A DNA stretch of 32,488 nucleotides. Source: a virus (Duplodnaviria; Caudoviricetes). The stretch spans positions 1 to 32,488 of IMG/VR virus record IMGVR_UViG_3300049140_000190. One strand, written 5' to 3'. The notes beneath the pieces were generated by a model, which saw only the letters and a program-made list of their open reading frames with translations, was not told the origin of the DNA and made no database searches. This document shows, in pieces, positions 1-32,488 of the stretch. Each line of letters starts with the position of its first letter. Within the stretch, counting starts at the first letter, position 1. The position numbers were made by a program, and so were the translations under genes.

Positions 1-261
1 TCAGGCATTGGTTACCTCCGGGTCGATGAGGTCCATTGCGTCGTGCCAGCCCAGGACGTACCGGGCAACGCGCTCTGGCTCGCCCAGGAGCAATCGTGGC
101 CCCATGACCCCGCGTCCCCCCTCCGCCAACTCGTGCGCTCCCTCCGCCAACACCTCGTTGACGAGCCGCTCCGCGCGGACGTAGTGCTCCTCGTAGCGCC
201 CGACGCTGGAGGTTGCCAGGGAGCCGGCCAGGGTGAGAATGAGTGCTTCGCGCTTGGTCAT
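1..261 (-). CDS. Hypothetical phage protein (86 aa, MTKREALIL...)
   Basis: ATG at 261 overlaps the upstream gene's stop (ATGA). Confidence 0.75.
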   Translation of the reverse strand: MTKREALILTLAGSLATSSVGRYEEHYVRAERLVNEVLAEGAHELAEGGRGVMGPRLLLGEPERVARYVLGWHDAMDLIDPEVTNA

Positions 262-815
262 GCGTCCATCTCCCACTTCGGCTCCTCCGTGGGCACGAAT
301 CGCGCGTTGTCCGGATAGCGCTCCCGGTGCTTGGGCGGGATCACGCCCTGATGCCAGAGATCCCGAGTCGTCACCCGTCGACCGTCGAAGAACTCGATGT
401 CGAAACGCCGCCCGCCGTGCCCCTTGAACCGGCCTCCCGGCTCGTCGTCGCCCAGGGTGAAGTGTTCGCCATTGACGACGACGCGACGGTCCGACGCACA
501 ATCGGCCGGCTGAAGCCAGATGTCCGGGTGCGGACTGTGCTGCGTCCAGAAGTCGTCTTTCGAGTCGACGGACTCCTCCACGGACACGGTGACCACGTAC
601 TTCCGGTCTGTACCGTCGTCCTGGTCCACGTCGAACGTCGCGCGGTAGGCCCGTCCGCCCACGCCATCGTCGGTGTACGCCCCCTCCGTCCGGCTGTGCG
701 CGCCAGGCTTGGGGAGGGCGTCACCCACGGCCAAGATGCCACGCCAGAGGGCGTCACGGACGACGTCGGACTCCAGGTCGGTCAGTGCGCGCTCAATGTC
801 CTTGTCGATGCTCAT
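258..815 (-). CDS. Hypothetical phage protein (185 aa, MSIDKDIER...)
   Basis: ATGA overlap with 812..1012; GGGAGG RBS; ordinary amino-acid composition. Confidence 0.8.
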   Translation of the reverse strand: MSIDKDIERALTDLESDVVRDALWRGILAVGDALPKPGAHSRTEGAYTDDGVGGRAYRATFDVDQDDGTDRKYVVTVSVEESVDSKDDFWTQHSPHPDIWLQPADCASDRRVVVNGEHFTLGDDEPGGRFKGHGGRRFDIEFFDGRRVTTRDLWHQGVIPPKHRERYPDNARFVPTEEPKWEMDA

Positions 816-1012
816 GCTGCGTCCTCCCACTCCACCGTCGTGTGCGCGTCCAGCTCCTCGTACAGCGCGTCGAGGTCGTCCTGATTCATGACGACCGTGG
901 CGACGGTCTCCCCCTTCGCGTTGCGGACGTGGAGGTCGTACTCCAGGCCCCGCGGGGTGACGTTGACCGTCGAGCCGTCGGCCGTGTGGATGGTGGTTCC
1001 GCCGTTGATCAT
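812..1012 (-). CDS. Hypothetical phage protein (66 aa)
   Basis: GAGGAG RBS before ATG; coupled to the downstream gene. Confidence 0.8.
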   Translation of the reverse strand: MINGGTTIHTADGSTVNVTPRGLEYDLHVRNAKGETVATVVMNQDDLDALYEELDAHTTVEWEDAA

Positions 1013-1041
1013 GTGCTTCTCCTCGTGTGTGGTCCTACGCC

Positions 1042-1073
1042 GAAAGCCCCCGGCGCCGTGGCAACCGGGGGCT
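1042..1073 (-). terminator. Intrinsic terminator-like hairpin
   Basis: AGCCCCCGG(1045-1053)/CCGGGGGCT(1065-1073) stem, followed by TTC on the minus strand. Confidence 0.65.
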
Positions 1074-1096
1074 AGGTGGTGCGTGTGTGGTTGGCG

Positions 1097-1174
1097 CTAC
1101 TTCGGCTTGTGACTCGACGCAAGCAGGAGGATCAGGGCAATCAGGATGACTACTCCGGCGCCTTCCATGCTCAT
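1097..1174 (-). CDS. Very small membrane peptide (MSMEGAGVVILIALILLLASSHKPK, 23-25 aa)
   Basis: Translated by hand; ATGA overlap with the upstream gene; GAGGAG RBS suits the ATG at 1168; one hydrophobic stretch. Confidence 0.55.
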   Translation of the reverse strand: MSMEGAGVVILIALILLLASSHKPK

Positions 1175-1365
1175 CTCCTCGTCGGGACGCGCAGGGCAGG
1201 GGCGGTGATCTTCGGGCCCGTGGGCTTCTTCAGCTTCGGGGCCTTGACGTCGAGTTCGACGCACGATGGCTGTCCGGTGTGGTCTTTGAAGTCGCAGGCC
1301 GCGAGCATGGCCAGAGCGGCGATGAGGGCCGGGACGAGGGCGACGTGTCGCGTAAGTCGTTTCAC
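1171..1365 (-). CDS. Small putative lipoprotein (64 aa)
   Basis: GTG start overlapping the upstream stop; basic N-terminus, hydrophobic core, lipobox LAAC. Confidence 0.7.
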   Translation of the reverse strand: MKRLTRHVALVPALIAALAMLAACDFKDHTGQPSCVELDVKAPKLKKPTGPKITAPALRVPTRR

Positions 1366-1366
1366 G
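1351..1366. promoter_or_regulatory. Operator-like 16-bp motif, copy 1 (CGTAAGTCGTTTCACG)
   Basis: Matches copies at 5011, 19252 and 21485; overlaps the start codon at 1365. Confidence 0.6.
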
Positions 1367-1589
1367 CGGCTGTCTCCCACGCGAACAGTTCCGTCAGGAA
1401 CTCGCCCGTCGTGGTGTCCCGGTACTCGTCGACGTACTTTCCGTAGATGTCGTAGACCACGATCTTGAAGGACGGGTCTTCGTAGGTGTACGAGGAGTAG
1501 TGGTAACCCTCGTCGTACTCGAAGGTGACTTCCCCTACCTCCTGCCCCAGCTTCTCCGCGAAGTAACGGCGTACTGCTTCCTTGAACAC
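1362..1589 (-). CDS. Hypothetical protein (75 aa, Tyr/Glu-rich)
   Basis: AGGAGGAGAGG RBS before GTG; GTGA coupling downstream. Confidence 0.8.
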   Translation of the reverse strand: MFKEAVRRYFAEKLGQEVGEVTFEYDEGYHYSSYTYEDPSFKIVVYDIYGKYVDEYRDTTTGEFLTELFAWETAA

Positions 1590-1613
1590 GTCGCCTCTCC
1601 TCCTGTGCATGCG

Positions 1614-1642
1614 AAGCGGGGCGCCCGATGTGGACGCCCCGC
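1614..1642 (-). terminator. Terminator-like hairpin
   Basis: GCGGGGCG(1616-1623)/CGCCCCGC(1635-1642) stem in an intergenic gap; weak U tail. Confidence 0.45.
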
Positions 1643-1656
1643 GTGTGTGACTGGTG

Positions 1657-1896
1657 CTACTTGCGGAAGAGCTTCCGGGCGTAGCCGATGACCATGTTCA
1701 GACCGATGACGAGAAGAACCGCCGTCCCGAAGCCGACGGCCGGCACAGCGACGACAATGCCGTGGATGGCGCCCAGTACGAGCATGAGGAGCCATGCCTC
1801 GAAGGGGATGACCGCCAGCATGCCGAGACAGGCGCCCGCGATGAGGGCGGCTCCGTCGGCAGTGGTTTCGACCTTGCGGCGCTTCGTGAAGTTCAC
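1657..1896 (-). CDS. Small membrane protein (79 aa, 2-3 TM segments)
   Basis: GTG start with GTGA overlap; long hydrophobic stretches; basic termini. Confidence 0.75.
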   Translation of the reverse strand: MNFTKRRKVETTADGAALIAGACLGMLAVIPFEAWLLMLVLGAIHGIVVAVPAVGFGTAVLLVIGLNMVIGYARKLFRK

Positions 1897-2405
1897 TCGC
1901 TCTCCCCCTTCAGTCGCGCGATCTCCCGCGCCTGGCTGACGATGACGGCCCGGAGTTCGTCGACGAGCTGAGCGCTCGTCTCGTCGGTCGGCGTCCACGT
2001 GTGCTCCGCCGTCGTGGTGTGCAAGACGATCGGCCCCAGCAACGCCTTCCGGAGTTGCTCGTCCCGCTCGCGCAGCTCGTCACGTTCCTTCACGACGCGC
2101 TCTGCGGCCCTGACCACTCGGTAGACGTTGGTGGCATCCCACTTCGAGCGCCCCACACTGACGTCGTCCAGGGCGACGCCCAGGTGACGCGCAGTGTCGT
2201 CGATAGCGGTCTTCAGCTCCGCACGGACGGGGTCGGCGTCAAGGATCTGTTCCCGCAGCTCGTTGAACTCTGCTTCAGAGACGATCACCCGGACAGCCTT
2301 CGGGAAGCGCCCTTCCCCGGGACGGGGGTGGAGTACCTCCATCTCGTACCCATCCGCCGGAAGGTCGATCCGGACACGACCGCTGATGCGGTGGTGAGCC
2401 CTCAC
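1893..2405 (-). CDS. Hypothetical protein with coiled-coil segments (170 aa)
   Basis: GTG at 2405 overlaps the exonuclease stop; GAGGAGG RBS; heptad-like E/R/L segments. Confidence 0.75.
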   Translation of the reverse strand: MRAHHRISGRVRIDLPADGYEMEVLHPRPGEGRFPKAVRVIVSEAEFNELREQILDADPVRAELKTAIDDTARHLGVALDDVSVGRSKWDATNVYRVVRAAERVVKERDELRERDEQLRKALLGPIVLHTTTAEHTWTPTDETSAQLVDELRAVIVSQAREIARLKGESE

Positions 2406-3205
2406 GCCGCCCTCCTCTGCGTGCCGGTGACGAACTCCCCGCCGGAGGCAATGGGCTTGCCGATGACCTTCTTCTTCCCTTCCTTCTCCCAGTCGAAGAC
2501 GCCGCGCAGGTGGAGGAAGGTGTCGAACACCGTCCGGTCGCACTTGACCGGATGCAGCGCCCAGCCCTCCGGGCGGACGTGGAGGGCGGCTCCGCCAGCC
2601 ATCTCCGGAACGTCGACCGATTCCCCCGTCTCCGCGACGATGATGCGGTCCGCGTAGCGGTAGGCGGAGAGCTGGAGGGCGACGCTGTCGTAGATCGCCT
2701 TCGAGGTCTTCCAGTCGAGGATGACGACTTCCCCGTCCACCTTCGCAATGGCGTCGAACGAGCCGGCGTACTGATGGGCGTCGCTCCAGACGGTCTCCTC
2801 CATGTAGAGGAACTCCGGCTGCACCTCCTGAAGGAACTCCCTGAACCACCGGACGTGGGGCTTCACGTCCATGTGGACGGACCGGTCGTTGACCGTCTCG
2901 CCCCGCGCCAGGCGCTCGAAGTAGTCGTGAGCGGCCGTGCCCAGGTCGCTCGCCGCACGTGACTTCCGTCGGTGGGCGTTCTTCAGGTAGTCGGTGGCGC
3001 CGGCCGGATCGCGCTGGATCAACTGGGAGACGATGTCCCAGTTGTCGACGGCTGCCTTTGCGGCTTCCTTCGCCGACCAGTACATCAGGTAATCCTTCGG
3101 GAGCATGCTCCCCACGGACGTCACGCCCGGGACCTTGATGTCACCGTCGTCCGGGTCGATGTAGAAGCGCGAGTCGCCGCGCTTGATCGTGCTCACTCCG
3201 GCCAC
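2402..3205 (-). CDS. PD-(D/E)XK exonuclease (Cas4/RecB/RecE-like phage nuclease), 267 aa
   Basis: Motifs VPGVTS, GTAAH, YAGSFD..ILDWKT, LQLSAY; GGAGG RBS. Confidence 0.88.
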   Translation of the reverse strand: MAGVSTIKRGDSRFYIDPDDGDIKVPGVTSVGSMLPKDYLMYWSAKEAAKAAVDNWDIVSQLIQRDPAGATDYLKNAHRRKSRAASDLGTAAHDYFERLARGETVNDRSVHMDVKPHVRWFREFLQEVQPEFLYMEETVWSDAHQYAGSFDAIAKVDGEVVILDWKTSKAIYDSVALQLSAYRYADRIIVAETGESVDVPEMAGGAALHVRPEGWALHPVKCDRTVFDTFLHLRGVFDWEKEGKKKVIGKPIASGGEFVTGTQRRAA

Positions 3206-3245
3206 GTGGCCTCCATGTGCTCGTCCGTCAGTGGCTTACACATGG

Positions 3246-3293
3246 GTTATGTCGTAATCGGAGCGGCATGTGACGCGGCCCGTCGAAGATCTT
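3246..3293 (-). promoter_or_regulatory. Three-box phage promoter-like motif, copy 1 (upstream of the exonuclease)
   Basis: GTTRTGTCGTAATC-N8-ATGTGACGC-N7-CGAAGATCTT, repeated with identical spacing at 6068-6115. Confidence 0.65.
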
Positions 3294-3320
3294 CCGCGCC
3301 CTCCTCCTCTGGCCAGACTG

Positions 3321-3413
3321 AGGCCAAAAATGCAAACTAACCCCTATTTTCAACTTCTCTCTAACGCGCATAGAGAGAAAGTGAAAGTAGGGGTTAGTTC
3401 GACACTTTGGCCT
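3321..3413. repeat. Long AT-rich inverted repeat (43-bp arms, 7-nt loop)
   Basis: Arm 3321-3363 vs reverse complement of 3371-3413: 35/43 identical without gaps; weaker symmetry extends to about 3301-3435. Confidence 0.9.
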
Positions 3414-3461
3414 GGAGTTTGACCCGAGGAGGGGGCGGAGGCTGGTCGACGGGGAGGCGGA

Positions 3462-4235
3462 TCAGCCCTCTGACCTGCGGCTTTTCAGATGACGACGCAG
3501 CCGGCGGACGGTGCGCTCCATCTCCGCAAGCTCCTCGTCGAGTTTGGCACGCTGCCCATCCGTCATGTGCCCGTCGATGACGTCGGTGTCGATCTGGCCG
3601 ACGATGGAGACCGCAACCTTCGCCAGGCGGAGGTGGTCGGCCGTCGCCTTGACGCCCGTACCGGGGCCGCCTCCCTGCGTGGGGACGATCTCCTCTGTAC
3701 TGCCCTTGGGCTTCTTCGCTGCCTGCGTCTTCCTCGGGGTGGACGCCTCCACCTCTGCCGCCACGCGCGTTGCGCGGAGGATCGTTGCGTCAGTGGCCCG
3801 TCGGTCCTGCTGACGCTCCAGCGGGGATGCGTCCTTCAGCTTCAACGCTTTTAGTTCGCGGGGCGTGAGGTGGCGACGGACCATGTTGCCGACGTGGTAC
3901 CGCACGTTCGCCTGTAGCCGCTTCAACTGATCCCTGTCGCGGATGTTGGCAGCGCTGTACACCTCTGCCGCGTCACGTCGGTAGTCACCCATCTGCCCAA
4001 GCCAGTCGTCATGCCGCTTCCGCAGGGCGAGGAGAACCACGGCAATGTTCTTCGCGAGTAGCTCCGGCTTGTGCTCAATGGCGGCGTACTCGCGAGCGTA
4101 GGCGGCACCACGAGCGATCAGTGCGGCCGTCTCTTCGTGCTCGATGGTTTCGAGGTCGAGGTCCTGGACGCTCGCAGCGTTGACGTGGGTCACAGCCGCA
4201 TCGTCACGCAGTCGGGCAACTTCCTTCGGGCTCAT
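3462..4235 (-). CDS. Putative immunity repressor / DNA-binding regulator (257 aa)
   Basis: GAGGAGAGG RBS; basic, helical protein between the dNMP kinase/holin and the exonuclease, where temperate Streptomyces phages place a phiC31 c-like repressor. Function inferred from gene order. Confidence 0.55.
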   Translation of the reverse strand: MSPKEVARLRDDAAVTHVNAASVQDLDLETIEHEETAALIARGAAYAREYAAIEHKPELLAKNIAVVLLALRKRHDDWLGQMGDYRRDAAEVYSAANIRDRDQLKRLQANVRYHVGNMVRRHLTPRELKALKLKDASPLERQQDRRATDATILRATRVAAEVEASTPRKTQAAKKPKGSTEEIVPTQGGGPGTGVKATADHLRLAKVAVSIVGQIDTDVIDGHMTDGQRAKLDEELAEMERTVRRLRRHLKSRRSEG

Positions 4236-4327
4236 CTCGACCTCTCCTTAGACGTAGCTCCGCCTAAGGCAGAGTACCGTGAAGCACTGACTTTAGGGAG
4301 ACCTTACCCCACGGTACTTTCCCTTGA

Positions 4328-4954
4328 TCACTCAGGCGCGAAATCCGTGTCGCATACGCCGCAGTGAATAGGGCCCTGCGCTGCGACGGTGCGGGATACG
4401 CGGAATCGTCGGGGCGGAGTGCACTTGCAGGCGTAGGTCAGTCGGTCGACTCGCCCCCTGTTCGACGTCGGAGGAAGCTCTAGGTGCGGGAGGACGAGCG
4501 GGATAGCTTCCTCCAGTTCCCGCAGGCTCTCGGCATACCGCTCCTTAGCGGCCGGCGTCAGAGTGGGTGTGTGGTAGCCCTTCCCTCTGACGCGTTTGGC
4601 GCCGTCGGGCCATTCGAGGCCCACCTCCTCCGCAGCCGCTAGGTAGTTCTGGTTGTGATAGACGCCGTGCATGGTCGTGTCGTCGACGCCCCTGCACCAG
4701 CACAGGAGGTGCGCAGCGTCGTGGAGGACGGTCTCCAGGACGACGTCAGGGCCCGCCTGGAGGATGTCCGCGGTTACGACGAGGCCCGACACGGCCCCGT
4801 CGTCGTCTCTCTTCCAGCGTTCAGGCCCGTGATCCTGAATGCGTGAGGTGGGCGAGATGATCGGGTGGATTGGTGGTAGCTCCGCTACCTCCGTCCTCAG
4901 TCGCTCCCACAGGGAGCTGAGGGCGGACAGTAGAGGGCCGGGTGAGGTCGGCAT
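4328..4954 (-). CDS. SprT-like zinc metalloprotease-fold protein with C-terminal Zn ribbon (about 208 aa)
   Basis: LETVLHDAAH...HNQNY (HExxH variant plus third His); C-terminal YACKC...HCGVC; probable leaderless ATG 7 nt after TATACT (4962-4967). Confidence 0.7.
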   Translation of the reverse strand: MPTSPGPLLSALSSLWERLRTEVAELPPIHPIISPTSRIQDHGPERWKRDDDGAVSGLVVTADILQAGPDVVLETVLHDAAHLLCWCRGVDDTTMHGVYHNQNYLAAAEEVGLEWPDGAKRVRGKGYHTPTLTPAAKERYAESLRELEEAIPLVLPHLELPPTSNRGRVDRLTYACKCTPPRRFRVSRTVAAQGPIHCGVCDTDFAPE

Positions 4955-5010
4955 GCCGCGGAGTATAGGTCTTATGTCGACCACCCCACCTCCCAAGCTT
5001 TAGCCAAGTG

Positions 5011-5026
5011 CGTGAGTCGTTTTACG
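5011..5026. promoter_or_regulatory. Operator-like 16-bp motif, copy 2 (CGTGAGTCGTTTTACG)
   Basis: Intergenic, upstream of the SprT/repressor genes; 19/20 identity of 5009-5028 to 19250-19269. Confidence 0.65.
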
Positions 5027-5118
5027 CGTACAAGGTGCATGAAAGCCCTCTCCGCCCGTGACCAAAGGAAGGGCTCGTGCGGTATTCGAACGCGGGTTTG
5101 AATAGCGGTGTTGCCCAC

Positions 5119-5158
5119 AAACGCAAAAAGCCCCCTGGCTCCGAAGAACCAGGGGGCT
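5119..5158 (-). terminator. Intrinsic terminator ending the late/lysis transcript
   Basis: Minus strand AGCCCCCTGGTTC-TTCG-GAGCCAGGGGGCT followed by TTTTGCGTTT. Confidence 0.9.
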
Positions 5159-5184
5159 CAGATGCTTGCCGTACTACTCAGGTG

Positions 5185-5430
5185 TCACTCCGTCGGCGTC
5201 ACCTTCCGTCGCGCGCTCTCACCCACGAGGAGTGGGAGAGCGACGACACCCACGGCTCCGACCGTCTCCGCCGTGCCGGCGTCGATGGCGGGGAAGACGA
5301 CGGCCAGGCCCAGGACGAGCGACGTCAGGGCCGCACGCAGACGCACGGGCTCCTGCGCGGCGAAGATCTGGAGGCGAATCAGACCGCGGAGGTAGAGGTG
5401 GTTGAGGTAGGTCCAGAGTCGAGTGAGCAT
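5185..5430 (-). CDS. Putative holin (81 aa, 2 TM)
   Basis: EPVRLR..two hydrophobic helices..ARRKVTP C-terminus typical of actinophage holins; GAAAGG RBS. Confidence 0.65.
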   Translation of the reverse strand: MLTRLWTYLNHLYLRGLIRLQIFAAQEPVRLRAALTSLVLGLAVVFPAIDAGTAETVGAVGVVALPLLVGESARRKVTPTE

Positions 5431-5443
5431 GAGTGCCTTTCGG

Positions 5444-6034
5444 TTAGAGGCGGTTGGCGTGGCGGGCGGATTCGGCGGCGTAGATGTTGTCGACGATGAA
5501 CTCCATGTCCTCGTGGAGGCCGTCGACCGTTCCGGCGTTGCGGACGTAGTACTTGGCGTCGTCCTCCGTCAGAGAGTTCTCCGACACGTGGTCCATCTGC
5601 GGAACCCCGGGGCGGTCGATGTAGACGAGGTGGAAGCCGGCTCGTCGCAGGCTTGCCGCCTCGTTGGGGTACCGGACGTCGGTGATGACCACGGGGACCC
5701 CGGCGTCGTTTGCCGCCATCACCTTCTTCATGGCGGCGCGGAGCCAGAAGTCCTCGTCGATGTCGCGGACGGCTGCTCCGAGTTCCTGGAGGAAGCGGCG
5801 GACTTCGGGGAACGCATCCTTTGCCCGCTCCCATCCGATCCGGGCAACGGTCTCCGCCAGTCGGGCGGTGACGTCCGCGCACGGGTCTTCCCACACAATC
5901 GGGTCCACCTTCAGCGCCGCTTCCTTCAGCGCGTCAGCGAAGCCGATCCTGCGGTACCCGCGGTTGTCGACGAGCCACTTACCGGCGGTGTCCTTGCCGA
6001 CCCTCGCGCGGCCGATGATGCCGATGTTCCCCAT
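5444..6034 (-). CDS. Deoxynucleoside monophosphate kinase
   Basis: P-loop IIGRARVGKDT, FADALKE, RRFLQELG, VITDVRYPNEA, HVSE motifs. Confidence 0.92.
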   Translation of the reverse strand: MGNIGIIGRARVGKDTAGKWLVDNRGYRRIGFADALKEAALKVDPIVWEDPCADVTARLAETVARIGWERAKDAFPEVRRFLQELGAAVRDIDEDFWLRAAMKKVMAANDAGVPVVITDVRYPNEAASLRRAGFHLVYIDRPGVPQMDHVSENSLTEDDAKYYVRNAGTVDGLHEDMEFIVDNIYAAESARHANRL

Positions 6035-6067
6035 GCGTCCTCATCCCCTCTGCATCCTGACACTGGA

Positions 6068-6115
6068 GTTGTGTCGTAATCCGGGGTGGATGTGACGCAG
6101 AGGGGCGAAGATCTT
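6068..6115 (-). promoter_or_regulatory. Three-box phage promoter-like motif, copy 2 (upstream of the dNMP kinase)
   Basis: Same three boxes as 3246-3293 at a constant offset of 2822 bp. Confidence 0.65.
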
Positions 6116-7777
6116 TCAGGACATGAGAAGCGGGAGGAGCTGATCAGCGATGAACTGATGACCGGCGTCGGAGGGGTGGACGATGTCCGCTCCCGCTGCC
6201 CCGGGGTTGGTTGCCGCCCCCCAGTAGCCCAGGTCGCTCCAATAGGCGTAGTTGTTGCGGCCCATCGGCCACATGTTGACGAGGGCCGCTCCGTACTCCT
6301 CCGCGATGCCTCGCGCTCTGGCGCAGTACTGCGAGTAGGGAGTGCCGGCGAACGATCCGCGGTGCTGTAGCAAGATCAGGAGATCCGTCGCACCCGTCCC
6401 GCTCCCCTTGATGGTGTTGAGCACCTGGTAGACGTTGTTCGACCATGTGTCGAGGGCGACGCTCTGATTGGCGTCGTTCAGCCCCAGGGAGTACACGACG
6501 AGGTCCGCCGGGTTGAGCGACCCTCCGTGCCACAGCGTGTTCCCGGTACCACTGACCGTGTAGTGGTCGGTGCGGACCCCGGAGCGTCCCGCGTTGTCGA
6601 CGACTATGCCCGTGTCGTGCTCCGCGCTGACGCCGATGAGCTGGAGTCGAGCGCCGCCAGATCCGTTGTAGGAGACGACCACCGTGTGGGCACCTGCGGC
6701 CAGTCCGGTGACTGTCGTCACCCTCGTCGACCCGGAGGAGAGACCCGGGTCAGGAACGGCGACGGGTGCGCCCCCGTCGATGCTGTACGTGTAGCCAGAG
6801 TTAGGCGTGTTGACACCGGCCAGGGTGAAAATCTTGACCGTCGAGCCGCGTACCTGGAACGTCGCACTGGCCGCAGCCGTCGCGTAGATGCTGGAGATGC
6901 CAGGGCCGTAATAGAGGTCGGTGTCCGTCCACGTACCGGTCGTCGAGATGATCGACGAGTTCGCCTGCCAGGCTGCGATGGCCTCCGGCTTCGCGCCGAC
7001 GATGGCTGCGGACCTGTTGACCGAGTAGAGCCCGGAGCCTCCGTCGCCGTATGCGGTCTGGAGCGCCGTCCGGACGACGCCCGGGAAACTCCGCGTGACG
7101 AGGTTGCTGACGTAGTAGCCCTTGGTCACGGAGTCACCCATGAAGATGATCTTCGCCTTGCCCGTGGCGGCTGCGTCCCTTTTTGCCCGCCAGTGCTCGC
7201 CCCAGCCGCGCGGGAGGTAGACGCCCTTGTCGGGCATCCTCCCCAGGGAGATTCCGGCCGTGGGCCATGTCCCGCCAGTCTTGGGGCCGTAGAGCGTCGG
7301 GTCCCCGGGCGTGGTGTCGACGTAGAAGTCTCCGTCGGCACCCTGCCCAACCGGGGCGCCGGAGCCACTCAGGATCTGCGTACCGTCCTCCCCGTCCGCC
7401 CCCGCGGGACCGGTTACGAGGACGTAGTCACCCTGCGCGGGGTCTGCGGGGGCGATGTCCGCCAGGTTGACGGCCGGCGTGGCGGAGGGGAGGACGATGG
7501 CGTAGGTCCGCTCAGGGGCCCGTGCCATCTTCTCCGTGACGGTGTAGGTCCAGTCCTCCGGCTGCATGCCGGGGACGTCGGTGGCTATCAGCGTCACCAG
7601 GAACGCGCCGTCCCCGTCCAGCGCCACCGTGGCAGCGCCCGCGCTGATGGTGTCAGCGTCGGGGAAGGTCAGGCGCGCGGGAGGTGTGAAGCTCACTGTC
7701 CCCGTCAGCGGCGAGCCGTCGGGACGGATGTAGCGGCCCGTGACGACTACCGTCGCGATGCCGTCGGGGATGGCCAT
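6116..7777 (-). CDS. Minor tail/fibre protein with C-terminal SGNH/GDSL hydrolase domain (553 aa)
   Basis: Baseplate-like N-terminus; short collagen-like GPAGADGEDG; SGNH blocks FMGDSVTKG, NAGRSG, LGLND, DIVHPS. Confidence 0.8.
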   Translation of the reverse strand: MAIPDGIATVVVTGRYIRPDGSPLTGTVSFTPPARLTFPDADTISAGAATVALDGDGAFLVTLIATDVPGMQPEDWTYTVTEKMARAPERTYAIVLPSATPAVNLADIAPADPAQGDYVLVTGPAGADGEDGTQILSGSGAPVGQGADGDFYVDTTPGDPTLYGPKTGGTWPTAGISLGRMPDKGVYLPRGWGEHWRAKRDAAATGKAKIIFMGDSVTKGYYVSNLVTRSFPGVVRTALQTAYGDGGSGLYSVNRSAAIVGAKPEAIAAWQANSSIISTTGTWTDTDLYYGPGISSIYATAAASATFQVRGSTVKIFTLAGVNTPNSGYTYSIDGGAPVAVPDPGLSSGSTRVTTVTGLAAGAHTVVVSYNGSGGARLQLIGVSAEHDTGIVVDNAGRSGVRTDHYTVSGTGNTLWHGGSLNPADLVVYSLGLNDANQSVALDTWSNNVYQVLNTIKGSGTGATDLLILLQHRGSFAGTPYSQYCARARGIAEEYGAALVNMWPMGRNNYAYWSDLGYWGAATNPGAAGADIVHPSDAGHQFIADQLLPLLMS

Positions 7778-8080
7778 TCAGTCTCCTCGTGTGTCGGGGC
7801 GACGTCCGATGAGCAGGTGTTCGGCGTCGTGGCCGGCCTGCCATTCGCGGACGCGGGCCAGGTTTTCGCGGACCTCGTCGAGGTCGTCGCGGACGTCTTC
7901 GATGCGGGCATTCAGTTGTGACCCGAGGGCCGTGACGGCTTCCGCCACGGCCTCCCGGGTGACGACCCCCTCCGCCTCCACAGCCCCGCGAGTGCGGCGG
8001 CTGATGAGGGGGACGGAGGCCGTCACAGCCGCCGCACCCATGACGCCCAGGGCGCCGATGATGGCGAGCAAGATCTCCAC
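7778..8080 (-). CDS. Membrane-anchored coiled-coil protein, lysis-cassette associated (100 aa)
   Basis: N-terminal TM helix then coiled coil; directly downstream of the endolysin. Confidence 0.75.
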   Translation of the reverse strand: MEILLAIIGALGVMGAAAVTASVPLISRRTRGAVEAEGVVTREAVAEAVTALGSQLNARIEDVRDDLDEVRENLARVREWQAGHDAEHLLIGRRPDTRGD

Positions 8081-8090
8081 TGCTAGCGCC

Positions 8091-8993
8091 TCACGCCTTG
8101 ACCTTGAAACCGCGCTTGACGCCCAGCTTTTCGAGAGACGCCTTGCCGGGGATGCCGTCGGCCGCGGAGCCGGTGTAACCGCACCTCCGCTGCCACTTGG
8201 CGTAGGCCGCGACGGTCGTCGAGCCGAAGGAGCCGTCGCCCGCGTAGGTCGCGGAGAGGAGGCCCTCCGCCTTCAGGGCCGCTTCGACGATGCGGACGTC
8301 AGCCGCGTGAGTCGTGCCGCCCTGTCGCAGGCCCGGGTCCCGTCGCGCAGCCGCGACCACGTTGGACAGGTCAACGGTTGGCTTCGCCGCAGGCTTCGGG
8401 GCCGCCGGCTTCGGGGTCGTGGTCTTCGGGGCCGCCTTGAAGATGGCCGCCTTGTCGATCGCGCCCGGGTCCCAGTGGTCGTTACCCGGGATGTTGCAGT
8501 GGCCGTAGTGCCCGCCCTTCGTCGCCCACGTGGTGCGATTCCGAGGGGAGTTGCTGGAGTAGCTCGACGCCAGGGCTCCAGCGGGCCAGGTGTCCGGGAC
8601 ACCCCACGAGCGGATCGCACGCATGAGGGCCTTGAAGTTGGGGCCCGGCTTCCAGTAGCCGGTGAAGGGCTTGCCGGCGCGGGCAAGGACTTCGATCTGA
8701 ATGCAGACCTTGCCCGAGCGGTTCGTCCTCGTCGACCCGTCGTTCCGCAGCGCGCGAGCCGACTGGTTCAGCGGGCCGTACTGCGCCAGGCGGTCAGTCG
8801 TCGGGTCATAGAGGATGTGCGGCTCAGAGGCCGCACGGATGAGGTACGAGCCCACGGCGTTGAAGGCCGCGTTGCCTGCGCCGGATTCCGTGGTGTGCCA
8901 GACGACGCGAGGCGGAGCCGACGGGGTGTCCATCGATCCGCCGATGCTGCCGTCGCCCAGCCGCTCCGCTTCCTTGATCCATATTTCAGGCAT
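8091..8993 (-). CDS. Endolysin: N-acetylmuramoyl-L-alanine amidase plus C-terminal peptidoglycan-binding domain (300 aa)
   Basis: VVWHTTE, IQIEV, HYGHCNIPGNDHWDPG motifs; Pro/Lys/Ala linker; DGSFGSTT..ADGIPG; GGAGG RBS before ATG 8993. Confidence 0.92.
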   Translation of the reverse strand: MPEIWIKEAERLGDGSIGGSMDTPSAPPRVVWHTTESGAGNAAFNAVGSYLIRAASEPHILYDPTTDRLAQYGPLNQSARALRNDGSTRTNRSGKVCIQIEVLARAGKPFTGYWKPGPNFKALMRAIRSWGVPDTWPAGALASSYSSNSPRNRTTWATKGGHYGHCNIPGNDHWDPGAIDKAAIFKAAPKTTTPKPAAPKPAAKPTVDLSNVVAAARRDPGLRQGGTTHAADVRIVEAALKAEGLLSATYAGDGSFGSTTVAAYAKWQRRCGYTGSAADGIPGKASLEKLGVKRGFKVKA

Positions 8994-9013
8994 GCGATCC
9001 CCTCCAGGGCATG

Positions 9014-9040
9014 AAAAAGGCCCCGTCGCTGCGGGGCTTC
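9014..9040 (-). terminator. Intrinsic terminator between the tail and lysis genes
   Basis: Minus strand GAAGCCCCG-CAGCGA-CGGGGCC-TTTTT. Confidence 0.75.
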
Positions 9041-9058
9041 GTTGGGTGTGCGGTGCGG

Positions 9059-9664
9059 TTAGTCGATGCTGAAGCGGACGTCGTCGAGGGATATCCACGT
9101 GGTCTTTGAGTTGAGTTGGCACGCGAAGTTCATAGAACCGTCAGTGCCTACCGCGAGTCGCGCGGAGTGGTACGTCGTCGCGGTCACCGTGTGGAGGTTC
9201 GTCGCGACGGTGAAGTACCGCCATCCGCCTGTGGGTCGGGCCTCAGTCGGCAGCGTTCCGAAGCGCGTTTCGTCGTTCGTGACGAAGTTGCCGTTGTTCG
9301 TCCGACGGATCGTTCCGCGGAGTTCGACGGTGTTGTTCACTATGCGGTAGGCGGGCCCGCCGGATTCCGCGCTGTAACCGGACGAGAACGTAAACGGCTT
9401 CCACGGTCCAGGCGACAACGGCCGCCAAACGTTGTCTCCGTCGCGCCTGTCCCATCGGTCTTCCGCGACGAGGTATGTAATCATGCCGGGAACGGGAGCC
9501 GTTGCGCCTGACAACGCCGCTGCACGGGCGTTGGCGTTGGCGAAACGCATGACCGTCCGGGGAACGATGCCGTCGACGATGCCCTTTAGGGCCTCTTCGA
9601 TATCGGGCACATCCCCCAGGACCGGGTACTGAACTCCCTGGGCGTATGCGTCATTCTTGGGCAT
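9059..9664 (-). CDS. Minor tail protein (201 aa)
   Basis: Follows the tail-tip genes; C-terminal VELRG..GTLPTEARP..WISLDDVRF resembles a phage fibre C-terminal domain; GGAGG RBS. Confidence 0.8.
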   Translation of the reverse strand: MPKNDAYAQGVQYPVLGDVPDIEEALKGIVDGIVPRTVMRFANANARAAALSGATAPVPGMITYLVAEDRWDRRDGDNVWRPLSPGPWKPFTFSSGYSAESGGPAYRIVNNTVELRGTIRRTNNGNFVTNDETRFGTLPTEARPTGGWRYFTVATNLHTVTATTYHSARLAVGTDGSMNFACQLNSKTTWISLDDVRFSID

Positions 9665-9699
9665 GGGTGTGGCGCCTCCTCCAGCGCTTTACGAATAGG

Positions 9700-9954
9700 T
9701 CAGACAAGGGCGCCGTCGACAATCCAATTTCCGTCGGCATTGCGAGACACCTTGACGACGTCGTTAACTGCCGGGGCGGAATAGGACTTCAGCCGGCGAA
9801 CCCCGGCGACAGGTCCGCGGGCGGTACTCACGTCGACGGTTCCGTTCGCGTTGACCACGGTCACCTTGGCCAGGAACCAGGAGGCCGCGCGCTGCTCGAC
9901 GGCCCGCTGAGCGGCCCGCTGAACTGCGTCTATGAGGGTCTCCAGGGCTGTCAC
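9700..9954 (-). CDS. Small minor tail protein (84 aa)
   Basis: GTGA overlap with the upstream gene; beta-rich; tail module position. Confidence 0.75.
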   Translation of the reverse strand: MTALETLIDAVQRAAQRAVEQRAASWFLAKVTVVNANGTVDVSTARGPVAGVRRLKSYSAPAVNDVVKVSRNADGNWIVDGALV

Positions 9955-11060
9955 GGCGCCTCCTCCTTCCCTCCGCGGAGGGTGATGGAGAAGTCGCCCT
10001 CAGCTGTCAGCGGCACCGTGAGGGACTGCATCAGGAACCGCTCCTTTCGCCCTGCGTGGGTGAGGCGGATAATGTCGTTGCCCTCCAGTGCAGGGTTCGG
10101 GAGGGTGTCAAGAGAGGTCTGTACGTTCGGCGCTATTGCGTCGTACAGATCGAAATTCGCGGCATTCTGACAGTCGCCCGCGGTAATCCAGAGGGCCGAC
10201 GAAATGAATTTCGTCACCTTGCCGAATGGGCCGCCGTATCTCGTCGGGCTAGTCGGCCCTGTGTCGCGGGCGTAGGCGCTTACGGGAGCGGCACCTGAAG
10301 CCGTGTTCTCACCGGAGGCGACAACGGCGTTGTAAACGGCCGTTCTTGAGATCGAACGGGCGGAGGAGATGAGGTTTCCCCCCTCCCCCTCCGCGATGTC
10401 CCAGGCAACGGGGCCGTTTACGACGTCGGGCAAGTCGGTGATGACGAAACGGTTTTGAGCGTCGACGTAGATCTCCGCACTCATCGCACGGGCTATCTGT
10501 GTAATCGCGTCCCAACGGTCGCTTCCTGCGTCCCACATGGCGACAGCAACGACTGGGTTCCTGTTGCCGGTCGTCAGGTTGGTGACGACGGCGTCCGGGA
10601 GCGTTTGGCGAATGAGCGTCGTCATCGCGTCGACGCAGCCGCCCAGTCCGCGGGTGGTGGTAGGGACCTGGAATTTGTCGTCGATGATGGCGGATTCCAT
10701 CGTCGTCCCCGAAACCGTGACGGGCCCGAAGTGGACGTCGCCAGATGGGTCGTCGATACGGAATGTCCCGAGCGGCACCCATTCCTCGTCGCCGTTCGTG
10801 TACCGGATGCCGCGGGACACGACGAGCTGTTGCCCGTAGGGGGAAAGGACGTCCGTCTCACCCCAGGGCAGGAGTGCGGGGTCCGGCACCGTGAGGGACA
10901 GCTTCCGCCGGCTCTTGCTCGCGCGGTCGACGGTGACGGAGCCCGAGTCGAACGGGAGGTTGGCGCGGACGAGTTGGCCGGCGTAGTAGGCGTCGACCCT
11001 CGCGACCATGACGTGGGAGGTCGCGAGGGTTCGCAGGAACGTAGGTGTGACGGGGTACAT
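9951..11060 (-). CDS. Minor tail / baseplate hub protein (DUF5047-like, 369 aa)
   Basis: MYPVTPTFL..., EWVPLGTF, YNAVVASGE, PNPALE.D motifs typical of actinophage hub proteins; gene order. Confidence 0.8.
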   Translation of the reverse strand: MYPVTPTFLRTLATSHVMVARVDAYYAGQLVRANLPFDSGSVTVDRASKSRRKLSLTVPDPALLPWGETDVLSPYGQQLVVSRGIRYTNGDEEWVPLGTFRIDDPSGDVHFGPVTVSGTTMESAIIDDKFQVPTTTRGLGGCVDAMTTLIRQTLPDAVVTNLTTGNRNPVVAVAMWDAGSDRWDAITQIARAMSAEIYVDAQNRFVITDLPDVVNGPVAWDIAEGEGGNLISSARSISRTAVYNAVVASGENTASGAAPVSAYARDTGPTSPTRYGGPFGKVTKFISSALWITAGDCQNAANFDLYDAIAPNVQTSLDTLPNPALEGNDIIRLTHAGRKERFLMQSLTVPLTAEGDFSITLRGGKEEAP

Positions 11061-11067
11061 CAGTCCC

Positions 11068-13284
11068 TCACGCTCCTGTGTAGACGTCGAGCCACGAGGC
11101 CTTGTCGGACAGGACGTCGGCCCACGTCGGCCCCTCGTCCTTGACGGTCTGCCATGTACGGTCTGCGCTGCCCATGACGCCACCGATGGGCCGGTCGACT
11201 TCGGTCAGCGGAAGGACCCATGTGCGGTCGTGGAAGTCGGCAAAGTCGGCGATGGGGGCTGCCGTGACGTCGCCAACCGAGACGTACATGTCCGCCTCAC
11301 CCCAACCTGGGGGCCACTGGAGGAGGAGCACGCTGCCCGTTTCAAGGACCCAGTCGAGCGCCTGGCGCTCCGCGGAGGTCTCCGTGACCACGGTCAGGTC
11401 ACCCACCTTGCCGCCGCGCACGTCGCTGATGACGACGGGCAGACGTCGGCCGCGGACCTGGCTGACTCCCTGGCGGGCAGGTGTGCGCCAGGTCGGCATA
11501 GGTGTCGCCACAGTGACCTGGCACGAGCGCTGCGGCAGCCCAGGGTCCTTCAGCCACACTGTGGTGTCGCCCACGGGCAGGGTGACGGCGTCGGATGTGT
11601 AGGACCGCCACGAGGCTCCGTCCTCCGACCGGATCGTCACGCGCCAGGTGACGGGCACCCCTAGCGGGGCCTCGTAGTCAGTGACGACGGCGATGTCCCC
11701 CGTCACGGTCTGGTCGGTGAGGTCGCCGGACCATCCCCGTACCGGAGATGAGCCACCCTTGCCGTCGAGGCGGACGAGGCTCCACGTCCACGCGGGACCG
11801 CCTGTGGTCAGGCCGCTGACGATGAGTGCCACGCCGCCTCCTGGTGCTTCGGTGGCAGCCACCGTGAGACCACCTGGCGTCAGCGATACACGGTCCAGGT
11901 AGAAGGTGTGACCGGCGGGAGCGTCGGTGATGCCCATGGACACCCGGACCCCCACCGCACCTTCGGGCGCGATGTCTCCAGCCGGGCCTAGGTACCATCC
12001 GGATGTGGAACCGGAGAGCCACTTGTTCCACCGGTCGCGCAGGACGGCCCCGTTGACGTCGAGCCACTCGAACCGCGTCGTAAAGGGGTAGGCGTCAACC
12101 GGGGAGCGCGTCGGGAACTTCAGTTGGTAGGACTGCCCAGGGACGATGGGTGTCGTCGGCGTGACGTCCAACGAGACGTTCAGGTCTCCGCCAGAGGCCA
12201 CTACCTGCACGGCATAGTCGCCGTGGTAGACGTAAGCCCCGCTGTGGGTCAGCGTGGCCCCGGTCGCCGTCCATCCGGTGATGCCTCCCTCTACGTCGCT
12301 CTGCGCGTAAGGGATCAGGTTGTCAGGGACGACGGCCGTCGTCAGGTCCAGGAAGCGCATGATGTCGCAGGTCCAGGACTGCCCCGCTGCCATGGCCACG
12401 GGTGCAAGGACGAGCCGTGCGGTAGCAGCGCCGACAGGCGCTACCGCCACGGTGTTGCATGCGGTCCAGGCCGACGACGTGAGAGTCCATGGGTTGCCCG
12501 TGGTGACCTGGAGCTGCGTTTCCGCCGAGTCGTACCAGTAGATATCGACCCGCATCGCGGGGCCGGCACTGCGCGCAACCATCTGCGCCATGTACGTGGT
12601 GCCGGGAGTCACCGGAACCAGCGGGCCAGCCGTTCGCATCTGCCCCGCGGCCGTCGACGTCAAGAGGAGGCTGTACCAGCCTTCGAAGGCCACGGTCGTC
12701 GTTCGGCTGACGGTGGTTAGGTCCCACGCCGTCCATTCGGACGCGTCCCCCTCCACGCTCGACGCCGTGTAGGGCATGCGGTTGAAAGTTTGGTTGTTGT
12801 TCGGGAGGCCGAAGGTAACGCGGTCCACGGCCACCTGAGCGCCTGAGCCCAGTCCCGTGACGGTGACGGTGATTGCCGCGTGAGTGGCACCCGCGGGAGC
12901 GGGGGCGGTCACCTGCGGCGGAGGGGTGTTCCAATCCGTCGTAGTGGTCAGCGTGGTTGCGGTGCTGGTCGACGTCGAGATGGCCGACCCGCCGGTGGGA
13001 GCGGAGTACCAACTGATGCGAACCGTCGACGTCCGCCCCGCGATGGCCACGAGGTTAACGAAGTACGCGTAAGCCTGGTAGACGGTGCCAGCCGTAACGG
13101 CGACGCGGGAAGCCGTCGTCGCCGTTACCGTGCCAGCCGCTGATGCTTGCAGTCCCAAGGACGCAGCGCCCGCGTAGAAGCGGGTGGACTTGAAGAGCGT
13201 TGTGTTCGCCCCCGCAGCCCACCCGCTTACGTCCGTCTCCACCGACTCCGTGTTCGCAGACAGGAGGTTGGTGGGAACGCTCAT
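11068..13284 (-). CDS. Distal-tail-like minor tail protein with three N-terminal carbohydrate-binding-like repeats (738 aa)
   Basis: Three modules of about 155 aa starting NLLS..VETDVSGW, NRMP..VEGDASEW, NLIP..VEGGITGW; first large gene after the tape measure. Confidence 0.75.
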   Translation of the reverse strand: MSVPTNLLSANTESVETDVSGWAAGANTTLFKSTRFYAGAASLGLQASAAGTVTATTASRVAVTAGTVYQAYAYFVNLVAIAGRTSTVRISWYSAPTGGSAISTSTSTATTLTTTTDWNTPPPQVTAPAPAGATHAAITVTVTGLGSGAQVAVDRVTFGLPNNNQTFNRMPYTASSVEGDASEWTAWDLTTVSRTTTVAFEGWYSLLLTSTAAGQMRTAGPLVPVTPGTTYMAQMVARSAGPAMRVDIYWYDSAETQLQVTTGNPWTLTSSAWTACNTVAVAPVGAATARLVLAPVAMAAGQSWTCDIMRFLDLTTAVVPDNLIPYAQSDVEGGITGWTATGATLTHSGAYVYHGDYAVQVVASGGDLNVSLDVTPTTPIVPGQSYQLKFPTRSPVDAYPFTTRFEWLDVNGAVLRDRWNKWLSGSTSGWYLGPAGDIAPEGAVGVRVSMGITDAPAGHTFYLDRVSLTPGGLTVAATEAPGGGVALIVSGLTTGGPAWTWSLVRLDGKGGSSPVRGWSGDLTDQTVTGDIAVVTDYEAPLGVPVTWRVTIRSEDGASWRSYTSDAVTLPVGDTTVWLKDPGLPQRSCQVTVATPMPTWRTPARQGVSQVRGRRLPVVISDVRGGKVGDLTVVTETSAERQALDWVLETGSVLLLQWPPGWGEADMYVSVGDVTAAPIADFADFHDRTWVLPLTEVDRPIGGVMGSADRTWQTVKDEGPTWADVLSDKASWLDVYTGA

Positions 13285-13436
13285 CCGCCTTCGGCCCCCC
13301 GCTCACCTGGGGTGTATGGCAACGGGGGCGGAGGCGGGTCCGCGGGGATGGTGTCGTAGTCGACGATCGGCGGCACCTCTACGGTGACCGGCGGCTCTGT
13401 CGGCTCCGTGGGCTCTTCCGGAGTCTCGTCGGGCAT
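13281..13436 (-). CDS. Small acidic Pro-rich protein (51 aa, MPDETPEEPTEP...)
   Basis: ATG 2 nt after the tape measure stop; ATGA overlap with the next gene. Confidence 0.6.
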   Translation of the reverse strand: MPDETPEEPTEPTEPPVTVEVPPIVDYDTIPADPPPPPLPYTPGERGAEGG

Positions 13437-13438
13437 GG

Positions 13439-16400
13439 TCAGACCCACCTTCCTGTGTTGAGGGCAGACGCTGCGTCGTCGCCGTGAACTTTGATTCGGT
13501 TGTCGACGAAGCCGCCGACTTCGCGTCCGTCGAGGTAGGTGCGTGACTCGACGTTGACCGTTACGGGACCGCCTCCGCTCTTCGCCGCCCTGATGTCGTC
13601 CCACTGGGAACCGGTGAACACCGGCTCAGGGCGTCCCGTGCCGTTGGCGACGAGAGACAGGCCCGTCGGGAGGTACCCGCCGTCGTCGTACCAGTGCGGG
13701 GAGCGCGCGAGCCACTTCGAGTAGGCCGCGGACGGGGAGCCGTAGTCGGGGCGGCCCTTGATGTACGAGAGGCCCCACCGGATTTGCGTCTTGTAGTTCG
13801 TCAGCCAGTCCGCGCCGGCCGTCCGCATCTTCTCCGGGGGAAGAGCCTGCGGAATGCCGTAGGCGCCGGAGGCGGGGTTGCGGGCATTCCAGCGCCAGTT
13901 GGACTCACCGTCCCACAATTTCTTGAGGGGGCCGAACTGCGACGAGCCCCATCCGTACTGGCTCAGGATGCTCTTCGCGTAGTTCTGTGCGGCTCCCTGT
14001 GCTGCGGCCTCGAACCCCTTGCCGCCCTGGAGGTACTGCATCGGGTCGACGGTCTTACCGTTCAGCCTCGCCTCCAGGTGGAGGTGCGGGCCGGTGGTGT
14101 TGCCGGTTGCGCCGACGTCGCCGATACGCGTTCCCGCACTGACACCGAAGCCGTTCGACGTCCGGGTCTTCGACAGGTGCGCGTAGAGGGACTGAAGTCC
14201 CCCGCCATGGTTGACGATGAGGTGGTTACCGTAGGGGCCGCCAGAGCCGACCTTCGACACCGTCCCGTTCGCCACGGCCTTGACTGGTGTTCCCGTCGCT
14301 GCGGGGAAGTCGAGGCCCGTGTGATAGCCGGATGACCAGTGCGGTCCGGGGACGCCGAAGCGCGTTCCGTAGCCGGCGTTAACGGGCTTCAGCCAGGCGC
14401 CTCCCGCTCCTCCACCTCCGGAGAAGAGGTTGGAGACAGCGTCGACTATCTTGTTCTTGAGACCGCCCACCATGAGCTTGGGGAGCTTGCCCAGAGCCTG
14501 GCCGTAAGGCGCGTCACCGACACCGTCAGCGACCTTCGCAAGGACGGGCTTCGTGAGCGTCGACCAGACCTTGCCAGGGTCGGTCATGAGGTTCGCAGCC
14601 GTCTTCGCCCAGTCGATGCCCGTACCGATGACGTCGGAGACCTTGTCCTTCGTCCAGTCCCAGACACCGCCGATGATGCCGCCGTCCTCCAAGAGCTGAG
14701 TGCCGGCCTGAGCGTGGAGAGCAACCGCGCGGGATCTGTACTTCGGGTCCGTCGGGATGACGAATTCGGGGTACCGCGGGTTTCCCTCACCGACAATTGC
14801 CGTCGGCCGGTTGACCTTCATCGGCTTCGCTACGCCCCAGCCGTCGCCGACCGTTCCGCCCGCTTCGAGGAGCTGAGGAGCCTTCGGGAGCGGGTCCATT
14901 CCGACGTACTTACTGACGCCGTCGAAGAGAGCCTTGATTCCCTTCGTATAAACCCACTCGATCAGGAAGTTCACGGGCTTTTTGGCAATGTTGGAGATTT
15001 GACCCCAGTTCTTGCCAATGGCGTCCTTGGCGTGCCGGAATCCCTCGCCGACAAGCCTTACGCCTTCCTTGATCTTGTCGAAGGCCGGCTTCAGTCCCTT
15101 GTTCCAGAGCCAAGAGACCTTGTCTGCGATGAAGTCGACGTGCGGCTTCACGCCCTTGTCGTAGAGCCATTTGAAGACTCCTCCGACGGCGCGGAGAATT
15201 TCCATCACGAAGCCGAAATAGCGCTTCACGATGTTGTTCCACCACCACACAATCAGGTCGCCGATAAACCCGAGGATGGGGCGCCAGAAGTGTTCCCATA
15301 CCCACTTCAGCACGTCACCGACGCGCTTCCAGTACGCAATGAGGAAGTCAAAGTAGGGCTTCAGGAGGTTGTCCCACACCCACTTGAAAACCTCTCCTAC
15401 CTTGGTCCAGTAGGCGATGAGGAAATCGATGTAGGGCTTGAGCCAGTGATCCCAGACCCATTTGAAGATCTCGCCGACCTTGGTCCAGTAGGCGATCAGG
15501 AAGCCGATATACGGCCTGATCACGTGCTCCCAGAGCCACATGACGATGCCGCCGAACCACGTGAAGAACGGCCGGAGGTATCGCTCCCAGACTTCCACGG
15601 TCTTGTCGCGGATGGCGTTCCAGGCTGCGGTTACGGCCTCCCGGAATCCCTCGTTGTTGTCCCAGAGGTATTTCAGCCCCAGGGCGAGGAGGGCAATTCC
15701 CATGATGATGGCGCCGATGGGATTCATTGCCATGGCGAGATTCCACAGCTTCGTCGCAACCCACAGGCCGTAGATTAGCTGGATAGCCCACGGCGCCTTC
15801 TCTGCGACGTAGCGGATTCCGTCGGCCACATTGCCCAGCGTTTCGAGGATGACCTTGGAGAAAGGCTCCAGCGCCTTAGCCAGGTCGTAGAGGGCGCCTC
15901 CGAGTTTCTTCAGCGTGTCGGAGACGAATGGGCCCATCTCCCTCACGTAGCTGAGGAAATCCTCGAATTCCTTGGAGCCGTTTAGGCTCGTCCCCCAGTT
16001 TGCGAATCGTCCGGTGATCCGCTGCATGCGCTCCGATATGGAGTCCATGTGCGGGAAGAAGGCTTCGAGGGCGCCAGCCATGCCCTTAAAGACGTTACCG
16101 AAGCTGATTCCAAGTCCCTCGATAGCGGGCTTTGCCGCCGTCGAGATTCCCGTTTTGAAGCGCTGCCAGAAAGGCTCTTTCAGGTCCGCACTCGCGCGGT
16201 CCATTACCTCCTGGATACCGTCAGCGGCACTCCGAACGAGAGGCGTCAGACCAGGAAGGGACCGCTTCGCTCCGTTGACGAGTCGTGTGAAGATCGGGAG
16301 GACGTCCGGCTGAAGGGATTTCGACCATTCCTTGAATGCGGGAATGAGTCCCTGCGGGCCGGCGATGGAGTCGTAGAGATCCCGCTGTTCCGGCGTCAGC

Positions 16401-18490
16401 TTCGCGAGTGCCTTACGGTACTCGTCCGCTTTCGTCACGGCCTTCGCCGTGGTGTCGATGCTGGAGAGGCGAGCCGACTCGACGCCACGCTCAGCGGAGG
16501 TGATGGATTCCGCGGCCTGAACCTGAGCGTCGGCCGCAGCCTGCACAGCGTCGGACATGGCCCGCTGGGCGTCGGCGACGGTCTGAGCCGCCTCCACCTG
16601 CGCACGCGCGGCGTCTCTGTGGGACTGCGCGACCGCTAGCGTCTGATCCTGGACCTTGCGCTGTGCTTCCGCGAGGCGCTCAGCGGCAGTCTTGACCTGT
16701 TCGTTGCCGTCAACGCCAGCACGCTTCGCTGCCTCCGCGTCCTTCTGGAGCTGCGCGTAGTCCTTCTTCTGCTGAGCGGCAGACTGGACCGACTGGTCGT
16801 AGGCAAGCTGTGCGCGCTGGAGCTGGAGTTCCGTCGCCTTGCCGGCGTCGTACTCCCGCTGTACGCGGTTGAGTTCCTCTTGCGCCTCCTGGACGCGCAA
16901 GGTGGCGTCTCGCTCGTCGAGCCTGCCCCGCTCCAGTTGGGCGTTCAGGTCTTCGAGCTGACGGGCGGCGTCCTCCCGGGCGCGGGTGAGGTCTTCCTCC
17001 GCCTGCTGTGCCTGACGCTTGGCGTCAGTAAGGGACCGTTCGGCGCGTGCAACGTTTTGCGCGGCTTGCTCGCGCTGCTCCATGGCACGGGCCGCTGCCT
17101 GGCCTAGGGCGCGCTCTGCGTCCTCCACCTGGCGGTTCGCCTGCGCGATGGAGCGGGCGGCGTCGCGATGAGCGGCGGCAAGGGACTGCTGAGCAGTCGC
17201 CATCTGAATGGCGTTCTGCGAGGCCCTCACGTTCGCGGCTGCGCTGTTGTCCGTCGCGTTCGCGGCCTCCTTCTCCGCAGCCGTCTTCGCCTGAATGACG
17301 CTGGTGACGCCCTTGATGGCGGGGATGGCTGCCAGAGCGAAGACACCGACGCCCGCACCCGCCGCTAGAGCAGCGGAGGCGATGGCGCCGATGGCGGCTG
17401 CCGCGACAGGGATGACAGGGATTGCCGCCACGCCGGCCAGGGCTATGGAGAGATGGAGGAGAGCAGCGTGAGCCTTTGCCGTGTGCGCGTGGACGCGGAT
17501 ATGGACGTCGTCACGGTCCAGGTCGTTGACCTGGTGCTGAACTACCGCGAGGCTGGCTTCCGCTGCGGCTGCGTCGACCCGAACGTCTACCGTCGGGGTG
17601 CGCCCGCGAAGGCGGTCGATCATCAAGTTCAGGTTCGTGATGGCGGCTCGCGCGCGCCCCGTGTCGACGTCGACCGTGGCCCGCTGTGCGGAGAGTGCCC
17701 GGAGCCGTGCCTGAATTTCACCGATCTGCGCCAGTGCCGTGGCGGCGTCTACGTCGACACCGACCTTGAGATCTCGCATCGCCGTTAGGCGGGCCCGCAG
17801 GGACGCTATCTCCCGCTGTGCTTCCGACGTATCGGCGTCGATGTTGATGTTGGGAAGACTCGCCTCCGCCTCACGGACCGCAGCACGGATGCGAGCGCCT
17901 AGCGCACCATCCGTCTCGATGCGGATGCGAAATGGGTCGGCGGTAGCAGCGTCGATTTCCTCCCGGAACGCCGCTAGAGCGGTGCGTGCTGCCGCCGTGT
18001 CGACACGGACCGCCACGTTAGGGTGTGCGGCTCCCAGCCTGCGGAGTTCGGCCTCCAGCTCCACCACGTGCGCACGAGCGGTTTCGGCGTCGATGTCGAT
18101 CCCGATGCGCTTGTTGGACAGTTGCTCCAGCTTCGCCCGCACGCGTGCGAGTTCTGCGTCCACGCCCGTATCGCTGAGCTTGACGTCCAGCTTGGGCATG
18201 GAGCGGAATGCTTGCTCCAGTTTCGCGCGGAGAGAGCGAGCGAAGGAGCCGCCGGCGTTGTTGCCCTGGCGGGTGGCTGCCGTAGCGGCGGCCCTGCCTC
18301 CCTGGTTCACAGCCTGTGGGAGAGCGACGGTGATGTGGCGCGACATGGCGTCGCCAAACTTCCGGCCAGCCTCCTCCCCCGCCCGTGTGGCTGCGGGGAG
18401 GACGATGGCCTTCAGCTTCTCGTGGAAGAGGGGTGCGACGGGGACGACGTCCACGCCCACGGTTCCGACAATGTCCAGGCCTGCGGCCAT
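13439..18490 (-). CDS. Tape measure protein with C-terminal M23 peptidase and lytic transglycosylase-like domains (1683 aa)
   Basis: Ala-rich coiled coil; Trp-rich 26-aa repeats; HTGLDF..YAHLS..GPHLH (M23); ESNW..ASGAYGIPQALP..YIKGRPDYG (transglycosylase). Confidence 0.96.
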   Translation of the reverse strand: MAAGLDIVGTVGVDVVPVAPLFHEKLKAIVLPAATRAGEEAGRKFGDAMSRHITVALPQAVNQGGRAAATAATRQGNNAGGSFARSLRAKLEQAFRSMPKLDVKLSDTGVDAELARVRAKLEQLSNKRIGIDIDAETARAHVVELEAELRRLGAAHPNVAVRVDTAAARTALAAFREEIDAATADPFRIRIETDGALGARIRAAVREAEASLPNINIDADTSEAQREIASLRARLTAMRDLKVGVDVDAATALAQIGEIQARLRALSAQRATVDVDTGRARAAITNLNLMIDRLRGRTPTVDVRVDAAAAEASLAVVQHQVNDLDRDDVHIRVHAHTAKAHAALLHLSIALAGVAAIPVIPVAAAAIGAIASAALAAGAGVGVFALAAIPAIKGVTSVIQAKTAAEKEAANATDNSAAANVRASQNAIQMATAQQSLAAAHRDAARSIAQANRQVEDAERALGQAAARAMEQREQAAQNVARAERSLTDAKRQAQQAEEDLTRAREDAARQLEDLNAQLERGRLDERDATLRVQEAQEELNRVQREYDAGKATELQLQRAQLAYDQSVQSAAQQKKDYAQLQKDAEAAKRAGVDGNEQVKTAAERLAEAQRKVQDQTLAVAQSHRDAARAQVEAAQTVADAQRAMSDAVQAAADAQVQAAESITSAERGVESARLSSIDTTAKAVTKADEYRKALAKLTPEQRDLYDSIAGPQGLIPAFKEWSKSLQPDVLPIFTRLVNGAKRSLPGLTPLVRSAADGIQEVMDRASADLKEPFWQRFKTGISTAAKPAIEGLGISFGNVFKGMAGALEAFFPHMDSISERMQRITGRFANWGTSLNGSKEFEDFLSYVREMGPFVSDTLKKLGGALYDLAKALEPFSKVILETLGNVADGIRYVAEKAPWAIQLIYGLWVATKLWNLAMAMNPIGAIIMGIALLALGLKYLWDNNEGFREAVTAAWNAIRDKTVEVWERYLRPFFTWFGGIVMWLWEHVIRPYIGFLIAYWTKVGEIFKWVWDHWLKPYIDFLIAYWTKVGEVFKWVWDNLLKPYFDFLIAYWKRVGDVLKWVWEHFWRPILGFIGDLIVWWWNNIVKRYFGFVMEILRAVGGVFKWLYDKGVKPHVDFIADKVSWLWNKGLKPAFDKIKEGVRLVGEGFRHAKDAIGKNWGQISNIAKKPVNFLIEWVYTKGIKALFDGVSKYVGMDPLPKAPQLLEAGGTVGDGWGVAKPMKVNRPTAIVGEGNPRYPEFVIPTDPKYRSRAVALHAQAGTQLLEDGGIIGGVWDWTKDKVSDVIGTGIDWAKTAANLMTDPGKVWSTLTKPVLAKVADGVGDAPYGQALGKLPKLMVGGLKNKIVDAVSNLFSGGGGAGGAWLKPVNAGYGTRFGVPGPHWSSGYHTGLDFPAATGTPVKAVANGTVSKVGSGGPYGNHLIVNHGGGLQSLYAHLSKTRTSNGFGVSAGTRIGDVGATGNTTGPHLHLEARLNGKTVDPMQYLQGGKGFEAAAQGAAQNYAKSILSQYGWGSSQFGPLKKLWDGESNWRWNARNPASGAYGIPQALPPEKMRTAGADWLTNYKTQIRWGLSYIKGRPDYGSPSAAYSKWLARSPHWYDDGGYLPTGLSLVANGTGRPEPVFTGSQWDDIRAAKSGGGPVTVNVESRTYLDGREVGGFVDNRIKVHGDDAASALNTGRWV

Positions 18491-18493
18491 GGG

Positions 18494-19227
18494 CTACGCC
18501 TCCTTCTCCGGCTGGTTCCTCAGCCGCGGGTCGAGGGCGCGGCGCTGCTCGTCGGTCAGTCGCTTGTGCTTGGGCTTCTGCTTCGGCGGGATGCCGGGGC
18601 GCGGGGTCGGCTGGAACTCACCCGGCTTGCCTCCGTTGACGGCGATGAGCGCCAGGCGAAGCTTCACGACCTCGTCCTTGACGGATGCGAGGAGCGTCTC
18701 TGTCCCGCTCCATGGAGCCAGGTCGGGGCGCCCCTCGTCGGTGTGCTCCTCCAGCACCTTTTGCGGGATGCTGGCCCGGATGGCTGTCTTCGTCGCGCTC
18801 TCCGGCGGGAGATGCTCGATCAGGATGCGCAGCCGACGGAGCGAGATGCCGCCCCGGTAGACGTCGAGGACGTCGAGCCGGTAGTAGCGCAGGAGGTCAG
18901 CCTCTAGCGCTTCCGCGTGCTGCGCGAGGACCGTGCACGTGCGGTGGACTTTCCCACCGGCTCACCGACGGCTTCGCTCGCCTGGCCGACGAACTCGAAG
19001 ATCTCCGCGAAGGTGGCGTCGAGGTCGACGAAGGTCTGAACGTCGTCCTCGTGCAGGACGCCGGCCGCCCAGGTGTCGAAGTCGGACTGCCGCAGGGCTC
19101 GCATGTGCGAGGGGCGCCAGTGCAGCGCCGACTTCACACGGAGTTCGGTGCCGCACAGTTCGGCCGTGGCGTACTCCTCCGTCGCCTCGTTCTCCTGCGC
19201 CTCAGCGGGGGTGGTGGTCTCAGACAT
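18494..19227 (-). CDS. Tail assembly chaperone, long -1 frameshift product (about 244 aa)
   Basis: The -1 frame after GGGAAAG reads KVHRTCTVLAQHAEALEADLLRYYRLD..LPPESAT and stays open to the stop at 18494. Confidence 0.85.
18904..19227 (-). CDS. Tail assembly chaperone, short form (107 aa)
   Basis: Between the major tail and tape measure genes; GGGAG RBS. Confidence 0.88.
   Translation of the reverse strand: MSETTTPAEAQENEATEEYATAELCGTELRVKSALHWRPSHMRALRQSDFDTWAAGVLHEDDVQTFVDLDATFAEIFEFVGQASEAVGEPVGKSTARARSSRSTRKR
18949..18955 (-). other. Programmed -1 ribosomal frameshift slippery site G GGA AAG
   Basis: XXXYYYZ heptamer in frame near the end of the chaperone ORF, as in lambda G/GT. Confidence 0.85.
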
Positions 19228-19251
19228 GCGCGGGTCTCCCTAGGTCTGTTG

Positions 19252-19267
19252 CGTGAGTCGTTTTGCG
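19252..19267. promoter_or_regulatory. Operator-like 16-bp motif, copy 3 (CGTGAGTCGTTTTGCG)
   Basis: Intergenic, upstream of the tail chaperone. Confidence 0.6.
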
Positions 19268-19283
19268 CGGGTCGAAGAGATGA

Positions 19284-19319
19284 AGCGGGGCCCGGACCCG
19301 CGCAGATACGGGCCCCGCT
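19284..19319 (-). terminator. Hairpin after the major tail gene (terminator/attenuator)
   Basis: Perfect 11-bp stem AGCGGGGCCCG/CGGGCCCCGCT followed by TCATCTCTT on the minus strand. Confidence 0.7.
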
Positions 19320-19325
19320 GGTCAC

Positions 19326-19925
19326 TTACGGAGTGGTCGGGAAGAAGTCCGACACGTCCGCCGCTCCGTAGTCGATGAAGCGCGTCACGGCCGCTGCGTT
19401 TGATGCGCCCTTGTAGAAGCGCATGGTCATCTGGACCGACATGACGTCCTCGGTCTGGGGCTGTTCGTCGCCCCGCTCGACCACCTTGCCGTTTGGCATG
19501 TAGTACCTGAGCTTCTTGTCACCGTCGATGGTGTCGAAGATAAACGCGTACCGAAGATCGTTCGGCTTGTCGGGGAGGTCGTAGGTCGCGATACCGGTCG
19601 TGGTGTCGGGAGCCAGGGACTCCAACGGAACGTTGTCGTACAGCGACCGGACGAGCGGGTTCAGGCCCTCCAGGAAAGTGACCTGAAGCGACTTCGTCGA
19701 CCGGGTCATCAGCGTCCGGATCGGCTCCAGCGATCCAGCCGCGTTGACGTCCTGCGATTCCTCCTCGATGGTGAAAGTGCCGCCGTCGGTCGTGATCCAC
19801 CCGAGGCACTGCCAAGGGGTCGCGGGGTCAGCGAAGGCCGCTGGCTTCGTCGCGTTCACGGCCGCCATGTGGACGAGGTAGTCAGTTGCGCCGAACGTCA
19901 GATCGGCATTGCGGGTGTCCGCCAT
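19326..19925 (-). CDS. Major tail protein (199 aa)
   Basis: WQCLGWITTDG, VTFLE, RYAFIFDTIDG motifs; GGAGG RBS; gene order. Confidence 0.9.
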   Translation of the reverse strand: MADTRNADLTFGATDYLVHMAAVNATKPAAFADPATPWQCLGWITTDGGTFTIEEESQDVNAAGSLEPIRTLMTRSTKSLQVTFLEGLNPLVRSLYDNVPLESLAPDTTTGIATYDLPDKPNDLRYAFIFDTIDGDKKLRYYMPNGKVVERGDEQPQTEDVMSVQMTMRFYKGASNAAAVTRFIDYGAADVSDFFPTTP

Positions 19926-19990
19926 GTGCCCTCCAGGGCATGCGAGAGACCCGCACGCCACGGTGGACGTCGGGTCGGAGTGTCAGTGGT

Positions 19991-20356
19991 TTACGCGCCC
20001 CGGAAGGACACGGTGTAGGTGGCGCCTCGTCGGTGGATGGCCTCGTTAATCCACGGTTGGCGGGAGGGGCCAGAGTCGCAGCGCACAGAGCGGATGACGG
20101 CGCCGTGGACCGGACCACGGAGGAACTTCAGTGCCTCGCACAGCTCGTTAGCCAGGGTCCGCGCCTCATCCGCCGTGGCGGCGAAGACGTCAACGAACAC
20201 GCGGGGGGACGCTGAGAAGCGTTCTTCTGCGCCTCCGTCGCGCTGAATGCGGATGCGGGGTAGCTTCTTCTCCAGCTCCGGCGGGGTCTCCGCACCAGCC
20301 TTGACACCTGTCGTCGTCTCCGCCCAGGGGTTGAGAACCGCTTCGATGTCAGGCAC
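19991..20356 (-). CDS. Tail terminator (121 aa)
   Basis: IQRDGG..PRVFVDVFA motif; directly upstream of the major tail gene. Confidence 0.8.
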   Translation of the reverse strand: MPDIEAVLNPWAETTTGVKAGAETPPELEKKLPRIRIQRDGGAEERFSASPRVFVDVFAATADEARTLANELCEALKFLRGPVHGAVIRSVRCDSGPSRQPWINEAIHRRGATYTVSFRGA

Positions 20357-20693
20357 CGTGTGCCGCCTTCATCGTGTCGACGGCCTTGTGAAGAACGGCG
20401 TACCGGGGCGTCTCGCCGTTGCCGTACTCGACGTGGTGAGCGTGGTCGGAGGTGTTGACCAGGCGTGCACCGGCACGCATGCGGGGCTGCCCCTTGAAGG
20501 GGACGTTCTTCCAGAGAGGGAGCACGTCGAAGCTCGTTGCGTATTCGCCCGTCTCGCGGGGTGATCCCGCCTCCGCCACGGCCTTCATCTGGACTGCGAA
20601 CTTGCGCACTCCGCGCTGCATCCACGGGCGCTGAAACATCTTGCCGATGCCGTGGTAGGAGCCCCTGTAGGTGGGACGGGGACCGTTCGTCAT
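20349..20693 (-). CDS. Neck protein (HK97 gp10-like, 114 aa)
   Basis: SPRETGEY..HAHHVEYG motifs; gene order. Confidence 0.75.
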   Translation of the reverse strand: MTNGPRPTYRGSYHGIGKMFQRPWMQRGVRKFAVQMKAVAEAGSPRETGEYATSFDVLPLWKNVPFKGQPRMRAGARLVNTSDHAHHVEYGNGETPRYAVLHKAVDTMKAAHGA

Positions 20694-21043
20694 CCGCTCA
20701 CCCGCCTTACGTAGATCTCGACGCGGGCCAGGGACGTCAGGGGGAGGACAAGGGGTTCACCCTCCGCCTGCCACACCTCGTCACCCCGAAGGATCTTGTC
20801 CGCCGGGCGCACGTCGGTGCCGAGCGGGGCGGCAAACACTCGTCGGGTGTCAACGATCGTCGACGCGTCGTGCGTCTCCGTCGAACTGCCGACCGTGACG
20901 CCGTAGGGGCTCATGATCGCGCAGTTCCTGACCTCAATGAGGATGGGCGGGCCGTCGACTTCGGAGCCTGTGGAGTCCCGGACGGGCTCCCCGGCTCGCT
21001 TGATGGTGAGCGTCTCCGACATAAGCTGAGCTATTAGGCTCAC
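20690..21043 (-). CDS. Head-to-tail stopper (117 aa)
   Basis: APLGTDVRPADKI..WQAEGEP; gene order. Confidence 0.8.
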   Translation of the reverse strand: MSLIAQLMSETLTIKRAGEPVRDSTGSEVDGPPILIEVRNCAIMSPYGVTVGSSTETHDASTIVDTRRVFAAPLGTDVRPADKILRGDEVWQAEGEPLVLPLTSLARVEIYVRRVSG

Positions 21044-21420
21044 AGCGCCCTCCAGACCTGCACCGGCGGGCAGTACTCCTCCGGTGCGATGTTGAGGGAG
21101 GAGGCGCCGGCCGCCATGCCGACGGAACGCCGAAGGCGCTTGCGCTCGTCTTCCGAGAGCATGACGCCAGTCTCTTCGTCGGCGTAGGTCATCAGCATGC
21201 CGCCGGCCTGTTCCGACCGGACCCCGGCGGGGTTGGTCAGGATGCGAGCGGCGACGGCCAGGGCGACCGACTTGACCCCGCGCTGAGGCGGGTCCGTCAG
21301 CCGCTCCCCTACCTCACCGTAGAACGCGTCTTCGGTGAGGTCATGGGCAAGCGTGCACTCATCGGCCGTCAGGGGGCGCTTCAGGAGCGTGCGGAGTTCG
21401 GACTCACTGAACAGTGCCAC
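21040..21420 (-). CDS. Head-to-tail adaptor (126 aa)
   Basis: AARILTNPAGVRSEQAG..LSEDERKRL motif; gene order. Confidence 0.82.
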   Translation of the reverse strand: MALFSESELRTLLKRPLTADECTLAHDLTEDAFYGEVGERLTDPPQRGVKSVALAVAARILTNPAGVRSEQAGGMLMTYADEETGVMLSEDERKRLRRSVGMAAGASSLNIAPEEYCPPVQVWRAL

Positions 21421-21634
21421 TGCCAGCCGCCTTCCGCCGTGGCGCAGCGCGCTTCGCGGCGGGCTTCGCGGGCGGGTCGGGTTCCGTGAGTCGTTTGACG
21501 GACGGCGCCTCCGCCCACGCCTTCGGGTTGGTGATGAGGGCCTGTGCCCACGTCGGGACCTCGTCCGCGGGGCCGAAGACGTGGGTCACGCCCTTGTCGT
21601 CCGTCACGTGGACGTTCGTTGCCAGGGTGGCCAT
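21404..21634 (-). CDS. Small capsid-adjacent protein (76 aa)
   Basis: FGPADEVPTWA..ITNPKAW; basic tail; follows the major capsid gene. Confidence 0.75.
   Translation of the reverse strand: MATLATNVHVTDDKGVTHVFGPADEVPTWAQALITNPKAWAEAPSVKRLTEPDPPAKPAAKRAAPRRKAAGSGTVQ
21485..21500. promoter_or_regulatory. Operator-like 16-bp motif, copy 4 (CGTGAGTCGTTTGACG)
   Basis: One mismatch to copy 2; lies inside a CDS. Confidence 0.5.
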
Positions 21635-21657
21635 GTGTCAGTGCCTCGCGTTTCTGG

Positions 21658-22677
21658 TCAGACGACGTCGGCGACGAGCGTCAGGTCGGGGTTGCCCACC
21701 ACGGGGAGGACGATGGCGGTGGCCATGGTCCAGAGCGCGTGGGGGTCACGGCTGAGGAGCGCAGCGACAGCGACACCCGCTTCGTCACCGGCGAGACCGT
21801 ACTCTGGGTCCATCGCCTCTGCCGGGATGCCCCAGAGCGTCTTACCGAGCGCCTCACCCTGTGCAGGCATGAAGGCGAGCTTGTCTTCCGGGGTGACGCG
21901 GGTGGAAGCGCCCCCGACGGACACCTTCGCGTCGTTGATGACGATCGGCGGGATGTCGTAGTCGGCCAGGACGGCGTTCAGGTCTTCGCGCCGCAGGACA
22001 CCCGGGGCGCTCGACGCGCCACGGTAGGCCAACTCCCGGAGCTGCTTGTTGCGCTGCATGGCGCGGTACACCTTGCGGGACGTCAGAGTCGCCGCGGGCA
22101 GCTCGCCGTTGGTGTCGCTGTATACGTCGAGCCAGCCCTGAGCCTCGTCGAGGATGAGGGCGTCGGGATCGGTCCACACGGTGGCGGCAGTGACGGAGTG
22201 GGACGACTTGCGGCCGAAGTCGACACCCGCAGAGACGTTGTTCTCCGAGATCGTCACGGCCGCGTTGAAGATGGCGTCTCCACGGGCAAGCTCGACACGC
22301 GCCGCGATGGCGCTGACGATCTTCTCCGCGTCGCTCTCCAGGGCATCCCGGAGTTCGCCGCGCTGGTCGCCCAGGTTGCGGAGCTTGATCTGTTCGTACT
22401 CGCCCAGAACCATCTTCCGCGAGATGGGCGGCAGTTCGCCGGTCACTCGCGTGGCACCAGACCGGACGCCGATGTCCGACTCAGCGTCGAACCCGCGGTA
22501 GACGGCCGCCTCCGTCAGGCCACCTCCGCCCCGGTTGAACCGATAGACAAGATCGTTGATGGTCTCGTTCGGGAGCCACGCGTTCAGCGTGAACTGGTTC
22601 TCCTCGCGATCCCGGAGAGCCGCACGGGCGTAGCCCGTCAGCTCCGCAGGAGTCACGTACTCAGTGATGAGCTGCAT
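21658..22677 (-). CDS. Major capsid protein (lambda gpE-like family, 339 aa)
   Basis: TPAELTGYAR, GELPPISRK, VDFGR, G.TLWG motifs; size and gene order. Confidence 0.93.
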   Translation of the reverse strand: MQLITEYVTPAELTGYARAALRDREENQFTLNAWLPNETINDLVYRFNRGGGGLTEAAVYRGFDAESDIGVRSGATRVTGELPPISRKMVLGEYEQIKLRNLGDQRGELRDALESDAEKIVSAIAARVELARGDAIFNAAVTISENNVSAGVDFGRKSSHSVTAATVWTDPDALILDEAQGWLDVYSDTNGELPAATLTSRKVYRAMQRNKQLRELAYRGASSAPGVLRREDLNAVLADYDIPPIVINDAKVSVGGASTRVTPEDKLAFMPAQGEALGKTLWGIPAEAMDPEYGLAGDEAGVAVAALLSRDPHALWTMATAIVLPVVGNPDLTLVADVV

Positions 22678-22690
22678 GTGTCAGGGCCTC

Positions 22691-23086
22691 TCAGACGAAG
22701 ATGACGCGAGCGCCGAGGTCGGCCTTGCCGTTGGCGTCGATGGAGACGGGGAGCTTGGCCTCACGGATGAAGCAGTGCAGGAGCATCGAGCCGACAACCT
22801 TGGTGGAAGTGACGGCGCGGGCGTTCACGTCCTGCGCGGTGAAGAGGAAGCCCACGGCGGTCTGTCGGCCGTCGGTGGCGGTGTCGTCGTACGGGCCATA
22901 GAGACCAGTCGCGGTCACCTTGCCCAGCGGGATGCCCGACTTGATGAAGCCGGCGGGGTAGTGGGTGTTCGCCGTGAACTTGCTGACGTCGAGCGTGACA
23001 GTGACGGGGGCGTCGGTGCCGTGCTTGGACCCGAGCCAATCCCGTCGGTCCTGCGTGAACGACTCAGTCTTGAGGCTGAGGTCCAT
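22691..23086 (-). CDS. Head decoration protein (131 aa)
   Basis: SGIPLGKVTATGLYGPYD..DGRQTAVGFL; between scaffold and capsid genes. Confidence 0.85.
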   Translation of the reverse strand: MDLSLKTESFTQDRRDWLGSKHGTDAPVTVTLDVSKFTANTHYPAGFIKSGIPLGKVTATGLYGPYDDTATDGRQTAVGFLFTAQDVNARAVTSTKVVGSMLLHCFIREAKLPVSIDANGKADLGARVIFV

Positions 23087-23110
23087 ACGGATTCCTCCGG
23101 TGGTAGGTAG

Positions 23111-23767
23111 TTACTGCTGCTTGCCGCGCCGTTGCGCGTAGCGGTCCGCGCCAGCACTGACGGACTTCGTCGCGCCGACGTCGCTCCCGCGGCCTCCAGA
23201 ACGCGGAGGAGGGGTGGCGCCGGTCTCCGTAGTGCCAGCGCCGGTCTGTCCGATCTCAGAGAGGTAGGCGTCCGCGTCGGCCTCCAGCTCCTCCTTCGTG
23301 GAGCCGCTGAGGCGGTTGGCCTGCGCGATGGTGAGGCCCTTCTCCAGGGCCACTCGAAGGCGGGTGTTCTCGTCCGTCAGCGACGTCACGGAACCCTGCG
23401 CGGTGTCACGCTCCTGCGCGAGTGTCTGGCGCTCCTGGTCGGCGCGCTGCGCGTCGGTCAGGTTCTGGTTCTCGATGGTCTTCAGAGCCTCGTCCCGCTC
23501 CCGGAGGCGCTTCACCTCGTCGGCGTCGGGCGCAGCCTTCGCAGTTGTCTCCCACTTCTTCGAGTGGTGCTGCCAGTAGGCCGCCTGGTGCTCTGCGGAC
23601 ATCTCGCGCCAGGGGGTGTTGTCCGGGAACCCGTGCTCGTTGACGGTCGTACCGCCTCCGCCACCTCCCCCGCCTCCCTGGTCGTTCGGGTCGTCCTCGT
23701 AGAGGGTCCACGGCTCATGGGCCAGGGTCAGGAGGTTGGTCCGGCGCGCGAGAGTGCGTCGAGGCAT
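23111..23767 (-). CDS. Scaffolding protein (218 aa)
   Basis: AYWQHHSKKWE, coiled coil, RLSGSTKEELEADA; position. Confidence 0.82.
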   Translation of the reverse strand: MPRRTLARRTNLLTLAHEPWTLYEDDPNDQGGGGGGGGGTTVNEHGFPDNTPWREMSAEHQAAYWQHHSKKWETTAKAAPDADEVKRLRERDEALKTIENQNLTDAQRADQERQTLAQERDTAQGSVTSLTDENTRLRVALEKGLTIAQANRLSGSTKEELEADADAYLSEIGQTGAGTTETGATPPPRSGGRGSDVGATKSVSAGADRYAQRRGKQQ

Positions 23768-23807
23768 GCGGTATCCCCTGTCGGGAGTCGTCAGCCCATG
23801 GCGGGCG

Positions 23808-24617
23808 TCAGGTCGGAAGTTTGATGTCGTCAGGGCCGGTGAACCGTTGGCCCTTGTAGCCCAGAACGGGCCCGATTTCGCCGTGATCGTTGGCGACGAT
23901 GATCTTTCGGTAGTCAACCGCGCGTCCTCCGCGGTCCGACTTCCCGACGACCTCTTCTACGAGGTCATGGAGCCGCTCTAGCGTCTCCTCGTCGATGACC
24001 TGGCCCGGGTCGTAGTCGGCAGTGACCGTCTTGACGAGGCAGTCACACCCGGGGTGGATCGGGGCCAGGTCGCGCTTGTGGTAGCGCTGTGTGGAAGCGA
24101 TGATGCACAAGGCGCAGTCGTATTCGCCTTGCAGCTCACGGACGGTGTACGTGAAGCGCGGCATATCGGCCGACACCTCCCGCACCGTGTGGGTACGGGC
24201 TAGCTGGAGGTCCGTCTTGATGAGGGTTTCCAGGCGATGGGCGCCCCGGTTCACAGCCTCGTCGAGGTCGACGTCATCCGCGAGTGCGGCGCGCAGTTCC
24301 TTGAAGGGGCGTTCGTAGACGTCCGTAGGATCGACGCCTCGTAGGGCCCGGCCCGTTACGGCGTCGAGGTCCAGGCGGGCTCGTCGGCCGCGGGGGTCCT
24401 CGTCCTTGTAGAGCTGCTCCAGGTAGGACGCTGTCAGCGTCGCTATCTGACGTTCGCCGGCCAGTAGGACGGGGAGTGCCTGGCGCTGGAAGCGTCGCAC
24501 GTCGGCGTCACGCCAGGAGCCCAGCCCCAGGAAGGCCCGGTTGGTCCTCCCCAGGACGTTCGTCCAGATGCTCCGGACCGCGGAGCCGTAGCGCCGGTCA
24601 AGCGGCGTTAGCGCCAT
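23808..24617 (-). CDS. Head morphogenesis protein (MuF-like; often annotated capsid maturation protease), 269 aa
   Basis: CALCIIASTQRY..HPGCDC motif; follows the portal gene. Confidence 0.78.
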   Translation of the reverse strand: MALTPLDRRYGSAVRSIWTNVLGRTNRAFLGLGSWRDADVRRFQRQALPVLLAGERQIATLTASYLEQLYKDEDPRGRRARLDLDAVTGRALRGVDPTDVYERPFKELRAALADDVDLDEAVNRGAHRLETLIKTDLQLARTHTVREVSADMPRFTYTVRELQGEYDCALCIIASTQRYHKRDLAPIHPGCDCLVKTVTADYDPGQVIDEETLERLHDLVEEVVGKSDRGGRAVDYRKIIVANDHGEIGPVLGYKGQRFTGPDDIKLPT

Positions 24618-26124
24618 CGTCCTCGTCCTCCCGTCCGATCACCGGGCGCTGACCACGTCGCGCGCGAGCGTCGTCGAGGGAGGCCGGAGGCGGGACGGTC
24701 GGGTCAACAGCTGTCTGAGCGTTCATGGCGTCCGCGGCCCGGTCGATCTCCATGCGGGAAATCTGTGTCGGGGTGTAACCCATGTCCTCCATGCGCTGAC
24801 GCCACGGGACGCCGGCCGTCGACTTCTTCACGGCAGCGTCGGCCAGTTCGGCGACGGACCGGGACTCGGGATCACGCCAGATGGTTTCCGCGGTGTACGC
24901 CGTTGCGCGGCGTTCGTCGCCCAGGACGCGGAAGGCGAGTCGCATGGTCTGTTCCCAGGACTCACCGAAGTTGCGCTGCCGGTCCCCAACCTTGCTGATC
25001 AGACCCGTTTCCGCGGCCTTCAGGGCGTCGCCAGAAACGTTGACGACCGCGCCAATCAAATAATGTGGCGGGGTCCTGGAGATCGCGGCGAGATCCTGTA
25101 CCGCAGCCTGGATCGCACTAACGTACGGTTTGAGGTCGGTTGCCGAGAATTCCCCGAAACGGGTCTCAGGGTCTCCGGACGTCCACAGGCTCTTGATATC
25201 CAGCTTGTACGGCTGGATCTTCTCGCCCGTCAGTGGGTCCTCGTCGACCTCCAGGCCCGCAGCCCAACGCTGCTTGAAGGCGCCGTACTTCATGGCTGCG
25301 ACGAGCATGATCAGCGACAGATTGATCCGGTTGGCCACGGTGAGCGTGTCTTCGTGCTCCGCGAACCCCGTCAGTCTGCGGTTCCGCCGGTTGGTGAACA
25401 CGCCGAAGGGGACGACCTTCAGTTCGTTGTCCCGGTCACTCTCGCCAGAGTTCGGAAGTGCGAACGCGTCCCAGCCGCGAAGAGACGCGGCCCTGCCGGA
25501 GAACGTCGGAGCGTCCGACCTCGTGACGAACTCGTGAATCCTCTCCGGCGTCCACAGTGTCGCTCTGGTGTCCCCCGTCCAGTCATCGCGCCAGAGTTTG
25601 AGTCCCGCGGCCAGCTTCCGCCGGCTGCCCTGGACGTGCTCCACGGCCACCTGTCGGGGCGTCTCGTGCGTAATGACCGGCCGTCCGTCGTCGCCCCGCT
25701 CGACGAGGGCGAAGGCCCGTCGCTGGGATAGCGCACCGTAGTGGATCAGGTCAGCGTCCGCGTCGAGGCTGTTCTCCTGCCAAATCCTGTTGGCTTCGGT
25801 GTCGGCCTTCCGGGCGCCTTCACTGTCGTCGTCCGGGTCACCGAAGCGGAAGCCGTCGACCCGGAGCCGTTCCGCGGGCGAGTCGATGACCAGTGATGCC
25901 CAGTTCGTGCGCGCGTCCTTCATCCACTCGTGCGCCTCGCGGGGGTCGACACCTGGAACACGCGGGAGTGGTGCTTTGTTCTCGGCGTACCTCCTCAGCG
26001 TGTCGAGTCCGGGCTCCGTCTCGCCGTCGGCGTCCGTCCGGTCCTCCCGCTCGTCGAGGATCTGCTTACCGAGGCGCTGAAGCCACCACCCGGGAGACTC
26101 CACCTTCGTTGCATCGACAGGCAC
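24598..26124 (-). CDS. Portal protein (SPP1 gp6-like, 508 aa)
   Basis: NWASLVID..ERLRVDGF, IWQENSLD, SRTPPHYL..NVSGDAL; GTG start with GGAGG RBS. Confidence 0.93.
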   Translation of the reverse strand: MPVDATKVESPGWWLQRLGKQILDEREDRTDADGETEPGLDTLRRYAENKAPLPRVPGVDPREAHEWMKDARTNWASLVIDSPAERLRVDGFRFGDPDDDSEGARKADTEANRIWQENSLDADADLIHYGALSQRRAFALVERGDDGRPVITHETPRQVAVEHVQGSRRKLAAGLKLWRDDWTGDTRATLWTPERIHEFVTRSDAPTFSGRAASLRGWDAFALPNSGESDRDNELKVVPFGVFTNRRNRRLTGFAEHEDTLTVANRINLSLIMLVAAMKYGAFKQRWAAGLEVDEDPLTGEKIQPYKLDIKSLWTSGDPETRFGEFSATDLKPYVSAIQAAVQDLAAISRTPPHYLIGAVVNVSGDALKAAETGLISKVGDRQRNFGESWEQTMRLAFRVLGDERRATAYTAETIWRDPESRSVAELADAAVKKSTAGVPWRQRMEDMGYTPTQISRMEIDRAADAMNAQTAVDPTVPPPASLDDARARRGQRPVIGREDEDDGANAA

Positions 26125-26137
26125 TTTCGGACCTCCC

Positions 26138-27847
26138 TCAGAAGGCGACAAGGCGGTTGGACCGCTTCCGACGTTTGGTAATTCCCGCGGCCACCGCATC
26201 CGCGCGGCATTCGTAAGCCAGGACTGCCGCCATTGCGGCGTCGATCTTCTTCGGGCTCTTCGGGTGTTCCTTGCCGATGCCCATGTGGTTGCGACCCATC
26301 GGCCGGCGCTTCGCGTTGAGGACGTGGCGGGTGAGCGTGGCACCCAGCTTGGAAAACTCCGCCTCGTCGTCCGCCTTAGCAGTGCCGGCGAAGGAGAGGG
26401 CCTTGTCGTCGACGGCCTCTACGAAGCGGTCTAGGGCGTGCTCCATGGCCGTCGGGCGGTTAGTCCACCACTCTAGGGGGCGCGACTGTACGGCGCTGAT
26501 CTGGAGCCCTTCGGCGTATTCCGACGTCCACTTGTCTACGTAGTCCTGCCAGTGCGGCGGGTCGCAGTAGAAGCCGCAGACCTCGTACACGTCGAAGGCG
26601 TTTGCGACGCGGTTATCCACCGCCTCACGGTCGACTTGCCAGCCTTCACCCTCAGCGCCTTCGGGCTTTTCCCAGACTCCCAGGAGCTGGAGGTGACCGT
26701 CAGAAACGCGACAGGCGACGAGCGCCGTGGCGTCGTCTCGGATGGACCCGTCGAAGCCGAGAGTGACGAGGTCACCAGGCTGGAGCGGCTCCGGCCGACG
26801 GCAGACTTCCCACGCGTCCGGCTCCATCCACGAGTCGCTGGAGGAAGTCCGGGAGTTGAGGAAGTATCGCTTGCCGTCAGCGGAGTCGTTACGCAGGTCG
26901 TAGAAGTCGTCGACGAGCGTCTCCAGGTCCATCCACTCCATGGCGTCGCCGTAGGAGTCGATGAGGGCCGCGCGGAGTTCCGCCTCGTCCTTCAGGTTCT
27001 TGCAGACGCCGTAGCGGTGGTCGTAGAGGAGACGAGCGCGACCGCGCTTCTTCTTCCCCTCGCGGATGGCCTCCGCTTCCTCGTAGGTGCGCTCAGCGAC
27101 GGAGTCTTGCCCCGGGGCGAACATCGTCGTGGTTTCGAGGTACCACGTACCGGCGCCCTTCTTCCTCTTGCGGAGGTTACGAGTAACCGTCGCATACATG
27201 CGGCGTAGTTCGGGGGTGTTGTAGAGGTGGGTCTCATCGAAACAGACCCATGTTTCCTTACCGCCGTCTTTCGAGGAGCTGGAGGCGGTCGACGGGGTGA
27301 TTTCCCCACCGTCGGGGAGGTTGATTTTGGTAAGTCCCGGGTCAACGCCCGGAATCTGCGACAGGGGCGACGCCTCGTCGGTCAGGTTGAAATGGATGGT
27401 GTCGTAGACGTTGCCGGTCTGGCCCTCTTCCGTCGCCATGATGCGGAGGTAAGGGACCTTGACCGGGCGGCCCATCGGCTCGCCAGGCTCGTAGACGTAC
27501 TCAAAGCCCAGGCCCCACGGGTCGCGGTAGACCTCCCCGCCCTCTGCCCAGCCGGCGAAGCGGGAGGGGCCGAAGGCTTCGAAGAGGCCGATGCGGGCGC
27601 CTAGGCCCGACTTGTCGCAGCCCTTCGGGCGGGAGAAGAAGGCGGAGTCGTAGAGCATCTTGCCGGCGTGGTCGTCGACCGCGTAGCAGTCCACGACGAA
27701 GCCTGTGTACTCGTCGCCGTGCCGTACCGGCTCGCCCTGGACGTCGCCAGGGCCGTGAACGACGAAGTACTCCATCCATGCGACCGCCATCCACCCGAGA
27801 GAGCGGGAGCGGTCGTGACCGGGGGCGCGCACGGTGACGTGCGGCAC
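26138..27847 (-). CDS. Terminase large subunit (569 aa)
   Basis: Walker A variant SRPKGCDKS, Walker B VCFDETH, nuclease GFDGS..DATA and KIDAAMA. Confidence 0.95.
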   Translation of the reverse strand: MPHVTVRAPGHDRSRSLGWMAVAWMEYFVVHGPGDVQGEPVRHGDEYTGFVVDCYAVDDHAGKMLYDSAFFSRPKGCDKSGLGARIGLFEAFGPSRFAGWAEGGEVYRDPWGLGFEYVYEPGEPMGRPVKVPYLRIMATEEGQTGNVYDTIHFNLTDEASPLSQIPGVDPGLTKINLPDGGEITPSTASSSSKDGGKETWVCFDETHLYNTPELRRMYATVTRNLRKRKKGAGTWYLETTTMFAPGQDSVAERTYEEAEAIREGKKKRGRARLLYDHRYGVCKNLKDEAELRAALIDSYGDAMEWMDLETLVDDFYDLRNDSADGKRYFLNSRTSSSDSWMEPDAWEVCRRPEPLQPGDLVTLGFDGSIRDDATALVACRVSDGHLQLLGVWEKPEGAEGEGWQVDREAVDNRVANAFDVYEVCGFYCDPPHWQDYVDKWTSEYAEGLQISAVQSRPLEWWTNRPTAMEHALDRFVEAVDDKALSFAGTAKADDEAEFSKLGATLTRHVLNAKRRPMGRNHMGIGKEHPKSPKKIDAAMAAVLAYECRADAVAAGITKRRKRSNRLVAF

Positions 27848-27857
27848 TCACGGTCTC

Positions 27858-28322
27858 CTAGCCTGTGAGACGCGCTCTGCGCGAGTTGATGTCAGTCACT
27901 CCGTCGGGGCGCTGTGCGGGCCTCTGAGGGCCGCTCGTGGGGTTGTCGACCTTGAGCTTCAGTCGGGCCCTGTCCTCCGGCGTAGCGCCGAATTTCGCGG
28001 CTCTGAGGCGTACTTCAGAAGCGAACTCCCATCGGCCCTTCGCCCACATCGTGTGGTGCATCAGGGCGGTGTCGATGAGGAAGTCCCAGTCGGTGTCAAC
28101 GAAGGTCTGAGCCATGGGCGACGTGCGCCAGGAGTTCCACCACGCAACGGTGCGCGGGTGCCACTCGACGATCTGTCCCGACTCCTCGTCAACGCCCAGG
28201 ACGCCGTCAGGGAGGTCGGGGCCGCGGAGTTCGTCGTCAGCGGTGATGACCGTCTCCGGCTCCGTGGCGTTGCGGCGCCGTCGCTTGGACGGGTCCTTGG
28301 GAGCGGGTCCGCGGCCGGCCAT
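27858..28322 (-). CDS. Terminase small subunit (154 aa)
   Basis: GRGPAPK..RRRRN, WW..WRTSP, ASEVRLRAAKFGATPEDRARL. Confidence 0.88.
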   Translation of the reverse strand: MAGRGPAPKDPSKRRRRNATEPETVITADDELRGPDLPDGVLGVDEESGQIVEWHPRTVAWWNSWRTSPMAQTFVDTDWDFLIDTALMHHTMWAKGRWEFASEVRLRAAKFGATPEDRARLKLKVDNPTSGPQRPAQRPDGVTDINSRRARLTG

Positions 28323-28582
28323 CAGCTCACCGCTTCGTACGTGGCCTCGAAGATGTCCGGCTTGCAGGGGTAGAACTCACCCTGGACACCCTTGATGATC
28401 CAATCCCCGTAGTCGCCTCGCATGACGCCTTCCAGGGTGTCAATCTCGATGCCGTACGGGTTGAAGGTGATGCCGTCACCGACGACTCGCCCACCGCACC
28501 ATCGGGCCACCTCGTCAGGTGTGTTGGGCTCTGCCATCAGCATGGCCTCAACCTCAACGGGCTTCTTACGGAAGCGGGGCAT
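28322..28582 (-). CDS. Conserved hypothetical phage protein (86 aa)
   Basis: RKKPVEVEA..TLEG..GDWIIKG..GEFYPCKPDIF motif of a widespread small phage family; GGAGG RBS. Confidence 0.85.
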   Translation of the reverse strand: MPRFRKKPVEVEAMLMAEPNTPDEVARWCGGRVVGDGITFNPYGIEIDTLEGVMRGDYGDWIIKGVQGEFYPCKPDIFEATYEAVS

Positions 28583-28629
28583 GGGATACCTCCCGGGTAA
28601 GGAACGGCCGTGCCGTCCCCTGTCGGGAG

Positions 28630-29232
28630 CTAGCGAGCCGTCAGCTTGGCAACCACCGCGGAGAGGTCCGCGAGGATGGACGGGGAGGAGCCGTGTCGGC
28701 GCCCCGTCATTGCGATGTACCGGCCGGTTCCGTAGATCTCCACGGCCGTACCGTCGGGACGTCGGATGCGCCGTCCCTGTCGGACGTAGGCGCGGCCCCA
28801 GATGTGCAGGCCATCACCGGACGGGGACACCTCTACGTAGGTGGCGCCCGCGTCGCGGAGGATGGCGGAGGCCCACGGGGCAAGCTGCCCGGTGAGCGGG
28901 TTCATGCAGTGGTCGAGGTCCAGGCACATGACGTCGTCCTCGTCGGAGAGGACGAAGCCCAGACCGACGCCGACCGTCGAGGCGGAGACGTCCTTGTACG
29001 TGCTCCACGTCCGCGGGTCCGTCGACGAGGCAGCCATGCCGGCGGCCGTCAGGGGGACCTTCTTCGCGTCGCGTCGGACCCACCTGTCGCGGGTCGTCAG
29101 CTCTCGCGGAGTCGCGTCGTTCTTCGCCGCGCGGTGCGCAGCAACACGGCAACGGGTGGAGCAAAAGCGTGCGCGGTGCGAGTGCCTCGCGCCCAGGTGC
29201 TCCGGGCACCACTCGCATTTCCGTGTGTTCAT
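28630..29232 (-). CDS. Stand-alone primase-polymerase (AEP-like) domain protein with N-terminal Zn finger (200 aa)
   Basis: KVPL..ASSTDPRTW, GLGFVL, CLDLDHC, YVEVSPSGDGLHIW, EIY..GRYIAMTG; N-terminal CEWC..RFCSTRC. Confidence 0.8.
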   Translation of the reverse strand: MNTRKCEWCPEHLGARHSHRARFCSTRCRVAAHRAAKNDATPRELTTRDRWVRRDAKKVPLTAAGMAASSTDPRTWSTYKDVSASTVGVGLGFVLSDEDDVMCLDLDHCMNPLTGQLAPWASAILRDAGATYVEVSPSGDGLHIWGRAYVRQGRRIRRPDGTAVEIYGTGRYIAMTGRRHGSSPSILADLSAVVAKLTAR

Positions 29233-29239
29233 GGGGCCC

Positions 29240-29269
29240 ATTCTAGTGCGGCCGGTAACGGTAAAACAA
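29240..29269 (-). promoter_or_regulatory. Housekeeping-sigma-like promoter for a leaderless primase-polymerase mRNA
   Basis: TTGTTT-N18-TAGAAT-N7-ATG on the minus strand; no SD before the ATG. Confidence 0.6.
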
Positions 29270-29433
29270 GGGTTGACCAGGGACTTTGTAAGCCACCTCG
29301 TGGGTGGATCGCTGTACGCCCGTCTGCCGTTTCGGAGGTCAGATCAGCCCGGAAGGCCGGCGTTCGGCCCTCCACGGGGCGCCTGTGGACGCCTCGCCCA
29401 CATCCCCCAGACCCGTACAGACCGCGACGCCCA

Positions 29434-29457
29434 GCACCTTAACGGCACGGAAGGTGC
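29434..29457. other. Candidate cos (terminase cleavage) site
   Basis: Dyad GCACCTT-N10-AAGGTGC in the non-coding gap between HNH and terminase genes; adjacent TGTACGGGT (29411-29419, minus strand). Confidence 0.45.
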
Positions 29458-29508
29458 CCCGGAGGGGGCATACCGGGTGGTATGTACGCCGCCGGGGCAC
29501 TCAAGCGA

Positions 29509-30303
29509 TCACGCAGCGACCACCAGTTCGGGCACGGGTTGATCATCGCGGGCGCCCTTGCGCGAGTTGCACAGGAAGTGTGCGCACTGCACGTTGGCCG
29601 GCTCGTGCGTCCCACCGTTGGCCAGTGAGATCACGTGGTCAACAACAGGTGCAAGCGGATGCGGAACGACCTCGTCACGCTCCACAGCACCTCCGCACAG
29701 ACCGCAGGTCCATCCGTCCCGCGCGTACACCATGGCAGGCGACACGTGGGCCACGTATGCATCACGTGCGCGCGCTCGTCGGGCTGCCTTGCCGTCAGCC
29801 TTCAGACACCGATGACTGCAATAGGCTGACGGCCTACGGTTGTCAGCCAGCACATACGGCGTGGCACACCGCCGGCACACGCCCGCTATCCACCTGCGCG
29901 GGTGAGCTACTGACTGTCGTGCAGGGTGCCGCTCCGGTATCTCACATGTACGGCCCCGTCGTGCGGGGTGCGTCTCTGGTATGGGGCTCTCCTTCACCCC
30001 ATCCTGCATGAGGACTCGGCATTCGGGCGAGCAGTACTTAGCATCCTTGCGCTGCGTCCTCCACGTCCGCCCACACGCGAGGCACTCGCGATCGACCTTG
30101 TACTTGTCGGCATTGGCCTTCTGGTACGCAGCGTTGTAGTCCTTCAGCTTGCGTCGCTGCTCCGCGAGCCGGCCGTCAGCCCTACGCCGCGCGGTGTACG
30201 CACGTTGCTCACACAGGGGCTCGCAGTACTTCCTCCTACGGGGCGCTTCAAACGCCTTCCCACAAGGCTCGTACTGGCACGCCAAAGCAAGGCTCTCCGC
30301 CAT
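29509..30303 (-). CDS. HNH endonuclease with three N-terminal Zn-finger repeats (264 aa)
   Basis: RDGWTCGLC..DHVISLANGGTH..NVQCAHFLCN; repeats CxxC..(K/A)YC(S/E)xxC. Confidence 0.88.
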   Translation of the reverse strand: MAESLALACQYEPCGKAFEAPRRRKYCEPLCEQRAYTARRRADGRLAEQRRKLKDYNAAYQKANADKYKVDRECLACGRTWRTQRKDAKYCSPECRVLMQDGVKESPIPETHPARRGRTCEIPERHPARQSVAHPRRWIAGVCRRCATPYVLADNRRPSAYCSHRCLKADGKAARRARARDAYVAHVSPAMVYARDGWTCGLCGGAVERDEVVPHPLAPVVDHVISLANGGTHEPANVQCAHFLCNSRKGARDDQPVPELVVAA

Positions 30304-30400
30304 GTCTGCTCCAAGGAATAGCGAGAGCCCCCAACGCCTTGGTTCGCTGGGGGCTCTCTTCCCGCGGGGATCAGCCGCGGGTGCCTATGGGGTTGTGGTG

Positions 30401-30655
30401 CTACTCGGCTGCGAAGCCGATGGGGTTGCGCACGCTGGGCTCGTCGTCCTCGCCCCTGATCTCCACAGAGGCGGGCCGGAGAACGAGCGTTACGGTCATC
30501 GACCGGATGTCTCCGTCGCCCATGTCGACCTTCGGAGGTCGCGCCATCGTCCCGACGTAGGTCCCGTTCACGCGGACCGCGGACACCAGAACTCCGTCAG
30601 CGGGGTCGTAGTCCGCGTCGATGATCTCGACTCGTGCTCCGCCAGAGCGGGCCAT
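30401..30655 (-). CDS. Hypothetical protein (84 aa)
   Basis: TGATG overlap with the upstream HNH gene; GGAGG RBS. Confidence 0.75.
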   Translation of the reverse strand: MARSGGARVEIIDADYDPADGVLVSAVRVNGTYVGTMARPPKVDMGDGDIRSMTVTLVLRPASVEIRGEDDEPSVRNPIGFAAE

Positions 30656-30957
30656 CAGTCCTCCAGCGCCGGGTGAGTTGGCTTCGGTCGGTTGATCGTC
30701 ACGCGCGTCAGTGCGGCGGCTCGCCCGCCTTCGCTACTGCTCTTCTTCTGGTGGTGCCACTTGCAGAGCAGCCGCAAGTTCTCTTCGCTGTGGTCGTCGC
30801 CCGGGATGATGTGGTCGACGTCAGTGCCTTCCGCGCTACACTTCGTGCCGTCGCTCATGGGCCAGACGCACGACTTGTCACGCCGGATGATGCGGCGTCG
30901 GATCTTCGGCCAGTCCTTCGGGAGACGCTCGCGCCGGGTGCTGCCTTCCCACGCCAT
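30655..30957 (-). CDS. Small HNH endonuclease (terminase-associated type, 100 aa)
   Basis: RRD..C..C..TDVDHI..NLRLLC..HH.KK; GGAGG RBS. Confidence 0.9.
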   Translation of the reverse strand: MAWEGSTRRERLPKDWPKIRRRIIRRDKSCVWPMSDGTKCSAEGTDVDHIIPGDDHSEENLRLLCKWHHQKKSSSEGGRAAALTRVTINRPKPTHPALED

Positions 30958-31042
30958 AGCGCCTCCGCTTCCTGCGCCCGTGCCTTACGCTGTGGGCTCC
31001 GTGCGGCCAGGGGAGGCCGCTAAGTTCATGGGGGGATGCGCT

Positions 31043-31669
31043 ATGCGCGCCTACATCCGCCGTGCCGTGGTGCCGGCCGTCGCTCTGTCCTTCGCCCTGG
31101 TGACGGGGTGCTCGTCCGATGACGGGGGCGGGGAGGCGACGTCGAAGCAAGAGCCAGCCGCGGAGGCTTCCGTCGAGCCGGCGGACGCGCCGTCATCGGA
31201 GCCGCCCTCTTCCGCCCCGGCCCCGGTCGTCAAGGTCGGTGAGACGAAGACGTGGGACTACGGCGAGACGGACGACTACGGCGAGAACTTCAAGGTCACG
31301 ACGAAGATGTCCGTCACGGTCGTCAGCGCGAAGTACGTGACGCCGGCTGAGATCGACACGACCAACAGGCCGGAGCAAGGTCAGTTCGTGGAGCTGACGC
31401 TGACGCTGAAGAACGTCGGCAAGGCTCCCGCGGACGTCATGCTCTACGGGATGCTGAAGTGGGAAGACGATCAGACGGCCGCGCAGGACGCCACGACGTT
31501 GGAGGGCGCCGGCGAAGGGCCGGAGCTGGACACGACGTACAAGCCGGGCCAGTCCGTCACGGGCAAGGTGGTGCTCGACGTCGCACGCAAGGGCGGGACA
31601 GTCAGCTACACCGGCACGGATGATCCCAACGCGGAGGCGGCTTTCGTCGTGGAGCTTCCGTCCTCCTGA
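31043..31669 (+). CDS. Lipoprotein with Ig-like (DUF4352-like) domain, 208 aa; candidate superinfection-exclusion or accessory protein
   Basis: Signal peptide with lipobox VTGC; Ser/Pro/Ala linker; GQFVELTLTLKNVG..PGQSVTGKVVLDV; only convincing plus-strand CDS. Confidence 0.85.
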   Translation: MRAYIRRAVVPAVALSFALVTGCSSDDGGGEATSKQEPAAEASVEPADAPSSEPPSSAPAPVVKVGETKTWDYGETDDYGENFKVTTKMSVTVVSAKYVTPAEIDTTNRPEQGQFVELTLTLKNVGKAPADVMLYGMLKWEDDQTAAQDATTLEGAGEGPELDTTYKPGQSVTGKVVLDVARKGGTVSYTGTDDPNAEAAFVVELPSS

Positions 31670-31678
31670 ACGTAGTCA

Positions 31679-31713
31679 GCCCCGCTCCCGGGAACTCTCC
31701 TCCGGGGCGGGGC
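31679..31713 (+). terminator. GC-rich hairpin after the lipoprotein gene
   Basis: GCCCCGC..GCGGGGC outer stem with additional inner pairing, about 10 nt after the stop. Confidence 0.6.
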
Positions 31714-31718
31714 GTGTC

Positions 31719-31727
31719 TGCTAGCGT
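31719..31727 (+). promoter_or_regulatory. Extended -10-like element (TG-C-TAGCGT) upstream of the mini-array
   Basis: TGnTAnnnT pattern ending 11 nt before repeat 1. Confidence 0.5.
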
Positions 31728-31738
31728 GGAACGCGCAA

Positions 31739-31871
31739 CATCTCCCCGCCGACGCGGGGGTGGCCCGGTTGATGGGCACGGAGGTTGTTCTCGAACCTCC
31801 TCTTCCCCGCCGATGCGGGGGTGTTCCTGCTTGGTACTCGAAGTGGTCCCCGCCGTTGCGGGGGATGGGGA
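31739..31871 (+). CRISPR. Cas-less type I-E-like CRISPR mini-array: 3 degenerate 29-bp repeats, spacers of 32 and 14 nt
   Basis: R1 31739-31767 CATCTCCCCGCCGACGCGGGGGTGGCCCG; R2 31800-31828 CTCTTCCCCGCCGATGCGGGGGTGTTCCT; R3 31843-31871 GTGGTCCCCGCCGTTGCGGGGGATGGGGA. Shared TCCCCGC-N4-GCGGGG hairpin plus 8-nt tail; 61-bp R1-R2 period. Confidence 0.82.
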
Positions 31872-31903
31872 GCGGCTCCGTCTGGGGCCGCTCTTCTCTG
31901 TGT
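31867..31903 (+). terminator. Terminator-like hairpin closing the mini-array (possibly bidirectional with the tRNA operon)
   Basis: GGGGAGCGGCTCC-GTCT-GGGGCCGCTCTTC followed by TCTGTGT. Confidence 0.65.
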
Positions 31904-31974
31904 CGGAACGGCAGGGATCGAACCTGCGTCCTCCCGCTCCCAAAGCGGGCGCCCGGCCTCTGGGCTACGTTCCG
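31903..31974 (-). tRNA. tRNA-Pro (anticodon TGG)
   Basis: CGGAACG/CGTTCCG-A acceptor; GCCC/GGGC D stem; CCCGC-TTTGGGA-GCGGG; GCAGG-TTCGATC-CCTGC; no encoded CCA. Confidence 0.92.
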
Positions 31975-32092
31975 TGGGCGGTGCCAGCCGGCGGCTCCCG
32001 AGTGGTGTTGGGACCGTTCACGGGCTCACGACTTGCGGACGATTTCAGAGGGCCACTCCCGCTCTGCGTCCTACGCCTCCGCCTGGCGCTCG

Positions 32093-32172
32093 TCCCTGGC
32101 CGTGGAATCGAACCACGCTAGCCGTCTCCAGCGCAGGCTTTACAGGCCCGCTTGCGTCCCAGCGCTCCAGGG
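32093..32172 (-). tRNA. Atypical tRNA-Tyr (anticodon GTA)
   Basis: CCCTGGA/GCCAGGG-A acceptor; loop CTGTAAA; long variable arm GCTG-GAGA-CGGC; CGTGG-TTCGATT-CCACG; weak D arm. Confidence 0.7.
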
Positions 32173-32177
32173 TTGCG

Positions 32178-32260
32178 CGGAAGGTGAGGGAGTCGAACCC
32201 CCAACGGCCGGAACCGCCACGCTTTTCGAGAGCGCGTGGCACGCCAGTGCCGGACCTTCC
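32178..32260 (-). tRNA. tRNA-Ser (anticodon CGA)
   Basis: GGAAGGT/ACCTTCC-G acceptor; loop CTCGAAA; long variable arm; GGGGG-TTCGACT-CCCTC. Confidence 0.85.
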
Positions 32261-32446
32261 TCGTCAGGGTCTTTGGTGAGGCAGGACCCGACGTCCCGGA
32301 GACTGCCTAGCCTCGCCAGTCCCGGGGGAGGGCGAGGAACAATGTGCTGTCCGGGTCCCGCCGTCGGACAGCATGGGTCGCGTCCGGCTCAGCCGGGGCC
32401 CACCTGCAAGGCGCGTGCTGATCAGTCACGCACGGGACGCCTCCTG

Positions 32447-32488
32447 TTGGCACGGAGGGATTCGAACCCCCAACGCACGGCTCCGTAA
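32447..32488 (-). tRNA. tRNA-Arg (anticodon ACG), 3' half only, cut by the window edge
   Basis: TT-ACG-GA loop, GCCGT, GGGGG-TTCGAAT-CCCTC, CGTGCCA-A. Confidence 0.7.

Follow-up and report, generated by a model that had tools for sequence, protein, structure and literature searches.

A cas-less type I-E mini-array in a Streptomyces siphovirus, a probable Cracr-type silencer of host cas-locus promoters

Cas-less viral arrays whose guides mimic those of the host regulators CreR and CreA have been described as Cracrs by Liu et al. (bioRxiv 10.1101/2024.10.29.618823), who count 219 Cracrs and 30 arrays, 20 of the latter of type I-E; the array of a Salmonella prophage, CracrIE, was tested there, and Actinomycetota are among the targets. 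Phage copies of CreR/CreA were predicted by Shmakov et al. (bioRxiv 10.1101/2023.03.03.530964). Cascade holds one Cas7 per 6 nt of spacer, and shortened type I-E guides give complexes with fewer Cas7 subunits and without Cas3 cleavage (PMC6859484); that every sixth base is flipped out by Cascade is established (see also bioRxiv 10.1101/2023.03.03.530964). As a class, Cracr arrays are already described, and the array reported here, found in a viral stretch of 32,488 nucleotides (hereafter the window), is a further example. What is added are candidate targets, natural 14-nt guides in hosts and phages, a shared guide pool and the expression of an orthologue. We read the locus as a Cracr-type array through which host Cascade is likely made to repress the promoters of cas loci, with a probability of roughly 0.8.

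The window covers part of the genome of a temperate siphovirus of Streptomyces, with terminase, portal, capsid and tail genes, and the closest record for positions 30300-32488 is phage Samy (79% identity, 63% of the query). As had been noted from the sequence, no cas genes were seen in it: a PHROGs comparison of 32 selected ORFs of this partial phage genome gave no cas hit, and as far as these ORFs show the array is encoded by the virus, outside any CRISPR-Cas locus. It is a genuine three-repeat type I-E array and occupies positions 31739-31871 (Table 1). In a pattern scan of the whole window the only exact matches to the TCCCCGC-N4-GCGGGG hairpin start at 31743, 31804 and 31847 (spacings of 61 and 43 nt), which bears out the repeat count and the 61-bp R1-R2 spacing that the sequence-only reading had given. 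When up to two mismatches were allowed, the window held 15 matches against a mean of 5.8 in shuffled sequences, and one of 100 shuffles reached this number. Each repeat is predicted to fold into a 7-bp stem with a 4-nt loop. Comparison with the repeats of host arrays upheld the assignment to type I-E and the link to Streptomyces, R1 and R2 agreeing equally well with the best host repeats (Table 1) and R3 at 21 of 29 positions. The 8-nt tail claimed earlier for all three repeats therefore stands for R1 and R2, while that of R3 is no conserved handle. R1 begins 11 nt after an extended -10-like element and a strong hairpin overlaps R3, both where the sequence-only reading had placed them; the former was not called by an E. 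coli-type promoter scan, nor the latter by a terminator scan of the + strand. An Rfam search returned no CRISPR family over the array.

Table 1. Features of the array, its surroundings and one host locus. Positions are those of the window unless an accession is given.
Feature	Position	Strand	Description and basis
DUF4352 lipoprotein-like gene	31040..31669	+	Pfam PF11611, E 1.7e-8; marks insertion site
GC-rich hairpin, likely terminator of upstream gene	31679..31713	+	z -3.9; kept in L128, L129
Extended -10-like element TGnTAnnnT	31719..31727	+	sequence; kept in Samy, L127, L131, L376
Repeat R1	31739..31767	+	type I-E hairpin and 8-nt handle; 25/29 vs Streptomyces array repeats; fold
Guide S1	31768..31799	+	32 nt; family members in L284, L289; candidate AAG-flanked target in NZ_CP060827.1
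Repeat R2	31800..31828	+	25/29 vs commonest host repeat; fold
Guide S2	31829..31842	+	14 nt; 7 further contigs, phage or phage-like, hold family members; candidate AAC-flanked target in NZ_CP054921.1
Repeat R3	31843..31871	+	hairpin kept; tail degenerate, merged with terminator
Strong hairpin, likely terminator	31864..31898	+	z -5.2; between array and convergent tRNA-Pro
tRNA-Pro(TGG)	31902..31974	-	last gene of convergent tRNA cluster
Small hydrophobic ORF, putative toxin	NZ_CP060827.1 42948-43112 (L388:697-861)		position between target and host mini-array

The array stands behind a DUF4352 gene whose strand is opposite to that of the structural genes. Five viral loci carry an orthologue of this gene: two have an array (L126, identical to Samy at the site, with a 21-nt guide, and L127, whose guide has 14 nt), L128 and L129 are empty and L130 is cut off. 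Both empty sites keep the upstream hairpin and lack the promoter element. Downstream of the same promoter-like element, arrays with other guides were found in L131, L062 and L376. Related phages thus vary the guides at this site, a point that the sequence-only reading had proposed to check, and the sequences compared indicate that it is a variable cassette in which guides are swapped or missing.

Several other observations were made in the window. Genes for tRNA-Pro, tRNA-Tyr and tRNA-Ser occupy positions 31902-32488 together with a tRNA-like fragment, which sits where the contig ends; Samy has a different tRNA set. An AT-rich inverted repeat with 43-nt arms lies at 3321-3413, and similar ones occur at another location in Samy, near the integrase, and in L129. 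A 59-nt intergenic direct repeat (3235-3293 and 6057-6115, 75% identity) is possibly a phage regulatory motif.

Expression was examined for the Samy orthologue (L126) in six raw RNA-seq runs from two studies (X17-X22), all standard libraries, with the strand calibrated by the upstream gene in X22. On the array strand the depth rises inside R1 from about 6 to 165-270 (X17), 3 to 126-209 (X18), 4 to 63-121 (X19) and 112 to 324 (X22), i.e., about 15-45-fold in three runs and about 3-fold in the fourth, while X20 and X21 showed no rise and only declining read-through. Transcription of the orthologue from its own start is thus supported, at the 5′ edge, by four of the six runs; for this edge the result agrees with the earlier proposal that the array forms its own transcription unit. 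The read ends cluster at L126 positions 3723-3727, some 20 nt past the start that was predicted and 3-7 nt short of position 3730, where Cas6e would cut; they support a separate promoter and are uninformative on Cas6 processing. Standard RNA-seq libraries under-recover short RNAs.

The RNA of L126 also reads through the counterpart of the downstream hairpin, antisense into tRNA-Pro and beyond (L126:3820-3980). This, together with the degenerate R3, would suit an RNA that regulates the tRNA genes of the phage in antisense, or an array that has decayed and lost its function. We give almost no credence to either, as the guides recur beside unrelated neighbours, and the phage arrays retain the hairpin and the handle as well as spacer lengths that differ by about 6 nt from one class to the next. 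The lengths were surveyed over 80 distinct viral guides taken from short, GC-rich viral arrays (regular longer arrays were excluded and a few non-CRISPR palindromes included): ten guides fall at 13-15 nt, 31 at 19-21 nt, eight at 25-28 nt and 31 at 29-34 nt.

Both guides of the window belong to families shared among phages, and members of these families also occur in phages with unrelated neighbour genes. S2-type guides of 14-15 nt are present in eight contigs (the window, L127, L283, L284, L286, L287, L289 and L364), five of the seven others having been retrieved without the S2 seed in the query. Positions 1-5 are invariant in this family, position 6 varies between G, T and C, and the sequence changes towards the 3′ end. 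S1-type guides of 32 nt are present in three contigs (the window, L284 and L289); here position 6 is T, C or A, different in all three members, and the homologues diverge beyond about 14-20 nt. A degenerate repeat-plus-seed pattern, too loose in that it matched 378 of 401 Streptomyces genomes, yielded L376, and a metagenome scan gave seven matches, namely one mini-array (L364) and six ordinary spacers or chance matches.

On 156-kb contigs (L284/L288 and L289) we observed six-repeat arrays that stack guides of 20, 19, 32, 14 and 27 nt; these belong to several families, and relatives of S1, of S2 and of the Samy guide are among them. The Samy guide family (L001:1434-1454; L131) resembles host guides of L250, L254, L255 and L265, whose target lies 77-107 nt ahead of cse1; in the seed it differs from them once, at position 8. 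A TGTC-containing motif is common to the leaders of four phage arrays (L121, L283, L286, L287) and the DNA upstream of cse1 in four host loci (L266, L268, L269, L273); we take this promoter motif before phage arrays and casA to resemble a DNA-damage (PafBC-type) promoter.

The hosts carry look-alike guides. Our host cas set comprised 120 of the 136 cse1 matches from 251 Streptomyces genomes, unselected for guides; the guide-target pairs given below were counted by eye. In Streptomyces arrays 2041 of 2115 spacers are 32 nt long. Degenerate mini-arrays were seen in several cas loci, and their seeds pair with sites that are flanked by AAG or AAC and lie 77-379 nt ahead of cse1. In one clade (L214, L219, L220, L221) the guides are 14 nt long and co-vary with a target some 135 nt ahead of cse1, and the guide of L219 begins like S2. 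A pattern built on the S2 seed was found in three of the 401 genomes, namely that of L219, one with a further cas locus (G654) and one with a chance match in a coding region. Seven of nine plasmid homologues of the G654 region were examined, including L378, whose host guide is identical to S2 over the first 10 nt. Within the S2-type clade, eight of 12 loci have 14-nt spacers and four have 26-nt spacers, by eye. For S1, ten of 16 plasmid loci collected by casA coding similarity to L266 were examined, including L388. S1 has 12 of its first 14 nt in common with the host guides of L388 and L266, with position 3 differing; the 32-nt guide of L266 differs at positions 3 and 13. At least nine PAM-proximal nucleotides in common with a host CreA/CreR spacer were, strictly taken, found for S2 only. 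L385 and L390-L394 show homologous pairs of guide and target whose seeds are different.

It was also seen that mini-arrays with 14-nt host spacers occur upstream of casA at L214, L219-L221 and L381-L384, and that their seeds co-vary with a site at the predicted casA promoter. A Streptomyces rochei plasmid (NZ_CP133099.1; H55, H68) has type I-E systems from each of the two targeted clades; at the locus of the S1 clade (L389) no regulatory array was seen in the short intergenic region.

Candidate targets of both guides lie between cas3 and casA. That of S2 is in Streptomyces sp. NA03103 (L378, NZ_CP054921.1, record positions ~20716-20729), AAC-flanked and 126 nt upstream of casA. S2 pairs with it at 11 of 12 informative positions, with a mismatch at position 11 and further differences at the free positions 6 and 12. 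On the casA strand the site covers a -35-like hexamer located 18 nt before a -10-like hexamer, both predicted by eye. The candidate target of S1 is in S. genisteinicus (L388, NZ_CP060827.1, from ~43232 downwards), AAG-flanked, and precedes casA by 219 nt and a small hydrophobic ORF by 120 nt; S1 pairs with this site at all 12 informative positions of 1-14. Position 3 of S1 pairs with this target, whereas the host guide of L388 does not.

These matches were compared with those of 63,372 mock guides derived from the window. Over ten loci, preselected via L266 and not by target sequence, one of the mock guides was as good as S1. Over seven loci 29 were as good as S2, an optimistic figure in that the loci were preselected via the S2 seed. 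In the 120 unselected cas loci the best match of S1 has two mismatches, equalled by 18% of the mocks, and that of S2 has three, equalled by 77%; scans of these loci for the exact seed and for PAM plus seed returned nothing for S2 and one near match for S1 (L266). When all 80 phage guides were run against the 120 unselected regions upstream of cse1, four perfect PAM-seed matches were obtained, three of them from one guide family, against a shuffle mean of 0.25 and with none of 500 shuffles reaching this number. The version with one mismatch was weak (19 matches against a mean of 13, equalled in 15 of 300 shuffles). The weak result at unselected loci suggests that the targets sit in uncommon, partly plasmid-borne type I-E variants. 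Across the 401 genomes, the PAM-plus-seed pattern of S2 occurred in 11, below its reversed control, with no cas family among the ORFs tested around nine of the 11 sites, and that of S1 occurred in 80, at or below control. The recurrent genomic site of the S1 pattern was set aside, being the start of an ordinary enzyme gene, presumably that of dihydroxyacetone kinase. In genome G317, whose prophage has an orthologous array, no AAN-flanked match to the prophage guides was seen by eye upstream of cse1, and no self-target in the window or the Samy stretches held up.

In five loci of the S1 clade (L266, L385, L388, L391, L392) hydrophobic ORFs of 38-56 aa lie on the same strand between the target and the host mini-array. 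For the two that were checked no Pfam family was found, and their BLASTP match to each other was not significant. The layout resembles creT-creA and looks like an unannotated CreTA-type module, and the ORF may encode a toxin.

Three roles had been put forward from the sequence alone, namely repression of a promoter, targeting of rival phages and action as a decoy, and the matches between cas3 and casA favour the first. In a weapon against other viruses, S1, which has the canonical length of 32 nt, would direct host Cascade-Cas3 at rival phages or plasmids. The search of spacers against phages and plasmids that was to reveal such a target found no full-length S1 protospacer (none in 50,697 phage and none in 72,556 plasmid records), and S1 homologues diverge after about 14-20 nt; we consider this role very unlikely. 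The best match in a Streptomyces phage, Gilgamesh (17 nt, E 3), is preceded by CGT, not by an AAN PAM, and was rejected. That Streptomyces type I-E systems do encounter this phage group is indicated by a host CRISPR spacer (L198) that agrees with the terminase gene (window 27378-27409) in 29 of 32 nt, next to an AAC PAM. The same spacer matches L127-L131 more closely still.

As a pure decoy, akin to Racr, the RNAs would do no more than sequester Cas6e, Cas7 or Cascade, and the guides would be relics of host regulatory arrays that the phage had captured. Capture from host arrays alone would account for the similarity to host guides, a 14-nt guide gives a small, non-cleaving complex, and competition with crRNAs has been reported for Cracrs (bioRxiv 10.1101/2024.10.29.618823). 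Decoy action leaves unexplained, however, that drift affects position 6 and the distal part but not the seeds, and S1 fits the L388 target at position 3, unlike the host guide of that locus. We therefore hold a pure decoy to be improbable, though less so than a weapon.

In the preferred reading, that of a Cracr-type repressor, host Cas6e would cut the array transcript into RNAs of 61 and 43 nt, which would load host Cascade and park it on cas3-casA promoters without cleavage. S2 would form a mini-Cascade with three Cas7 subunits over the predicted -35 box of casA in one type I-E clade. S1, pairing over about 14 of its 32 nt, would act in a second clade and repress the divergent promoter region there, which fronts the small hydrophobic ORF, possibly a CreT-like toxin. 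Competition for Cas proteins may add to the effect. A more elaborate version is tentative, and we regard it as rather less probable than its contrary: phages would draw on a shared pool of swappable guides, the 14-nt guide would be the smallest Cascade repressor, acting on the casA -35 box, the 32-nt guide would silence an undescribed small membrane-protein toxin of the CreT kind, and a cassette of 185 bp would disable immunity as well as the suicide safeguard in different systems carried by plasmids.

If this holds, RNA-guided silencing of CRISPR by phages extends to Streptomyces, with named candidate targets, and its expressed example sits in Samy, a phage already in laboratory use. In the main text of the Samy paper (PMC11302927) all four mentions of CRISPR concern Cas9 editing. 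The reading predicts that hosts and phages naturally use 14-nt guides, an engineered extreme in the cited literature, as repressors, and it raises the possibility of a toxin-antitoxin safeguard of type I-E. Native Cascade-Cas3 editing in Streptomyces could also be weakened where such a prophage is resident. Our literature search found no title or abstract on Streptomyces phage arrays of this kind, which the supplementary tables of the preprints may list.

Several described systems share features with this locus. Like virus-borne mini-arrays of interviral conflict (bioRxiv 10.1101/2023.03.03.530964), it is a short cas-less array in a virus; unlike them, it showed no full-length viral protospacer, and one of its guides is too short for Cas3 cleavage. 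With the Racr RNA anti-CRISPRs (PMC10651486) it has in common viral repeat mimics that need host Cas6 and Cas7 (a need predicted here), whereas a Racr is a solitary repeat unit and the window has three repeats and two guides with candidate DNA targets. As in the host CreR/CreA mini-CRISPRs (bioRxiv 10.1101/2023.03.10.532045; bioRxiv 10.1101/2023.03.03.530964), the candidate pairing is a partial one in the seed, beside an AAG-type PAM upstream of casA and with position 6 free, and the distance from target to casA is about 140 bp for Salmonella CreR (bioRxiv 10.1101/2023.03.10.532045) versus 126 nt here. Unlike the host elements, the array is phage-encoded and multiplexed and has a natural 14-nt guide. 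The closest match is to the Cracr arrays (bioRxiv 10.1101/2024.10.29.618823), which likewise are cas-less viral type I-E arrays, with three pseudo-repeats and two guides mimicking host CreR/CreA. As in the CracrIE array, each guide points to a different variant of a single CRISPR type and the last repeat is degenerate; guide lengths are 14 and 32 nt here versus 24 and 21 nt there. Unlike the Cracr arrays of that paper, the one in the window has no acr gene that we recognised beside it. The predicted toxin-promoter target is of type I-E, versus I-F in the CreTA case tested in the same work, and the setting is Streptomyces, which the main text of that preprint does not mention (its Table S2 may differ).

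What the first reader, a model, noticed from the sequence alone, without database searches (positions are those of the whole stretch)
31829..31842. The 14-nt second spacer is exactly three Cas7 steps (18 nt) shorter than a canonical spacer
Seen: spacer 2 is GCTTGGTACTCGAA (14 nt) versus 32 nt for spacer 1. Known: each Cas7 subunit of I-E Cascade covers 6 nt, so 32-18 keeps the register. Inference: the RNA may be selected to build a shrunken Cascade that binds without normal interference, serving as a regulatory guide or a subunit sink, rather than being a decayed spacer. Both spacers also contain GT(T/A)CTCGAA. A random deletion would preserve the 6-nt register about one time in six, so this alone is suggestive only.
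Basis: partly seen in the sequence, partly recalled or inferred. Interest (0 to 1): 0.75.

Follow-up and report, generated by a model that had tools for sequence, protein, structure and literature searches.

The report
Phage mini-guide silencing host CRISPR promoter
A prophage related to Streptomyces phage Samy carries a 14-letter CRISPR-like guide that matches the predicted promoter of a Streptomyces CRISPR-protein operon and copies a very short guide design those hosts carry themselves, so it likely turns a predicted half-size CRISPR complex into an off-switch for the host's own immunity.

Summary
The 14-nt spacer is real and under selection; it is not a decayed 32-nt spacer. Related guides sit between type I-E repeats in 9 other viral contigs (8 of 14 nt, 1 of 15 nt). 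The length comes from the host. All 16 loci examined of one Streptomyces type I-E clade carry an antisense CreR-type mini-array between cas3 and cas8e: 12 have 14-nt spacers and 4 have 26-nt spacers. Each matches an AAN-PAM site upstream of cas8e, unpaired mainly at Cascade's flipped-out positions 6 and 12. The window's spacer shares its first 10 nt with the CreR of plasmid NZ_CP054921.1 and matches that promoter site at 11 of 12 pairable positions. Best reading: a viral Cracr RNA that likely builds a three-Cas7 Cascade on the cas8e promoter and represses it. RNA production, stoichiometry and repression are untested. It fits only 1 of 16 promoters that well. Spacer 1's target was not found. 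Cracrs are known (preprint). I did not find 14-nt guides or Streptomyces cases in the texts searched, but that preprint's table was not visible. The scan earlier noted a similar 14-nt array on another prophage (e1-6309243).

The parts
31829..31842 (+). 14-nt guide (spacer 2), predicted to target the cas8e promoter of one Streptomyces type I-E clade
   Evidence: differs from the NZ_CP054921.1 site only at positions 6, 11 and 12; first 10 nt identical to that plasmid's CreR spacer
31800..31828 (+). Repeat R2; its last 8 nt (31821-31828) would be the 5' handle of the 14-nt guide RNA
   Evidence: 6-bp stem, 4-nt loop; the handle differs from most host CreR handles only in its last base
31843..31871 (+). 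Repeat R3: intact stem-loop (31848-31863) and degenerate 3' end running into the terminator-like hairpin
31821..31863 (+). Predicted mature 43-nt crRNA-like RNA (8-nt handle, 14-nt guide, 21-nt 3' hairpin)
   Evidence: inferred from the known Cas6e cut at the base of the repeat stem; fold; no RNA data
31739..31767 (+). Repeat R1
   Evidence: near-identical in phage Samy
31768..31799 (+). 32-nt guide (spacer 1); its 5' half is conserved in two other viral arrays; target not found
   Evidence: negative target searches
31719..31727 (+). Predicted extended -10 promoter element for the array (TG-n-TAnnnT)
   Evidence: read from the sequence; conserved in Samy and L133; the sigma-70 scan did not call it
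31867..31896 (+). 13-bp hairpin directly after R3, likely the terminator
   Evidence: not called by the T-run terminator scan
31680..31712 (+). GC-rich hairpin after the lipoprotein-like gene, likely its terminator, which would insulate the array
   Evidence: read by eye; conserved in Samy
31028..31669 (+). DUF4352 lipoprotein-like gene upstream; same orientation as the array and opposite to the late genes
   Evidence: homologue in Samy and L133
31902..31974 (-). tRNA-Pro, the downstream neighbour that bounds the insertion site

Best explanation
The 14-nt spacer is likely a viral copy of a host Cas-regulating guide (a Cracr RNA): it matches an AAN-PAM site over the predicted -35 box of the cas8e promoter in a Streptomyces type I-E locus, and would load host Cascade with about three Cas7 subunits, which would sit on that promoter and repress the Cascade operon without cutting. 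Shown in sequence: the array, the conservation of the guide across phages, host CreR-type mini-arrays with the same length and, in one case, the same first 10 nt, and the PAM-flanked target with the position-6/12 signature. Inferred: transcription from the upstream -10 element, Cas6e processing to a 43-nt RNA, the three-Cas7 stoichiometry, the absence of Cas3 cleavage, and repression. [quoted passage not shown] The array appears to be a stack of guides for different Streptomyces I-E variants.
For: (1) Conservation. Related guides occur between I-E repeats in 9 other viral contigs: L003, L004, L071, L047, L072, L564, L066 and L041 at 14 nt, and L039 at 15 nt. Several share little more than the array with the window (L564 not in that comparison). 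Among the 7 GCTTG-type guides compared, positions 1-5, 7, 8 and 10 are invariant and position 6 takes three bases. (2) Host counterpart. All 16 clade loci carry an antisense mini-array between cas3 and cas8e, 12 with 14-nt and 4 with 26-nt spacers, each with a 9-10 of 10 self-match behind AAT, AAC or AAG. Four of these were fetched last, as a check after the pattern was known, and all 4 had 14-nt guides. Per-position identity of the 12 host 14-nt guides to their own targets is 12,12,12,12,12,2,12,12,9,12,12,1,1,0. (3) Target. Spacer 2 differs from the NZ_CP054921.1 site (PAM AAC, 126-139 nt upstream of cas8e) only at positions 6, 11 and 12. It shares 10 nt with that plasmid's CreR, including the unpaired base 6. 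The L564 guide differs from the same site only at position 6. In all 12 loci tested the site overlaps a TTGnAn + 17-18 nt + nAnnnT promoter pattern. (4) Nulls. In 168 host cas-related loci (710 kb, both strands), spacer 2 with AA-PAM, perfect positions 1-5 and at least 8 of 10 occurs 4 times, all at this promoter site. 11 of 20000 shuffles reach 11 of 12 in the 12 intergenic regions. (5) Register. 21 of 24 distinct host guides found in 139 regions upstream of cas8e are 14, 20, 26 or 32 nt. (6) Literature passages. An E. coli Cascade with a 14-nt spacer has three Cas7, binds slowly but specifically and gives no interference (PMC5159557). Shortened S. thermophilus Cascades form R-loops but do not lock or support Cas3 cleavage (PMC6859484). 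A Salmonella prophage I-E Cracr array represses casA (10.1101/2024.10.29.618823). AAN is the PAM reported for the S. avermitilis I-E system (PMC12231136).
Against: No RNA, binding or repression data were obtained. Spacer 2 reaches 11 of 12 at only 1 of 16 clade promoters (9 of 12 at four others) and has a mismatch at position 11. The phage's actual host is unknown, so the cognate system may be an unsampled variant. The clade loci were chosen by homology to a locus whose CreR already resembled spacer 2, which flatters the shuffle test. Published -18 complexes are unstable, lose Cse2 (Cas11) and leave a barely visible footprint, so repression by so small a complex is not assured. The free 43-nt RNA is predicted to fold its seed into a 6-bp helix. 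The register is not strict in phages: 18 of 101 viral units are 21 nt, including Samy's. Promoter boxes are pattern matches only.
Confidence: 0.8

Rival explanations
1. The RNA is only a decoy (Racr-like sink): it titrates Cas6, Cas7 and Cas5 into small unproductive complexes, and the likeness to the host CreR reflects where it was captured from.
For: Racrs and non-targeting crRNAs inhibit immunity by competition (PMC10651486). The -18 complexes are unstable and bind DNA weakly. Spacer 2 fits only 1 of 16 sampled promoters well. Spacer 1 has no target found.
Against: Viral guides keep seed positions and vary at position 6, which a pure sink does not require. Phage variants track different promoter alleles: L066 matches L325 at 11 of 12, and L003 matches L413 at 12 of 12. 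Other viral guide families also hit AA-PAM sites upstream of other cas8e clades.
Confidence: 0.1
2. The guide does more than repress: by pairing through positions 13-14 it completes the R-loop of a minimal Cascade on the host's own cas locus and triggers primed acquisition or Cas3 damage there.
For: All 10 viral guides have A at position 14 (for L039 this is base 14 of 15), and 12 of 16 targets have A there. Host 14-nt guides match their targets at position 14 in 0 of 12 and at position 13 in 1 of 12. The window's guide matches both positions at L413. A 14-nt spacer supports primed adaptation in E. coli (PMC5159557).
Against: Shortened S. thermophilus complexes gave no locking or cleavage. The window's guide has a mismatch at position 11. 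The guides are related, so the shared last base may be inherited. Self-priming could harm a lysogen.
Confidence: 0.06
3. It is a decayed ordinary spacer or a recombination scar between repeats, without function.
For: At the same phage site Samy has a single 21-nt unit, and a related phage contig lacks the array altogether, so the unit is dispensable. R3 is degenerate at its 3' end.
Against: The same length and seed recur in unrelated viral contexts and in 12 host regulatory arrays with self-targets. The R3 stem needed for Cas6e is intact.
Confidence: 0.02
4. It guides Cascade against another phage or a non-cas host gene.
For: Viral mini-arrays used in inter-virus conflict are mentioned in PMC10651486. 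An 11-nt match could have other targets.
Against: The strict PAM-plus-seed pattern has 14 matches in 251 Streptomyces genomes, against 47 by my count for the reversed control. The 14 contexts showed no shared non-cas promoter beyond one homologous pair. No target lies in the window itself. The spacer is too short for interference.
Confidence: 0.02

Closest known systems
Cracr RNAs and Cracr arrays, including the Salmonella prophage type I-E array (bioRxiv 10.1101/2024.10.29.618823)
   Same: Viral repeat-spacer-repeat units outside cas loci; stacked guides; at least 9 PAM-proximal nt shared with a host CreR; target at the casA/cas8e promoter; shortened spacers giving fewer backbone subunits (four Csy3 for a 21-nt I-F guide).
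   Different: The characterised I-E spacers there are 24 and 21 nt; here the spacer is 14 nt, predicting three Cas7. The main text has 0 hits for 'Streptomyces' and '14 nt' and 1 for 'Actino'. Its Table S2 of 219 candidates, which includes Actinomycetota, could not be seen and may hold this family.
CreR / regulatory mini-arrays between cas3 and cas8 (bioRxiv 10.1101/2023.03.10.532045; 10.1101/2023.03.03.530964)
   Same: The host elements found here have this anatomy: antisense to the cas genes, PAM-flanked partial target at the cas8 promoter, mismatch at position 6.
   Different: Spacers are described as typically 20-60 bp, and I-F CreA/CreR as typically 23-27 nt. The Streptomyces clade here uses 14 nt in 12 of 16 loci. 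Neither main text mentions Streptomyces.
Racr (RNA anti-CRISPRs, PMC10651486)
   Same: Phage-encoded repeat mimic that competes for Cas proteins.
   Different: Racrs are solitary repeat units forming aberrant subcomplexes without target recognition. This element has three repeats, a normal 5' handle and a PAM-flanked target.
Engineered -18 Cascades of E. coli and S. thermophilus (PMC5159557, PMC6859484)
   Same: Same spacer shortening by 18 nt; three Cas7 by mass spectrometry in E. coli.
   Different: Those are laboratory constructs with weak binding; here the length is natural and conserved in hosts and phages.

Membership tests
Cracr (viral crlRNA) | Repeat-spacer-repeat unit in a virus, outside a CRISPR-cas locus | tested here: met
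   Array in a provirus record with terminase, portal and capsid genes. No Cas7 or Cas6e family match in the record, which is only 55% complete.
Cracr (viral crlRNA) | At least 9 PAM-proximal nt matching the spacer of a host CreR/CreA (criterion read) | tested here: met
   First 10 nt identical to the CreR-type spacer of NZ_CP054921.1.
Cracr (viral crlRNA) | PAM-flanked, partly complementary target at a cas (or toxin) promoter | tested here: met
   AAC PAM, 11 of 12 pairable positions, overlapping the predicted -35 box upstream of cas8e; promoter predicted by pattern only.
Cracr (viral crlRNA) | Cas-dependent processing into a mature small RNA | not testable with these tools
   Stems and handle are intact, but no RNA reads were available.
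Cracr (viral crlRNA) | Sequence-dependent repression of cas transcription and loss of immunity | not testable with these tools
   Needs a reporter and phage or plasmid challenge.
Racr | Solitary repeat unit | tested here: not met
   Three repeats with two spacers.
Racr | No guide-target recognition; aberrant subcomplex | tested here: not met
   A seed-matched, PAM-flanked target exists; complex composition not tested.
Interference-competent viral mini-array | Full-length spacer with a near-perfect PAM-flanked protospacer in another virus | tested here: not met
   Spacer 2 is 14 nt. The best Streptomyces-phage hit of spacer 1 is 17 nt in phage Gilgamesh (E about 3) without an AAN PAM.

The most novel reading that the evidence does not exclude
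A Streptomyces type I-E clade uses a natural three-Cas7 Cascade, half the normal backbone, as its own transcription repressor, with the last two guide bases kept unpaired as a safety margin. Phages have captured the guide and restored pairing at the 3' end, giving a tighter repressor that overrides the host feedback loop or even primes the system against its own locus. Guide length, quantised at 14/20/26/32 nt, would then be a tuned parameter in this arms race.
Probability: 0.3. Interest if true: 0.78.

Novelty: new variant of a known kind. Interest (0 to 1): 0.58.

Why it matters
The principle of phage RNAs that turn Cas effectors on their own promoter is already described. What this adds is a natural 14-nt guide, in hosts and in phages, at a length where engineered Cascades barely bind. 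If it represses, it defines the smallest working Cascade in nature and a compact native CRISPRi design for Streptomyces. A 2025 review still lists regulatory roles of actinomycete CRISPR-Cas as an open question (PMC12231136). It also supplies a named host locus (NZ_CP054921.1) and exact guide-target pairs, so the question can be tested directly.

Tried and rejected
Genome-wide target with a strict PAM-plus-seed pattern: 14 matches in 251 Streptomyces genomes, below the reversed control, so no broadly conserved chromosomal target. The first 32 cas8e loci gave no spacer-2 hit with a perfect seed; in the commonest clade cas3 abuts cas8e and there is no intergenic promoter. A strict host-CreR pattern found 1 of 401 genomes. 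The metagenome scan gave 4 distant cas8e relatives; the 3 whose upstream DNA was read showed no such array. Target of spacer 1: not found. The pattern gave 46 matches in 39 of 401 genomes, with no excess over the control; of 30 contexts read, none was recognised as a cas promoter. A near-perfect match in an intergenic region before a squalene-synthase-like gene (L487) is at chance level by my base-composition estimate. The Gilgamesh match lacks the PAM. The shared GT(T/A)CTCGAA motif is not conserved in relatives of spacer 1. No RNA holder listed. Rfam found only a tRNA. The promoter and terminator scan found nothing. Paper searches that found no report of a 14-nt crlRNA or a Streptomyces case: and the two supplementary PDFs of PMC10120712 (its tables were not held). 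The journal version of that paper was not held.

Full report
Setting. The window is a 55%-complete provirus record with terminase, portal and capsid genes. Its closest annotated relative over the right end is Streptomyces phage Samy (79% identity over 63% of the 2.2-kb query). The array lies between a DUF4352 lipoprotein-like gene and a tRNA cluster, on the strand opposite the late genes. No Cas7 or Cas6e gene was found in the record.

Observation. Three 29-nt type I-E-like repeats start at 31739, 31800 and 31843, with spacers of 32 and 14 nt. A predicted extended -10 element precedes the array (31719-31727, read by eye and conserved in Samy and L133), and a 13-bp hairpin follows it. The site is a modular hotspot: Samy has one 21-nt unit there, L003 has only a 14-nt unit, and a related contig skips the array.

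The 14-nt guide is a conserved family. Scans of viral contigs found related guides in 9 other contigs, 8 of 14 nt and 1 of 15 nt. By flanking similarity the window groups with L133, L047 with L072 and L041, and L132 with L135, while L134 and L066 share little beyond the array; they are therefore not all one lineage. Among the 7 GCTTG-type guides, positions 1-5, 7, 8 and 10 are invariant and position 6 takes three bases, as expected if Cascade flips out every sixth base. Across viral mini-arrays, 101 distinct units in 56 loci peak at 14 (8), 20 (31), 21 (18) and 32 nt (14). The units are not independent, and the 21-nt class is off register by one.

Finding the target. cas8e was found in 103 of 251 Streptomyces genomes, and the 5 kb upstream was fetched for 60 loci. 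Scanning 99 viral guides against them gave 52 PAM-flanked hits, within the range of shuffled guides (24-53), so the total is not enriched. However, hits of three guide families clustered at homologous sites just upstream of cas8e. Three loci had an antisense mini-array with a 14-nt spacer and a matching AA-PAM site in the same gap. Relatives of that Cas8e were then taken from the plasmid collection (the 9 hits at 60-80% identity) and from 80 further genomes (the 4 hits at 65-68% identity). All 16 loci carry the mini-array: 12 with 14-nt and 4 with 26-nt spacers, three of the latter near-identical. Each matches its own site at 9-10 of 10 seed positions behind AAT, AAC or AAG. For the twelve 14-nt guides, identity to the target by position is 12,12,12,12,12,2,12,12,9,12,12,1,1,0, so guide and target co-vary everywhere except positions 6 and 12-14. 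In the 12 loci tested the site overlaps a TTGnAn, 17-18 nt, nAnnnT pattern, read as the -35 and -10 boxes of the cas8e promoter. A wider screen of 139 regions upstream of cas8e, open to spacers of 10-39 nt, found such arrays in 25 loci. The 24 distinct guides are 14 (8), 20 (3), 21 (1), 26 (3), 32 (7), 33 (1) and 34 nt (1).

The window's guide. Spacer 2 shares its first 10 nt with the CreR-type spacer on plasmid NZ_CP054921.1 (Streptomyces sp. NA03103), including the unpaired base 6. It differs from that locus's target only at positions 6, 11 and 12; the PAM is AAC and the site lies 126-139 nt upstream of cas8e. The guide in L564 differs from the same site only at position 6. In 168 host cas-related loci (710 kb, some overlapping), a PAM-plus-seed match to spacer 2 occurs 4 times, all at this site. 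11 of 20000 shuffles score as well in the 12 gaps. Against this: the loci were chosen by homology to one whose guide already resembled spacer 2; only 1 of 16 promoters reaches 11 of 12, and none of the four fetched last reaches 10; and the phage's host is unknown.

Mechanism. Shown: the array anatomy, the conservation, the host counterpart and the PAM-flanked target. Inferred from published work: Cas6e would cut R2 and R3 to give a 43-nt RNA. A 14-nt spacer gives three Cas7 in E. coli Cascade, with loosely bound Cse2, slow but specific binding, priming and no interference (PMC5159557, abstract and passages). Shortened S. thermophilus complexes form R-loops but do not lock or support Cas3 cleavage, and odd multiples of 6 nt are unstable (PMC6859484, passages). 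The likely outcome is a small Cascade parked on the -35 box, lowering Cascade synthesis, while the RNA also competes with crRNAs. That hosts keep this length in 12 loci with co-varying targets is the main reason to think so small a complex works in this clade. One difference stands out: all 10 viral guides have A at position 14, matching 12 of 16 targets, whereas host 14-nt guides never match at position 14 and match once at position 13. This may make the phage guide a tighter repressor; it may also be inherited.

Spacer 1. Its 5' half is conserved in L047 and L072 and resembles the Samy guide. The Samy guide matches a PAM-flanked site upstream of cas8e in a Cascade operon with no cas3 in the stretches read, followed by a roughly 1,275-aa protein with a weak NACHT hit in one of two tested. 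No target was found for spacer 1 itself.

Comparison with what is known. The element meets the three sequence criteria of Cracr RNAs (bioRxiv 10.1101/2024.10.29.618823: abstract, passages, section 7 and part 1 of the supplementary legends). There a Salmonella prophage array with 24- and 21-nt spacers represses casA, and a 21-nt I-F guide assembles with four backbone subunits. The host elements are CreR-type (10.1101/2023.03.10.532045, passages; 10.1101/2023.03.03.530964, abstract, passages and section 22). It is not a Racr by anatomy (PMC10651486, passages). None of these main texts mentions Streptomyces. 10.1101/2024.12.27.630466 (passages) also has no such mention. Six paper searches returned no natural 14-nt crlRNA. 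The supplementary tables of the bioRxiv papers could not be seen, and the Cracr table includes Actinomycetota, so these phages may already be listed there.

Verdict. A real, selected element: a new variant of a known kind. The interest lies in the natural 14-nt guide shared by host and phage, and in a ready experimental target. Interest 0.58.

Noticed in passing
L411-L419, L325, L330, L331, L567-L570, gap between cas3 and cas8e: A Streptomyces type I-E clade, often on large plasmids, with CreR-type mini-arrays of 14 or 26 nt that match their own predicted cas8e promoter; neighbouring clades use 20 or 32 nt.
   Followed up: yes
L422, L423, L425, L443, L445, L472, upstream of cas8e: A Cascade operon with no cas3, cas1 or cas2 in the stretches read, followed by a roughly 1,275-aa protein (weak NACHT hit in one of two tested). 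It has a conserved AAC-PAM site downstream of a -10-like box, variable at position 6, which the guides of Samy, L047 and L072 match at 9 of 10 seed positions. Phages may be silencing the STAND-linked minimal I-E variant, whose function is unknown.
   Followed up: partly
L047 and L185 (Streptomyces sp. MH60 contig), L072: Stacked viral array with guides of 20, 19, 32, 14 and 27 nt; three of them match sites upstream of cas8e in three different I-E clades. No cas8e was found in that genome.
   Followed up: partly
L302, L304, L307, about 260-320 nt upstream of cas8e: A family of 20-nt viral guides (L047, L071, L091, L019, L072) matches an AAC-PAM site in a 700-nt insertion between cas3 and cas8e.
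   Followed up: no
L563 1320-1620 (Streptomyces phage Ignacio, MT451980.1; seven related phages hit at the same repeat): An unannotated multi-repeat type I-E-like mini-array between genes 53 and 54 in cultured phages of S. sanglieri, which would be convenient for experiments.
   Followed up: no
window 31780-31800: The 3' part of spacer 1 folds into a 7-bp hairpin, which could leave only about 12 seed bases exposed; not conserved in the L047 and L072 relatives.
   Followed up: no
window 3321-3413: A 43-nt inverted repeat, 81% complementary with a 7-nt gap and unusually A/T-rich for this phage.
   Followed up: no
window 31902-32488: tRNA cluster (Pro, Tyr, Ser called; further tRNA-like remnants by eye) that differs in content from Samy's (Pro, Leu, Cys, Gln).
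   Followed up: no
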